Below are positions 1 through 64,000 of a stretch of DNA of 64,000 bases, piece after piece (positions within the stretch are counted from its first letter, which is position 1; each line of letters starts with the position of its first letter). The notes under the pieces were generated by a model, which did not search any database, was not told the origin of the DNA, and saw only the letters and a program-made list of their open reading frames with translations. The stretch lies in assembly GCA_963822445.1 (NCBI GenBank), contig CAWGHO010000001.1, positions 128,001 to 192,000 of the forward strand, read 5' to 3'. Source of the stretch: an uncultured Acidobacteriota bacterium. Lineage in GTDB: Bacteria > Acidobacteriota > Thermoanaerobaculia > Gp7-AA8. The position numbers were made by a program, and so were the translations under genes.

Positions 1-2910
1 GCCGGTCGTGCCGTCGTGGAAATCGATCTTCGCCGCAGTCCCGCCGTCGACGTAAACGAGACTCAGATTCGCGGTGAGTGCACCGTCGGCGCCGGCGGGC
101 CGCTTCGAGCGAACGATGCGGAAGTTGACCGAGCCGACGGTGCCGGGCGCGATCCGGATCGGCAGTGGATCGGGCACGACCCAGGGTTGGTCGGAGACGA
201 CGATGCCCGTCAGCTCCGCGGTGCCGGTGTTGCGGAACTGGGCGATGCCGACCGAGTCCGAGCCGGGCTCGCCGGCGAGCTCGATGGTCGTCGTGACAGG
301 TTGGGCCACGACCGTCCCCTCGGGTCGCTTGACCGAAAGAAGAACGGTGCTGACGGCCAGATCCTTCGCCGTCCCTTCGCCATGAATGAGGATGTAGGCG
401 TAGTACGTGCCGGGCGGTTGAGGCGTCGTCTTGATGGCGATGGTGCGGCTCGCGCCGCCGGCGATGGCGAACTGCTTCGGCTCGAGGGTGAAGTACGCGT
501 CGTCCGCGTGCTCGAGCGTGATGTCGGTGGGAAGATCGCCGAAGTTCGTCAGCGTGAAGCGATCCGCGACGACTTCCAAGCCATCGATCTGGACCGATCC
601 TTCCGGTTGCTCGCTCACCACCACCTCGGCCGGCGCGACCACGCGCGGTTTGGTCCTCCCCTGCACGGCCGCGGACCGCTCGCTGATGACGAGGTTCTCC
701 TGCTGGGAAACCGGATGCGACACGGTCGCCACCGTGAAGTAATAAGTGGTGTCCGGCTCGAGATTGCGGACCGTGACCGTGTTCTCAGACTTACTGATCG
801 TCGTAGCCACGGCTGCCGCCGGACCGCCGGGAGTCTTCGACGCCACGACCTGATAGCCGCCGCCGTAGTAGTACCAGCGGATCGGCGTGAGGCTGAAGGT
901 TGCGCTGCGATCGGTCGTCTCGACCAGCCGGAAGTTCGCCGGCATCACGGTCTGCGTGGCCTCGAAGTCGCCGTCGCCATGCTTGAGATTCACGAACGCG
1001 CGAACCGCTGGATCGTTCGAGTACAGCGCGTTGTACGCAAAGTCGGAGCTATGGTCCACGAGGCCGGTCATGCGCGTGATCTCGCTCGGGATTGGCCCTT
1101 CGAGCTTGTTGAACGACACCCCCAGGTACTGCAGCGCCGTCAGCTCGCCGAATTCGCGCGGAATCGGTCCGCTGAAGTGATTGCAGCAGAGACTGAGGTT
1201 GTAGGCCTTCTTCAGCTTCGCGAGCTCTTTCGGAAGCGGACCGTCGAAGTCGTTCTCGCCGATGGAGAGGAATTCGAGATTGGCCATGTTCCCCATCTCC
1301 GGCGGCAACGGGCCGGAGAAGGCATTGTTGACCAGCACGAGGAAGGTGAGATTCGTCAGCGAGCCGATGCTGCGAGGCAAAGGACCGCTGAGCTGGTTGT
1401 GGCCGACGACGAGGTAGACCAGGTTCCCGAGGCGGCTGAAATCGATGAGCGGACCGGTGAGCTGGTTCTCGCTGACGTCGAGGTAGTTCAGGTTCTCGAG
1501 TGCTGACAAGCCCGCAGGCAGCGGGCCTTCGAAGCGGTTGACGTTGACGAAGAAATCGGTGAGCTGGGTCCACTCGCCGATCCAGCTCGGGAGGTTTCCG
1601 CTGAGCTGGTTATCGGTCACCGTGAACTGCGTCACGTTGCTCAGCTTGCGGAACGTCTCCGGGATCGTCCCCGTGAGCCGGTTGGCGTTGAGGGAGACGA
1701 TCCGCAGCTTGACGAGATCGCCGAGTTGCGGCGGGATGGTGCCTTCGAGCTCGTTCGCGTAGAGCGAGAGGTACTCCAGATTCGCGAGCGCTCCGAGCTC
1801 CTGCGGAATCGGACCGGTCAGTTTGTTGCGGGCGAGATCGATCTCGCGCAGGTTCGCCAGCCCCGAGAGGCCGGGCGGAATCGAGCCCTCGAGCTGGTTG
1901 GACTGCAGCTCGAGCCTTTCGAGCGCCGCCATCTGGCCCAGTTCCGTGGGGATGGTGCCGGTGAGGGCGTTCGAGGAGAGCCAGAGAGTGTGCAGCTTCT
2001 TCAGATTGCCGAGCTCGCGCGGGAGGGACCCTGTGAATTCGTTGTCGCCGAGGAGCGCTTCTTCGAGGTTCGTCAGCCGCGCAATCGGCTGAATTGATCC
2101 TGTAAAGGCGTTGTCGGTGAGGTCGAGCGTTTTCAGGCTGGCCAGATCGCCGATGAAGTCGGGAAGCGGCCCGTCGAGCTGATTCACTTCGAGATCGAGG
2201 TCTTCCAGCGCGCGCAGCTTGCTGAAGGTCACCGGCAGCGGTCCGGTGAGCTGGTTGTAGCCGGCGCGAAAGGTGATCAGGGACGACAGGTTGCCGAGGG
2301 ATGAAGGGAGCGAGCCTTCGAGAAAGTTGTCGCCCACCGTCAGAAGTTCGAGCTTCGACAGCGATCCGAGCGCCGCGGGGATCTCGCCGCTGAGCAGATT
2401 CAACGTCAGGTTGAGCGCCTTCAGCTCTCTGAGATTCGCAAACGACGCCGGGATCTCACCTTCGAAATAGTTCTGCGAGAGTCCCAGTTCGACGAGCGCG
2501 GCCAGGTCTCCCAGCGCATCGGGCAGCTGGCCCTCGAACTGGTTGGCGTCGAGGTAGAGGATCTCGAGCTGCTTCAGTGCGCCGAACGACGCAGGGAGCT
2601 CGCCGCGAAGCTGATTGCCCGCGAACTGCAGCGACCGCACTTTCGAAAGGTTGCCGAGCGACGCCGGTAACGTCCCGTCGAGATTGTTGTAGTACAGGCT
2701 GAGATCGATGACGTTCGACTCCGTCTCGTCGCAGGTCACGCCGTACCAGTCGCACTCGGGCTCGTTGGAGAGCCACTTCGCGTTCTCGGTCCAGCTCGGG
2801 CCGTTGGTGGATTGATAGAGGTCGACGAGCGCGGAGCGCTCCGCGGAGGGAATGGCGGCGCTCGCGCCGGCTGCGATCAGCAGCGCGCAGGCGAGGACGA
2901 GGTGGCGCAT
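1..2910 (-). CDS. Secreted plant-type leucine-rich-repeat protein with FN3/Ig-like domains (3' end runs off window)
   Basis: Manual translation from ATG at 2910: signal peptide MRHLVLACALLIAAGASA, LRR N-cap (CDWYGVTC), about 22-23 24-aa repeats LxxLxLxxNxLxGxIPxxLG, then FN3-like (RNLEPDTTYYFTV) and Ig-like segments. No stop seen before position 1. Confidence 0.9.
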   Translation of the reverse strand, partial: MRHLVLACALLIAAGASAAIPSAERSALVDLYQSTNGPSWTENAKWLSNEPECDWYGVTCDETESNVIDLSLYYNNLDGTLPASLGNLSKVRSLQFAGNQLRGELPASFGALKQLEILYLDANQFEGQLPDALGDLAALVELGLSQNYFEGEIPASFANLRELKALNLTLNLLSGEIPAALGSLSKLELLTVGDNFLEGSLPSSLGNLSSLITFRAGYNQLTGPLPVTFSKLRALEDLDLEVNQLDGPLPDFIGDLASLKTLDLTDNAFTGSIQPIARLTNLEEALLGDNEFTGSLPRELGNLKKLHTLWLSSNALTGTIPTELGQMAALERLELQSNQLEGSIPPGLSGLANLREIDLARNKLTGPIPQELGALANLEYLSLYANELEGTIPPQLGDLVKLRIVSLNANRLTGTIPETFRKLSNVTQFTVTDNQLSGNLPSWIGEWTQLTDFFVNVNRFEGPLPAGLSALENLNYLDVSENQLTGPLIDFSRLGNLVYLVVGHNQLSGPLPRSIGSLTNLTFLVLVNNAFSGPLPPEMGNMANLEFLSIGENDFDGPLPKELAKLKKAYNLSLCCNHFSGPIPREFGELTALQYLGVSFNKLEGPIPSEITRMTGLVDHSSDFAYNALYSNDPAVRAFVNLKHGDGDFEATQTVMPANFRLVETTDRSATFSLTPIRWYYYGGGYQVVASKTPGGPAAAVATTISKSENTVTVRNLEPDTTYYFTVATVSHPVSQQENLVISERSAAVQGRTKPRVVAPAEVVVSEQPEGSVQIDGLEVVADRFTLTNFGDLPTDITLEHADDAYFTLEPKQFAIAGGASRTIAIKTTPQPPGTYYAYILIHGEGTAKDLAVSTVLLSVKRPEGTVVAQPVTTTIELAGEPGSDSVGIAQFRNTGTAELTGIVVSDQPWVVPDPLPIRIAPGTVGSVNFRIVRSKRPAGADGALTANLSLVYVDGGTAAKIDFHDGTTG

Positions 2911-2936
2911 GGAGTGAGTATACGAGCGGGGGCAAA

Positions 2937-3025
2937 TGGAGTGCGGCGGCTCTGCCGCCGCTTTCTCAGCGCGCGGAGCGCGCCTCCGGCGCTTGTTAAA
3001 GCGGCGGCAGAGCCGCCGCACTCCA
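2937..3025. repeat. REP/REPIN-like inverted pair
   Basis: TGGAGTGCGGCGGCTCTGCCGCCGCTTT (2937-2964) and its exact reverse complement (2998-3025); each arm is itself a hairpin. Confidence 0.85.
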
Positions 3026-3047
3026 ACTCAGCAACCGAGCAACCCAT

Positions 3048-4196
3048 TTACGTCCACTCCTCCCGCCCCGTCCGCCCCTTCCCCGGATTCCGCGAGTTCT
3101 TCCGGCGATCGACGTCCGGCACGACCACCTCGCGATGCGGGCGGGTGCGCTCGAACTCCTCGACGAAGCGCACCGCCTCATCGATCACGTCGTCCCATGA
3201 CGTAGGCAGAGGCGCGGCGGCGCGGAGGCGCTCGCAATGCGCGCGGTATTCGTCGCAGCGATGCAGGGCTTCGCTGAAACGGGCGCGGACGGTGTCGTCG
3301 TGCATCACCCGGCGGGCGATGAAGGTCTGCAGATCGGGGATGCGCTCGATGTGGCTGCAGAAGAGGATCACGTCGTTGCCGGCCATCAGCGCGAGCTCGG
3401 AGATTTCTTCGTACGAGCCGAGGTCGGAGACCGCGTGCATTTCCATGTCGTCGCTGATGGCGACGCCGTCGAAGGCGATGAAGTTGCGAAGCAGATCGGT
3501 GGTCATCCGCCAGCTGAGCGTCGCCGGCAGATCGGGCTCGTCGATCTGCGGATACGTGCCGTGGCCGATCATGATCGCGCCGGCGCGGTTGCCGAGCTTC
3601 TGAAACGGCACCAGGTCGTGCTCGACGAGGTGCGTCACCGGCACGTCGATCACGGTGGCGCCGTAGTGCGGATCCGCATTTCCGTAGCCGATGCCCGGCC
3701 AGTGTTTGAGACACGTCGCGACGCCCGCTTCGTGATGGCCGTCCATGAACGCGCCGGCGAGCTCGATGACCGTCTGCGGATCGGCGCCGAACGTTCGCCG
3801 CTCCAGCCCTTTCGGCGCGGCCGTTCCGCGGATGTCGACGACCGGCGCGAGATTGATCTCGATGTCGAAGTAACGCAGGGCCATCCCGATGACTTTGCCG
3901 AACCACTTCGACATCTCGACGGGCTGTTCCCCTTCGCCGAACGATTCCGCGCTGGGCAATCCCGGAACGAGGTGCCGCAGGCGATCGACGCGCCCGCCCT
4001 CTTCATCGATCATGAACAACGGCGGCCGCGACGAGATGCTCTTCACCTCGGCCACGAGATCGCGGAGCTGGTCCGCCGTGCCAATGTTCCGGCCGAAAAG
4101 CACGACGGCGTAGGGGCTCGACTCGAGCAGAATGCGCCGCTCGAGGTCGGTTAAGACCTTGCCGGTGAGACCGATACCGTAAATATCAGGCCGCAT
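3048..4196 (-). CDS. nagZ: Beta-N-acetylhexosaminidase (GH3)
   Basis: IDEEGGRVDRL, NLAPVVD, KHWPGIG..DPH and SDDMEM motifs; start MRPDIY at 4196. Confidence 0.85.
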   Translation of the reverse strand: MRPDIYGIGLTGKVLTDLERRILLESSPYAVVLFGRNIGTADQLRDLVAEVKSISSRPPLFMIDEEGGRVDRLRHLVPGLPSAESFGEGEQPVEMSKWFGKVIGMALRYFDIEINLAPVVDIRGTAAPKGLERRTFGADPQTVIELAGAFMDGHHEAGVATCLKHWPGIGYGNADPHYGATVIDVPVTHLVEHDLVPFQKLGNRAGAIMIGHGTYPQIDEPDLPATLSWRMTTDLLRNFIAFDGVAISDDMEMHAVSDLGSYEEISELALMAGNDVILFCSHIERIPDLQTFIARRVMHDDTVRARFSEALHRCDEYRAHCERLRAAAPLPTSWDDVIDEAVRFVEEFERTRPHREVVVPDVDRRKNSRNPGKGRTGREEWT

Positions 4197-6309
4197 TGCT
4201 GTTGCGCATCGTAGCAAACGGCCAGCCGACTCCTCCGATGCTGAGCAGGGCGAGCGCCGCAATCGTCCCGATGAGGCTCAAATAGAAGGTCATCGGCACA
4301 TACCGGACGACGACACGGTGGCGTCCGGCAGGGACATCAAACGCGATGAACGTGCCGTGAAGTTTCGTCAGCGGCACGCGCTCGCCATCGACGGTCACGC
4401 GCCACCCTGGCGCGAAGACCTGACTCGATTCGATGCGCGTCCGTTTTGCCGCGTCGATGTCGAACTCGAGACGCGCCGGTGATTTCTGCGCGATCGTGCC
4501 GATCCGGGCGTCGCCGAAGAAATGGCGATTCCAGCGCGCGGCTTCGAAGAGTTTTCCATCGGGACCCTCGTAGCGCAGCAGCCATGACGGCGATGGCGTG
4601 ACGGCCGGATCGGTGAGCAGGAAGCGGACGCCGAGGAAGGCGAGCTCGGGGCGATCGAGATCCTGGATGCGGCGGACGTCGCTCGTGTCCTGCACGGCGA
4701 TGCGCTCGAAGAATTGCGAGTACGAGCTCAGCGCCATCGGATCGCTGCCGCGGATGTCCTCGAATCCGTATTGCGCCGCGGCGTTGGGAAGGAACGTCCA
4801 GTCGTGACCGGCGATGCGCGATGGCTCGCCGCGCGAATGAGTCGCCAGCGCGTCGAGGATGCGCAGCTTCGGTCGATACCAGCCGCTGTTGGTGAGCGCG
4901 TTGAAGCCGGCGTTGAAAGCGAAGAGCTCGACGAGGATCGCCACGGCGGCCGCGGCCGGTCGTGCGCGGCCGAGCCAGAAGATCAGCAGGGCGATCACAC
5001 CGAAGCTCGTCGACCAGCCGAGGGTGACGTTCCATTTGGCGTCGAGCAGCCAGATTGCGGCGACGCAAACAAGTAGCGAGGCGAAGGCGATCGGAAGCAG
5101 GCGCAGACGATCGACGGTGCGCGCGGCGACGATGCCGGTGAAGAAGGCGATGACGAAGCGGAGGCGGTCGTTGGCCATCAGATTCAACGGCGGAATGGAG
5201 TTGATCGTGCGGCCGATCAGCGTCCAGTTCATGGCCACGAGGAAGAGCACGACGATCGCGACGAGAAGAATCACATCGCGCCGTTTGGGCCGCGAGAAAG
5301 GCGTCGCCAGAAGCAACGACAGCGGCAGCAGTCCCAGGTAGGTCGGGGCGACGATCGAGTAGTTGTAGATCCATTGCCACGTGCCGCGCGCCGGGTTGCC
5401 GAAGCCGTCGGGGTTGAGCAGCAGCCAGGCGAATGCAGTCGGGTATGGCGGATGGGTCACGCCGTGGAGTGTCGCCGCGCGGGTACTGAGCAGGGCCTGT
5501 TCTACGACGGGAACCCAGGCCGGCGCAGCAAGCAGCAGTCCGATCAACGCCGCCTTGAAAGGCCGCCAGGAAAACGGCGCCATGCCGATGAGAATGGCGA
5601 TCCCGATGTGCACCGCGCTTTCGGGATGCCCGCCACTCGCCGCCGCGGCGGTGATGATCGCGAGGAGCACGGTCCAGCGATGCCGCCCATCGCGCACACA
5701 TCCGCGCACCGCAAACGCGGCCGCGGGAAGCAGCGCGCTGACGCTGGTCATCGGGTAGTAGAGATAGACGGTCTGGAACACCGAGAAAGCGAAGATCGCG
5801 CTGCCGAACAGCGCCGCTGCCGGCGACACCTCTTCATCGCGGAGGAACAGGTAGCCGAAGAGCAACGCGACAAAGAGCTTCAGCCCGGCCATGGCTACGA
5901 GCTGCTTGGGCAACGCGACGAACAGCGTCGCCAGAAAGAGCGGCCCGAACGGCGCGGACTGGCCGTTGCCGAGGAGCGGATAGCCGGAGAACTGGTGGGG
6001 ATTCCAGAGCGGCAGTGTTCCCGCGGCCAGCTGCTCCCGCACGACCTGCATCCACGGCAGGATCTGCTTCACCGTGTCGTTCGTGAGCGGATTGCGCGCT
6101 TCGCTCACGCCGAGCACGCCGCGATACGGATAGCCGCGCATCACTTCGTCCAAAGGCACCGGCACTTTTTTCGTGAAGACCGCGCCGTGAAGAAATGCGA
6201 GCGTGAGGATCATCGCCAGCCCGGCGATCGACCAGGGAAGCGGTGCGTACCAGCGACGGATCGCGAGGACGATCAGGAGCGCGGGGAGGAGGATGCCGGC
6301 TAGAACCAT
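4186..6309 (-). CDS. YfhO-family multi-TM membrane protein (GT-C-like glycosyltransferase)
   Basis: PLWNPHQFSGYPLLGNGQ, GHPE and C-terminal PGWRVTVDG..VPAGRHRV motifs; many TM helices. Confidence 0.8.
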   Translation of the reverse strand: MVLAGILLPALLIVLAIRRWYAPLPWSIAGLAMILTLAFLHGAVFTKKVPVPLDEVMRGYPYRGVLGVSEARNPLTNDTVKQILPWMQVVREQLAAGTLPLWNPHQFSGYPLLGNGQSAPFGPLFLATLFVALPKQLVAMAGLKLFVALLFGYLFLRDEEVSPAAALFGSAIFAFSVFQTVYLYYPMTSVSALLPAAAFAVRGCVRDGRHRWTVLLAIITAAAASGGHPESAVHIGIAILIGMAPFSWRPFKAALIGLLLAAPAWVPVVEQALLSTRAATLHGVTHPPYPTAFAWLLLNPDGFGNPARGTWQWIYNYSIVAPTYLGLLPLSLLLATPFSRPKRRDVILLVAIVVLFLVAMNWTLIGRTINSIPPLNLMANDRLRFVIAFFTGIVAARTVDRLRLLPIAFASLLVCVAAIWLLDAKWNVTLGWSTSFGVIALLIFWLGRARPAAAAVAILVELFAFNAGFNALTNSGWYRPKLRILDALATHSRGEPSRIAGHDWTFLPNAAAQYGFEDIRGSDPMALSSYSQFFERIAVQDTSDVRRIQDLDRPELAFLGVRFLLTDPAVTPSPSWLLRYEGPDGKLFEAARWNRHFFGDARIGTIAQKSPARLEFDIDAAKRTRIESSQVFAPGWRVTVDGERVPLTKLHGTFIAFDVPAGRHRVVVRYVPMTFYLSLIGTIAALALLSIGGVGWPFATMRNSNAA

Positions 6310-6389
6310 AGTCGTTAGTCGTTAGTGGTTAGTCGTTAGTAGAAACCATCGCCACGTCCTACTAACGACTAACCACTAACGACTAACGA

Positions 6390-6392
<3 letters not shown>
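6309..6392. repeat. Heptamer-tandem hairpin (TAGTCGT unit)
   Basis: Perfect 34-bp inverted repeat, 6309-6342 and 6359-6392. Confidence 0.95.
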
Positions 6393-8969
<2,577 letters not shown>

Positions 8970-8973
8970 GATT

Positions 8974-9051
8974 CGGTAGGCGGTTTGCGGTAGGCGGTAT
9001 GCGGGGGGGGACGGCTTCCACCGCCTACTGCCTACCGCCTACTGCCTACCG
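8974..9051. repeat. Heptamer-tandem hairpin (CGGTAGG unit)
   Basis: CGGTAGG-type units at 8974-9004 face CCGCCTA/CTGCCTA units at 9021-9051. Confidence 0.85.
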
Positions 9052-9376
9052 GTTTCCGGAGTCGGAGCAGGGTACCATCCTCGACTTTCAACTCCACCAC
9101 CAGTGCCTCGCGCAGCCGCGTGTGAGGCACCTTGTCGAGCAGCACCACCCACCGATCCTCGGCCGCCCCCTCCCCCGCCCGCGCCCGCGCGACGTGCACC
9201 ACTTCGTAGCCGTGCAGGCCGCGCTCGCGCGCAACGTCCACCGCCCGTATCCCCGCCTCGATCGAGAGGATGCGTCCCTTCGGCCGGGACGGATCTTCGA
9301 GACCGCGCACGGCGAAGAAGAGGATCGCGCAGACGAGGATCCACGCGGGGTAGAGCAGCCAGAACCGGCGGAACAT
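9032..9376 (-). CDS. Hypothetical membrane-anchored protein
   Basis: 114 aa with an N-terminal TM helix; fills the gap upstream of mutS; TATCAT box 8 nt before ATG. Confidence 0.65.
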   Translation of the reverse strand: MFRRFWLLYPAWILVCAILFFAVRGLEDPSRPKGRILSIEAGIRAVDVARERGLHGYEVVHVARARAGEGAAEDRWVVLLDKVPHTRLREALVVELKVEDGTLLRLRKPVGSRR

Positions 9377-9396
9377 GGGGCTGTATGATACGGACC

Positions 9397-9642
9397 GTGA
9401 CCCGCAGTGAGATCGCCGAAACGCTGGTGACCCTCGTCCGGAAGGAAAAAAACGTCTCCGAGGACCTGCTGCGACCCGAGTTGTCCCTCGCCGACGCCGG
9501 CATCGACTCCCTCGACTCCCTGACCATCCTCTTCGCCATCGAGGAGCACTTCAAGATCTCGATTCCAGATGACCGCGCCCGCGCGATCAAAACGTTCGGC
9601 GATTTGATCGACGTCGTGCAGGAGCGCGTTCCCGCCACGTGA
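9397..9642 (+). CDS. Acyl carrier protein
   Basis: GIDSLD phosphopantetheine motif and IEEHFKISI; stop overlaps the fabF start (GTGA). Start GTG 9397 (alternative ATG 9385). Confidence 0.9.
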   Translation: MTRSEIAETLVTLVRKEKNVSEDLLRPELSLADAGIDSLDSLTILFAIEEHFKISIPDDRARAIKTFGDLIDVVQERVPAT

Positions 9643-10844
9643 TCCGCGTTTTCATTACCGGTCTCGGAATCGTTTCTCCCTTCGGTCGCGGCAGCGGTGC
9701 AGCGCTCGACGCATTGCGCAACGCGCGCAGCGGTGTCCGCGCAATCACCAGCATCGACACCTCCGCGCTGAACTGCCGCATCGGCGGCGAGGTGCCGGCC
9801 GAAGCGCAGGAAGGTCTCCATCGCGGGCACGATCGATTCACGCGGCTTGCGCTCATCGCGGCCGAGGAGGCTGCGGCGCAGGCTGGAGACCTCGGCGCGG
9901 AGGCCGATCGCATCGGCGTCCTGATCGGCACGGGCCTCGGCGGATGCGAGACCCTCGACAACAGCTATCGCCGTCTCTACGCGGAAGGCGGACGGATTCC
10001 GCCGAATGCGATTCCGACGACGATGTACAACGCCGCCGCGGCCGCGGTCTCGGCGAAGCTCGGCGCGAAAGGTCTCGCCTACTCGGTCGTCTCGGCCTGT
10101 GCGTCGAGCGCGCATGCGATCGGCCTGGCCATGCAGGCCATCCGCTCCGGTCAGGCCGACGTGGTCATCGCCGGCGGGTCGGACGCGCCGCTCGTGCCGG
10201 GGATCATCCGTGGCTGGGAATCGCTGCGCGTGCTGGCCATCGACAACGAGCATCCCGAGGAAGCCTGCCGGCCATTCAGCGCCGATCGCAAGGGCCTGGT
10301 CCTTGCCGAGGGGGCGGCGGTTTTCGTTCTGGAGTCGGAGGAGAACGCCCGGCGCCGCGGCGCGGAGTTGATCGCAGAGGTCGTGGGATTCGGCGCGACG
10401 AGCGACGCCGGCCACATCACCGACCCCTCGGCCGACGGCGCCGCGCGCGCCATGTCCCTCGCGTTGAAGGACGCGCGGCTGAACGCGGACGACGTCGGGT
10501 ACATCAACGCCCACGGCACGGCCACGCGCGCGAACGATTCCACCGAGACCGCGGCGATCAAATCCGTTTTCGGCCAGTCCGTACCGCCGGTGAGCTCGAC
10601 CAAGTCCCTGCACGGCCACGCGATGGGTGCCTCGGGCGCGATCGAGATCGCCGCGTCGATCCTCGCCCTGCGCCAGGGCTTCCTCCCGCCGACCATCAAC
10701 CTGACCTCGCCCGACCCCGCCTGCGATCTCGACTACGTCCCCAACCAGCCCCGCGATGCCCGGGTCGGCGCGTTTCTTTCCAACTCCTTCGGATTCGGGG
10801 GGATGAACGCGGTCGTGGCAGTCCGTTTGCTTCACTCCGCCTGA
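9639..10844 (+). CDS. fabF: Beta-ketoacyl-ACP synthase II-like
   Basis: Cys-His-His triad (SACASS, NAHGT, KSLHGH) and SNSFGFGG. Confidence 0.85.
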   Translation: MIRVFITGLGIVSPFGRGSGAALDALRNARSGVRAITSIDTSALNCRIGGEVPAEAQEGLHRGHDRFTRLALIAAEEAAAQAGDLGAEADRIGVLIGTGLGGCETLDNSYRRLYAEGGRIPPNAIPTTMYNAAAAAVSAKLGAKGLAYSVVSACASSAHAIGLAMQAIRSGQADVVIAGGSDAPLVPGIIRGWESLRVLAIDNEHPEEACRPFSADRKGLVLAEGAAVFVLESEENARRRGAELIAEVVGFGATSDAGHITDPSADGAARAMSLALKDARLNADDVGYINAHGTATRANDSTETAAIKSVFGQSVPPVSSTKSLHGHAMGASGAIEIAASILALRQGFLPPTINLTSPDPACDLDYVPNQPRDARVGAFLSNSFGFGGMNAVVAVRLLHSA

Positions 10845-10864
10845 ATGCGGCTCGGAGGCAGGCA

Positions 10865-11221
10865 GTGATCGTAGAAAAGAAGCACCTCGAGAACTTCACG
10901 ATTCTTTACGTGGAAGGTCTGATCAAGCTGGGCGAGAGCGCCGAGTTCTTTTCCTCCGCCCTGGAGAACGTGCTCAAGAACGAGAGCACGAACGTCATCA
11001 TCGACTTCACCAAGATCGATTACATCGACTCGACCGGCATCGGTGAGCTGGTCGGCTACCTCGGCAAGTTCACGGGCCAAAACCGCAAGCTGATCCTGGT
11101 CAACCCTTCCGAGCGCATCCTGAAACTGCTCAAGCTGGCCAAGCTCGACGCCGTGTTCAAGATCTACAGCGCGGAAGACGAAGCCATCGCCGCGGAGAGC
11201 GGGACGCCCGCTCGCGCTTAA
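10865..11221 (+). CDS. STAS-domain anti-sigma factor antagonist
   Basis: IIDFTKIDYIDSTGIGELV motif; GGAGG before GTG 10865. Confidence 0.9.
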   Translation: MIVEKKHLENFTILYVEGLIKLGESAEFFSSALENVLKNESTNVIIDFTKIDYIDSTGIGELVGYLGKFTGQNRKLILVNPSERILKLLKLAKLDAVFKIYSAEDEAIAAESGTPARA

Positions 11222-11232
11222 TCGCTGCGCTC

Positions 11233-11326
11233 AGGCATGAGGTATGAGTGATGAGGTATGAGTAGCTTCGCTCTACTCACCACTCGATTACTCATACCTC
11301 ATCACTCATCACTCAACCTCATGCCT
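11233..11326. repeat. Heptamer-tandem hairpin (AGGTATG/AGTGATG unit)
   Basis: AGGCATG-AGGTATG-AGTGATG-AGGTATG-AGTA faces TACTCAT-ACCTCAT-CACTCAT-CACTCAA-CCTCAT-GCCT. Confidence 0.85.
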
Positions 11327-11347
11327 CGTTCCCGGTAGACTTCCAGC

Positions 11348-12396
11348 GTGTCGGTTCCCCTCACGAACGTCTACCGCGGCCCGTACCTCGAGTCGACGCA
11401 TCGCGGCTCGATCGCGGTCGTCGACGCGACCGGACGTCTGGTGGCATTCGCGGGCAATCCCGGTCTCCGTTCCTGCCTGCGCTCGGCGGCGAAGCCGTTT
11501 CAGGCCATTCCCCTGCTCGAATACGGCGGGGTCGAAGAGTACGACCTGACTCCCGAAGAAATTGCTCTGACCTGCGCGTCGCATGGCGGCGAGCCGGTGC
11601 ATGTCGGCGCGGCGGCGGCGCTGCTGCGCAAGGGCGAGTTCGACGAGGAAGACCTGCTCTGTGCGCGCGCATCTCCCCTACGACGAAAAGGCCTCCGCCG
11701 AGCTGCGCGCGTCGGGCGAGCCGCCGTCGCCGCTGCACAACAACTGCTCGGGCAAGCACGCGGGGATGCTCCTCGCGACGCAGGCGATGGACGTCGCCAT
11801 CCTCGCGATACATCGACGCCGAGCACCCGCTGCAGCAGTTGATGCGCTCGACCGTCGCCGACTTCGCCGGACTGCAACCGGACGACGTTCCGATCGCGAT
11901 CGACGGCTGCGGCGTTCCCGCATTCTTCCTCTCGCTTCATCGCGCCGCGTTCGCGTACGCGCAGCTCATGAGCCGCACGCTCGATCGTTACGCCGAGAGC
12001 GCGAGCACGATCGTCGACGCCATGACCTCCTTTCCCGAGTACGTCGCCGGCAACTGGAGCATGACCACGCCGCTCATGGCTGCATTCGGCGGCGAGCTGC
12101 TGGCGAAGGAGGGCGCCGAGGGGTTTTACGCGATGGCGCTCGCGCCGTCGCTCTGCTCTGAATTGACCGATACCCTCCGCCTCCCCGATGATTGCGCGCT
12201 CGGCGTCGCACTTAAGATCGACGACGGCTCGATGGAGCGGGGTCGCAATCCGGTGATCCTTCGTCTCCTCGAGCTCCTCGGAATCGACCTCGATGCGCGG
12301 CCGGAACTGATGCCGTACCGGCAGTGGGACCTTCGGAATCACGCGGGAACGACAGTCGGCCAGGTCCGGGCCGAGTTTGAATTGGAGACTCTCTGA
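11348..12396 (+). CDS. Rhizobium AnsA-type L-asparaginase II; two apparent frameshifts (~11663, ~11797)
   Basis: RSAAKPFQ, CASHGGE, HNNCSGKHAG, DGCGVP and KEGAEG motifs are spread over three frames. Confidence 0.85.
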
Positions 12397-12806
12397 TGCG
12401 GAAAGTATTGATTGTGGCAGCGATGATCCTGGCCTCGTGCAAAACCGTGGGCGTCTCCATGACCCCCGGCGGATATGCCGAGGTTTCCCCGACCATCGCC
12501 AACGAAATGATTCTCGACTCGAGGCAGGTGGTCATCCTCGACGTCCGCCCGGCCAGCGAGTACCGCGGCCCGGAAGGGCACGTCGCCGGGGCGCTCAGCG
12601 CTCCGATGGACACCATCGAGCGGCAGCTTCCCGAGCTCCTTCCCTATCAGAACCAGACCGTTCTCATTTACGGCACCGGGGATACCGAGGGTGCCGAAGC
12701 CGCCCGTCTTCTGATCGTCGCCGGCTTCCGGAACGTGGTCCACATCTCGGGCGGACTCCGGGCCTGGATTGAACACGGGTATCGGACTGTTAACGCGCAC
12801 CAATGA
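12396..12806 (+). CDS. Rhodanese-like domain lipoprotein
   Basis: LASC lipobox; ILDVRPASEY..GHVAGA and GGLRAW; no catalytic Cys at the usual position (IYGTG). Confidence 0.8.
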   Translation: MRKVLIVAAMILASCKTVGVSMTPGGYAEVSPTIANEMILDSRQVVILDVRPASEYRGPEGHVAGALSAPMDTIERQLPELLPYQNQTVLIYGTGDTEGAEAARLLIVAGFRNVVHISGGLRAWIEHGYRTVNAHQ

Positions 12807-13903
12807 AACGAGCCCTCGTCTTTTCGATCGCGTTCCTTCTCTCCAGCACCGCCGCCCAGGCCCAGGCCAAAGATCCGCTGACGCCGCTCCGCGGTTACCT
12901 CGCCCGCGTGCTGCCGAAGTGCCCGGGCGGAGTCATCACCATCGAGCCGCTGAACGCGCCGGTGAAGAACTTCAATGTCTACTCGGTGACCCTGCGGTCC
13001 AGCGACCAGTACTGCGGGACTCAGAAGTACGTCCTCCACTCGCCGGTCACCCAGCAGGTCCTGATCGGCAGCGTCGTCGAGCTGCCGTCGAACGGAAAGC
13101 CGGCCAACGTCCGCATCGCGGATGAGGCCGGCCGCCTGCTCAAGAAAGAGCTGGCCGTCACCGTCGCGCCGTTTCCTCTCCCGGACGGACTGAAGGCGGT
13201 CACCATGACCCGCGCGACGCCGTACGGACCGTTCGCGCTGTCCGGTTTCCTCGATGCGTCGGAGACGATCATGATCGTCGGCTGGCGGGGCAACCTGAAG
13301 ACCGATCCGACCGAGACGCTACGCCAGACCCTGAAGACGGAAACGGCCGTGCGCCGCGGGAAGAAGGACTCGAAGGTCGAGATCATCGAGCTGTCCGACT
13401 TCCAGTGCCCGACCTGCGCGCATGCGCACGAGAAGGTCGAGCCGATCATCAAGAAAGGCCTCGGCAACATCAGCTACGTGCGCATCGACCTGCCGCTTTT
13501 CGAGAATCACCAGTGGGCGATCCCCGCCGCGCTCGGCGCGCGCGCGATTCAGCGCGTGGCCCCGGCAAAGTACTGGGCGTACGTCGACTACGTCTTCAAG
13601 AACCAGGAAGCGATCGGCAAGCAGCCGTTCGACAAGGTGATCGAGGACTTCGCCGAGGACAACGACATCAGCTGGGCGGCCATCAAGCCGATCTACACCT
13701 CGAAAGAGGAGCGCCAGGCGCTGCTCGATCAGGTCAGCCGCGCGTATTCACTGGGAATCGCGTCGACCCCGACGTTCATCGTGAACGGCCAGGTCATGGG
13801 CTTCGGCCCGAGCGGCGAGTTCACGCTGGAAGCGATCAGGACGGCGATCGGGACGCCCGCGCCGGCGAAGGCACCGGCGAAACCGGCGGCGAAGAAGAAG
13901 TAG
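12803..13903 (+). CDS. DsbA/thioredoxin-fold periplasmic protein
   Basis: Signal peptide, SDFQCPTC and STPTFIVNG. Confidence 0.9.
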   Translation: MKRALVFSIAFLLSSTAAQAQAKDPLTPLRGYLARVLPKCPGGVITIEPLNAPVKNFNVYSVTLRSSDQYCGTQKYVLHSPVTQQVLIGSVVELPSNGKPANVRIADEAGRLLKKELAVTVAPFPLPDGLKAVTMTRATPYGPFALSGFLDASETIMIVGWRGNLKTDPTETLRQTLKTETAVRRGKKDSKVEIIELSDFQCPTCAHAHEKVEPIIKKGLGNISYVRIDLPLFENHQWAIPAALGARAIQRVAPAKYWAYVDYVFKNQEAIGKQPFDKVIEDFAEDNDISWAAIKPIYTSKEERQALLDQVSRAYSLGIASTPTFIVNGQVMGFGPSGEFTLEAIRTAIGTPAPAKAPAKPAAKKK

Positions 13904-13907
13904 CGTC

Positions 13908-14735
13908 CTAAAACAACCCGAAACTGATCTTCGCCGCGTAGCTCCGCTCTTCCGCCTGGGTCACCTCGACGATGATCTTCGGGATCATCAGCGAGATCCG
14001 CACTCCCGCGGTGTAGCGGTTGAAATCCGACTCGTGGACCAGCGGCGGCACGGCCACGAGCGTCGGCTCATTGTGAAACGGCTGCGCGGTCGTCTCGGCG
14101 CGCATGCGGCCGATCGCACCGTACGGCGTGATCGGACCGAAGCCTTTGGAGAGAAAGAGCTCCACGCCGTAGGTCGTAGCCTGGAAGTTATCGACGCCGC
14201 GCAGCTCCGAGTACGCACCGCGCACCGTCAGCGAAGGCACGGCCACCCCTCCGCGGATGATCGGCACATCGACGGCGCCACCGATGATCGAGACGTCGCT
14301 GTCCTGGATCTTGGCGTACGACGCCGAGACCGTCGCCACCGACAAACCCTTCGACGCCACCAGCTTCGGCACGGCCACGTAATTGCTGACCGTGAAGTCG
14401 TCGCGGACCGCGTTCTTCCAGTAGTCCGCGCCCGTGTCGACCGGCACCGCGGTCACGGCGACGCCGATGTCGAACCCCAGCAATCCGCGCGCGGACGCCG
14501 GCTCGACGGGCGTCGCGTAAATGCCCTGGGCCATGATCCGGGAGAACTTCGCGAAGTCCTCCTCGCTGATGTGATCGAAGACGAAATCGCTCTGCGCCTG
14601 CAGCGGCGCGGTAATCGCCAGAATCAGAAAAGCTGCGAGATGAAGTCGTTGCTTTGCAGAAACCCCGCGGCCGTGAAGGCGACCCGCCCCTCCGCCCGCC
14701 GCAGCCACCCTTCCGTCAGTCCGCGTTCGCTCCAT
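13908..14735 (-). CDS. Putative outer-membrane beta-barrel protein (start uncertain, overlaps hemW 3' end)
   Basis: Signal-like LAAFLILAITAPLQAQ, amphipathic beta strands, C-terminal Phe. Confidence 0.65.
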   Translation of the reverse strand: MERTRTDGRVAAAGGGAGRLHGRGVSAKQRLHLAAFLILAITAPLQAQSDFVFDHISEEDFAKFSRIMAQGIYATPVEPASARGLLGFDIGVAVTAVPVDTGADYWKNAVRDDFTVSNYVAVPKLVASKGLSVATVSASYAKIQDSDVSIIGGAVDVPIIRGGVAVPSLTVRGAYSELRGVDNFQATTYGVELFLSKGFGPITPYGAIGRMRAETTAQPFHNEPTLVAVPPLVHESDFNRYTAGVRISLMIPKIIVEVTQAEERSYAAKISFGLF

Positions 14736-15718
14736 GCAATGCCCTCCTGCCCGCACAGCTCCACGAGCTCGTCATAGTTTATGCCGCTGGTTCGCCGCAG
14801 ACTCAGGAACAGGGTCTCGCGCCGCGCTTCGTCGCCGCCCAGGGTCTCGCTGAAGTCGCGCGCCTCGGGTGAGGCAGCGATGTAGCGGCGGATGTCGCGC
14901 GTATTCGCGAATCGCTTGTCGTCGATGAACGAATGCGCGCCGAGACCGAAGCCGTGATACTCGCCACGAGTCCAGTAGCGGAGGTTGTGGCGGCATTCCT
15001 CACCGGCTCGCGCGAAGTTGCTGATCTCGTACTGGCCCAGGCCCGCGTTGCCGAGGTAGTCGATGGCGTCGATGTAGAGATCGGCGACGTCGTCATCTTC
15101 GGGCAGGGTCACCCGCTCGCGCGCGACCTGCACCTGCAGCGGCGTCCGCTCTTCCAGATCGAGCATGTACAGCGACAGGTGTCCCGCGCCGAGATCCACC
15201 GCCGTCGCGAGCGTTTCCCGAAACGACGCGCGCGTTTGCGCGGGCAGCCCGAGGATGAGATCGAGGTTGGTGCGGACGCCGCTTTCCGCCGCTACGCGAA
15301 CTGCGTCGATCGCCGCGCCGCGGTCGTGCACGCGTCCGATCGCGATCAGCTCTTCATCGTGAAAGGACTGCACGCCGATGGAGAGCCGGTTCACGCCGAG
15401 CTCGCGCCAGGCCGCGATGCTGCCCGCATTCACATCCTCGGGATTGGCCTCCATCGAGACTTCGGCATCCTCCGAAACCGCAAAGCGCTCGCGCAGGCGC
15501 GAAAAGATCCGTCGCAGGTTGTCGAGGCTCGTTCGCGACGGTGTTCCTCCACCGAGGTAGATCGTGTCGGCGGTCCGGCCATCGCCTCGCGCATCGATCT
15601 CCCGCAGCACCGCCTCGACGTACGCGTCCTGCAAAGCGAGATCGGTGGAGATCGCGAACGCGCAGTAGGTGCAATGGGTGGTGCAGAACGGCAGGTGTAC
15701 GTAGAGGCCGACGGGCAT
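14624..15718 (-). CDS. hemW: Radical SAM heme chaperone HemW (HemN-like)
   Basis: LYVHLPFCxxxCxYC, GGGTPS, YEISNFA and HNLRYW. Confidence 0.9.
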   Translation of the reverse strand: MPVGLYVHLPFCTTHCTYCAFAISTDLALQDAYVEAVLREIDARGDGRTADTIYLGGGTPSRTSLDNLRRIFSRLRERFAVSEDAEVSMEANPEDVNAGSIAAWRELGVNRLSIGVQSFHDEELIAIGRVHDRGAAIDAVRVAAESGVRTNLDLILGLPAQTRASFRETLATAVDLGAGHLSLYMLDLEERTPLQVQVARERVTLPEDDDVADLYIDAIDYLGNAGLGQYEISNFARAGEECRHNLRYWTRGEYHGFGLGAHSFIDDKRFANTRDIRRYIAASPEARDFSETLGGDEARRETLFLSLRRTSGINYDELVELCGQEGIAWSERGLTEGWLRRAEGRVAFTAAGFLQSNDFISQLF

Positions 15719-15742
15719 TGGCAGTCCTTTATAATCGCCGCG

Positions 15743-17488
15743 ATGTCCTCGGATTCCCCAACTGACGCTTCCACCCCCGCCCCGCGCCGCCGCAGGCGCC
15801 TGCTCTGGACGCTCCTCGGCGCCATGATTCTCGTCGGCCTGCTGCCGCTGGCCATCTCCCACTTCATCCTCATCCGCATCAATCGGGATTCGATGATGAC
15901 GCTGGAGAAGAAGTACCAGAGCCGCTCCGCGGTCTCGATCGCCAACGACATCCAGAATCTCTACTCGAACAACCGCCAGCAGCTGGCCAAGATCGCCGGA
16001 AGCATGCGCTCCCTGCAGAAGGCCCTCGGCACCGATCCCTTCCTATCCGCGAACGACTGGATGGGCGACTACATCACCAACGACAGCGACCTCATCGCCA
16101 TCCGCGCGCTGAACACGGCAGGTCAGGGTGCCGAGGCTGTTCCGGCGGATCTCACGCCCGCGGTGCTGGCCGAGATGATCCAGGCCCGCGACGTCGCCCT
16201 CGCCGGACAGGCGTCGACGGGACGCGTTCTCGATCTGACGCCGACCCATCCCGTGCTGGTCATGTCCGTTCCCGTATTCGATCAGGGCAAGCAGGTCATC
16301 GGCGCGATCGTGGGGCTGGTCAGCCTGCGCCGGATCGTCGATCGCATTCGAGAAGAAGGCAAAGGCGGGGTGACCGCGTTCGTCGTCGATGGCGAGGGCA
16401 GAGTCCTCATTCACAGCGAGCCGAGCGTTCAGGTCGGCCACCCGAATTTCTCGCATCTGAAGCTCGTGCAGGACTTCAAGCGCGCGCCGGCGCCGGTGCG
16501 TCTGACCGAGTCGTATGTGGACAAGCAGACCGGCGGCGGAACGAGCGTCATCGGCACCGTCGCTCCGGCGGCGTCGAATCTTGCCGTGATCGTGCAGAAG
16601 CCGGAGTCCACCGCGTTCGCTTCCGTCGATCAGATGGTCAGCGCGACCTGGCAGTGGGGCGCGATCGCGCTGATCCTGGCGATCATCGCCGCGATCTTCT
16701 TCGCTTCGGGCATCGCCCGCCCGATCCGCGCGCTCGCGCAGCGGAGTCACGAGATCGCCCAGGGCAACTACCAGCAGCGCGTCGAGCTGAAGACGCAGAA
16801 CGAGATCGGCGAGCTGGCCGACAACTTCAACACCATGTCCGAGTCGATCGAGCACGCGGTCGAGCAGCTGAAGAAGGCGGCGCAGGAGAATCACCTGCTC
16901 TTCCTCAACTCGGTGCGCATGCTCGCCGCGGCGATCGATGCGAAGGATCCGTACACGCGCGGACACTCGGAGCGCGTGGCCCGCTACTCCATCGCCATCG
17001 GAAAGAACCTGCAACTGCCGCAGAAAGAGATGCTGAACCTGCGGATCAGCGCGCTGCTGCACGACGTCGGCAAGATCGGCATCGACGACCGCATCCTCCG
17101 CAAGCCGGGCGCGCTTAGCGATGAAGAGTTCGAGATCATGAAAGGCCATCCCGCGAAAGGGGCGGCGATCATGAGCGGCGTCGCGCAGCTCATCGACATC
17201 ATCCCGGGCATGAAGTACCACCACGAGAAGTGGAGCGGCGGCGGATACCCGGAAGGTCTGGAAGGCGAGCAGATTCCGATGCAGGCCCGCATCGTGGCCA
17301 TCGCCGACACGTTCGACGCGATGACGACCAACCGGCCGTATCAGAAGGCGATGGAGATCGGCTACGTGGTCGAGAAGATCAAGAGCTTCGGCGGAACTCG
17401 CTTCGATCCGCGCGTGGTCGAGGCGTTCGTCAACGGCGTGAAGCGCGGCGACATCCAGATCGAAGAACAGGTAAGAGGCGCGGCCTGA
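15743..17488 (+). CDS. Cache/HAMP/HD-GYP cyclic-dinucleotide phosphodiesterase
   Basis: Two TM helices, HAMP, HSERV, LHDVGK and HHEKWSGGGYP. Confidence 0.92.
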   Translation: MSSDSPTDASTPAPRRRRRLLWTLLGAMILVGLLPLAISHFILIRINRDSMMTLEKKYQSRSAVSIANDIQNLYSNNRQQLAKIAGSMRSLQKALGTDPFLSANDWMGDYITNDSDLIAIRALNTAGQGAEAVPADLTPAVLAEMIQARDVALAGQASTGRVLDLTPTHPVLVMSVPVFDQGKQVIGAIVGLVSLRRIVDRIREEGKGGVTAFVVDGEGRVLIHSEPSVQVGHPNFSHLKLVQDFKRAPAPVRLTESYVDKQTGGGTSVIGTVAPAASNLAVIVQKPESTAFASVDQMVSATWQWGAIALILAIIAAIFFASGIARPIRALAQRSHEIAQGNYQQRVELKTQNEIGELADNFNTMSESIEHAVEQLKKAAQENHLLFLNSVRMLAAAIDAKDPYTRGHSERVARYSIAIGKNLQLPQKEMLNLRISALLHDVGKIGIDDRILRKPGALSDEEFEIMKGHPAKGAAIMSGVAQLIDIIPGMKYHHEKWSGGGYPEGLEGEQIPMQARIVAIADTFDAMTTNRPYQKAMEIGYVVEKIKSFGGTRFDPRVVEAFVNGVKRGDIQIEEQVRGAA

Positions 17489-18240
17489 CCGGGCTCGTCC
17501 TCCTCGGTGTAGTGTGGGCCTCCGGCCTACTTCCGCTCCCCGCCGCCCAAGGTAGGCCGGAGGCCCACACTACACCGGCGAAGTCCGCGTGCGACCGGAG
17601 CGTCTACTACATCCTGCGCGGGCAGTACGACGCCGCGCTCCGCCAGCTCGACGGCGCGAAGACGAGCGGTGCATCGCCGGCGGCGGTCGAAAATCTCCGC
17701 GGCCTCGCGCTGCTGATGAAAGACGACGCCGCGAAGGCGTTGACGACGTTCGATCGCGCGCTGCAACTGGATTCGAAGCTGTCCGAGGCTCGGTTGAATC
17801 GCGGCCTCGCTCTTCTGCGTCTCGGAAAGTTCGCGGAATCGTCAGCCGAGATGCAGAAAGTGTTCGCCGATGAGACCTCACCCGTTCGCGCCGACGCGGC
17901 GTATCACAACGCCATCGCTCTCGATCGCCTCGGCCGCGCTTCCGATGCCGAAGCCTGGCTCGATCGCGCGCTGAAACTGAACGCGAAGCTTGACGCGGCG
18001 TTGCTCTACGCGGGGATGCTGCGCGAGCGTCGCGGCGATCTGCAGGGCGCGGGACGCGCGTATCTCGAGTACCTCAAAGCGCATCCTGAGTCGGCACTGG
18101 CCATGCTCCGCTTCGGCATTTCGGCACAGAAGTCGGGCAGCATCGAGGTGGCGAAGTCATACCTGCAGCGCGTCGTGCAGCTCGCGCCCGGATCGCCGGA
18201 AGCGATCGAGGCCCGCAAGTACCTGGTGATGTGGGAGTGA
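17485..18240 (+). CDS. Tetratricopeptide-repeat protein (start uncertain: CTG 17485 or GTG 17512)
   Basis: Multiple TPR helices (NLRGLAL, ARLNRGLAL, YHNAIAL). Confidence 0.8.
   Translation: MTGLVLLGVVWASGLLPLPAAQGRPEAHTTPAKSACDRSVYYILRGQYDAALRQLDGAKTSGASPAAVENLRGLALLMKDDAAKALTTFDRALQLDSKLSEARLNRGLALLRLGKFAESSAEMQKVFADETSPVRADAAYHNAIALDRLGRASDAEAWLDRALKLNAKLDAALLYAGMLRERRGDLQGAGRAYLEYLKAHPESALAMLRFGISAQKSGSIEVAKSYLQRVVQLAPGSPEAIEARKYLVMWE
17505..17577. repeat. GTAG-type REP inverted pair within the TPR gene 5' region
   Basis: CGGTGTAGTGTGGGCCTCCGGCCTAC followed by GTAGGCCGGAGGCCCACACTACACCG. Confidence 0.85.
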
Positions 18241-18241
18241 C

Positions 18242-18601
18242 GTGTTCAACCTGATCCTGAACGAGATGCTGGTCACCACGCGCGGCGCGCTGGCGGCGCT
18301 CTTCCTCGATTACGAGGGCGAGACGGTGGAGCTGGTCTGCGACCGCGATCTCAACGACCACGACCTCCGCATCCTCGGCGCCTACCAGGGCATCTTCCTC
18401 GGCCAGCTCCGCAACCTGTGTTCGCAAGCCGACGCCGGCGAGCCCCAGCGCTTCAAGATCGAGTTCCGCGAGACCCGCGTCCTGAGCTTCGACGTGAAGG
18501 ACGGCTACTACATCGTCCTCCTCGTCGACGCGACGGCAAACGAGGGAATGGCGTGGCGGAAGCTGGAGAAGTGTAGGGAGAGGTTGCTGGTCGAGATGTA
18601 G
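18242..18601 (+). CDS. Roadblock/LC7 (MglB-like) domain protein
   Basis: 119 aa; GALAALFLDYEGE and YYIVLLV...NEGMA pattern. Confidence 0.7.
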   Translation: MFNLILNEMLVTTRGALAALFLDYEGETVELVCDRDLNDHDLRILGAYQGIFLGQLRNLCSQADAGEPQRFKIEFRETRVLSFDVKDGYYIVLLVDATANEGMAWRKLEKCRERLLVEM

Positions 18602-18709
18602 GTTTCGGGGTTCCGGGGTTGCGAGGTTCCGGGGTTGTCCTCGCAACATCGCCGAACCTAACGCCGAGCTCCTACCCCGTAACCCCGTAACCCCGCAACC
18701 CCGTAACTA
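18599..18709. repeat. Octamer-tandem hairpin (GTTNCGGG unit) between convergent stops
   Basis: Four GTT(T/C/G)CG(G/A)G units face four CCCG(T/C)AAC units. Confidence 0.85.
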
Positions 18710-19006
18710 CGATTCCAGCGCCTCCAGCGTCCCCAGAATCGTCTCGATGCGATCGCGGATCTCGCCGCGCTCCTTCCGGAACCGCTCGTGTTCTTCTTCG
18801 AGTGATTCCAGGCGCGAGGAGGTCTGGTCGGAGTCTTTCACCTGCGACTCGAGCTCTTCGACGCGGGCTCGGAGCTGGTCGCGTTCTTTGCGCAGTTCCT
18901 GGATGGTGGCGACGGCTTTTTCGACGCGGTCCCCGAGGCGGCTGAGGATCTCGGCTTCTTCGATTCCGGGGAGCGCGGACTGATCGTTGTCTCTGGTCTT
19001 CTTCAT
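18707..19006 (-). CDS. ZapB-like coiled-coil cell division protein
   Basis: LSRLGDRVEKAVATIQELRKE...IRDRIETIL coiled coil. Confidence 0.65.
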   Translation of the reverse strand: MKKTRDNDQSALPGIEEAEILSRLGDRVEKAVATIQELRKERDQLRARVEELESQVKDSDQTSSRLESLEEEHERFRKERGEIRDRIETILGTLEALES

Positions 19007-19030
19007 GGCGGCGCGGATTCTAGTGCAGCA

Positions 19031-21628
19031 TCACCATCCGGTGGCTACGTGAATGTGCGCGTCGGAGGGTCCGGGCGTCCACTCGCTGAAGAGAAAGCGG
19101 CCGTCCGGCAGAACGTCGAAGTATCCGACGTCCGCGCCGGCCCGGAAAAGATCCGCGGTCACGACGTCGTCCCAACGTCCGGCGCGCGGCCTGGCGCTGA
19201 CGAACAGGTTGTCGGGCGTGACGTAGATCAGCTCGCCGTTGCCGTTCCACTGCGGGCTGTAACCGCCGCGGTTCGAGATCCGCGCCCGTTCCGCGGTGGC
19301 CAGGTCCAGCACGTAAATCTCAGCGGTCCCTGTCGGGTCGGACACGAACGCGAACCGCCGCCCGTCGGGCGAGATCTTTCCGAAATTTTCATTGAACTCG
19401 CTGCCGAGAATCGTCTCCGATTGCCCACTTCCGTCGAGCGTCGTGCGAATGATGTCGCGCTGCGTTCGCGGCTCGTTCGACATGTAGTAAAGCGCCTTTC
19501 CATCGGGCGACACGGCCATGGGTATCTGAAAGTTGCCCGGTGCGATGATGCGCGCCGGCCGCGTCTCCGACAGCGCCTGGCGGACCAACCGGGGAGTGCT
19601 CCCCGTACTCTGCCCATAGATCAGCGAGCGGCCGTCCGGCGTCCACAGCGGTTGAACCTCCATCCCCGGATCGCTGGTGAAGCGCTCCCGGACCCCGCGG
19701 ACGAGATCGTAGATCCAGATGTCCGCCAGACCGGTCGCCTGCGCGCGGACGCTTACCGCGGCCCTCCGGCCGTCCGGGGAGACATCCATGCCCAGGAGCC
19801 GGATGGTGTCGTCGACGACGCGCAGCTCCGTCCCCTGACGGTCGGCGATCAGCAACCGCTCCGCGATCGTGTTCGAGGTGTACACCACCGTCCCGTTTTG
19901 CGACACGTCGAATGCCGCTCCACCGGCCGGGAGGAAGAACGCGACCTGGTCGGCAATCACGGACGGATCTCCGCTCAGGCCTTTGCCGACCTCGAAGCGC
20001 TGCCAGAGCAGCTTCCCATCCCGCACGTAGAGCAGCCGATCGCCGCTGGTGCGGGCAACGGACACGTTCGTGAGGATCGGTGAGCCCGCCGGGGAATCGA
20101 GACTGGCGATCATCAGCTTCCGCACCATCGACCCGCCGAGCAGGGAGAGGTAAAGGAAGTGTTTCCCGTCCTCGAGGAGATACGGCCAGCCATGTGCCGC
20201 CTCGCCAGCCGACGCATCGAGCTTCGTGACCGCAACCGCTTCGCCCCCGGCCGCCGGCACGCGATAGACCAGGGGGCGCCCACCCGGCCGGTCGGTGAAG
20301 AGGATCGTGTCCCCCCGCCATGACGCGACCGCTCCGTTCGATTTCACGTCGCAGAGCGCGAAGGGAGTGCCGTCCGGCAACTTCCTCTTCCAGAGCTTCC
20401 CTCCGGCGCTGTAGCCCAGCCATGCGCCGTCGGGCGACCAGAACACACCGGTCGCATCGGCGGTGCCTTCGACCTTGTGCACGGCTGGCGAGTCGAGTGA
20501 GCGCAGGAAGATCGAAGTCTCGCTCCCTGTGTAAGCAACGAACGCGATCCTCGACCCGTCGGGCGAGATCGCCAGCGCGTTGGTCTCACCGCCGAACGGC
20601 AACAGGCGCGCGCTCGGCGGAAGGAGAATGCTGAATCGGCCGGTCGTCGTCGCGGCCGGTGCCGGTGCGGTCCGCCGCGCGATGAACCAACCGGTAAGTC
20701 CCGCGGCCACCGCGATGAGCGGGAGAACAACGACCATCGGCAAACGAACGCGCGAACGCGTGGTTGCAGGTTGCGCGGATGCCGACGGATCGCTGATCCA
20801 CCGCAGCTCGCGCCCGAGGTCGTGTGCGGATTGCCAGCGGTCATCGGGATTCTTCTCCAGCGCGGTTCTCACGACGCGATCGAGGAGCGGCGATCCGACC
20901 GCACCGGACGGAGGATCAGCGGAAAGGATCGATGCGATCAGCGCGGCCTGGGTGCTGCCCGAGAATGGCCGTCGACCCGTGGCCATCTCGAACAGGATCA
21001 CGCCCAGCGAAAAGATGTCGCTGCGATGGTCGACCTCCTTCCCCTCGACATGCTCCGGCGACATGTAGGGCAAGGTTCCGACGATCGTTCCTTCGGCGGT
21101 GAGCGGATCCCGTCGCGTGACCGTTTCCGATTGCCCCGAAGACTCGCGCGGCGCCTCGACCAGTTTGGCCAGGCCGAAGTCGAGAAGTTTCGCGCCGCCC
21201 GCCGTGATCATGATGTTGCCCGGCTTCAGATCGCGATGGGCGATCCCGCGGCGATGCGCGTGATGGAGCGCCTGGGCGATCTCCGCGCCGTAGCGCACGA
21301 CCTGTGTCAGCGGCAGTGGGCCTCGGGAGAGTTTGTCGGCGAGCGTCTCCCCTTCCAGGTACTCCATGACCAGGTAGTCGACGCCGTCGTGATGGCCGAT
21401 GTCGTACAGCGCGCAGATGTTGGGATGGCTCAGACCGGAGATCGCCTTGGCCTCGCGATCGAACCGGGCCCGCATCGTTCCCGAGGCGATGACCGGCGGC
21501 AGCACCTTGACCGCGACGGTCCGCTCGAGGCGCGTGTCGCGAGCGCGATAAACCTCGCCCATGCCGCCCGCGCCGATCGGCGAAAGGATTTCGTACGGGC
21601 CGAGGCTCGTGCCGCTTGCGAGATTCAC
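19031..21628 (-). CDS. Hanks-type Ser/Thr kinase with TM helix and TolB/PD40 beta-propeller
   Basis: GAGGMGEVY, HRDLKPGN, DFGLAK and GTLPYMSPE; repeated SPDG motifs; start GTG 21628. Confidence 0.93.
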   Translation of the reverse strand: MNLASGTSLGPYEILSPIGAGGMGEVYRARDTRLERTVAVKVLPPVIASGTMRARFDREAKAISGLSHPNICALYDIGHHDGVDYLVMEYLEGETLADKLSRGPLPLTQVVRYGAEIAQALHHAHRRGIAHRDLKPGNIMITAGGAKLLDFGLAKLVEAPRESSGQSETVTRRDPLTAEGTIVGTLPYMSPEHVEGKEVDHRSDIFSLGVILFEMATGRRPFSGSTQAALIASILSADPPSGAVGSPLLDRVVRTALEKNPDDRWQSAHDLGRELRWISDPSASAQPATTRSRVRLPMVVVLPLIAVAAGLTGWFIARRTAPAPAATTTGRFSILLPPSARLLPFGGETNALAISPDGSRIAFVAYTGSETSIFLRSLDSPAVHKVEGTADATGVFWSPDGAWLGYSAGGKLWKRKLPDGTPFALCDVKSNGAVASWRGDTILFTDRPGGRPLVYRVPAAGGEAVAVTKLDASAGEAAHGWPYLLEDGKHFLYLSLLGGSMVRKLMIASLDSPAGSPILTNVSVARTSGDRLLYVRDGKLLWQRFEVGKGLSGDPSVIADQVAFFLPAGGAAFDVSQNGTVVYTSNTIAERLLIADRQGTELRVVDDTIRLLGMDVSPDGRRAAVSVRAQATGLADIWIYDLVRGVRERFTSDPGMEVQPLWTPDGRSLIYGQSTGSTPRLVRQALSETRPARIIAPGNFQIPMAVSPDGKALYYMSNEPRTQRDIIRTTLDGSGQSETILGSEFNENFGKISPDGRRFAFVSDPTGTAEIYVLDLATAERARISNRGGYSPQWNGNGELIYVTPDNLFVSARPRAGRWDDVVTADLFRAGADVGYFDVLPDGRFLFSEWTPGPSDAHIHVATGW

Positions 21629-21650
21629 GTGTAGGCCGATGATATCCGCT

Positions 21651-21721
21651 CGGTGTGGTGCAGGCCTCCGGCCTGCCTTCGGGCGGGAGGACAAGGCAGG
21701 CCGGAGGCCTGCACCACACCG
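21651..21721. repeat. REP inverted pair (same family as 17505 and 45453)
   Basis: CGGTGTGGTGCAGGCCTCCGGCCTGCCTT and its exact reverse complement. Confidence 0.85.
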
Positions 21722-21722
21722 G

Positions 21723-22673
21723 CTAGAACGTCACCCGCGCCAGCACGCCCTCGGCGGCATCGTGCGGGTTGTTCTTCTTGCGGAGCACGTCCTCGAGCAG
21801 CGACTCGTACTCCTCGCGCGTGACCGTCCCGCCGATGAGTCGCTCCATGAACCGCTCTTTGAGGTGCGTCTCGATGCGGATGCGCACGCGATCGCGGTTG
21901 CGGCGATCGAGCTCGCCCGAAGCGGCGAGGTAATCGAAGTGCTTGATCAGCGCTTCATCGAGCTCGGTGATGCCCTGACCCTTCGAAGCCACGGTCTTGA
22001 CGATCGGCGGGACCCAATCCCCATGCTCTTCGACCAGCGACATCATCATCGTCACTTCGGTCACGGTCTTGTCCGCACCGGGGCGGTCGGCCTTGTTGAC
22101 CACGAAGACATCGCCGATCTCCATGATCCCGGCCTTGATCGCCTGAATGTCGTCGCCCATCCCCGGCACGAGCACGACCACGTTGGTCTGCACGGTCCGG
22201 ACGACTTCCACTTCGTCCTGTCCGACGCCGACGGTCTCCACCAGCACGACGTCGAAGCCGGCCGCATCGAGGATGTCCACGACATCGTTCGTCGCGCGGG
22301 CCAGACCGCCGAGAAAACCGCGCGTGGCCATGGAGCGGATGAAGACGCCGCGATCGGTGTACAGCTCGGCCATGCGGATGCGATCGCCGAGAATCGCGCC
22401 GCCGGTAAACGGCGAGGTCGGATCGACGGCGATGATGCCGACGCGCTTGTCCTGCGTGCGGTAGTACTTCGCGATCGCCGCGACGAGCGTCGATTTGCCC
22501 GCGCCCGGCGAGCCGGTGATACCGATGATCCGCGCGCGGCCGGTATCCATGTACAGCTGCGCGAGCAGCGACGTCACGGACGGGTCGTTCGACTCGACGA
22601 GCGAGATCGCCTGCGCCAGCGCGCGGTAGCGGCCCGAGCGGATTCCGGCGGTCAGCTCGCGGGTATCGGTCAT
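21723..22673 (-). CDS. meaB: Methylmalonyl-CoA mutase-associated GTPase MeaB
   Basis: GSPGAGKST, DPTSPFTGGAILGDRIRM, ETVGVGQ and NKAD. Confidence 0.95.
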   Translation of the reverse strand: MTDTRELTAGIRSGRYRALAQAISLVESNDPSVTSLLAQLYMDTGRARIIGITGSPGAGKSTLVAAIAKYYRTQDKRVGIIAVDPTSPFTGGAILGDRIRMAELYTDRGVFIRSMATRGFLGGLARATNDVVDILDAAGFDVVLVETVGVGQDEVEVVRTVQTNVVVLVPGMGDDIQAIKAGIMEIGDVFVVNKADRPGADKTVTEVTMMMSLVEEHGDWVPPIVKTVASKGQGITELDEALIKHFDYLAASGELDRRNRDRVRIRIETHLKERFMERLIGGTVTREEYESLLEDVLRKKNNPHDAAEGVLARVTF

Positions 22674-22688
22674 GAGAGGACCGAGTCA

Positions 22689-22780
22689 GAAATGCAAAAT
22701 GCAAAATGCAAAATGCAAAAAGGTTGAATCGCTAGTTTTTCATGGACTTTTTGCATTTTGCATTTTGCATTTTGCATTTC
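22689..22780. repeat. Heptamer-tandem hairpin (AAATGCA unit)
   Basis: Perfect 34-bp inverted repeat, 22689-22722 and 22747-22780. Confidence 0.95.
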
Positions 22781-22781
22781 C

Positions 22782-23927
22782 TCACCGCCCGGCGAGCAGG
22801 TTACGCGCGATGACCACCCGCTGAATCTCCGACGTGCCTTCCCCGATCGTGCAGAGCTTGACGTCGCGGTAGTACTTCTCGGCCGGGAACTCCTTGATGA
22901 AGCCGTAGCCGCCGAAGATCTGCACGCCTTTCTCGGTCGCGCGAACGGCAACCTCGGACGCGTACAACTTCGCCATCGCCGAGAACTGGGTGACCTTCTC
23001 GCCGGCATCCTTCACAGCCGCGGCGCGATGGGTCAGCAGACGCGCGGCCTCGATCTCCGTGGCCATGTCCGCGAGCATGAACTGGATGGCCTGGAAGCTC
23101 GAGATCGGCTGGCCGAACGCGGTGCGCTGCTTCGAGTAATCGCGGGCCGCCTCGTACGCGCCACGGGCGATGCCGATGGCCAGCGCGGCGATGGAGATAC
23201 GCCCGCCGTCGAGGACTTTCATCGCGTCGATGAAGCCGTAACCGATCTCGCCGAGGCGATTGGCGTCGGGGACGCGGCAATCCTCCATCACCAGTTCCGC
23301 GGTGTCGGACACGCGCATCCCGAGCTTGTTCTCTTTCTTGCCCGGGCGGATGCCTTTGCGATCCATCTCGATGGCGAAGGCGGTGATGCCGTGCTTCTGA
23401 TCGTTGCGATCGGTGACCGCGAGGACGACGGAGATGTCCGCGTAAGTCGCGTTGGTGATGAAGTTCTTCGTGCCGTTGAGCACCCAGTCATCGCCATCTT
23501 TGACGGCCATCGTGTTCATGCCCGAGGCGTCGCTGCCCGAGCCGGGCTCCGTCAGGCCCCAGGCGCCGATCCATTCGCCGGACGTCAGTTTCGGGAGCCA
23601 TTTCTTCTTCTGCTCGTCGTTGCCGGCCAGGTAGATGTGGCCGGTGCCGAGGGAGTTGTGGGCGGCGACGCTGAGGGCGAAGCCGCTGTCGATCACGGCG
23701 AGCTCTTCGATGACGTTCGAGTAGTCGATGTACGACAAGCCCGCTCCGCCATACTCCTCGGAGATGGTCACGCCGAGCATCCCCAGCCCGCCGGCGCGCT
23801 TGAACGTATCTACCGGGAAATGCTGGGCTTCATCCCATTCGGCCAGGCTCGGTTTGATCTCGCTCTCGGCGAAATCGCGCACCATCTGCTGGATCTGCAA
23901 CTGCTCGTCGGTCAGACGAAAGTCCAT
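22782..23927 (-). CDS. Acyl-CoA dehydrogenase
   Basis: [27 protein letters not shown] and [10 protein letters not shown]. Confidence 0.95.
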
Positions 23928-24078
23928 TCTCGAAGGCTCCTGAGTTTTCTCGGCGAGGGCGGCGGGTCAGGTGGAAACTGGGGCCGCGGAACAAGGCCGG
24001 GGCCGCGATTCTAGCGCATTCAACGAAACGCGCTTCGGGTGCGTATCATCGAGTTATTACGAGTGCCCCCAGGAGCCG

Positions 24079-24285
24079 ATGACCCGCTTTCTCGCCGTAG
24101 TCCTTTCCCTCGCTTTCGCCGCCCATCTCCGCGCCGGGACCGCTGATTTACGGGTCACGATGGCCGGGCCCGACCGGGTCGATCCGGGCAAGACCTTCTC
24201 CGGGAGCGTCACCGTCGAGAATGCCGGCCCGGACGCGGCGCCGAAAATTCAGGTGATCGGCTCGGCGTATCCGGAGGTTCAATGA
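24079..24285 (+). pseudogene. Truncated DUF11-type secreted protein remnant
   Basis: AGGAG RBS, signal peptide and half a domain (ADLRVT...VENAGPDAA) paralogous to the next gene; only 68 aa. Confidence 0.55.
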
Positions 24286-26216
24286 AACGTCTCCTGCTCG
24301 TACTGCTCTTCGCGACCGCGGCCGCGGCCGCCGCGCAGACAGCGGACATCGCGACCAGTATCGAAATCACATCCATGCCCACTCCGCCGCGCCCCGGCGA
24401 CATCGTCACCTGGCGAGCGACGGTCCGGAACAACGGACCCGACGCCGCGACGAGCGTCGTGTTCAGGTCGACGCTGACGTTCAACCGGACCTGCACGGAC
24501 CAGATTCTGGCCATTCTCGCGGCGGGCGAGAGCCGCACCGTCGATTGCAGCCTGCCCCTGCCGGAGGAAACGTCCGGCGTCATCGAGGTCCTCGGTGCTT
24601 CGCAGGATGTGATCGATCCCGATCTGCAGAACAACCACACCCGGTTCGGTTTCGAGCTGTCGACGCCGCCCGATCTCTTCATCAACACCTTCCCGCCCCA
24701 AGTCGTCGACGCCGGTCTGCCGTTCGAGCTCCGCGTCTTCTACGGAAATCTGGCGAAAACCACGGCCACGGGCGTGGAGATCCAGATTCAGATTCCCGGT
24801 CTCGGCTCGGTTCTGAAAATGCCGGAGAACTGCACCGCATCTGGCCAACTGATCACGTGCAGGATCGGCGATGTCGCCGGCGGCCCGAGCCGTCTGGATT
24901 TCACCCTCGTCGCGCCGGACCAGTCCGCGCAACGCCTGCAGGTCGCTGCAGCGATCTACGGCGCCGAGAGCGATCTCGAGCCCGAAACGAACTACGCCGA
25001 GCGCGCAACCACGACTTACCGCACGTTCTTCGTGACCACGACCGCTGACGACGGACATGGCTCGTTGCGCCAGGCCCTGCACGACGCGAACGCCGGCTGT
25101 CGCGATCCGAATCCGCCCTGCAAGATCGCCTTCCGCATTCTGAACGCCGGCACGAAATGGTTGACCATCCGGCCCGAGTCGCCGCTGCCCGTGGTGAACG
25201 TTCCGGTCGCCATCGACGGAGCGGTCCAGGCGGCGTACATCAGCGATTCGAATCCCGATGGACCGGAGATCGAGATCAGCGGCGAGCGCGTGCGCGAGGG
25301 CAGCGGCATTCAGTCATCGCAGGTCTGCCTGATCGTCCGCGGCCTCACCATCAACGGCTTCCCCGCCAGCGGAATCCACCTCGGCGGCGGCGGTTGCAGC
25401 GAACAGCAGATCGTCGAAGGAAACTACATCGGCACCGATCCGACAGGGATGCGTGCCATTCCGAACATGCGCGGCATCACCTCCACCGGTCCATGGGGAG
25501 GCGATCCCTCCCCGATCCGCAACAACATCATCAGCGGCAACACGCGCTCGGGCCTCTTCATCCATTCGGGTGAATTCCGCATCGAGAAGAACATCATCGG
25601 ACTGACTCGCGATCTGAAATCGGGCCTCGGCAACGGCGCGAGCGGCATCTACCTCGGACCGGAGTCGAACGGCACCGACGTCTTCGACAACTACATCGGC
25701 TTCAATCAACACTTCGGCATTTCCCTCGATCGCGGCGCCGGCTATCGATCGATTCGCGGCAACTCCTTCCAGGCGAACTGGAACCTGGCCATCGATTACG
25801 GCCTCGATGGACCGACCGCGGACGTTCCTGACTTCAGCACGTCGGATCGTCCCGTTCGCCGACCGACCATCGGCCTCGCCTTCTACGACACCGCGGTGAA
25901 CAAGACCCTCATCGTCGGCGTCACGGAAACGAATCCCGATCGGCATCAGGTCTGGGTCGATCTCTACGCGAACGACGAACCGGACGACAGCGGCTACGGC
26001 GAGGGGCAGTACTTCCTCGGCACCACCCAGGCCGATTCGGACGGTCATTTCCGTTTCGTGATCGACGGCCGCCCGCCCGGCCCGTGGATCGCCGCGACGA
26101 CGACGCGCGTGAACATCATCGGCTTCGGACGCGCGCCCGAGCCGGAAGGGATTCACGGAAGCGGCCTGGTGTCGACGACCTCGGAGTTCAGCAGAACGGT
26201 CTTCGTGGTGGAGTGA
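24282..26216 (+). CDS. Secreted DUF11 + right-handed beta-helix protein
   Basis: Two DUF11-like domains, VTTTADDGHGSLRQAL and GNYIGTDPTG/NIISGN repeats. Confidence 0.8.
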   Translation: MKRLLLVLLFATAAAAAAQTADIATSIEITSMPTPPRPGDIVTWRATVRNNGPDAATSVVFRSTLTFNRTCTDQILAILAAGESRTVDCSLPLPEETSGVIEVLGASQDVIDPDLQNNHTRFGFELSTPPDLFINTFPPQVVDAGLPFELRVFYGNLAKTTATGVEIQIQIPGLGSVLKMPENCTASGQLITCRIGDVAGGPSRLDFTLVAPDQSAQRLQVAAAIYGAESDLEPETNYAERATTTYRTFFVTTTADDGHGSLRQALHDANAGCRDPNPPCKIAFRILNAGTKWLTIRPESPLPVVNVPVAIDGAVQAAYISDSNPDGPEIEISGERVREGSGIQSSQVCLIVRGLTINGFPASGIHLGGGGCSEQQIVEGNYIGTDPTGMRAIPNMRGITSTGPWGGDPSPIRNNIISGNTRSGLFIHSGEFRIEKNIIGLTRDLKSGLGNGASGIYLGPESNGTDVFDNYIGFNQHFGISLDRGAGYRSIRGNSFQANWNLAIDYGLDGPTADVPDFSTSDRPVRRPTIGLAFYDTAVNKTLIVGVTETNPDRHQVWVDLYANDEPDDSGYGEGQYFLGTTQADSDGHFRFVIDGRPPGPWIAATTTRVNIIGFGRAPEPEGIHGSGLVSTTSEFSRTVFVVE

Positions 26217-26232
26217 GGCGTAAACTCATTTC

Positions 26233-28569
26233 ATGGCACGCTGGCCCACCGTCCTTACGCTCGTTCTCTGGGCCCTGCCGCTTTCCGCCAGTGATTCGAA
26301 GACGGCCGCCGAGGATTACGCGCGGCTGCAGAAGTGGAAGTTCTCCGACGCCGTTCCGCTGCCTGCCGCCGTGACGATTACTCGCGACACGGCATCGTGG
26401 ACGCTCGACTCCGGCACCGTCCGCCTCATGGAACCGCTTCCCGACGGCACGATCACCGGAGTCGTCTTCGAGGGATCGGGCCGCTTTCGCATGTCCGTTC
26501 CCGACCGTTACGAGGGCGCGCAGCTGAAGCGATTCACCGGCAAGCGCGAGGTCGAAGGAATCGATCAGCCGTTCACCCAGCTGATCGTGCGCACGTCCGA
26601 TCCGGCGATCGCGAAGCTCTTCCCGGCCGCGACGGGCGGATACGCGGCATTTCCGCTCGCGCAGAAGCGACACGAGTTCTGGATCGAGCAACTCCGCCGC
26701 GACACCGACGCGGCCATCATCGCGGCGATGCTCAATCCGGGCATGACCGAGCTGGCCATCGACGCGAAGACGGCGGACTTCGACTGGCTGATGTACGAGT
26801 ACGACTCGTGGCGCACCGAAGAGATTGCACTTTCGAAGTGGCGCGGAACGTATCGCGAGACCTGGATTAGTCTCGATCGGGCCGAGCATCGGCAGCCGAG
26901 CGGACGTCCGGGCCGGCCACACGATCACGCTGCGCTGCTGCACGTCGATGTGAAAGCCGATCTGACCCGCCGTGCCAGAGGCGGCGAAGTCGGATTTCAC
27001 GGCCAGCACGCCATCAACGGCGAGTATCTCGTCGACGCGACGTATGCCGCGACGAAGACTCCGCTGAACGCGCTACGCGTCGACCTCTTCGCAACGGTGC
27101 GCGACCTGAAGATCACCGACGACGACGGAACGCCGGTCGCGTTCCTGCGGGACCACATCGGCAAGCGCTCGGTGAACATCGGCAACGTCGTTCACGACGA
27201 CGAGCTGGTGATCATTCTGCCCACGCTGTTGCAGCCCGGGCAGAAACGCACGCTCCACTTTTCCTACAACTGGGAAAGCGCGAACTACGCGCCGGGCGGT
27301 CCCTGGTATCCGATGATCGCCGAAGCTCTGCCCCAGTACCACACGGCGCGGCTCGAGCTCACCGTCAACAGGAAGAACGAAGCACGGGCCATGGGCCGCC
27401 TCGAAAAACGCTTCGAGAGCGACAACAGCGAAACCACGGTCTGGGTGATCGACAAGCCGGCCAAGGTCGTCACGTTCTCGACGGCCACCCGCTTCGAGGA
27501 AGTGAAGCTCGAGGTCCAGGGCATTCCGCCGGTGATCGCGTTCGGCCCCGACTTCCAGCTCGACAACCGCGACAAGATCCGCAACGTCGGCGCCGACGTC
27601 GCCAACAGCATGCAGTTCTTCCAGAACCTCCTCGGCGATCGCCTCGAGGTCCCGCAGTTCTACGTGACCAGCATCGCCTCCGGTCACGGCCAGGCCTTCG
27701 ACGGCTTTTTGCACATGAGCGAATTCACGTTCGCCGTCGATCAGCCCGGCGCCTCGGAGCTCTTCCGCGCGCACGAAGTGGCGCACGAATGGTTCGGTCA
27801 CAAGATCGGCTGGGGCTCGTATCGCGATCAGTGGCTCAGCGAAGCGTTCGCCGAATACGCGGCGATGATGTTCGTGCAGGGCTTCGTCAAGGGCGGTGCC
27901 AGACATTTCGACGAGATCCTCCGCTCGTATCAGGGCATCCTGAAAGGCGAGCCGTTCGCCGGCGGATTCTCGAAGTTCAACCGTCCGACCCTGGCGGCGG
28001 CGAACATGGATCGCGGCGAGCGCTCGCGCATCGGGCCCATCGGTCACGGCGGCCGCGCCACGACTTCCGAGGTGCCGGGCTACCTGCTGCAGAGCTACTT
28101 CAAGGGCCCGATGGTCCTGCACATGATGCGCATGATCCTCGGCTTCAAGACCGGCAACGACGATCTCTTCATCAACATCCTTCGCGATTACGTGCAGCTC
28201 GCGAAGGGCAAGGATGCGACGACGGACGACTTCCGCCGCATCGTCGAAAAGCACGTCGGCCCGGGCTGGGAGGGCTTCTTCGACTCCTGGGTTTACGGCG
28301 CGGAAATCCCGTCGTACACCTGGAACTACGCGGTCGCGCCGGCCGAGAACGGATTCAACCTGACCATCAACGTGAACCGGCGGGAGGTGTCGCCGGCCTT
28401 CATGACCATCATCCCCGTGCGGGTCGAGTTCGACGGCGGCCGGGTCGGTTACGTGTTTCTCGTGAACAAGGACGACCAGCAGACCGTGACGCACAAAGTG
28501 CCGTCGAAGCCGAAAAACGTCGTCTTTGCACCCGATTACTCACTCCTGGCCTCGGTCCGTCGCGAGTAG
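26233..28569 (+). CDS. M1-family zinc aminopeptidase, secreted
   Basis: AHEVAHEW..WLSEAFAEY and YFKGPMVLHM. Confidence 0.88.
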   Translation: MARWPTVLTLVLWALPLSASDSKTAAEDYARLQKWKFSDAVPLPAAVTITRDTASWTLDSGTVRLMEPLPDGTITGVVFEGSGRFRMSVPDRYEGAQLKRFTGKREVEGIDQPFTQLIVRTSDPAIAKLFPAATGGYAAFPLAQKRHEFWIEQLRRDTDAAIIAAMLNPGMTELAIDAKTADFDWLMYEYDSWRTEEIALSKWRGTYRETWISLDRAEHRQPSGRPGRPHDHAALLHVDVKADLTRRARGGEVGFHGQHAINGEYLVDATYAATKTPLNALRVDLFATVRDLKITDDDGTPVAFLRDHIGKRSVNIGNVVHDDELVIILPTLLQPGQKRTLHFSYNWESANYAPGGPWYPMIAEALPQYHTARLELTVNRKNEARAMGRLEKRFESDNSETTVWVIDKPAKVVTFSTATRFEEVKLEVQGIPPVIAFGPDFQLDNRDKIRNVGADVANSMQFFQNLLGDRLEVPQFYVTSIASGHGQAFDGFLHMSEFTFAVDQPGASELFRAHEVAHEWFGHKIGWGSYRDQWLSEAFAEYAAMMFVQGFVKGGARHFDEILRSYQGILKGEPFAGGFSKFNRPTLAAANMDRGERSRIGPIGHGGRATTSEVPGYLLQSYFKGPMVLHMMRMILGFKTGNDDLFINILRDYVQLAKGKDATTDDFRRIVEKHVGPGWEGFFDSWVYGAEIPSYTWNYAVAPAENGFNLTINVNRREVSPAFMTIIPVRVEFDGGRVGYVFLVNKDDQQTVTHKVPSKPKNVVFAPDYSLLASVRRE

Positions 28570-28583
28570 AATTCGACCAAATC

Positions 28584-29135
28584 ATGAAGCCCCGGACCCT
28601 CGCACTTTTCTTCCTTCTCGCCGCGCTGTCGTTGCCGATGCTTGCTGCAAACCGAACGCAGAACGCGCCCGCGCCCAGCCCGAAGCCTTTGCCCGGATTC
28701 CGGGGTGAGTTTCAGGCGCAGCTCGCCGAGGTCGAGGAGAAGATCATTCAACTCGCGGAGGCCACTCCGGCGAGCAAGTACAGCTGGCGTCCGGCCGGCG
28801 ACATTCGCTCGATCAGCGAGGTGTACATGCACATCGCCGGCGGCAACTACTTCCTCTCGACATTCCTCGGCGCCCCCGCACCGGCGCACGTGGGCGACAT
28901 CGAGAAGAAGATCACCCGCAAGGCGGATGTGATCGCCGAGCTGAAGCGCTCATTCGATCACCTACATGCCGCCGCGGAGAACGCGACCGATCTGGACAAG
29001 CAGGTGAAGATGTTCGGCAGCACGAGGACGAGCCGCAGCGTGCTGATCACCGTCCTCAATCACCTGCACGAACATCTGGGGCAGTCGATTGCGTACGCAC
29101 GGATGAACGGGGTCGTGCCGCCGTGGTCGCATTGA
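28584..29135 (+). CDS. Secreted DinB-family protein
   Basis: Signal peptide; WRP..RSISEVYMHIA and HLHEHLGQ. Confidence 0.85.
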   Translation: MKPRTLALFFLLAALSLPMLAANRTQNAPAPSPKPLPGFRGEFQAQLAEVEEKIIQLAEATPASKYSWRPAGDIRSISEVYMHIAGGNYFLSTFLGAPAPAHVGDIEKKITRKADVIAELKRSFDHLHAAAENATDLDKQVKMFGSTRTSRSVLITVLNHLHEHLGQSIAYARMNGVVPPWSH

Positions 29136-29760
29136 TCACCGAGTCCGGAATCTCGACCTTCACCCGCCCATCGTCGATCGGCTCGCCGTACGCGAGCCGC
29201 ACCGGCACCACCCCCGCCCACAACGGCAGCGCGTAATCCTCTTCGTCGTCGACCGGGCCGCCCGTCCGAACTTTCGCCGAGGCTTCTTCGATCGGCATGG
29301 CCAGGACCATCGTCTGGCGCAGCTCTTTCTCATTCGCCGGTCGCGATTCCGACGAGCGGCCGCGCAGAACGTGCTCCACGAGTGCGTCGAGAGCGATGAG
29401 CTTCTCCTCGCGATCCGTCACTTCGCGGGCCGTACCGAAGATCATCGCCGAGCGGTAGTTCATCGAGTGATGGAACGCCGATCGGGCGATGACCAGGCCG
29501 TCGACGATCGTGACGGTCACGCACGCTTCCACGCCATTGCGAAGGGAACGGAGCATGCGGCTGGCCGCCGAGCCATGGAAGTAGAGCGTGTCGCCCTGCC
29601 GCCAGTGGATGGTGGGGATGACCACCGGCGCGCCGTCGACGACGAATCCGGCGTGACAGATCAGGGCTTCGTCGAGGATGGCGTAGACCATGTCGCGGTC
29701 GTAGACGCCGCGGGTGGCCAGACGCTTGACGGTGGTGCGCTCGGTTTGCAGTGTGCTCAT
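29056..29760 (-). CDS. Pyridoxamine 5'-phosphate oxidase-like flavin-binding protein
   Basis: LYFHGS, RSAFHHSMNYRS and SAKVRTGGP. Confidence 0.9.
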   Translation of the reverse strand: MSTLQTERTTVKRLATRGVYDRDMVYAILDEALICHAGFVVDGAPVVIPTIHWRQGDTLYFHGSAASRMLRSLRNGVEACVTVTIVDGLVIARSAFHHSMNYRSAMIFGTAREVTDREEKLIALDALVEHVLRGRSSESRPANEKELRQTMVLAMPIEEASAKVRTGGPVDDEEDYALPLWAGVVPVRLAYGEPIDDGRVKVEIPDSVINATTAARPRSSVRTQSTAPDVRAGD

Positions 29761-29783
29761 TGTTCTCGTACAATCTTTCTCGT

Positions 29784-31091
29784 ATGCTAGTACAAAAGTA
29801 CATCAGCGGAACGACTACCGTCAACATCGCCGGATCGGTCGAACAGGCTGTGTCGTCAGGAAAAATGGCGGCGGGCACGCAGTTGCCACCGGTCCGCACG
29901 CTGGCCACGCAGCTCCGGGTGAGTCCGGCCACCGTCGCCGCCGCGTACCGGCTGCTGCAGGACCGGGGTGTCGTGGTCGCCGATGGACGCCGCGGCACAC
30001 GCGTGCGTCCAGCCTCGCCGATCGCGATGCCGGCGGAGGCTCGGGTGCCCGCGGGGGTGCGCGATCTGGCTGGAGGAAATCCCGATCCTCGCCTGCTCCC
30101 CGATCTCGCCGCGGCCATGAAGCGGATGACGCTCGAACAGCGCGTCTACGGCGAGGATCTCAACGATCCGGCGCTGCTCGAGCTCGCGCGCGAGTCGTTC
30201 GCCGCTGATTCCGTACCCGCGGCGCATCTCTCCATCGTCAGCGGCGCGCTCGACGGCATCGAGCGCGTTCTGCGCGAGCATCTGCGCGCCGGCGATCGCG
30301 TGATCGTCGAAGACCCCTGCTTCACGGGCGTGCTCGATCTCCTGAATGCGCTGGCACTCGTCGCCGTGCCCGTCCCTGTCGACGATGATGGGCTCGAACC
30401 TGCCGAGTTGCGCCGGGCGATGCGGTCCTGCTCGGCGATGATCATCACGCCCCGCGCGCAGAATCCAACCGGTGCCGCGCACTCCGCGCGTCGCGCCCGG
30501 GAGCTTCACGCGATCCTCGCCACCCGTCCCGACCTGCTGCTCATCGAAGACGACCACGCCGGCCCTGTTGCCGGCGCGGACTATCGAACGCTGGTCGACG
30601 AATCACGCGAGCGCTGGGCCGTCGTACGCTCCGTCTCGAAATCTCTCGGACCGGACCTCCGCCTGGCCATGCTCGCCTCGGACGCGAGAACACACGCCCG
30701 CGTCGAAGGGCGGCAGACCCTCGGCATCCGCTGGGTCAGCCACATCCTCCAGCGCCTGGTCGTGGCTTTGTGGCGCGATCGCGCGCCGGCTCGTGCAAAT
30801 CGCGCCTACACCGAACGTCGTGACGCGCTGCTTCGGGAATTGCGCCAGCGCGGAATCGACGCGCACGGCACGTCGGGACTGAATGTCTGGATTCCTATCG
30901 CCGAGGAGAGCGCGACGGTGCAGGCGCTTCTGCAGCGAGGCTGGGCGGTCAATGCCGGCGAGCGGTATCGCGTGAAGAGCGGGCCGGCCATTCGCGTGAC
31001 CGTCGCCGAGCTGGAACCGAAGGATGCAGCACAATTCGCGGCGGATCTGCGCGCGGTGATCTCACCGGCGCGACGCGGGAGCAAAGCGTAG
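29784..31091 (+). CDS. MocR/GntR-family PLP-dependent transcriptional regulator
   Basis: wHTH LPPVRTLA..TVAAAY, plus AQNPTG, IEDDH and RSVSK. Confidence 0.9.
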   Translation: MLVQKYISGTTTVNIAGSVEQAVSSGKMAAGTQLPPVRTLATQLRVSPATVAAAYRLLQDRGVVVADGRRGTRVRPASPIAMPAEARVPAGVRDLAGGNPDPRLLPDLAAAMKRMTLEQRVYGEDLNDPALLELARESFAADSVPAAHLSIVSGALDGIERVLREHLRAGDRVIVEDPCFTGVLDLLNALALVAVPVPVDDDGLEPAELRRAMRSCSAMIITPRAQNPTGAAHSARRARELHAILATRPDLLLIEDDHAGPVAGADYRTLVDESRERWAVVRSVSKSLGPDLRLAMLASDARTHARVEGRQTLGIRWVSHILQRLVVALWRDRAPARANRAYTERRDALLRELRQRGIDAHGTSGLNVWIPIAEESATVQALLQRGWAVNAGERYRVKSGPAIRVTVAELEPKDAAQFAADLRAVISPARRGSKA

Positions 31092-31093
31092 CG

Positions 31094-31696
31094 ATGTCAT
31101 TCACCAACCTCCTTTTCTTCGCGGCGATGGAGCTCGTCCTCTGTCTCACCCCCGGCCCCGCCGTGCTGCTGGTCGTTTCGCAGGCGATGAAGCGAGGGTT
31201 CCGTCCATCGCTCCGCGGCGCGCTGGGCATCCTCACTGCGAACGCAATCTACTTCGCGCTCTCCGCGGCAGGCCTCGGCGCACTGCTCATGGCATCGCGC
31301 ACGGTCTTCGAGATCATCAAGTGGATCGGCGCCGGCTATCTCGTTTTCATGGGCCTGCGCATGATCGTCAGCAAGTCCGTGGAGCAGGAACCGGAGCAGA
31401 TCGCGCGCGACGACAGCTTCCGTCAGGCGCTCTTCGTCCAGCTCGCGAATCCGAAGGCGGTGGTCTTCTTCACCGCCCTTCTTCCCCAGTTCATCGACGC
31501 GCACGGCCCCGTGACCCTGCAGTTCTTCACCCTCGGCGTGATCTCCACGGTCATCGAGTTTCCGGTGCTGGCCATGTACGCCTTCGCCGCGGATCGCGGG
31601 CGCGCCGTCTACGCGCGGCACACGCGCTGGATCGAGAGGATTGCCGGAGGTTGCCTGGTCGCGGCCGGGTTGAAACTGGCCGCGACCAGACAGTGA
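31094..31696 (+). CDS. LysE/RhtB-family exporter
   Basis: LTPGP, GAGYL and NPKAVVFF. Confidence 0.92.
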   Translation: MSFTNLLFFAAMELVLCLTPGPAVLLVVSQAMKRGFRPSLRGALGILTANAIYFALSAAGLGALLMASRTVFEIIKWIGAGYLVFMGLRMIVSKSVEQEPEQIARDDSFRQALFVQLANPKAVVFFTALLPQFIDAHGPVTLQFFTLGVISTVIEFPVLAMYAFAADRGRAVYARHTRWIERIAGGCLVAAGLKLAATRQ

Positions 31697-31706
31697 GAGT
31701 GAGCCG

Positions 31707-33611
31707 TTACTGCACGTTCAGCGCGGTGTCATCCACGACGAACGAGGTCTGCAGCGAGCTGTCCTCGGTCGCATAGAAGCGAACGCGGACGCTGAGACCG
31801 CGGTACGCGGAGAGATCGAACGACTTCTGCACGTAGGTCGTGTTTTCGTTCAGGTTCGAGTACGTGGCGAGCGTCGTGTAGGTCGAGCCGCCGTTCGTGC
31901 TGATCTGCACGTTCAGCTTGTCGTAGGCGATGCTGGTGGTCGTCTCGGCGGAATCGATCCGCACCCAGAACGAGAGCGTGGCGGTGGTGGCCGTCGAGGG
32001 GATGGTCACCGTCTGGTAGACGTAATCGGTGTGGGTCGTGGCGTAGCCGCAGAGCCACGCCTTCCATGAACCGGTGCGCGCCGGACGGCCGGTCGAGCTG
32101 TCGATGACGCCCGAGGTCTGCGTCCAGCTCACCGCGCCGGACTCGAAGCCGGGATTCGCGAGAAGCTGCGACGGGGTGCCGCCGCAACCGGTGACGGTGA
32201 ACGAGCCCGAGCTGGTGGCCGTGCCGCCCGCGGTGACGACCGAGATCGCGCCGGTCGACGAGCAGTTCGGAACGGAAGCGCTGATCTGCGAGGAGCTGAT
32301 GACGCTGAAGCTCGCCGACTGGCCGTTGAAGCGGACCGCGGACGCGCCGGTGAAGTTCGCGCCGTTGATGGTGACGGTCGTGCCGACGCCGCCCGAGGTC
32401 GGGCTGAAGCTGGAGATGCTCGGCGCGGGCGTGCCGCCGCCGCCACCGATGAAGCCGGTGTAGAGCAGGCGATTCGGCGAGCCGGTGCCGGCGCTGGTGA
32501 TCTTGTTCAGCGAGGAGTTGTCGCGAATCGCCGCCCAGACCGTGGACGGCGAGGCGCTGGTGTTGGTCGACAGATAAAGCGCGCAGGCGCCGGCGACGTG
32601 CGGGGTGGCCATCGACGTACCGCTGATCGTGTTCGTCGCGGTGGTGCTGGTGTACCAGGCCGAGGTGATCGACGAGCCGGGCGCGAAGATGTCGGTGCAC
32701 GAGCCGTAGTTCGAGAACGAGGAGCGCGCGTCGCTGGAGGTCGAGGAGTTGACGGTGATGCCCTCGGCCACACGCGCCGGTGAGGAGCTGCACGCGTCGA
32801 CGTTGCTGTTGCCGGAGGCGAGGGCGTACGTCACGCCATCGGCGATGGAGCGGCGAACCGCGTCGTCGAGGGCGGTCGATGCGCCGCCGCCGAGGGACAT
32901 GTTCGCGACGGCCGGCTGCCCGGCGGCGTGATCGGCCGTGACCCAGTCGATGCCGGCGATGACGCCGGCGTCCGTGCCGCTGCCCTGGCAGTTGAGAACG
33001 CGCACGGCGACGAGCGTGACGCCTTTCGCGACGCCGTACGTCGAACCGCCGACCGTGCCGGCGACGTGCGTGCCGTGGCCGTTGCAGTCCGCGGCCGGCA
33101 GCGAGCCGTCGACGGCGTCATAGCCGTTGATGGCCCGGCCACCGAACTGCGTATGCGAGGTCAGGATGCCGGTGTCGATGATGTACGCCTTCACGCCGGC
33201 GCCGGTAGCGTTGTAGACGTAGGTCTGGTTCAGGGGACGGTCGCGCTGATCGATGCGATCGAGTCCCCAGGTCGCGCCGGTCTGGGTGGCGTCGATCGAG
33301 ACTTCGCCATCCTGTTCGACATACGCAACGCGCGGATCGCGGGCGATGGCTTCCGCCGCCCGCTCGGACATGTTCGCGGAGAAGCCGCGGATGGTGTTGC
33401 GGTAGACGTGGTTCTTGCGTCCGCGATGCAGGTTGACCAGGTCGTCGGCGGCGTTATCGACGTCATCGACACCACGGTCTTCGAAGACGACGATCCAGGA
33501 ATCGTGGACGGGCCTGCCTTTCCCTTTGATGACTTTGCCCTCTTTCGGGCCGGCAGCGAGAACGGGAAGAGCGACGAGGATCGCGAAGAGAGAGAGAACA
33601 GCACGCTTCAT
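31707..33611 (-). CDS. Secreted S8 serine protease (aqualysin/proteinase K-like) with I9 prodomain, IPT/TIG and C-terminal beta-sandwich
   Basis: IIDTG, GHGTHVAG and SGTSMATPHVAG. Confidence 0.95.
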   Translation of the reverse strand: MKRAVLSLFAILVALPVLAAGPKEGKVIKGKGRPVHDSWIVVFEDRGVDDVDNAADDLVNLHRGRKNHVYRNTIRGFSANMSERAAEAIARDPRVAYVEQDGEVSIDATQTGATWGLDRIDQRDRPLNQTYVYNATGAGVKAYIIDTGILTSHTQFGGRAINGYDAVDGSLPAADCNGHGTHVAGTVGGSTYGVAKGVTLVAVRVLNCQGSGTDAGVIAGIDWVTADHAAGQPAVANMSLGGGASTALDDAVRRSIADGVTYALASGNSNVDACSSSPARVAEGITVNSSTSSDARSSFSNYGSCTDIFAPGSSITSAWYTSTTATNTISGTSMATPHVAGACALYLSTNTSASPSTVWAAIRDNSSLNKITSAGTGSPNRLLYTGFIGGGGGTPAPSISSFSPTSGGVGTTVTINGANFTGASAVRFNGQSASFSVISSSQISASVPNCSSTGAISVVTAGGTATSSGSFTVTGCGGTPSQLLANPGFESGAVSWTQTSGVIDSSTGRPARTGSWKAWLCGYATTHTDYVYQTVTIPSTATTATLSFWVRIDSAETTTSIAYDKLNVQISTNGGSTYTTLATYSNLNENTTYVQKSFDLSAYRGLSVRVRFYATEDSSLQTSFVVDDTALNVQ

Positions 33612-33799
33612 TCGTTGAACCCCTTTCAAAGTTGTGCTTGGCGGGGTCCACGGATAGCGAAGGGCCGGCCAGATTTCTTGCCCGCACTAAATCGCTGAAA
33701 AGTAACAGACTTGTGAACGAGGGGGTTTTGCGGGCGGGTCAGCGATTGCGCCAAGAGGACCCAAACGTGGGGTCAGAATTTAGCTACTGGGGTCGACGA

Positions 33800-35816
<2,017 letters not shown>

Positions 35817-35862
35817 TCGCACCTTTGTGAACAGGAGAAGACGGGCGGGGATTCTATGACAG

Positions 35863-35941
35863 AGGCTCAAAGGCTCAGAGGCTCAAAGGCTCAAAGGCCG
35901 CCCTCCCCTTTGCGCCTTTGAGCCTTTGCGCCTATGCGCCT
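35863..35941. repeat. Octamer-tandem hairpin (AGGCTCAA unit)
   Basis: Four AGGCTCA(A/G) units face four CCTTTG(C/A)G-type units; the der stop lies in the right arm. Confidence 0.85.
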
Positions 35942-37293
35942 CGTTTCTTCATCCCCTTCCGCGCCCGCACCACGAAATGCATCGGCGTCCCCACCAGGCC
36001 CAGGCCTTCGCGGAACTGGTTGTCGAGGTAGCGCTTGTAGGAGAAGTGCAGGGGCTCTTCGACATTCGAGAACAGCGCGAAGGTCGGCGGGCCGGCTTTG
36101 AGCTGGGTCACGTAGTAGAAGCGGCGCGGTTTGCCGCGGACGGTCGGCGGATTGTGCGCGCTCACGGCGCGCTCGAGGATCGTGTTGAGCTCCGAGGTGC
36201 GGAAGCGGCGGCGGTAGCCTTCGACGATCGTGTCGATTCTCGGGAAGACCTTCTCCACGCGCCGGCCGGTCTTCGCGGAGATGAACTCGAGCGGCGCGTA
36301 GGCCAGAAACTTCAAACGAAAGCGAAGCTGCTCCTCGAACTTCTTGTAATCATCCTGCTCGTGCGCTTCGGCATCCCACTTGTTCACCAGGATCAGCGCG
36401 GCCTTTCCCGCTTCATCGGCGTAACCGGCCACGGTCGCGTCCTGCGCCGTCACGCCTTCGGTCGCGTCGATCATCACCAGCGCGATCTCGCACCGCTCGA
36501 TCGCCTTTCGCGCGGAGATCACGGCCAGCTTCTCCGCCTCGTCGGTGGTCTTGCCCTTTCGACGGATCCCGGCCGTGTCGATGATCAGGTACTGCTTGTT
36601 GTTGCGCGTGATCTCCATGTCGATCGCGTCGCGCGTCGTTCCGGAGATCGGTGAGACCACGGCCCGCTCCTGCTGGGTGAGCTTGTTCAGCAGCGAGGAC
36701 TTGCCGACGTTGGGACGGCCGATGATGGCCACGCGGATCGGGCCCGTCTCGTCTTCATCCTCGTCTTTCGCCGATTCCGCGGGGACGATCTCGGAGATCG
36801 TGTCGAGCACTTCCTGAACGCCCGTCCCATGCTCCGCGGACATGCCGATCACGCGCTCGAAGCCGAGCTCCCAGAAATCGTTGATGGCCTCTTCAGCATC
36901 CCGGCGATCGGTCTTGTTCACGATCAGAACCGTCTTCGCTGATTCGGAACGCAGGTCCTGGGCGATCTCGCGGTCTTCCGAGACCACGCCCGCCGCGCCG
37001 TCGACCACGAAGAGGATGAAGTCCGCATCCTCGAGCGCCCTGCTGGCCTGATCGCGAATCTCGCCCGCGAACGCGGACATCGGCGAGTCGCCGTATTCGA
37101 GTCCGCCCGTGTCGGTCAGCTCGTAGCGGCGGCCGTCATCGAGCTCGACGACGTCGGTCAGCCGATCGCGGGTCATGCCCGGGAGATCGTGCGTGAGCGC
37201 GCGCCGTTTTCCGGCGAGGCGATTGAATAGCGTCGACTTGCCGACATTCGGCCGGCCGACGATGACCACTTTTTTCAGGTTGTGATTTGCCAT
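35932..37293 (-). CDS. der: Ribosome biogenesis GTPase Der (EngA)
   Basis: Two GRPNVGKS P-loops, DTGG/DTAG, NKTD/NKWD and a KH-like C-terminus. Confidence 0.96.
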   Translation of the reverse strand: MANHNLKKVVIVGRPNVGKSTLFNRLAGKRRALTHDLPGMTRDRLTDVVELDDGRRYELTDTGGLEYGDSPMSAFAGEIRDQASRALEDADFILFVVDGAAGVVSEDREIAQDLRSESAKTVLIVNKTDRRDAEEAINDFWELGFERVIGMSAEHGTGVQEVLDTISEIVPAESAKDEDEDETGPIRVAIIGRPNVGKSSLLNKLTQQERAVVSPISGTTRDAIDMEITRNNKQYLIIDTAGIRRKGKTTDEAEKLAVISARKAIERCEIALVMIDATEGVTAQDATVAGYADEAGKAALILVNKWDAEAHEQDDYKKFEEQLRFRLKFLAYAPLEFISAKTGRRVEKVFPRIDTIVEGYRRRFRTSELNTILERAVSAHNPPTVRGKPRRFYYVTQLKAGPPTFALFSNVEEPLHFSYKRYLDNQFREGLGLVGTPMHFVVRARKGMKKRGA

Positions 37294-38612
37294 GCTCCGT
37301 ACATCAGCAGCGCGCCGGTGGCGGTATTGAAGAAGTTGAGCGCGCCATTCGGGACGGGCCTGATGCGCTTCCGATTCCAACTCCCGGCGATGCTCTCGAT
37401 GTAAGACCCCGCGAATGCGCTCGCCGTGATGAGCGCCATCGCCTTCCCGCCCGTCCGCAATCCCAGATCGGGCAGGTAACCGTAGTCCAACGCGATCACG
37501 CCCGCAACGGCTACCACGAATCCGCCGATCAATCCCGCCAGCGTCCCCTCGACCGAGATCGCCCCCTCCGTGCCCACGGGCACCCGTTTCAGGGTGAGCG
37601 GGAGAAACGGGCGGCGGCCGAGGAGCTGGCCGATTTCCGAGGCGGTCGTGTCCGCCGCCGCGGTGGCCAGCGAGGCGATGCCCATGAGGTAGATCGGGAT
37701 CACGACCTCAACATCGATCGCTCGCGAGACGGCGATCGCGCAGATCGTGGCCACTCCGGCATTCGAGAACGCGTGACTGAAGCCGCGCCGGCCACCCTTT
37801 TCCTGCGCGAGGCCGAGCGCCGATTTCCGCTGGTAGCCGAGCTTCGTGACGCCGGTGCCGATCACGAAGAAGACCAGCAGAGCCAGGTACATCGGCCAGC
37901 CCGAGCACAGGATGATGATGTTGCCGAGCGCCCAGCCGCCGAGGGCTCCGGAGAAGGTGACGCTGCGGGCGAAGTAACCGGCCAGCGCCAACGCGGCGTT
38001 GACCACGAGCCAGGGAACGATGTCCGGATAGACACCGAATGGTTGCGCGGGACTCAGACCGGCGATCACCAGCGCGGTCGCGGCGGCGAACGGCACGGTC
38101 ACGTTGTCATCAAAGTGCAGCGCGAGCGATTCGGTGATCGAGGCCGCGGCTGCGGCAATGAGCACGACGATGGGATGGCGGTAATCCATCCAGTAGGCGA
38201 CGGCGATTCCGGAGAGTGCGCTGGCAACGAAGCAGCTCAGCAATCCGCCCCACGACTTGTCGCGATTCCAGGGCAGTGACCCGATTCGCATCCACTTGCC
38301 GGCCAGCGTCGCCACGCCGTCACCGAAAGCGAGCATGGCCCAGGCGATCGCAGCGTAGTGAAGGTGATTGCGGAACACGATCACCAGCACGAGGACCGCC
38401 ATCGGATAAAGAACGATCCCTTCATCGAATCCCCGCTCGTGCCGCGCGACGCGTTTTCCGACCAGGCGGTGCAGCAAAAACCAGTTGCTGAAGATGGCGA
38501 TCAGACAGATCGCCGCGGCGATGTGCCAGGGGAGCCATTTCAGGGCGAGCGCGCCGAAGCCGATGGCGATGTGCAGCGACTTGCGCAGGACCTCGTTGGT
38601 GACATGAGCCAT
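37275..38612 (-). CDS. Fusion of a CTP-dependent phytol/dolichol-kinase-like domain and DUF92
   Basis: N-half RKSLH, GDGVATLAG, KSWGG, DDN; C-half GRRG..AFSN, ADTTASEIG, GTEGAISVEGT, NFFNT. Confidence 0.8.
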   Translation of the reverse strand: MAHVTNEVLRKSLHIAIGFGALALKWLPWHIAAAICLIAIFSNWFLLHRLVGKRVARHERGFDEGIVLYPMAVLVLVIVFRNHLHYAAIAWAMLAFGDGVATLAGKWMRIGSLPWNRDKSWGGLLSCFVASALSGIAVAYWMDYRHPIVVLIAAAAASITESLALHFDDNVTVPFAAATALVIAGLSPAQPFGVYPDIVPWLVVNAALALAGYFARSVTFSGALGGWALGNIIILCSGWPMYLALLVFFVIGTGVTKLGYQRKSALGLAQEKGGRRGFSHAFSNAGVATICAIAVSRAIDVEVVIPIYLMGIASLATAAADTTASEIGQLLGRRPFLPLTLKRVPVGTEGAISVEGTLAGLIGGFVVAVAGVIALDYGYLPDLGLRTGGKAMALITASAFAGSYIESIAGSWNRKRIRPVPNGALNFFNTATGALLMYGAWQITT

Positions 38613-38630
38613 GCGGAGGCGAACGATACA

Positions 38631-40046
38631 ATGCCCGCCGGTTTGACTGACGCCCCTCCTCCCCTGCTTTCGGTGATCGTGCCCTGCTACAACGAGCGGG
38701 CCACGGTCGCCGAGCTCCTGCGCCGCGTGCGCGAGGTGCCGGTCGACAAGGAGATCATCGTCATCGATGACCAGTCGACCGACGGCTCGCGCGAAGTCGT
38801 CGCGTCACTCGCGGCGCAATGGCCGGAGATCCGCCATCTCATTCAGCCGGCGAACCGCGGCAAGGGCGCCGCGATCCGCCGCGGCATCGACGAGGCTCGC
38901 GGCGACATCGTGCTCATTCAGGACGCCGATCTCGAGTACGACCCCGAGGAGTATCCGAAGCTCATTCAGCCGATCGTCGATGGCCATGCGGACGTCGTGT
39001 ACGGCTCGCGCTTCGAAGGCTATCCGCGGCGGGTGATGCTCTTCTGGCATCGCATGGGAAACACCTTCCTGACCTTCCTCTCCAACATGACCACCAACCT
39101 CGATCTCACCGACATGGAGACCTGCTACAAGGTCTTCCGCCGCGAGATCATCCAGTCGATCAAGCTCAAGTCCGATCGGTTCGGCATCGAGCCGGAGATC
39201 ACCGCCAAGGTCGCCAAACGCGGCTATCGCATTTACGAAGTGCCGATCTCGTACTACGGCCGCGATTACTGGGAAGGGAAGAAGATCAACTGGAAGGACG
39301 GTTTCGTCGCGCTCTGGACGATCCTGCGCTACGGCCTGTTCGACGATCGCGACACCGAGCCGCGCACCTACACGCAACTGCGCCGCCGCGCGCGCCTGAA
39401 GAAGTACAACCGCTGGGTCTGGGAGCGCCTGCAGCCGTTCGTCGGTCAGCGCGTGCTCGAAGTGGGCGCGGGCAGCGGAACGATGACCCGCTTCCTGTAT
39501 GGCCGCGAGCTGATCGTCACCACTGATCGCGAAACCGCGTATCTCGACCGCCTGCGCAATTACTTCCGCCGCCGTCCGGGAATCGTCGTGGAGCGCTGCG
39601 ATCTGGAGTCGGACGAGTCGCGGGAGCTGGCGCGATACAAGTTCGATACGGTGATGCTGATCAACGTGCTCGAACACACGAACGACGACGCCGGTGCGTT
39701 GCGCCGCGCGCATCAGCTGCTCGAGCCGCGCGGACGGGTCGTGATCTTCGTTCCCGCGGACAAGTCGCTGTACGGCTCGATGGATGAAGGGATCGGCCAC
39801 ACGCGCCGCTACGAGAAGGACGAGTTGATCGCGCGCGTTCGCGAGGCTGGGTTCACGCTCGAGTACGCGAGCCATCAGAACCAGATCTCCCGCCTGGCCT
39901 GGCGCATCAACTCGAAGCTCCTCGGCCGGAAAGCACTGCCCAGCGCGCAATCGCGGCTCTTCGATTTCTTCGTGCCGCTGTTCCGCGGACTCGAAGGCGA
40001 GAATCCATCGAGTGGCTTGAGTCTGATCGCGGTAGGCCGCAAATGA
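38631..40046 (+). CDS. GT2 glycosyltransferase (DPM1-like) fused to a class I SAM methyltransferase-like domain
   Basis: VPCYNE, QDADLEYDP and DMETCYK; VLEVGAGSG and NVLEH. Confidence 0.88.
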   Translation: MPAGLTDAPPPLLSVIVPCYNERATVAELLRRVREVPVDKEIIVIDDQSTDGSREVVASLAAQWPEIRHLIQPANRGKGAAIRRGIDEARGDIVLIQDADLEYDPEEYPKLIQPIVDGHADVVYGSRFEGYPRRVMLFWHRMGNTFLTFLSNMTTNLDLTDMETCYKVFRREIIQSIKLKSDRFGIEPEITAKVAKRGYRIYEVPISYYGRDYWEGKKINWKDGFVALWTILRYGLFDDRDTEPRTYTQLRRRARLKKYNRWVWERLQPFVGQRVLEVGAGSGTMTRFLYGRELIVTTDRETAYLDRLRNYFRRRPGIVVERCDLESDESRELARYKFDTVMLINVLEHTNDDAGALRRAHQLLEPRGRVVIFVPADKSLYGSMDEGIGHTRRYEKDELIARVREAGFTLEYASHQNQISRLAWRINSKLLGRKALPSAQSRLFDFFVPLFRGLEGENPSSGLSLIAVGRK

Positions 40047-40846
40047 AACGCGCCGCGGTGATCCTCGCCGGCGGTGCGGGCACGCGACTGCGGCCGCTCA
40101 GCTCCGACGAGAATCCGAAGCAGTTTCTGAAGCTGTTCGATGGCCAGTCGCTCCTGCAACTGACGTTCGATCGCCTGCGCCGCATCCTCCCCGCCGACGC
40201 GATCTTTGTCTCAACGAACGACCAGTACGCGGCGAAGAGCCTCGAGCACCTGCCCGAGCTGCCGCCTGAAAACGTGATCGCCGAGCCGGCCCGCCGCAAC
40301 ACGGCGCCGGCCATCGCCCTGTGCACGTTCGAGATCGAAGAGCGCATCGGTCCCTGCACCGTGTCGTTCCTCGCCTCGGATCACTACATCGGCAAGGTCG
40401 ACGAGTTCGTGCGCGTGCTCTCCCGCGCATACGACTTCGCCGAAACGAATGACTATCTGATGACGATCGGCATCGCGCCAGACGAGCCCACCACCGGCTT
40501 CGGCTATCTCGAGCTCGGCGAAACGCTCGATGGCGAAGTGATGCGCGTGCGCGCCTTCACCGAAAAGCCGGACCGCCCCCGCGCGGAGGAGTTTCTGCGC
40601 GCGGGAAATTACGCCTGGAACGCGAGCATGTTCGTCTGGCGCTCGGAGGTCTTCCGCCGCGAGCTCGCCGCGGTCGCACCGGACCTTGCCGGCGTGACCC
40701 GCGCAAATTACGAGGAGATGCCGTCGATCTCGATCGACTACGCGCTGATGGAAAAGTCGCCGCGCGTCGCCACGATTCGCGGGGATTTCGAATGGTCGGA
40801 TGTGGGGACGTTCGAGGCTCTGCGGCGCGTCGGCGTGGATGTTTAG
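40043..40846 (+). CDS. manC: Mannose-1-phosphate guanylyltransferase (short form)
   Basis: LAGGAGTRL.PLS...PKQF, EPARRNTAPA, FTEKP, SIDYALME and WSDVG. Confidence 0.8.
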   Translation: MKRAAVILAGGAGTRLRPLSSDENPKQFLKLFDGQSLLQLTFDRLRRILPADAIFVSTNDQYAAKSLEHLPELPPENVIAEPARRNTAPAIALCTFEIEERIGPCTVSFLASDHYIGKVDEFVRVLSRAYDFAETNDYLMTIGIAPDEPTTGFGYLELGETLDGEVMRVRAFTEKPDRPRAEEFLRAGNYAWNASMFVWRSEVFRRELAAVAPDLAGVTRANYEEMPSISIDYALMEKSPRVATIRGDFEWSDVGTFEALRRVGVDV

Positions 40847-40902
40847 CTCGATGCCACAGGGGACGACCGGGGGCCTCCGGACATCTGAGCCTTCCTGTCA
40901 AG

Positions 40903-42147
40903 TCAGGCAGCAGCTGTGGCGAGGGTTGAGCCTCGGGTGGCGAGCTGCCGCAGATAGAGAGCTTCGTCGTAGACGGTGCGATTGTTCCAGCAGGCGTAAA
41001 GGACGCGGATCCAGCGGTAAGCGAGCGTGCGGATAGCCTCGTGGTGGCTGTGTCCGCGCGCGCGTTGCTGCTTGTAGAAGGCTCGAGCCCATTCGGACTG
41101 ACCGATCGACACGCGGGCGTACTCATGGAACGTCTGACGCAGGAACTTCGGACAGGCCCAGCGCATGTGCACGACCGCCGTTTTGCCGCTCCGGCGGAGA
41201 ACCGGGGCGATGCCGCTTCGGGTGGCGACGTTGACGGCGCTGCCGAAGCGCTTGCGATCGGTCCCGAAGGCGGCGGCGAGCCGCGGCGCGAGCTGTTGGC
41301 CGGCGCCAGGGAAGCTCGCGAAGATCGACGCGTCCTGGTGGGCGGCGAACGCCGCCGAGATCTTCTGGTCGTACGTGGCGATGCTCGTGTTGAGGGCCCG
41401 GATCTGCGCAACCTCGCTTCCGATCAGCAGCACGGCAGCGTCAGTGGTGACCTGATCGTCGTGGAACGCGACCTCTGAACGGATCTCGGCGAGCCTCTGG
41501 TCGATCCACGCGGCCGCGTGATGACGACCCGCATAGAACCTCCTTATCGCGGACGGCCGAGCCCTTTGGATGGCCTCGAGCGTCGGCCAGCGTTCGAGGA
41601 AGTCACAGGCCTGCGCCGTAATCAACGCGCCGGCCCACTGGAGCGCCTGCGGGTAATACGTCTTGAGCCGATCGGTCATGCGTTGGACGTGTTGCGTCCT
41701 CTGATCGACGAGCTCCCGCCGATCCTCGGTCAGAAGCCGCAGCAGACGCGTAGAAGCGTCGTCGGCGATGAACGGGCGCAGCTCGTTGCGGTGCTTACGA
41801 AGCAGGTCGAGCAAGGACGCCGCGTCGGTCGGATCGTCTTTCGAAAGGCTCGGATGAAACGCCTCACGATACCGGGCTGCACTGCGTGGGTTGATCGGAT
41901 ACAACGTGACGAACGGATAGCCGCTGAGCGCGTCGAAGACCGCGCCGCGGGACTGCTCGATGGCCACGGCGATCGGTGCCCCGCCGAAGCGCGCCTGCAG
42001 CGCTTCGATCCATGCGCGCAGAGCCGCAGGCGTGTGCTCGATGCGCTCGTTCGTGCACGTCTGCTGTTGCTCGTCCCAAAGAGCCACCTCGTGCGATGTG
42101 TCACCCCAATCCAGCCCCACCAACGCCCCAAACTCGAACTCGGTCAT
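40903..42147 (-). CDS. IS110 DEDD transposase / bridge recombinase (414 aa)
   Basis: GLDWG, AIEQS and KDDPTDA (DEDD); GIAPVLRRSGK in the Tnp domain; GGAGG RBS. Confidence 0.95.
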   Translation of the reverse strand: MTEFEFGALVGLDWGDTSHEVALWDEQQQTCTNERIEHTPAALRAWIEALQARFGGAPIAVAIEQSRGAVFDALSGYPFVTLYPINPRSAARYREAFHPSLSKDDPTDAASLLDLLRKHRNELRPFIADDASTRLLRLLTEDRRELVDQRTQHVQRMTDRLKTYYPQALQWAGALITAQACDFLERWPTLEAIQRARPSAIRRFYAGRHHAAAWIDQRLAEIRSEVAFHDDQVTTDAAVLLIGSEVAQIRALNTSIATYDQKISAAFAAHQDASIFASFPGAGQQLAPRLAAAFGTDRKRFGSAVNVATRSGIAPVLRRSGKTAVVHMRWACPKFLRQTFHEYARVSIGQSEWARAFYKQQRARGHSHHEAIRTLAYRWIRVLYACWNNRTVYDEALYLRQLATRGSTLATAAA

Positions 42148-42167
42148 CACACCCTCCCTTCGGGTTG

Positions 42168-42410
42168 GCTTTGGCCGCGCGCAAGGCCTATAGTCGAGTC
42201 GTGCTCCGACAGCATCTGAGAATGCGTTTCGGGCCAAAGCACTTCGTCCCGCTCGAAAGTCCGGAGGGATTCGTCGATCCGAACACGGGCGGAATTCGTA
42301 GCGGGACGAACCCTTCCTCTCAGTATCGCGCCGCCTGAACCCGATTCTCCCGATTGCCACCCAACGGGTACTTCTCTGAGGGCTGAGGGAGAAGCGGAGA
42401 GACGGCCGGA
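42168..42410 (-). ncRNA. Predicted IS110 bridge RNA (target- and donor-binding loops; ends approximate)
   Basis: Stems 42243-53/42300-10 (11 bp) and 42168-76/42232-40 (9 bp) enclose segments matching the target and the circle junction. Confidence 0.8.
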
Positions 42411-42557
42411 CAAGCTATAGGCGGGCCGGCCACGGGCCGGCAGGCGCTGGTTGTGCCTTCTGCCGAGCTCACGGTAGCTAGCGCGGATCGCGTTCACGCC
42501 AACATGAGCGCTGCCGGCCGTGCCGGCCCGCCGGAGGCCTCTGGTTTCCCTGTTGCA

Positions 42558-43391
42558 TCACGCGAACAATCGCGTCGCGTTGTCCCAGAGGATCTTCCGC
42601 TCGACCTCGTCGCCCAGCCCCAAAGACAGAAACTCCTCCACATTCCGCTTCATCGACGCCACGCCGGGTGAAGGCCAATCCGTCCCCCACACCACCTTGT
42701 CCGCGATCTGCGCGACGCGCGGGAAGTACTTAGGCAACGCTTTGGGCGGGATGCCCGACAGGTCGATGTTCACGTTCGGGTGGCGGCGGGCCAGGAAGAA
42801 CGCCGTCTCGCCGTACAGCGGACGGCCCGCGTGCGCGAGGATGATCTTCAGATTCGGGAAGTCCACGGCCACGTCATCGACCGGCATCGGGTCGGCGAAA
42901 ACGTTGCGGGCGCGCGGGAACACCGACGTTCCCGTGTGGAACATCACCGGCACGCCGCGCGCTTCGCATTCGCGATAGATCTCCGCGAGCTGCCACAGCT
43001 CGCCGCGGTACGCGTTCGGCGAGAAGAGCTGGTGCGGCGGATGGATCTTGATCATGCCGATGCCGAGGTCGAGGACGCGGCGGATCTCGTCGCGGACGTT
43101 CATCTCGTGCAGCGGATTGACCGAGCCGACCGGCACCAGGCGATCGCGGTGGTCCTTCGTGTAATCCGCGATCCAGTCGTTCACTTCGCGGGTGAAACCC
43201 ATCACGTCCGGTGAGACGTAGTTGATGCAGCACAGACGCTCCACGCCCTGCTCGTCCATGTGGCGCAGGAGATTCTCCGGCGTCGACAGGATGTCCTTCG
43301 CGTTCGCGTGTGAAGGATCGTCGATCATGGCCAGCGCATCGGGATTGACCATCTGCCACGGCTGGATGTGGACGTGAACGTCGAAAATCAT
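42558..43391 (-). CDS. Amidohydrolase_2-family protein
   Basis: DVHVH, KIHP, FHTG, AHAG and WGTDWP. Confidence 0.9.
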   Translation of the reverse strand: MIFDVHVHIQPWQMVNPDALAMIDDPSHANAKDILSTPENLLRHMDEQGVERLCCINYVSPDVMGFTREVNDWIADYTKDHRDRLVPVGSVNPLHEMNVRDEIRRVLDLGIGMIKIHPPHQLFSPNAYRGELWQLAEIYRECEARGVPVMFHTGTSVFPRARNVFADPMPVDDVAVDFPNLKIILAHAGRPLYGETAFFLARRHPNVNIDLSGIPPKALPKYFPRVAQIADKVVWGTDWPSPGVASMKRNVEEFLSLGLGDEVERKILWDNATRLFA

Positions 43392-43493
43392 AGTCGTTAG
43401 TGGTTAGTCGTTAGTCGTTAGTAGGGCGGACAGGAGCCGCGCGAGACGGACGTTCATGCTACTAACGACTAACCACTAACGACTAGCGACTCA
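43391..43493. repeat. Heptamer-tandem hairpin (TAGTCGT unit), second copy
   Basis: Arms 43391-43424 and 43459-43491; same unit as 6309, different loop. Confidence 0.92.
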
Positions 43494-43934
43494 AACAAGC
43501 ATCACCAGCCGCATGCACACAGCGCTCTCCGGGCAGGCATCCTGGAACTCGCGGGAGCTGAGCAACTGCGGATGCACTTCATCGCGGTCGATGGTCTTGA
43601 AGCCGCGCTTCTTGAAGTAGGCCTCGGCCGTGGTGGTGAGCAGGTAGAACTCGCGCAGTCCGCGCGAGGCCAGGCGATCGAGGAGCTGGCGGACGATGCG
43701 GCGTCCGAGACCGTGGCTGCGGTGCTCCGGTTTCACGGCGACGGAGCGGAGCAGCGCCGCAAACTGATACGCCTCCGCACCGCCGCAGGCGACGATCTTG
43801 TCGCCGTCGCGGGCGACGAGAAACGTCTTCCAGTGATCGTCGACGCCGGCCGTCGGAAGCTCGTTCTCGATGAGGAGAGTCTTGATGGCCTCGACGTCGG
43901 CCGCGGTCGCGGGACTGATGGTGATCTCGGACAT
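43491..43934 (-). CDS. GNAT N-acetyltransferase (ArsN2/ArgA-like)
   Basis: LLRSVAV, HGLG, YLLTTTAEAYF and CPESAVCM. Confidence 0.85.
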   Translation of the reverse strand: MSEITISPATAADVEAIKTLLIENELPTAGVDDHWKTFLVARDGDKIVACGGAEAYQFAALLRSVAVKPEHRSHGLGRRIVRQLLDRLASRGLREFYLLTTTAEAYFKKRGFKTIDRDEVHPQLLSSREFQDACPESAVCMRLVMLV

Positions 43935-43950
43935 GGACGAGCCGGGATCA

Positions 43951-43986
43951 TAAAACGAAAAGGCCGGGCTCGAGGCCCGGCCTCTC
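43951..43986 (-). terminator. Intrinsic terminator
   Basis: Minus strand AGGCCGGGC-CTCGA-GCCCGGCCT followed by TTTCGTTTT. Confidence 0.75.
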
Positions 43987-44009
43987 ACATCATCTATTTA
44001 CTGCTCAGG

Positions 44010-44390
44010 TCAGTGCCGCCCGCTGGACGAATCACCGATGCCGGAGCTGCCGCTGTTGCTGTTGCGGCCGCCCGACTGCTCGTTACGGTCGAAGTCGCTC
44101 TGCGAGCCTGAACGGCGGCCCGAGGAGCTGCCCAAGCTGCCCTGGCCCGAGCGGCGGCTGGACTCGTTCTCCATACCGGATTCACGGTTGGTCACTTCAT
44201 CGTTATTTCGGTTGCGGTTCATTTCTCCTCCTTCGCTCAGATTCTCCGAGCGGCCGATGCTCTGTCCGAACTCGGCGCTCGTTCCGCTGTTCTCGCGCCG
44301 CCCCTTCTCTTCCTCGGTCTGGCGGTTGAGCTGGCCAGCCTCGGTCGGGGTCGTGCGCTGACTCACGCGATCTCTTTCGCGATTTTCCAT
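44010..44390 (-). CDS. Very hydrophilic low-complexity protein (stress/LEA-like)
   Basis: GGAGGT RBS; rich in R/E/S/G/N; followed by a terminator. Confidence 0.65.
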   Translation of the reverse strand: MENRERDRVSQRTTPTEAGQLNRQTEEEKGRRENSGTSAEFGQSIGRSENLSEGGEMNRNRNNDEVTNRESGMENESSRRSGQGSLGSSSGRRSGSQSDFDRNEQSGGRNSNSGSSGIGDSSSGRH

Positions 44391-44454
44391 TGCACCTCCA
44401 TTTGTTGGCCCCGGCACGTGCCGTGGACACTCCAAATAAGTGCAATCGGGATAC

Positions 44455-45170
44455 CTACCGCAGCTCGAAAGTCACTGACACCGTGAAACTTAGCTCTTCC
44501 GTACCGGCTTCGACGGGCACGTCCGCGTTCCCCACTCTGGCTTCCATGGCCATCTGCCGCATCATCGGCTGCGGCTGCTGGGGATGCTGCACCCCCTCGC
44601 TGATGACGATGGCCCGGCCGAGGGTGCGGCCGGCGGCCTGGGCGAGGAGAGTTGCCTTGGCCCGGGCGTCGTCGAAGGCGGCCTTCAAACCGGTCTCGCG
44701 GCCGCGACGCGGATCGGAGACCTGGAACTGAAGTCCCGACGAGGTGTTGACGCCGGCGCCGATGGCGATGCCGAGGAGCTTTCCGGCCTGGTCGACCTTG
44801 TCGCTGCGGACGGTGATGTTGTTCGAGACCTGGTAGCCGAGGATCCGGGGAAGGCGGCCTTCCTGATAGTCCTGCTGCGGGTAGATGTTGAAGTTCGAGG
44901 TCTGGATGTCCTTGTCCGTCGCACCGGCCTTCTTCAACGCGGCGATGACCGCGGCGACGCGGCGGTTGTTTTCGGCGACGGCGTCATCGACGGTGTTGGC
45001 GACGGTCTGCACGCCGACCTGAAGTTGAAGCGGTCGGGCGTCATCAGGGTACTTCCGGTGCCGGTGACGCTGACCGTCTCGACCATGGTTGGTGCGACAG
45101 GCGTCGATGTCTGGGCGAGCGCTCCGGTGGCCGCGCTGAACGCGATCAAAAACAGGAGAAATCTTTTCAT
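44455..45170 (-). CDS. SIMPL (DUF541) periplasmic protein; one apparent frameshift (~45020)
   Basis: Signal peptide and VSVTGTG..TPD in one frame; IQTSNFNIYPQ..GYQVSN..DARAKA..LA in another. Confidence 0.85.
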
Positions 45171-45221
45171 GTAACCTCCTGTATTGGGTGGTCGCAGTAT
45201 GCGCGCCAGCTAACCCACCGA

Positions 45222-45458
45222 ATGGCAGATCCCAACGACAAAGTACCCGGCCAGGCGCCGGGCCGGTATTACGTGGATTCGCAGTGCATCGACTGCGATC
45301 TCTGCCGTGAAACATCGCCGAACAACTACACCCGCAACGACGGCGACTGCTTCTCGTTCGTCTACAAACAGCCCGAGACGCCGGAGGAAGAGATCCTCTG
45401 CAAGGACGCGATGGATAACTGTCCGGTGGAGGCGATCGGGAACGACGGCGGCGTGTAG
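45222..45458 (+). CDS. Ferredoxin
   Basis: CIDCDLC...CPVEAIG. Confidence 0.93.
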   Translation: MADPNDKVPGQAPGRYYVDSQCIDCDLCRETSPNNYTRNDGDCFSFVYKQPETPEEEILCKDAMDNCPVEAIGNDGGV

Positions 45459-45477
45459 TGTGGGCCTCCGGCCTACC
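45453..45477 (+). repeat. Single REP copy; supplies the ferredoxin TAG stop
   Basis: GTGTAGTGTGGGCCTCCGGCCTAC is identical to 17507-17530. Confidence 0.8.
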
Positions 45478-45496
45478 TCTGGGCGGAGGAACGCGA

Positions 45497-45925
45497 TCAG
45501 TGCAGCTTCTTGTCGACCGACACCTGGTCGTGCCAGTCGTCGGCGAGCAGGACCTCGATCAGCTCCTGTAACTCTTCCATGTGGAAGGGTTTGGTGAGCG
45601 CGGCGGTCATGTTGTTCCCCTTGGTGATGGTGAGGATGTCGCCCTTGCCGGAGGCTACGACGACGGGGGTCTGCTTGCCCTGCTGCTGGTACCAGGCGAT
45701 CCACTCCTCGCCGCTCATGCCCGGGAGGTTGAGGTCGAGGAGGATCAGGCGCGTATCGGGGTTGGAGTTGAGGAGGCTCATTCCTTCGACGGCGCCGGTC
45801 GCGGACAGCACTTCGTACCCGCGCTTCTGCAGATACGACTTGTAGAGCGCGAGCACCTCGGGATCGTCTTCGATCGCGAGGATCTTGTTGTTCGGATTGG
45901 ACTTGCTCGTTCGCGTCTCCAACAT
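45497..45925 (-). CDS. Single-domain response regulator
   Basis: IEDD, LLDLNLPGMSG and TKPF. Confidence 0.92.
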   Translation of the reverse strand: MLETRTSKSNPNNKILAIEDDPEVLALYKSYLQKRGYEVLSATGAVEGMSLLNSNPDTRLILLDLNLPGMSGEEWIAWYQQQGKQTPVVVASGKGDILTITKGNNMTAALTKPFHMEELQELIEVLLADDWHDQVSVDKKLH

Positions 45926-46004
45926 CGATACCTCCTGAAGGCCGTGTCTTGCGATTTCCATGCTAACTGCTGAGCCGCTCGGCAGCCGCTACAATCCGGT
46001 TCCG

Positions 46005-46272
46005 ATGGGTCTCGCCGTCTGGATCATTTCGGGTGTCGCCGCGTGGGTCGTGGCCAGGCTGATCCCGGTCGCCCGGGCGAAAGCATGGGTCGCCGAGCTG
46101 GCCCTTTCGTATCATCACCGCGGCCCTCCTCGGTCTCGCGGCAACAGCGGGAGACTTCGGCGGGTGGAAGGAACCGGACTGGCGGGCCGGACTCTTCGCG
46201 TTTTTCGGGGCCTTCACGGTGCGCGGAGTTTTCCGGCTCGTCACCATTTTCCGCCATCGACATCTACAATGA
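46005..46272 (+). CDS. Small membrane protein; one apparent frameshift (~46110)
   Basis: MGLAVWIISG... continues in another frame as IITAALLGLAATAGDFGGWKEPDWRAG. Confidence 0.55.
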
Positions 46273-46304
46273 AGGGCATCCCATTCGCCCCCGGAGGCAG
46301 CCCC

Positions 46305-46793
46305 ATGAAATCGATCGTTCTGGCTTTGTCGGCCGCTGTCCTTCTGTCGTCCTGCGCCGCATACCGCGCCCAGCACACCACGACGGACCTCAACACCACC
46401 CGCAGCGAAACCGACGCACGCAACGTGATGCCCGATCCGAAGGTCGTCGCCGCGTTCGAGTCCCAGCCGCTTGCCGTGAAGCAGGCCCTGCTGATCTCGG
46501 AGGTCGACCGCTACATCGACGAACTCAAAGCGAACGGGAAATACGACTGCTGCGTGAAGCCGGCCTGCCGCCAGTGCGCAATCAGCGCCGGCGAGTGCCA
46601 CTGCCGCGAGGTCATCGACGCGAACGGCCCCTGCTGCGGCGAATGCACGCAGTCGTGGGTGGAAGGCCGCGGCAACATCGCCGGCGTCGACCGCGAACAG
46701 GTCCTCGCCCACCTCGGATGCGTGCGCGAGCTGTACGAAAAGAAGGTTCCGGAAGGCGTGACCGCGCCCGGGCAGAAGAAGGATCAGGAGTAA
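46305..46793 (+). CDS. Cysteine-rich lipoprotein
   Basis: GGAGG RBS, LSSC lipobox, CCxxxxCxxCx6CxCx9CCxxC cluster. Confidence 0.8.
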   Translation: MKSIVLALSAAVLLSSCAAYRAQHTTTDLNTTRSETDARNVMPDPKVVAAFESQPLAVKQALLISEVDRYIDELKANGKYDCCVKPACRQCAISAGECHCREVIDANGPCCGECTQSWVEGRGNIAGVDREQVLAHLGCVRELYEKKVPEGVTAPGQKKDQE

Positions 46794-47098
46794 CGCGCAA
46801 CCGCTTCCCGCGCGATCCGCTCCACTTCCTTCAGATCCACGCCGCGCGCGTTCGTCACCTCGCCGAGCGCGCGCAGTCCTTCCTTCAAACGCTCCACCGC
46901 CGCTCGCCGCTGGCCGCGGGCGATGTGATGCATGCCCGTGCTGATCTGGAGCATGAGGCGCACGAGCGGAACCTCGTCGCGCACGGCTTCGAAGTAGAGC
47001 TCTTCGAACAGATCGCTGGCCTCGAGCCAGTCGCGGGCGTCGAAGTGCTCGCGGGCCGCGGCGAAACGGGGATCGTCCTCGAGCGGCGGTTGGAGCAT
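46784..47098 (-). CDS. DUF309-family protein
   Basis: FDARDWLEASDLFEELY and LMLQISTGMHH. Confidence 0.75.
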   Translation of the reverse strand: MLQPPLEDDPRFAAAREHFDARDWLEASDLFEELYFEAVRDEVPLVRLMLQISTGMHHIARGQRRAAVERLKEGLRALGEVTNARGVDLKEVERIAREAVARYS

Positions 47099-47111
47099 GA
47101 GGCGATCTTAC

Positions 47112-47210
47112 GTGGGGCGGGCGTCCCGCCCGCATCGCGCGGGGCATCCTGCCCCGCGCTGCCCGCCGGGCGACACGCCCAGCGGAACGCGGCCGGGACG
47201 GCCGCCGTAC
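47112..47210. repeat. Degenerate REP-like inverted pair
   Basis: GCGGGCGTCCCGCCCGC ... GCGGCCGGGACGGCCGC plus internal GC hairpins. Confidence 0.55.
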
Positions 47211-47228
47211 GCGCTTACCATTCCCCGC

Positions 47229-48095
47229 GTGATCCGCGCGCTCGCGATCCTGATCCTCCTCCCCCTCAACCTCCTCCTCTGGGGCGCGCCCATCCTCCTC
47301 GGCGGCCTGGTCAAGTTATTGACCTTCGGCGCGGCGCGCCGACGGGTCATCGTCGTTCTGGTCTGGCTGGCCGAGCGATGGTCGATGTGCAACAACCTCG
47401 TCTTCGATGCCTTGCTCGATACGCGGTGGCACATCGAAGGTGCAGAGAACTTCGACCGCCAGGGCCACTACCTCATCATCAGCAATCACACCTCCTGGGT
47501 GGACATCTTCGCGGTGCTGCGCGTCGTCCTCGGCAAGGGACCGTTCATTCGCTTCTTCCTCAAGCGTGCGTTGATCTGGTCGCCGATCGTCGGCCAGGCC
47601 TGCTGGGCGCTGGAGTTCCCGTTCATGCGGCGCTACGCGCCGGAGTACCTCGCCCAGCATCCGGAAAAACGGGGACGCGATCTGGAAACGACGCGGATCG
47701 CCTGCCGCCGCTATCGCAAGATCCCCGTCTCGATCGTGAACTTCGTCGAGGGCACGCGTTTCTCCGAGGAGAAGCATGAGGATCAGCAGTCACCCTACCG
47801 GCATCTGCTGCGGCCGCGCATCGGCGGCATCAGCTTCGTCATCGCGTCGATGGCCGAGCAGCTCGATGCCATGTACGACGTGACCCTGATCTACCCCACC
47901 CGCGACGTCAGCATGTGGCAGTACGCCACCAACCGCCTGCCGTGGGTGGAGATCCGCGTGCGGCGCATCGAGATCCCGGTGGAGTTTCACAGCGCCGCCA
48001 TCACCGAGCACGGCCCGGAGCGGGACCGCTTCAAGGCATGGGTGGAGCAGATCTGGCGGGAAAAGGACGAGATCATCTCCGCCGTTCTTGACTAA
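47229..48095 (+). CDS. Lysophospholipid acyltransferase (YihG/PlsC family)
   Basis: SNHTSWVDI, FFLK, NFVEGTRF and LLRPR. Confidence 0.9.
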   Translation: MIRALAILILLPLNLLLWGAPILLGGLVKLLTFGAARRRVIVVLVWLAERWSMCNNLVFDALLDTRWHIEGAENFDRQGHYLIISNHTSWVDIFAVLRVVLGKGPFIRFFLKRALIWSPIVGQACWALEFPFMRRYAPEYLAQHPEKRGRDLETTRIACRRYRKIPVSIVNFVEGTRFSEEKHEDQQSPYRHLLRPRIGGISFVIASMAEQLDAMYDVTLIYPTRDVSMWQYATNRLPWVEIRVRRIEIPVEFHSAAITEHGPERDRFKAWVEQIWREKDEIISAVLD

Positions 48096-48117
48096 TACCT
48101 TGGTACATTTGTACCAT
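48088..48117 (+). promoter_or_regulatory. Sigma70 promoter with overlapping palindromic operator
   Basis: TTGACT(48088)-N18-TACCAT(48112); TGGTACA-TT-TGTACCA at 48101-48116. Confidence 0.7.
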
Positions 48118-48123
48118 AATCAC

Positions 48124-48384
48124 ATGAACGACAGCATCCCCGTGGAGCGCATCCAGACCGGCGTGCGCATGGAAAAGCGGCTGGTCAAAGTCCTCAAGGG
48201 CCTGGCCGAGTACCACGACATGACCCTCGGCGACCTCCTCGAAGGCATCGTCCTGCACGCCTTCGAAGGCAAGAGTCCCTTCAAAAAGGAGTCGCTGCAG
48301 AAGATCGTCGAGCTGAAGAAGGTCTACGGTCTCGATCTCGACGCGACCGCCAGTCACCGGCTCACGGAAAGGAGGAAGTCATGA
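48124..48384 (+). CDS. Small ribbon-helix-helix-like DNA-binding protein
   Basis: RIQTGVRMEKRLVKVLKGLA...TLGDLLEGIV strand-helix-helix pattern. Confidence 0.7.
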   Translation: MNDSIPVERIQTGVRMEKRLVKVLKGLAEYHDMTLGDLLEGIVLHAFEGKSPFKKESLQKIVELKKVYGLDLDATASHRLTERRKS

Positions 48385-48767
48385 CCGACCGCGAGCTGAT
48401 GGACGCATTCGAGTCCTGCACGCTGGACCCTGCGCTCTTCAGCCATCGCCAGCACGTGCGCGTGGCCTGGATCTGTCTTTCCGAGGCGCCGCTGATCGAG
48501 GCTCTGACACGGTTCGTGGAGAGCCTCCGCCGCTTCGCGACGAGCGTCGGCAGTCCGGGGCTGTATCACGAGACCATCACCTTCGCGTTTCTGTTCGTCA
48601 TTCACGAACGGATGCAGGCCGGATCGGCGATGACGTTCGAAGAATTCGAGAACGCTAATCCCGATCTGTTCCGCTGGAAGCCTTCCATTCTCGACAGGTA
48701 CTACAAAGCGGAAACGATTGGCTCGGACCTCGCCCGGCGCACGTTCGTGATGCCCGACGCGCTGTAG
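48381..48767 (+). CDS. Hypothetical protein
   Basis: ATGA-coupled to the previous gene; FSHRQHVRVAW and YHETIT motifs. Confidence 0.75.
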   Translation: MTDRELMDAFESCTLDPALFSHRQHVRVAWICLSEAPLIEALTRFVESLRRFATSVGSPGLYHETITFAFLFVIHERMQAGSAMTFEEFENANPDLFRWKPSILDRYYKAETIGSDLARRTFVMPDAL

Positions 48768-48776
48768 GATTTCCCG

Positions 48777-49274
48777 ATGCAATTCCACATCGCCCAGATC
48801 AACATCGCCTGGATGAAGGCGCCGCTCGACTCGCCGGTCATGGCCGGGTTCATGGCGCGGCTCGATGAGATCAACGCCCTCGCCGAACGCAGCGAGGGGT
48901 ACGTCTGGCGGCTGCAGACGCCGGAGGGGAACGCCACCTACCTCCGCCCCTACGAGGACGAGCGCATCATCGTGAACATGTCGGTGTGGAAGAGCGTCGA
49001 GGCGCTGAAGAACTACGTCTACCACACCGCTCACGCCGAGCTGCTGCGCGATCGCAAATCGTGGTTCGAGCATGTGAAATCCGCCTACCTCGCGATGTGG
49101 TGGGTGCCGGCAGGACATCTGCCGGGAGTCGACGAAGCGAAGAAGCGGCTGGCTCATCTCGAAGAGCACGGACCGTCGCAGTTCGCCTTCACCTTCAAGA
49201 CGATTCATCCGCCCGACGAGGAGTTCCTGACGGGATTTGACTGGTCGGTGTTTCAGCCCTGCCCGGCGTCGTAG
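48777..49274 (+). CDS. DUF3291-family protein
   Basis: AQINIA, GYVWRLQ, NMSVW, WWVPAGH and GPSQFAFTF. Confidence 0.88.
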   Translation: MQFHIAQINIAWMKAPLDSPVMAGFMARLDEINALAERSEGYVWRLQTPEGNATYLRPYEDERIIVNMSVWKSVEALKNYVYHTAHAELLRDRKSWFEHVKSAYLAMWWVPAGHLPGVDEAKKRLAHLEEHGPSQFAFTFKTIHPPDEEFLTGFDWSVFQPCPAS

Positions 49275-49282
49275 AATCCATC

Positions 49283-49325
49283 TACGAAGTCTTTCGTTGA
49301 CATCTTACGAAACCTTTCGTATGCT
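49283..49325 (+). promoter_or_regulatory. Promoter with two BlaI-type operator palindromes
   Basis: TTGACA(49297)-N17-TATGCT(49320); TACGAA-N4-TTCGT(T/A) at 49283 and 49306. Confidence 0.8.
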
Positions 49326-49357
49326 CCTCCGTAGAACGACAACCGGAGGCACGATTC

Positions 49358-49747
49358 ATGGGCGACAAACCGATCCCCAGACCCACCGATGCGGAGCTCG
49401 CCATCCTGCGCGTGCTTTGGGAGCTTGGGCCCAGCACGGTCCGCGAAGTGCACGACGCCATGAGCCCCACCCACGACACGGGCTACACGACCGTGCTCAA
49501 GCTCCTCCAGATCATGATCGACAAGCGCCTGGTCGTTCGCGACGAATCCCAGCGCGCCCACGTCTACGCCGCGCGGGAAACCGAGCAGCGCACGCAGCGG
49601 CAGCTGATCGGTGATCTGATCGACCGCGCATTCGGCGGCTCGCCCGCCAAGCTGGTCATGCAGGCGCTTTCCGGAACCAAGGCGACGGCCGAGGAGCTGA
49701 CGGCCATCCGCAGCATGCTCGAGAAGATTGAAGGAGAGGCGAAATGA
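49358..49747 (+). CDS. BlaI/MecI/CopY-family repressor
   Basis: TDAELAILRVLW, YTTVLKLLQIM and FGGS. Confidence 0.93.
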   Translation: MGDKPIPRPTDAELAILRVLWELGPSTVREVHDAMSPTHDTGYTTVLKLLQIMIDKRLVVRDESQRAHVYAARETEQRTQRQLIGDLIDRAFGGSPAKLVMQALSGTKATAEELTAIRSMLEKIEGEAK

Positions 49748-51648
49748 ACGCGACGCAGCTCTTGACCGGACCTCTGGCCCAGGCGATCGGCTGGGCATTG
49801 CTGCATCTGCTCTGGCAGGCCACGATCGTGGCCGCAATCCTCGCCGCCGTGCTCGCGCTCATTCCGCGCCAGAGCGCGAACGCCCGCTACTCCGCGGCCT
49901 GCGGCGCGCTCGGCCTCGTGTTCGCCTTGTTCATCGCTACAGCGTGGAAGACGTATGACCCGGCAGTGGCGCCGGTGACGACGGCGCCGCTCACGGAATC
50001 GCAGGCGACGAAGATCACCGTTACCAACGTGCCGGTCGCACCCTGGCCACCATCGCCGCGGAAACGTGGCGCGACCGGATGATGTCGATGGTCGCCAGCG
50101 CGCGCCAGTCGCTTCCGATGGTCGTCGCGGTCTGGCTGTTCGGCGTGGTCTTCCTCTCTTCACGACTGCTCATCACCTGGATGCGCGCGCGCCGCCTCGC
50201 GGACACGGGGCAGCCCGCCAACATGTCAATGGCAGCGCGTCGCCCGCCGTCTCTCTAACGCCCTCGGATTACGCCGCGCGGTGCGCCTTCTCGAATCAGC
50301 GGCCGTCGAAGTCCCGTCGGTCATGGGCATGCTTCGCCCGGTCATCCTCCTCCCCGCCAGCACCCTCACCGGACTCACGCCCGCGCAGATCGAAATGGTC
50401 CTCGCGCACGAGCTCGCACACATCCGCCGCCATGACTTCCTGGTGAACCTGCTGCAGGCCGTGGTGGAGACGCTGATGTTCTACCACCCGGCGGTCTGGT
50501 GGATGTCGCGCCGCGTGCGCATCGAGCGCGAGAACTGCTGCGACGACATGGCCGTGGCCGTGTGCGGTAATCCGATTCAGTACGCGAAAGCACTCACCCG
50601 TCTCGAAGAGCTGCGTTCCGCGCCGAGTCTCGTCGTTGCCGCGAATGGCGGGTCGCTTCTCGATCGCATCCGCCGCATCGCCGGCGGTCGCGCCGAATCG
50701 ACTGCCGTCAGCGCACGCTGGGCCGCGGCGATGATCACCCTGGTGGTGCTCGCGGTCGGCGTCGGCATTCCGTCGCTCCCCGCCTTTGCGGAGCGCGAGC
50801 AGAAGGCCACCGAACCGGCGAAAGCAAAAGTCGACGTCACCGCGCCGGTCGAGCCTGAGGAAACGGAAGAAGCGGAGTCGGTCGACACTCCCGAGCCGCC
50901 CGAAGTCGACGCCGATTACGAAGCCGCTGTGGCCGATGTGGAGGATGAGGACGCGGACGACGACGAGGACTACAACATGGTCCCGGCGATCGCGCCCATG
51001 GCTCGCGCCGCCGCTCTGGCCGCAATCGACTCGGTCCGCGCCGCGCCGATGCCGATGCCCACGCCGATGGTTGCCGGAGTTCGCGCTCCGCGCGTTCCTC
51101 ATGCCCCACAGATCGCCTTCAACAACGACTTCGATTTCGACTTCGACGACAACGACGATGACGACGAAAACGACGACGAGAAAGGGAAGAGCGCGAAGAA
51201 GATCGGCTCCGAACGGCTCACCGTCGACGAATTGATCAGCCTTCGTGCGGTCGGCGTCACCCCCGAATACATCGATTCGATGCGTGCGATCTTCGGCGAG
51301 CTCACCGTCGGTGAGGTCTCCGGCCTCAAAGCCCTGGGCGTCTCCGCGGAGTACGTGCGGGAAATGCGTGCAGCGGGACTCGAAGTGAACAGCGCCGGCG
51401 TCGCCAAAGGATTGCGCGCCCTCGGCGTGAGCGGCGACTACGTTCGCGAGATCCGCGCCGCGGGCGTCAATCTCAAGACAGCCAAGGAAGCGCAGTCGCT
51501 CAAGGCGACGGGCGTGACCGTGAAGTTCGTCCAGCAGCTCGCGGCCGCGGGCTACACCAACCTGACGCCCAAAGAGATCTCGCGGATGGCGGCGGTGGGC
51601 GTGGACGAAGACTTCATCCGCGAAATGTCGAAGTACAAAAAGAAGTAG
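49744..51648 (+). CDS. BlaR1-like M56 metallopeptidase sensor with C-terminal helical repeats; two apparent frameshifts (~50060, ~50225)
   Basis: WALLHLLWQ, AHELAHIRR and ERENCCD; acidic linker; LxALGVxxEY repeats. Confidence 0.85.
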
Positions 51649-51679
51649 CCCGCTCACTCCACAACCAAGGAGACGAACC

Positions 51680-52663
51680 ATGAAGCGCACTCTGACGCTC
51701 ACGCTCGCAGTGTTTCTACTCGCGGCCGCCGCTTCGGCGAATGTGACCGGAAGTTGGACGGCCACGACCCAGGATGAGAAGGACGGCCGCATCCATCTCA
51801 ACATCACCCGCGGCCGGTTTCAGAACATGGGCAACACCTTCAACCTGGCCGCATTCAGCGGTCTGAGCGCGGCCCAGATCAACGCCCCTGCCCAGACTCC
51901 TGTGCAGTTCGACATGCGCCGCGAGGCCGGTCTGGTGTCGTTCGAAGGCGTCTTCCGCAACGGCGACGGCGCGGGCCACTTCACCTTCACCCCGAATCAC
52001 GGCTACGCCAACACGCTCGGCGCCATGGGCCTCGAGCTCGACCTGAACAAGCACGGCAAGGACCGCACCGACGAGGAAGACCTCTTCATCCTCGCCGTGC
52101 ACGACGTCTCGACCGAATTCATCCGCTCGATGCAGGCGGAAGGCTTCAAGCTGTCGCTCGAGAAGTACCTCTCCATGCGGATCTTCAACGTGAACACCGA
52201 TTACATCCGCGAGATGCGAGCCCTCGGCTACAAGGACATCAGCGCGGACAAGCTCATCGAAACGAAGATTCACCGCGTCACTCCCGACTACATCCGCAGG
52301 ATGCGCGCGGCGGGCTGGGACCTGCCGCTGTCCAAGCTCGTGGCCAGCCGCATTCATGGCGCGACGCCGGAGTTCGCCGAGGAGATGCGCAGGCTCGGCT
52401 ACGGGAACCTCGATCACGACGACCTGATCGCGTTCCGCATTCACGGCGTAACGGCCAAATTCATCGAAGAGATGCGCAAGCTCGGCTACGACAAGATCGA
52501 CGCCGACGACCTCGTGTCCATGCGCATCCATCGCGTGACGCCGGAGTTCGTTCGCGAGCTCGAAGCGGCCGGCTACACGAAGATTCCGGTCGACAAGCTC
52601 GTCTCGATGCGCATCCACGGCGTCGACGCGAAGTTCATCAAGAAGATGAACGACGTCGACTAA
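51680..52663 (+). CDS. Secreted protein with about six 35-aa helical repeats
   Basis: AAGGAG RBS, signal peptide, repeats like LVSMRIHRVTPEFVRELEAAGY. Confidence 0.85.
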   Translation: MKRTLTLTLAVFLLAAAASANVTGSWTATTQDEKDGRIHLNITRGRFQNMGNTFNLAAFSGLSAAQINAPAQTPVQFDMRREAGLVSFEGVFRNGDGAGHFTFTPNHGYANTLGAMGLELDLNKHGKDRTDEEDLFILAVHDVSTEFIRSMQAEGFKLSLEKYLSMRIFNVNTDYIREMRALGYKDISADKLIETKIHRVTPDYIRRMRAAGWDLPLSKLVASRIHGATPEFAEEMRRLGYGNLDHDDLIAFRIHGVTAKFIEEMRKLGYDKIDADDLVSMRIHRVTPEFVRELEAAGYTKIPVDKLVSMRIHGVDAKFIKKMNDVD

Positions 52664-52668
52664 CGAAG

Positions 52669-52766
52669 TGTCATCCCGAGCGTGAGTCGAGGGACCTGTG
52701 TGGCTGGGCGGCTCAAGACGCGTGCCGCCCGGCACCCCAGGTCCCTCGACTTCGCTCGGGATGACA
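52669..52766. repeat. MITE/palindromic element between convergent genes
   Basis: TGTCATCCCGAGCG..GTCGAGGGACCTG...CAGGTCCCTCGAC..CGCTCGGGATGACA. Confidence 0.85.
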
Positions 52767-52772
52767 TGCGAG

Positions 52773-55700
52773 CTACTTCACCTTCACGGCGGCGACATAC
52801 CGGATGTCGCCGCCGCCCTGCACCAGCCGGAACGGATGAATCTCCACCTGCCCGTTCCGCATGACCGTCACCACTCCCCGGCTCACACCCATCGGTCCCG
52901 CCGCGAAGTAGCGCACGCCGATGTGATACGTGCCCGGATCGACATTGCTCGTGCGGATCACTTCCGGCCCGAGGCCCTGGGTGATGTCTTCGTAGAGCGT
53001 GAGTCCGGACGGCGTCGAGCGGTTCTGGTAATAGCACTCCGCACCGCGTGGATCGATGACGTGCAGATCGACGTCGTTCGCATCGGTCTCCCAGGCCAAC
53101 GTAACGCGCAGCGCGTCGACGCGTAACAGATCGACGTCATGCTCGCGCGCGCGATCGGCGATCTCCGCGCGGCGCGATGGATCCTTCGCCTGCCAGGCGC
53201 GGTAGACGTAGGCGAGCTCCTCGCGGATGACCCGCTGCACGTTGCCGTACCACTGCGGGAAGGTCTGGCGCGTCGCCGACTCGAGCACGCGCGCGGCTTC
53301 TTCGACCTGTCCGTCCTGCCGGAGCATCAGCGCGAGATGCCGGTAGCCGTTCGCGCGATCCGGCCGCACTTCCAACGCCTTCCGCAGCGGCGCCTCGGCC
53401 AGTTTCGCGCGCTTCGCACGCAGCAGAAGAAGACCCGCGCGCTGCAACAGTTCCGTCTTCGCCGGAGCGACTTCGATCAGCGACGCAAACGCGCGGGCAG
53501 CTTCCGATTCCTTGCCGAGGTTGTCCGCGGCCATGCCGAGGACTTCGTAGACCTGCGGGTTTTCCGGGTCGTACGGCTGCCAGCGGAGCGCGACCGAACG
53601 CAGCGACGACCATTCGTTGTGCGCCGCGAGCGCCTCGCTGAGCTGGTTGTACAGCTCGCGATTCTGCGGCTCCGCTTTCAGCTTCGCCTCGAGCTCCGCG
53701 ATGACGGATCTCGACGGAATCTCGCGGCGCGTCCAATCGCGACGCTCGCGCTTCTCTTCGCGCGGCGGCGGAGGGGTCGGGCGCGGGGGTGGTGGAGGCG
53801 GTGGCGGCATCACGGACGGTGCGGCGATGCGCGGGGCTTCGGCAGCCATGGTGATAGTTTCCGAGACTGCACCGACCCGCATCGCATCGGCTTCCACTCC
53901 CGCTTCCTGAACCGAGTCCTGCACGAAGTCCACCGGCGGAGGAACCGCCGCCGGCTCCGGAACTGGCACAGGCACGGGCGCGGTCGAGGACTTCTGCCGC
54001 TCCATCGGAACAGGCATGGGACGCGGCGGACGCGGTGCACGCGGCATCGGAATCGGCTGCATGGGAGTCCGGTCCAGCCGTCCGATACCTCCCGCATCGA
54101 CGGTGAGAATCGCCGCGAGCGCACGCCGGTCGATTCCGAAACGCTGGTAATCCCACTCGCTCTCCAGCACAAGCATCGTGGTCCGCGGAATGACCACACG
54201 CTGCTCGATGCTGATCCGGACCTGCTCGGTCGCCAGCGCCTTCCGCACCGCTTCCGACGGCTCACTGGCTTCGCGCTCGGCCAGATACTCGAGATACGCG
54301 CGATAGGCCTCGCGTTCGAGCAGCGGCGCGAACGTCGATGCGGCGAGACGCGCCGTTGTGCGCGCGCCGGCGACCTCCGGCTCCCGTCCCGCTTTGACTT
54401 TGCCGAGGACGAAGATCTCTTCGCCGTTGCCGACGTCGTCGAAGTGCGTCGGATAGAGCCACTCGGCGGAAGGATCGGTCACGTCGACCGAGCCACCGAG
54501 CGGACGGCGGAGCTCAGCCGCGGCCGCGCGCGCGGCGCCATCGATCGCATCGGTGAACGGAACGCGGATCACCCGACCCCGCCCCGCGGTCAGCTTCTTC
54601 GCCACGGCGCCGTCTTCCCGGCTGCCGAGGACGAGCGCGTGCACGATGCCGCGGCCGGCGATCGATTCAATCTTCGTGTCGCCGAGGGTCGGGACGAGGT
54701 CGCTGGCGATGACGATGGCTCGCGAGGGGTCGTCACGAAGCGCGCGATTCGCATCGGCCACGACCGCGGAGAGGTCCGTGCCGCCGAGGAAGAGGCGGGT
54801 GCGGAGCAGGTCGCCGGCGCGGCGGGACATCTCCGCGGCCGTGCCCGAAGCGAGCGGCACAACCTCGTTGTCGAAGGCCACGAGCTGCACAGAATCCTGT
54901 GCAGGCAGTGCCGCCAGGGTCTTCTCGATGCCGCGGATCCGGTGAATCGCGCCTTCGGCCGAAGAGGCGGACGTGTCGACGTAGAAGCGGTAGGCGGTAG
55001 GCGGCAGGCGGTTCGCGGTGGAAACCGTGGGGCGGAGTGAGGCCAGGTAAAAGTCGCCGGCGCGAAGAATCTGGGGGCCGTCGGTTGCGCGCGAGGTCAG
55101 GACGATGTCGCGATCGGGAGTCCAGTCGCGCTCGTCGAACGACGTCACTTCCGCGCTGCTGGTGGTGAGCTTGCCGCGGGTCTCTTCACCCGGCAGCGGT
55201 GTGACGAATCCGCGGAACGTCAACTTGTTGACCTTGGGCAGACCGCGCAGCGGCAGGGCGTAGGTGCGGACGCCATCGCGGGCCGGCAGCAGTTGCGTAT
55301 ACGAAAGCACCAGGTGCACCGGCGCGTTGGCCTCGATCGGGAAAATGCGCGCCGAAAAGCGGTTCCCCTGATCCTGCTCGAGCAGCGCCGGATCGCGCAT
55401 CTGATGCAGGAACTGCTCGTAAACCTGATTGGCGCGAAGGCGCTCGACCACCTCCCCTTCCATCAGGTGCCCGTTCACGTCCTTGGCGAACCGGCTGATG
55501 GCGGCGTTCGGCGGCAGGGTGCAGGTGAAGCGGCCTTCGATCCGCCGCGCCTGCGGATTCCGGAATCGGAACTCCAGCTCCGTCAGCGAGAGCATCCCGT
55601 GGATGGCCACCCGGGCCGAGACTTCCTCGAGGATCAGCTCCTGCCCGTCGGGGTCGGCGAAGGTCACCGGCGGAGTGGCGGGCTGCTCGGAGACGGTGGG

Positions 55701-55808
55701 AGTCGCGGCGGGCGTCGTGGCCTGAACGGCGGCCAGAGTCACGGCTGGATTCGCTCGAACCGTACCGAGCAGGAAGTGGACGATCAGCGCGAGCAGTAAG
55801 GAACTCAT
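52773..55808 (-). CDS. Secreted VIT + vWA-like + Pro-rich linker + TPR + DUF2135-like protein
   Basis: VIT (FRNP..IEGRF..DPALLEQ), VDTSAS, TPRs and LAWETDANDVDLHVIDP..GPE. Confidence 0.85.
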   Translation of the reverse strand: MSSLLLALIVHFLLGTVRANPAVTLAAVQATTPAATPTVSEQPATPPVTFADPDGQELILEEVSARVAIHGMLSLTELEFRFRNPQARRIEGRFTCTLPPNAAISRFAKDVNGHLMEGEVVERLRANQVYEQFLHQMRDPALLEQDQGNRFSARIFPIEANAPVHLVLSYTQLLPARDGVRTYALPLRGLPKVNKLTFRGFVTPLPGEETRGKLTTSSAEVTSFDERDWTPDRDIVLTSRATDGPQILRAGDFYLASLRPTVSTANRLPPTAYRFYVDTSASSAEGAIHRIRGIEKTLAALPAQDSVQLVAFDNEVVPLASGTAAEMSRRAGDLLRTRLFLGGTDLSAVVADANRALRDDPSRAIVIASDLVPTLGDTKIESIAGRGIVHALVLGSREDGAVAKKLTAGRGRVIRVPFTDAIDGAARAAAAELRRPLGGSVDVTDPSAEWLYPTHFDDVGNGEEIFVLGKVKAGREPEVAGARTTARLAASTFAPLLEREAYRAYLEYLAEREASEPSEAVRKALATEQVRISIEQRVVIPRTTMLVLESEWDYQRFGIDRRALAAILTVDAGGIGRLDRTPMQPIPMPRAPRPPRPMPVPMERQKSSTAPVPVPVPEPAAVPPPVDFVQDSVQEAGVEADAMRVGAVSETITMAAEAPRIAAPSVMPPPPPPPPRPTPPPPREEKRERRDWTRREIPSRSVIAELEAKLKAEPQNRELYNQLSEALAAHNEWSSLRSVALRWQPYDPENPQVYEVLGMAADNLGKESEAARAFASLIEVAPAKTELLQRAGLLLLRAKRAKLAEAPLRKALEVRPDRANGYRHLALMLRQDGQVEEAARVLESATRQTFPQWYGNVQRVIREELAYVYRAWQAKDPSRRAEIADRAREHDVDLLRVDALRVTLAWETDANDVDLHVIDPRGAECYYQNRSTPSGLTLYEDITQGLGPEVIRTSNVDPGTYHIGVRYFAAGPMGVSRGVVTVMRNGQVEIHPFRLVQGGGDIRYVAAVKVK

Positions 55809-55936
55809 GCCGCTTAGACGGCGCTGGTGGCCCGGAGGAAACCCGCGTGGGCTGCATCACAGCCTGTCCGGAGGAATCCAATAACAATAACCGCCGTTCC
55901 GGTCCCTGGTTCACCCACAAGAAAGGTCCAACCCTG

Positions 55937-58900
55937 ATGCGCTTTCGCACACTCGGTGTTTTCGCCGTAGCCCTGCTCGTCCTTTCCGCGCCATCCGCCA
56001 TGGCCACCGACTACTACGCGGACGTGTCGGGCGGATCGTGGACCTCGAACACGACCTGGCATCTGGTCTCGAACTCCGGGCCTGTCGCACCGGCGGGCAC
56101 GTATCCAGGCTCGGCTACGGGTGACAAGGCCATCATCGATTTCCAGGGGATCGCCGTCACGTTGTCAGCGGCCGTTCCGAACGCGGTCACGATCGACTTC
56201 AACAACGTCTCCTGCTCGCTCACAGTGACCACCGGCGGATCGGTGGCGCTCACCGGCGCCTCGCAGATCGCCGGCGGCACGATTCTCAGTCTCACCGGCG
56301 GCACGGTGGACAACGGCGGCACGCTGACCATCGGCTCGACCTCGGCCATCAACTGGTCGACCGGCACGATCACCGGCGCGGGCACGACCATCATCAGCGC
56401 CGGCGCCGACCTCAACGCGACCGGCAGCTCGATGATCGTCACCGGGGGCCAGACCATCAACGTGTTCGACACGCTGACCTACGGCGCATCGGCGAGCGGC
56501 CTCGCCGTCAACAGCGGTGCGAAGATCGTCGTGCAGAGCGGCGGCCTCTTCGACGTCCAGAACGCCAACGGCATCGCCGGCGACAACCTCGGCGGCGCCA
56601 ACATCACCGTCAATTCCGGCGGCACCTTCCTCAAGTCCAACGGCAACTTCGGCACGAACATCAGCCCGACCTTCAACAACAACGGCACGGTCCAGGTCAA
56701 CATCTCCTCGATGGGATTTGCGCGCGGCACCCACACCGGCGCGTTCATCATGAACGGGCCGACGACGGGGCTCGGGTTTGCCTTCGGCGGGACGCACACC
56801 TTCAGCGGCGCGACGGGCTCCATCAGCGGTACGGGTTCGGCCTTCTTCGGCGGCCCGACCGTGATCTCTGCCGGCGCGGACCTCGACATCTCGAACCTGA
56901 GCAACGACAGCTTCTCGTCGATTTCCGGCAACGGCACGGTCAATCTCACGGGCACGTTCACCTGGAACGCGAGCTCGATCAGCGGCATCACCTTCAACGC
57001 GCTCGGCGGCTCGACGGTCAACCTCACCGGCGCCGGCAACACCTCGATCGCGAGCGCTGCGCATTTCAACAACGCCGGCACGATGACCATCAACCCGGGC
57101 GCCACCTTCTCCATCGTCAGCGACGCTCACCTGACCAACAACGGCACGATCAACATCGCCGGCGACCTGACCATCAACTCCGACGGCGCGCCGCTGGCGC
57201 GCATCGACAACCTGGCCACGCGCAGCATCAACAAGACCGCCGGCGCGGGCGCGGCCTACATCGCCGTCAAGCTCAATAACGCCGGCAGCGTCTCCGCGCT
57301 GTCGGGCCTCCTCAAGCTCCAGCAGGGCGGCACGCACAGCGGCTCATGGGGTCTCGGCACCAGCGCCGCGCTCGTCTTCGACGGCGGCACCCACCAGTTC
57401 ACCGGCGGCAGCTTCAGCGGCAGCACCGGCACGGTCGGACTCAACGCCGGCGTCATGGACGTCGACGCCAACATCACTCTCGCTTCGGGCATCGCCTTCC
57501 AGCAGAGCGGCGGCGTCCTCACCGGCGCGGGCAACTTCACCGCCGGCGGAGCGTTCCTCTGGACCGGCGGCACGATGAGCAACGTCTCCGGCAACGGCCA
57601 GACCATCCTCACCGGCACGAGCTCGCAGATCGCCGGCACGACCAGCACGATTGTTCTCTCCGGACGCACCATCTCCAACACCGGCACGTTCACGTACAAC
57701 CCGACGACCGGGATCGAGCTGTCGATCGATGACGGCGGGCTCTTTCTCAATACCGGCACGTTCAACTGGGTCGGCGATGCGGAAATCGACTCCAACCAGG
57801 CCAGTACTCCCCGCTTCACCAACGGCGGCGTGATCAACAAGAGCACCGGTACGGGCGTGGCCAACATCTACGCGGTCTTCAGGAACAACCAGACCCTCAA
57901 CCTGACCAGCGGCAGCATGGCCTTGCACGGTGGGGGCGACACGCTCGGCACAATCACCTTTATCAACGCCGCCAACAGGATGATCATCGCCAACGGATCC
58001 TTCTCGACGACGCAGCCGACCCTCACCGGCGGCGGCGTGATCGCTGTCGACGGGCCGTTCGCGACGCTCGGCCTGACCGGGACGGTGACCATTCCCCAGA
58101 TGGAGATTCTGAACGGCGGCACCGTCGCCGGCGGGACGCTCACCATCGGCACGTCACTGATCTGGCGCAACGGCACGATGCTCGGCGGCGTCACCAACAT
58201 CAACGTTGGTGCAAACCTCATTGCGACTTCGCTCAACGGCGCGCTCACGCTCGATACGCACAGCCTCACCAACAACGGCACGTTCACCTGGGACGGCTCG
58301 AACACTCTCCAACTGATCAACGGCTCGTCGCTGATCAACAACGGCACCTTTAACGCGACCGGCAACGGCACCATCGGCGGGACGGCCCCGGCGAACGCCA
58401 TCACGAACAACGGCACGTTCGAGAAAACGGGCGGCACGTCAGGCACGCGCATCGATCCGGTGTTCGGCAACAGCGGCCAGCTCAGCTCCGAAGTGCCGGG
58501 CCAATCGCTGATCATCGCCGGAGGCGGCTCGCAGACCGGCGGAGGGTCGCTGGTGACCGTCACCGGTGCGCTGATCGATTTCTTCGCCGGCACCTTCACC
58601 GTTCCGCCCGGAACCTCCCCGTTCATGGGCAGCGGCATCTTCCGCGTCAACGGCGGCACGCTGTCGATCACGGGCAGCCTGAACATCCCCGCCCCCGCCA
58701 CGCTGGTCGTCGACAGCGGCGCGCTCAACGTCGCGGTCTCCTCGACCTTTCAGATCTTCGGCGGCCTGACCTGGAACGGCGGCACGCTGCAGGGCGACGG
58801 CACGACCCGCACGTTCGGCGGCTCGATCGGCAACACCGCCGCAAAGACGCTCAACAACAATCACACCCTGACCGTTGCCGGGGGCACGTTCAACTACACC

Positions 58901-61900
58901 GCGACAAGCCCGAACCTGCTGACGATCGGCGGCACAGCGAACTTCAACATCGAGAACAGCGCCACGGTGGTGATGGCCGCCAACTCGGCGATCACCGGCA
59001 CGTCGACTGACGGTCTGACCATCAGTTTCGGCGCGACGCTCGACACGTCCGCGGGCACGAGCACGGTCAGCAACGGCACGATGTCGGGCGGCACCATCGC
59101 CACCGGCGCAAGTGGACGTCTCGATTTCGGCAGCGGCGCCTTCGCGATCAACGCGGGCAGCGTGACCGGAACCGGAACGATCGGCGTCATCGGCGCGACC
59201 CTCACGGTCAATGCCACCATCACCTTCCCGAATCTCATCCAGAGCGGCGGCACACTCACGGGCACCGGCGCACTCACCGTCAACGGCGGCACGTGGACGG
59301 GCGGCACGATGACGGGCACCGGCAGCACGACGGTCGGCACCGGCGCGTCGTTCGGCATCGCGGCCGGCTCCGGGAAGACGCTCGCTCGCAACCTGAGCAA
59401 CAACGGCACGGTGGGGATGACCGATGGCTTCGCCCTCAGCGGCACAGCCATTGCCGCGAACGGCGGAACAGGCACCTGGAACGACACCGCGGCCGCGGTC
59501 ATGACCTGCGCCGCCTGCACGGGCAAGTTCCACAACCTCGGCTCGTACAACAAGAGCGGCACCCTCACCAGCCACTCGGTCCGTTTCGACAACGACGGGA
59601 CACTGACGATCGGCGTCGGCGCGCCCGGTCTTCGCTTCCTCGCCGGCGGCACGCACAACGGCGACTTCATCACCAATACAGGCAGCGTGGACTTCGGCGG
59701 CACCCAGACCTTCAACGCGACCTCGGACACCACTGGTGGCGGGTTCGTAAGCTACCTCGACAACACCGTTCATCAGGGAACGCTCGTAATCAGCAGCACC
59801 GCTCCAACCAGCGGTGTTTCGCTCAACAACGGGTCCAATGTCACATTCAACACGGCGTCGGCCGTTCAGACGCCGCGAATCATCATCACCGGTGATCTCG
59901 ATGGAACGTCTGCTGTCACGCTCACCGGGCCAACCACCAGCATCTGGCAGGGCGGCACGATCGGCGGCACCGGTCCATTCACGATCGGCAGCGGCGCGAC
60001 GCTGTCCGTCGAGTCCGCCACCGGAATTCTCGACGGCCGCACAATCACCAACAACGGCACGCTTTCGGTCACCCGCAGTATTGCCGCTGGTCTTGGCGGC
60101 GGATCAATCATCAATACGAGCGGATTCCGCGCTCAGCCGACCGCCAACATCACCATCGGCCCTGCCTTCACCAATCAGGGGCTGGCCCAGTTCCAGGCAT
60201 TCGATACGGCCTTCAACGGCGGCTACACCCAGACCGCGGGTTCCACGCAGCTCATCGGCGGCACGTTCTCCTCGCCGCTCACCGTCAACATCGACGGCGG
60301 CACGGTCACCGGCAACGGCACCATCTCCGCCAACGTCAGCAACGACGGCACGTTCGCGCCGGGTGCCTCCGCCGGCACGATCACCATCGCCGGCAACTTC
60401 ACCCAGTCCAACACCGGCGTGATCAACAGCGAGATCGGCGGCACGGCGCCGGGAACCGGCTACGACCAGCTCGTCGTTACCGGTGCGGCAACGCTCGACG
60501 GCACGATGAACGTCACGTTCATCAACGCGTTCACCCCGGCCGACGCCAACGTCTTCGATCTCGTCACCTGGGCCTCGCACACCGGCGCGTTCGCGACGGT
60601 GAACCTGCCGCCGTTCCCTCCCGGCACGCTGATCCCGACGTACGAGACCAACGCCTTCCGCATCACCGCCGACGCCGTCGGTGACCTCGGCATCACCAAG
60701 ACCGGCCCGGCCAACGCCACGGTCGGACAGAACATCTCCTACTCGATCGTCGTGAACAACGGCGGGCCGTCTGCGGCCGACAACGTGATCGTCAGCGATC
60801 CGACGCCGGCCAACATGACCTGGGTCTCGAACAGCGGCGATTGCACGACCGCCTTCCCCTGCTCGCTCGGAACCGTGGCCGCGGGGGCGACGAAGACCAT
60901 CACCGCGATCTTCACCGTCACCGGCGGCGCGGGAACGAACATCACCAACACCGCCACGGTCTCCACGACCTCCACCGACAACGTCACCGCGAACAACACC
61001 GCCAGCTCGACGGCCTTCGTCGATCTCGCCGACGTGTCCATCACCAAGACCGGTCCGGCCAGCGCGGCCTTCGGCCAGAACGTCTCCTTCACCATCACCG
61101 TCACCAGCAACGGACCTTCGCCGGCGAGCAATGTGATCGTCAGCGATCCCACGCCGGCCAACATGACCTGGGTCTCAAACAGCGGCAATTGCACGACCGC
61201 CTTCCCCTGCTCGCTGGGCACGCTCAACTCCGGCGTCACCAAGACCATCACCGCGACCTACACCATCACCGGCGGCGCGGGCACCAACATCACCAACACC
61301 GCCACTGTCTCGACGTCGACGCCGGAAAGCACGACCGCGAACAACAGCGGCAGCGCGACGGTCTTCGTCGACCTCGCCGACCTGGCGATCACCAAGACCG
61401 GTCCGGCCACGGCCCAGGCAGGCGGCGACATCTCCTTCACCATCACCGTTGCCAACGGCGGTCAGTCCGCCGCCAACAACGTCGTCGTCAACGACCCGAC
61501 CCCGGCCGGACTGAACTTCCTGTCGAACAGCGGCGACTGCACCACGGCCTTCCCCTGCTCGCTGGGCAGCGTTCCCAGCGGCGCGACGAAGACCATCATC
61601 GCCACCTACTCGGTCGCCGCCGACAGGTCGGGTACGACCATCACCAACACCGCCACGGTCACCACGACCACCACCGACGACACCTCCAACAACAGCGCGA
61701 GCGCCACGGTCGCCATCGACTGCCTCAACTCCACGCCGACGAATCTCACCGCAACCGTCGGTGCGGGCGGCGACGGAACGCTCTCATGGCGCGGTACCGG
61801 CGAGTCGTACATCGTCTTCCTCGGACCGCAAGGCTCGGGCTGCAGCACGCAGTTCGCTACGACCGCGTCGCGCTCGGTTTCGTTCTCCGACCTCGCGCCG

Positions 61901-64000
61901 GGAACCTACGAGTGGCGCGTGCAGAGTCTTGCCGAGAACTGCGACACCTTCACCAGCGCCTGCGTGACGTTCACGGTGGCTGAGGACACGCCGGATTGCA
62001 CGGTGCCCGCGGCGCCGATCGTCAGCGTCGTCGGCCAGACCACCTCGGCCAAGACGTACGAAGTGCAGTGGGAACCGGTGCCGGGCGCGGTCCGTTACGA
62101 GATCGACGAAGCCACGAACCCCGAATTCCTCGGCGCCACGCGGCTGACCGTCACCGGCAACAGCCAGGCCTACAAACACGACGTGATCGTCGCGACCGCG
62201 TTCTACTACCGCGTCCGCGCGTTCGCGAACTGCACCAACACGCCCGGTCCGGACTCGACGACTGTGCGCGTGGTCATCATTCCGCTGCCGCCCAAGGACC
62301 AGGAAGATCCGCAGGTCAACATCCCCGCGGGTAGCGAAGAAGTGGTCGTGCAGACGGTCTTCATTCCGGGTGAGCCGGGACAGAACCTGCTCTACACCGC
62401 GACGACCGACCGTCCGTGGCTGACGGTTCGTCCGCAGCAGGGCGTGATCACGCCGGCCGGCATCAACCTCGAAGTCATCGCCGATCCGAAGACGCTGCCG
62501 AACGGCACGTTCACGGCGAGCATCATCGTCACCATCACCGACGGCACCAGCGGCCGCATCGGCACGCACGGCACGACCGTGAAGACCACGCCGTTCTCCA
62601 TCAACCTCGTCACGCCGGTCACGCCGGTTGCATCCAAGCCGGCGACCTCGCAATACGCGCTGATCATCCCCACCGCCGGTCATCTCGACGGCGTCAACTC
62701 GCACTGGCAGTCCGATATCCGCGTCACCAACGCCGGCTTCAAATCGGCGCGCTATCAGCTGACCTTCACGCCGTCCGGCGGCACGACCCAGGGCGTGAAG
62801 CAGACGAACATCACCGTCGATGCCGGAGCAACGACCGCGCTCGACGACATCGTCCGCAACTGGTTCGGTCTGGGCACGCTCAACGACGGCGCGAACGGCA
62901 TGCTCGAGATCCTGCCGCTCGATGATGCGGCCACGACCTCCCTGACCACCGTCGCGTCGAGCCGCACGTACAACGTCAGCGGCAACGGAACCCTCGGCCA
63001 GTACATCCCGGCCGTACCGTTCCCGAGCTTCATCGGCCGCGCGCTGCCGAACGCGTTGCCGCAGGTTCTCAGCCTGCAGCAGATCGCGCAGTCCTCGCAG
63101 TACCGCACGAATGTCGGCCTCGCGGAAGCGGGCGGCGCCTCGGTCAATGCGGTCCTGAGCGTCTTCAACGCGAACGGCTCCAAGCTCGCCGAGATCCCGG
63201 TTGCGCTCGCGGCCGGTCAGCAGTTGCAGATGAACCAGCTCCTGGCCACGCAAGGCATCGAGCTGAACGACGGCCGCATCGAAGTGAAGGTCACCGGCGG
63301 CGACGGCAAGATCACCGCGTACGCCTCGGTGGTCGACAGCGCGACGCAGGACCCGCTGCTCGTCAGCGGCACGCCGCTTTCGGGCTCCGGCGCGACGAAG
63401 TTCGTCCTGCCGGGCGTGGCCAATCTCGACAATCCGGTCGCGCACTGGCGCACGGACATGCGCGTGTTCAACTACGGCAACTCCTCGCAGCCGGCGACGC
63501 TGACCTTCTTCCCGTTCAACAACGGTCCGTCGAAGACCGCGCAGGTTCTTCTCGGCGCGGGCCAGATCATGACCCTCGACAACATCCTGAAGACGCAGTT
63601 CGAAACGGAGAACACCGGTGGTGTGGTCCACCTCACGACGCCGAATCCGGCTTCGCTCGTCGTCACCGGCCGCACGTACAACCAGACCGAGAACGGCACG
63701 TTCGGCCAGTTCGTACCGGCCGTGACCGTCGATCAGGCGGTCGGCGTGAACGAGCGGACGCTGCACATCCTGCAGGTCGAGGACTCGACGCGCTATCGCA
63801 CGAACATCGGCCTGGCCGAGGTGACCGGGAAGCCGGTGACGGTGGAGATGCAGATCGTCCTGCCGGATTCGAAGATCACCCCGACCATCCAGATCCCGCT
63901 CGCCGCGAACGAGTTCAGGCAGTTCAACGTGATCCGGGACCTCGGCGTCGGCAACGTCTACAACGCGCGCATCACCGTGCGCGTGCTCGACGGCCAGGGC
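55937..64000 (+). CDS. Giant secreted adhesin-like protein (>2680 aa, runs off window)
   Basis: ATG 55937 with signal peptide; long G/T/N-rich beta-helix region, three DUF11 repeats, FN3 and BACON-like domains, duplicated C-terminal module; no in-frame stop noticed. Confidence 0.85.
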   Translation, partial: MRFRTLGVFAVALLVLSAPSAMATDYYADVSGGSWTSNTTWHLVSNSGPVAPAGTYPGSATGDKAIIDFQGIAVTLSAAVPNAVTIDFNNVSCSLTVTTGGSVALTGASQIAGGTILSLTGGTVDNGGTLTIGSTSAINWSTGTITGAGTTIISAGADLNATGSSMIVTGGQTINVFDTLTYGASASGLAVNSGAKIVVQSGGLFDVQNANGIAGDNLGGANITVNSGGTFLKSNGNFGTNISPTFNNNGTVQVNISSMGFARGTHTGAFIMNGPTTGLGFAFGGTHTFSGATGSISGTGSAFFGGPTVISAGADLDISNLSNDSFSSISGNGTVNLTGTFTWNASSISGITFNALGGSTVNLTGAGNTSIASAAHFNNAGTMTINPGATFSIVSDAHLTNNGTINIAGDLTINSDGAPLARIDNLATRSINKTAGAGAAYIAVKLNNAGSVSALSGLLKLQQGGTHSGSWGLGTSAALVFDGGTHQFTGGSFSGSTGTVGLNAGVMDVDANITLASGIAFQQSGGVLTGAGNFTAGGAFLWTGGTMSNVSGNGQTILTGTSSQIAGTTSTIVLSGRTISNTGTFTYNPTTGIELSIDDGGLFLNTGTFNWVGDAEIDSNQASTPRFTNGGVINKSTGTGVANIYAVFRNNQTLNLTSGSMALHGGGDTLGTITFINAANRMIIANGSFSTTQPTLTGGGVIAVDGPFATLGLTGTVTIPQMEILNGGTVAGGTLTIGTSLIWRNGTMLGGVTNINVGANLIATSLNGALTLDTHSLTNNGTFTWDGSNTLQLINGSSLINNGTFNATGNGTIGGTAPANAITNNGTFEKTGGTSGTRIDPVFGNSGQLSSEVPGQSLIIAGGGSQTGGGSLVTVTGALIDFFAGTFTVPPGTSPFMGSGIFRVNGGTLSITGSLNIPAPATLVVDSGALNVAVSSTFQIFGGLTWNGGTLQGDGTTRTFGGSIGNTAAKTLNNNHTLTVAGGTFNYTATSPNLLTIGGTANFNIENSATVVMAANSAITGTSTDGLTISFGATLDTSAGTSTVSNGTMSGGTIATGASGRLDFGSGAFAINAGSVTGTGTIGVIGATLTVNATITFPNLIQSGGTLTGTGALTVNGGTWTGGTMTGTGSTTVGTGASFGIAAGSGKTLARNLSNNGTVGMTDGFALSGTAIAANGGTGTWNDTAAAVMTCAACTGKFHNLGSYNKSGTLTSHSVRFDNDGTLTIGVGAPGLRFLAGGTHNGDFITNTGSVDFGGTQTFNATSDTTGGGFVSYLDNTVHQGTLVISSTAPTSGVSLNNGSNVTFNTASAVQTPRIIITGDLDGTSAVTLTGPTTSIWQGGTIGGTGPFTIGSGATLSVESATGILDGRTITNNGTLSVTRSIAAGLGGGSIINTSGFRAQPTANITIGPAFTNQGLAQFQAFDTAFNGGYTQTAGSTQLIGGTFSSPLTVNIDGGTVTGNGTISANVSNDGTFAPGASAGTITIAGNFTQSNTGVINSEIGGTAPGTGYDQLVVTGAATLDGTMNVTFINAFTPADANVFDLVTWASHTGAFATVNLPPFPPGTLIPTYETNAFRITADAVGDLGITKTGPANATVGQNISYSIVVNNGGPSAADNVIVSDPTPANMTWVSNSGDCTTAFPCSLGTVAAGATKTITAIFTVTGGAGTNITNTATVSTTSTDNVTANNTASSTAFVDLADVSITKTGPASAAFGQNVSFTITVTSNGPSPASNVIVSDPTPANMTWVSNSGNCTTAFPCSLGTLNSGVTKTITATYTITGGAGTNITNTATVSTSTPESTTANNSGSATVFVDLADLAITKTGPATAQAGGDISFTITVANGGQSAANNVVVNDPTPAGLNFLSNSGDCTTAFPCSLGSVPSGATKTIIATYSVAADRSGTTITNTATVTTTTTDDTSNNSASATVAIDCLNSTPTNLTATVGAGGDGTLSWRGTGESYIVFLGPQGSGCSTQFATTASRSVSFSDLAPGTYEWRVQSLAENCDTFTSACVTFTVAEDTPDCTVPAAPIVSVVGQTTSAKTYEVQWEPVPGAVRYEIDEATNPEFLGATRLTVTGNSQAYKHDVIVATAFYYRVRAFANCTNTPGPDSTTVRVVIIPLPPKDQEDPQVNIPAGSEEVVVQTVFIPGEPGQNLLYTATTDRPWLTVRPQQGVITPAGINLEVIADPKTLPNGTFTASIIVTITDGTSGRIGTHGTTVKTTPFSINLVTPVTPVASKPATSQYALIIPTAGHLDGVNSHWQSDIRVTNAGFKSARYQLTFTPSGGTTQGVKQTNITVDAGATTALDDIVRNWFGLGTLNDGANGMLEILPLDDAATTSLTTVASSRTYNVSGNGTLGQYIPAVPFPSFIGRALPNALPQVLSLQQIAQSSQYRTNVGLAEAGGASVNAVLSVFNANGSKLAEIPVALAAGQQLQMNQLLATQGIELNDGRIEVKVTGGDGKITAYASVVDSATQDPLLVSGTPLSGSGATKFVLPGVANLDNPVAHWRTDMRVFNYGNSSQPATLTFFPFNNGPSKTAQVLLGAGQIMTLDNILKTQFETENTGGVVHLTTPNPASLVVTGRTYNQTENGTFGQFVPAVTVDQAVGVNERTLHILQVEDSTRYRTNIGLAEVTGKPVTVEMQIVLPDSKITPTIQIPLAANEFRQFNVIRDLGVGNVYNARITVRVLDGQG
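60683..61720 (+). repeat. Three intragenic 348-bp tandem repeats (DUF11-like domains)
   Basis: GAC..ATCACCAAGACCGG(C/T)CCGGCC recurs at 60683, 61031 and 61379. Confidence 0.85.

What the first reader, a model, noticed from the sequence alone, without database searches (positions are those of the whole stretch)
42168..42310. IS110 bridge RNA whose guides can be read and match the actual insertion site
Seen, on the transposase strand: target GCCGGCCCG-CC-GGAGG and circle-junction donor CTCAGATGT-CC-TATAG. The upstream non-coding region has two stem-enclosed internal loops. Loop 1 (stem 42243-53/42300-10) holds CCGCCCGU, a partial left-target match, and CCUCCGG, the exact 7-nt reverse complement of CCGGAGG. 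Loop 2 (stem 42168-76/42232-40) holds CUCAGAUG, an exact 8-nt left-donor match, and CUAUAGG, the exact reverse complement of CCTATAG. Known: this is the target-loop/donor-loop layout of IS621-type bridge RNAs. Inference: an intact programmable recombinase with a CC core (IS621 uses CT), 7-nt right guides, a long 5' stem and a 414-aa enzyme, so a candidate new tool ortholog.
Basis: partly seen in the sequence, partly recalled or inferred. Interest (0 to 1): 0.85.

Follow-up and report, generated by a model that had tools for sequence, protein, structure and literature searches.

The report
Natural IS110 bridge RNA, CC core
This is a well-preserved jumping gene of the known IS110 family whose own guide ("bridge") RNA can be read against its insertion sites; it is a new member of a known kind that crosses over at CC instead of the usual CT.

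Summary
Window 40881-42421 (minus strand) is a 1.54-kb IS110-group insertion sequence. It has a 414-aa DEDD/Ser recombinase, a 272-nt left end and a 22-nt right end.

- **Copies and target:** All 9 full copies in the genome sit at ...CCCG-CC|IS|CC-GGAGG. The uninterrupted target occurs 34 times, at the ends of a MITE-like repeat.
- **RNA structure:** The left end folds into two stem-enclosed internal loops. In 59 homologous sequences 31 of 38 base pairs show compensatory changes.
- **Guides in the window:** Loop 1 carries CCGCCCG (left target) and CCUCCGG (core + right target). Loop 2 carries CUCAGAUG (left donor) and CUAUAGG (core + right donor).
- **Guides across relatives:** Loop-1 guides follow each element's own flanks (0 of 10,000 permutations reach the observed match). 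The core-reading bases in both loops change together (GG/GG, AG/AG, AC/AC in 57 of 59 rows), and the handshake bases covary with the opposite DNA.
- **Promoter:** A TTGACA-N17-TATAGC promoter forms only at the circle junction.

This is a genuine bridge-RNA system, but a new member of a known kind. The 2+5-nt right guides match the 14-nt geometry reported for IS622. The long 5' stem lacks covariation support. Expression and activity are untested.

The parts
40881..42421 (-). Whole IS110-group element (about 1541 bp, counting one copy of the CC core)
   Evidence: Nine full copies at 96-100% identity in the genome end at the same two junctions.
42420..42421 (-). CC core at the left-end junction
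   Evidence: CC is the only sequence shared by both junctions and the uninterrupted target.
40879..40880 (-). CC core at the right-end junction
   Evidence: Same evidence as the left-end core.
42422..42430 (-). Left target flank GCCGGCCCG. It is the 3' arm of a GC-rich hairpin in the end of a MITE-like repeat.
40874..40878 (-). Right target flank GGAGG
   Evidence: It is complementary to the right target guide.
40903..42147 (-). Recombinase gene, 414 aa plus stop. Catalytic residues D13, E64, D105, D108 and S320-G321.
   Evidence: Pfam PF01548 1.6e-28 and PF02371 1.4e-11. NCBIfam NF033542 143.5 bits against a cut-off of 140. These residues are invariant in 47 sequences. The AF2 model (pLDDT 90.1) matches IS621 and ISCro4 best.
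42152..42158 (-). Ribosome-binding site GGGAGGG before the ATG at 42147
   Evidence: Read from the sequence. GGAGG-like sites are aligned before the start codon in homologs.
42243..42310 (-). Target-binding loop module: outer stem 42310-42295 with 42257-42243, inner hairpin 42283-42270
   Evidence: Fold. RNAalifold finds 17 of 19 pairs with compensatory change. Helices 1 and 2 are 94.7% and 91.4% paired.
42286..42292 (-). Left target guide CCGCCCG, followed by UG at 42285-42284 in the core positions
   Evidence: Identical to the 7 nt left of the core in 3 of 9 copies and 6 of 7 in the other six. Across the family, 6-7 of 7 positions match in 32 of 37 distinct loops.
42261..42267 (-). Right target guide CCUCCGG, the reverse complement of CC+GGAGG
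42259..42260 (-). Target-loop handshake guide AC. It is complementary to the donor's GT just left of the core and not to the target's CG.
   Evidence: The first base is complementary to donor position -1 in 41 of 42 element types. The concept comes from passages of PMC11208158.
42168..42240 (-). Donor-binding loop module: outer stem 42240-42230 with 42179-42168, middle stem 42226-42223 with 42183-42180, inner hairpin 42210-42198
   Evidence: Fold. Helices 3-5 are 75.5%, 96.8% and 92.7% paired, and 14 of their 19 pairs show compensatory change.
42213..42220 (-). Left donor guide CUCAGAUG
   Evidence: Identical to the right-end terminus 40889-40882. A match to this guide with at most 1 mismatch was found downstream of the gene in 89 of 104 locus records.
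42187..42193 (-). Right donor guide CUAUAGG, the reverse complement of CC+TATAG, followed by handshake guide CC at 42186-42185
   Evidence: Its exact reverse complement was found upstream in 96 of 104 locus records. The first handshake base is complementary to target position -1 in 38 of 43 element types.
40896..40901 (-). -35 box TTGACA in the right end. After circularisation it lies 17 bp from TATAGC (42419-42414), which is both the -10 box and the right donor.
   Evidence: TTGAC(N) lies at 17-18 bp from TATAG(N) across the reconstructed junction in 39 of 39 element types. No sigma-70-like site was found on the element strand of the integrated copy.
42315..42419 (-). 5' leader, predicted as one long imperfect hairpin
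   Evidence: dG -46 kcal/mol, z -2.67. Weak: 2 of 33 pairs compensatory, covariation term +2.28.
42522..42539 (+). Intact, unoccupied copy of the 18-nt target in the other arm of the same repeat, in inverted orientation
   Evidence: One search lists C1:170522 on the + strand, which is window 42522.

Best explanation
Window 40881-42421 (minus strand) is an apparently intact insertion sequence of the IS110 group. It encodes a DEDD/serine recombinase and, in its 272-nt left end, a bridge RNA.

Inferred mechanism, by analogy with IS621/IS622:
1. Excision joins the right end to the left end around the CC core.
2. Only then does the TTGACA in the right end sit 17 bp from TATAGC in the left end. That junction promoter drives the bridge RNA and the recombinase mRNA.
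3. The donor-binding loop holds the circle junction. [quoted passage not shown]
4. The target-binding loop holds a genomic site. [quoted passage not shown]
5. Recombinase tetramers exchange strands at CC. The handshake bases AC and CC pair with the opposite DNA after the first exchange.

The natural target GCCG(G)CCCG-CC-GGAGGCC is the terminal arm of a MITE-like repeat and lies on the 3' arm of a GC-rich hairpin.

Shown here: the element, its copies and junctions, the protein family and fold, the conserved RNA structure, and guide/flank, core and handshake covariation.

Inferred: transcription, RNA-protein binding, the strand-exchange chemistry, and present-day activity.
For: **Element and copies**
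- 14 matches in the own genome, of which 9 are full length at 96-100% identity.
- 9 of 9 are flanked by ...CCCGCC|TATAG and GATGT|CCGGAGG.
- The uninterrupted target occurs 29 times, plus 5 times as a variant.

**Protein**
- Pfam DEDD_Tnp_IS110 and Transposase_20.
- NCBIfam 'IS110 family RNA-guided transposase', above the cut-off.
- D13, E64, D105, D108 and S320-G321 are invariant in 47 sequences. They correspond to IS621 D11, E60, D102, D105 and S241-G242 (passages). The Ser-Gly was placed by the ISCro4 alignment. The four acidic residues were placed by motif and order, not by a printed alignment.
- The AF2 model has pLDDT 90.1. The top 10 fold matches are all IS621 or ISCro4 chains (E about 1e-12, TM on target 0.76-0.79).

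**RNA structure**
- 59 sequences: 88.9% of cells paired against 70.3% in shuffles.
- 31 of 38 pairs show compensatory change, and 0 of 500 shuffles reach this.
- Slid controls give 28-48% paired.

**Guides**
- All four guide motifs are in the window. 0 of 200,000 shuffles hold all four.
- For 30 distinct target loops with both flanks, the mean longest exact match to the element's own flank is 7.0 nt (left) and 6.6 nt (right). Mismatched pairings give 3.5 and 3.1. 0 of 10,000 permutations reach the observed total.

**Core**
- The core-reading bases of the right target guide and right donor guide are equal in 57 of 59 rows: AG/AG 46, GG/GG 9, AC/AC 2.
- They agree with the CT, CC and GT found at the junctions.

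**Handshake**
- 41 of 42 and 38 of 43 complementary.

**Junction promoter**
- Present in 39 of 39 element types.

**Not coding**
- 32 of 56 homologs have an in-frame stop within 170 nt upstream of the start codon.
Against: - **No expression data.** No RNA run holds the stretch. The four DNA runs laid were fragmentary contigs of relatives and showed no circle-junction joint.
- **No Rfam hit.** No Rfam family matches the region at E <= 1.
- **Left-guide mismatches.** The left target guide mismatches the window copy's own left flank at position -6, as in 6 of 9 copies. The enrichment of insertions in the perfectly matching variant is not significant (3 of 9 occupied against 5 of 34 empty, one-sided Fisher p = 0.21).
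- **Core positions of the left guides.** In the two positions after the left target guide the RNA reads UG against CC. That is at best a U-G wobble followed by a mismatch. The left donor guide is followed by CU, against T then CC. Across the family only the first core base is usually matched by the left target guide (29 of 35 with C). The second is matched no better than chance (10 of 37). This differs from what is reported for IS621.
- **Partial circularity.** Ends in homologs were located with the donor guides themselves, so donor matching in relatives is partly circular. The target-loop test is not.
- **Relatedness.** The sequences are related, so shuffle and permutation counts overstate independence.
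Confidence: 0.92

Rival explanations
1. The region upstream of the ATG is only a leader, or an N-terminal coding extension of the transposase. A 485-aa ORF from the GTG at 42360 runs through it. On this reading the guide-like matches come from chance or from terminal sequence repeats and have no RNA-guide function.
For: The frame is open through the region in the window and in 24 of 56 homologs. No RNA data exist.
Against: - 32 of 56 homologs carry in-frame stops within 170 nt upstream.
- A ribosome-binding site precedes the ATG at 42147.
- Compensatory base-pair changes occur in 31 of 38 pairs.
- Loop sequences follow each element's own flanks (0 of 10,000 permutations).
- 0 of 200,000 shuffles hold all four motifs.
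Confidence: 0.02
2. The element has a genuine bridge-RNA architecture but is no longer mobile in this genome. It would be a recently expanded, now silent family, for example because the left guide no longer fits the commonest target variant or the core-position bases have drifted.
For: - One mismatch to the commonest left flank, and UG in the core positions of the left guide.
- Two rearranged or broken copies.
- No joints in the laid contigs.
Against: - Eight copies are 98-100% identical over the full length and a ninth is 96%.
- Nine copies have open reading frames without stops.
- All catalytic residues are kept.
- Guides are identical in the copies matched exactly.
- 3 insertions lie in the perfectly matching variant.
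Confidence: 0.12
3. Target choice is set not by base pairing alone but also by DNA structure. The GC-rich hairpin whose 3' arm carries the left target would be a second specificity determinant, as reported for ISPpu10.
For: - 13 of 13 distinct left flanks of the window's clade fold into a hairpin that ends at the left target. The arms differ between sites but stay complementary (dG -8.6 to -29.7 kcal/mol).
- Several more distant relatives do the same, for example the L047 group, L055, L063 and L064.
- The ISPpu10 abstract describes this logic.
Against: - The hairpin may simply be part of the repeat that happens to carry the target.
- Other relatives (the L071 and L082 groups) insert next to flanks with little or no predicted structure.
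Confidence: 0.3

Closest known systems
IS621 (E. coli) and IS622/ISCro4 (Citrobacter rodentium) bridge recombinase systems
   Same: - Protein architecture: RuvC-like DEDD domain, coiled coil, and Tnp domain with a catalytic Ser-Gly.
- The bridge RNA lies in the left end, upstream of the gene.
- Two stem-enclosed internal loops in the order target loop then donor loop.
- Left guides are identical to the top strand and right guides are complementary to it. The core is read in the right guides of both loops. Two handshake bases follow each right guide (passages).
- 7+2+5 = 14-nt recognition, as modelled for IS622.
- A promoter split across the RE-LE junction (mentions the natural sigma-70 promoter's -35 box in the IS621 RE-LE).
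   Different: - Only 17-19% identical in the structural alignment. By sequence search only the Tnp domain aligns significantly (E 2e-5 and 2.4e-4).
- 414 aa, against the 328-aa (IS621) and 341-aa (ISCro4) chains in the PDB. The extra residues lie between the RuvC and Tnp domains, as helices 131-268 in the model.
- CC core instead of CT.
- The left target guide matches only the first core base in this family.
- The right donor guide is contiguous (7 nt), not discontiguous as reported for IS621.
- The 5' leader is about 105 nt.
- No Rfam model matches.
ISPpu10 / ISPpu9-type IS110 elements that insert into REP or stem-loop-bearing intergenic repeats (Pseudomonas putida)
   Same: The element inserts site-specifically into a multi-copy GC-rich palindromic repeat. 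A GC-rich stem-loop lies on the 5' side of the target (ISPpu10 abstract; ISPpu9 abstract start in the listing).
   Different: A different host phylum: by their record titles the relatives found are mostly Acidobacteriota MAGs. The role of the hairpin is untested here. I did not compare sequences with ISPpu9 or ISPpu10.
IS1111-group elements (guide RNA in the right end)
   Same: Same recombinase family, and the same logic of RNA-guided choice of target and donor.
   Different: Here the right end is only 22 nt and the RNA lies in the 272-nt left end. I saw no 7-17-bp subterminal inverted repeats by eye, and I did not search for them with a tool.

Membership tests
IS110 family, IS110 group (bridge recombinase systems) | Recombinase with an N-terminal RuvC-like DEDD domain and a C-terminal Tnp domain carrying the catalytic serine | tested here: met
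   PF01548 1.6e-28 and PF02371 1.4e-11. NF033542 143.5 bits against a cut-off of 140. D13, E64, D105, D108 and S320-G321 are invariant in 47 sequences. Fold matches to IS621 and ISCro4 have E about 1e-12.
IS110 family, IS110 group (bridge recombinase systems) | No terminal inverted repeats. A 2-nt core is present at both junctions and once in the empty site. | tested here: met
   CC at both junctions in 9 of 9 copies. The uninterrupted target with a single CC occurs 34 times in the genome. The ends TATAGC... and ...CAGATGT are not inverted repeats.
IS110 family, IS110 group (bridge recombinase systems) | Left non-coding end much longer than the right, with the RNA encoded in the left end | tested here: met
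   The left end is 272 nt (42419-42148) and the right end is 22 nt (40902-40881). The criterion is from passages of PMC11208160.
IS110 family, IS110 group (bridge recombinase systems) | RNA with two internal loops, one matching target flanks and one matching the element ends, with strand polarity as in IS621 | tested here: met
   Structure covariation is shown.
IS110 family, IS110 group (bridge recombinase systems) | Guides covary with target and donor DNA across orthologues | tested here: met
   0 of 10,000 permutations reach the observed total. Core guides are equal in 57 of 59 rows, and handshake bases are complementary in 41 of 42 and 38 of 43.
IS110 family, IS110 group (bridge recombinase systems) | Promoter reconstituted at the circle junction | tested here: met
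   Sequence level only: TTGACA-N17-TATAGC in the window and 39 of 39 element types in the family. Transcription was not measured.
IS110 family, IS110 group (bridge recombinase systems) | The RNA is expressed and bound by the recombinase, and recombination depends on the guides | not testable with these tools
   No RNA holder is listed. Only contigs could be laid, and they showed no joints.
IS621-type bridge RNA in the narrow sense | Left target guide pairs with both core bases; CT core; 4-nt right target guide; discontiguous right donor guide | tested here: not met
   The core is CC. The right target guide is 7 nt contiguous. The left target guide matches only the first core base in the family and neither base canonically in the window. 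The right donor guide is contiguous (IS621 features). It works like IS621 but is a distant relative, not the same subtype.
IS1111 group | Long right end that encodes the RNA; subterminal inverted repeats of 7-17 bp | tested here: not met
   The right end is 22 nt and the RNA is in the left end. The subterminal repeats were checked by eye only.
Rfam-curated RNA family | Match to a covariance model | tested here: inconclusive
   The only match in 40500-43000 at E <= 1 is an unrelated chance hit inside the gene (BTH_s19, 14.9 bits against a gathering score of 153). Whether Rfam 15 holds any bridge-RNA model was not established.

The most novel reading that the evidence does not exclude
The window's clade is a naturally CC-core bridge recombinase lineage from Acidobacteriota-like soil bacteria, only about 17-19% identical to IS621 and ISCro4. 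Three features set it apart:
- The left guides contact only the first core base.
- The right donor half-site doubles as the -10 box of the junction promoter.
- Target choice is gated by a GC-rich hairpin at the end of a MITE-like repeat.

If active, it would be an orthogonal, compact recombinase that opens CC-core sites and carries a built-in structural specificity gate.
Probability: 0.4. Interest if true: 0.45.

Novelty: new member of a known kind. Interest (0 to 1): 0.3.

Why it matters
**For biology.** This is a clean natural example of the full bridge-RNA logic, seen in a little-studied phylum and far from the characterised enzymes. Guides, core reading, handshake bases and the junction promoter can all be read from genome sequence alone. 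The evidence is 9 insertions, 34 empty sites and about 30 differently targeted relatives. It also shows that the crossover dinucleotide switches in nature between CT, CC and GT, with matched changes in both loops.

**For tool building.** It nominates a divergent enzyme and RNA pair with a CC core and 14-nt recognition. The discovery paper's passages report predicted bridge RNAs in 85.7% of IS110-group elements catalogued in ISfinder, so finding another one is expected rather than surprising.

Tried and rejected
- **Rfam** scan of 40500-43000 gave no relevant family.
- **Sequencing runs.** No RNA holder is listed. The best DNA holder has 0.23 of the sampled words. Laying X1-X4 gave only short contigs of relatives and no joints. 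One loose end at 42420 reads into an uninterrupted target-like sequence, which fits the boundary but adds nothing beyond.
- **5' leader.** The clade alignment gave 2 of 33 compensatory pairs and a positive covariation term. Single folds of 14 leaders show hairpins of differing form, with z from +0.83 to -4.0. I therefore do not claim a conserved 5' stem.
- **Preference for the perfectly matching target variant** is not significant (p = 0.21).
- **Sequence search of the PDB** aligned only the Tnp domain significantly. Relatedness over the full length came only from the fold search.
- **Literature.** The phrase 'CC core' occurs 0 times in the 9 papers holding at least two of 'bridge RNA', 'core dinucleotide' and 'CC core'. 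This does not show that natural CC cores are unreported.
- **Rows dropped:**
  - One search left out upstream regions shorter than 200 nt and exact duplicates, which left 60 sequences.
  - L101 was dropped before for a poor alignment, leaving 59 rows.
  - One search used only the 34 rows with both flanks found, collapsed to 30 distinct loops, each with its modal flank.

What I saw of each paper:
- PMC11208160: passages only.
- PMC11208158: passages only.
- 10.1101/2025.05.14.653916: passages only.
- 10.64898/2026.03.19.712850 and 10.64898/2026.08.31.748434: abstract and outline.
- All other titles: the search listing only.
- Tobes & Pareja 2006: only as a reference-list entry.

Full report
**What is there.**
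On the minus strand the window holds an open reading frame of 414 codons (42147-40903). A 272-nt non-coding stretch precedes it and 22 nt follow it before the sequence changes character. The protein matches Pfam DEDD_Tnp_IS110 (1.6e-28) and Transposase_20 (1.4e-11). It also passes NCBI's equivalog model 'IS110 family RNA-guided transposase' with 143.5 bits against a cut-off of 140.

**Boundaries and copies.**
A search of the window's own 6.0-Mb genome with the element plus 20-nt flanks gave 14 matches. Nine are full length at 96-100% identity. In 9 of 9 the element begins ...CCCG-CC|TATAGCTTG and ends GCTCAGATGT|CC-GGAGG.

The dinucleotide CC is the only sequence common to both junctions, so it is the core. 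The reconstructed empty site GCCGGCCCG-CC-GGAGGCC occurs uninterrupted 29 times in the genome, and the variant GCCGCCCG-CC-GGAGGCC occurs 5 times. These sites are the inverted ends of a repeat of about 125-130 bp. There are 14 intact units, and 46 copies of the 11-mer that spans the core. One intact site lies in the window at 42522-42539, in the other arm of the repeat that the element has split.

None of 200,000 shuffles of the 149-nt region holds all four motifs.

The left target guide is better than 'partial'. It equals the 7 nt left of the core in 3 of the 9 copies and differs at one position (-6) in the other six, the window's copy among them.

**Relatives.**
- In 60 related genomes, 8 have a match at E <= 1e-30. 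Relatives at 78-86% identity lie in the same genus, and others lie at 42-45%.
- A scan of one genome per species found 311 relatives, of which 79 loci were kept. By their record titles most are Acidobacteriota metagenome-assembled genomes, at 45-88% identity.
- I aligned the 149-nt region of 59 non-identical sequences. Shorter and duplicate upstream regions, and one badly aligned row (L101), had been left out.

**RNA structure.**
RNAalifold recovered the target-loop stems on its own, with 17 of 19 pairs showing compensatory change. I then counted the full five-helix structure taken from the window's fold:
- 88.9% of cells are paired, against 70.3% in shuffles.
- 31 of 38 pairs show changes on both sides.
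- 0 of 500 shuffles reach any of the five measures.
- Sliding the partners by 1-3 columns drops pairing to 28-48%.

The structure was derived from one member and the sequences are related, so these figures are generous. The per-pair tables nonetheless show many independent pair types.

**Guides against flanks.**
For every locus I looked upstream for the exact reverse complement of its own right donor guide and downstream for its own left donor guide (at most 1 mismatch). Ends were found in 96 and 89 of 104 locus records. Several of the misses lie at contig ends.

The flanks so defined were then compared with the target loop, which had played no part in finding them. For 30 distinct target loops with both flanks, the longest exact match between a loop strand and its own flank averages 7.0 nt (left) and 6.6 nt (right). 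Mismatched pairings give 3.5 and 3.1. The observed total is 408, the highest of 10,000 permutations is 262, and none reaches the observed value. In the best register, 32 of 37 distinct left loops match 6 or 7 of the 7 positions.

**Core.**
The two bases that read the core in the right target guide and in the right donor guide are the same in 57 of 59 rows: AG/AG in 46, GG/GG in 9 and AC/AC in 2. The junctions of those elements show CT, CC and GT respectively. CC cores occur in the window's clade and in three other rows (L074, L106, L112). So the CC core is real and has matched changes in both loops.

The left target guide behaves differently from what is reported for IS621. In this family the base after the 7-nt match equals the first core base in 29 of 35 C-core cases. 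The next base matches only 10 of 37 times. In the window the two bases are UG.

**Handshake bases.**
Passages of the IS621 structure paper describe two bases 3' of each right guide. After strand exchange they pair with the opposite DNA, and they must not pair with their own DNA.
- Here the target loop has AC after its right guide. AC is complementary to the donor's GT and not to the target's CG.
- The donor loop has CC. Its first base pairs with the target's G.
- Across the family the first handshake base is complementary to the opposite DNA in 41 of 42 cases (target loop against donor) and 38 of 43 cases (donor loop against target).

**Promoter.**
TTGACA (40901-40896) in the right end would lie 17 bp from TATAGC (42419-42414) once the ends are joined through one CC. 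TTGAC(N) lies at 17-18 bp from TATAG(N) in 39 of 39 element types. The right donor half-site is therefore also the -10 box. No sigma-70-like site was found on the element's strand in the integrated copy.

**Protein.**
D13, E64, D105, D108 and S320-G321 are invariant in 47 sequences. They correspond to the catalytic D11, E60, D102, D105 and S241-G242 of IS621. The serine was placed by the alignment to ISCro4.

The AlphaFold2 model has a mean pLDDT of 90.1. Its ten best matches among solved structures are all IS621 or ISCro4 chains, with E about 1e-12, TM-score on the target 0.76-0.79 and 17-19% identity. The extra length sits in the helical region between the two catalytic domains.

**Rival readings.**
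- A coding extension is unlikely, because 32 of 56 homologs have in-frame stops within 170 nt upstream.
- A silent relic cannot be excluded without experiments. Against it stand nine open copies and identical guides.
- All 13 distinct left flanks in the window's clade form a GC-rich hairpin that ends in the left target. The arm sequences differ but remain complementary. This recalls the target stem-loop reported for ISPpu10 (abstract), but it may simply reflect the repeat's own structure.

**What failed.**
No RNA data exist. The laid contigs showed no joints. The 5' leader's long hairpin is predicted (z -2.67) but has almost no covariation support. No Rfam model matches.

**Comparison and verdict.**
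This works like IS621/IS622 and belongs to the IS110 group of the IS110 family. It is not the IS621 subtype. The differences are:
- the CC core;
- the contiguous 7-nt right guides;
- left guides that match only one core base;
- a longer protein;
- a longer leader.

Right guides longer than IS621's and non-CT cores are already discussed in the discovery paper, and 14-nt recognition is modelled for IS622. The finding is therefore a new member of a known kind.

Noticed in passing
window 42422-42545 and 14 intact units elsewhere in the genome (e.g. G000 C1:245879-246003): A MITE-like repeat of about 125-130 bp with roughly 30-bp inverted ends that carry the IS target. Each end also contains a small GC-rich hairpin. 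The core-spanning 11-mer occurs 46 times in the genome.
   Followed up: partly
G000 C3:469203-470858 (L010, L012, L014, L036): A copy of the element with an internal inverted segment of about 160 bp and 3 TGA stops in the recombinase frame. It is a rearranged, broken copy.
   Followed up: no
G000 C1:940343-941445 (L011, L013, L037, L038): Two partial 3' portions of the element lie head to head and meet at position 941051. One is 99% and the other 95% identical to the window copy.
   Followed up: no
L022 (G003 C1), left-end junction: In one of five copies of a 42%-identical relative, the first about 15 nt of the left end (core plus TATAGGTGCTC) are tandemly duplicated.
   Followed up: no
L021 (G018 C184), downstream of the gene: The right end plus about 20 nt of flank appears twice in tandem near the end of a short contig. 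This may be an assembly artefact or a tandem target.
   Followed up: no
L118 (E. coli plasmid NZ_CP069544.1, locus 450-660 and 1925-1950): A 42%-identical 'IS110 family transposase' on an IncFIA plasmid has, by eye, the same layout upstream: TTACGAAT...TTTCGAG stem, ACTCAGGG and CTATAT loop motifs. This RNA architecture therefore seems to reach Enterobacterial plasmids. 1142 plasmid records hold a relative below 60% identity.
   Followed up: partly
window 42148-42360, minus strand: The recombinase frame stays open upstream to a GTG at 42360, giving a 485-aa ORF. Gene callers may therefore annotate a false N-terminal extension across the bridge RNA.
   Followed up: yes
window 42165-42194, plus strand: This is the only sigma-70-like site in 40800-42600. 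It lies antisense to the donor-binding loop (TTGGCT-18-TATAGT, 9 of 12 matches).
   Followed up: no
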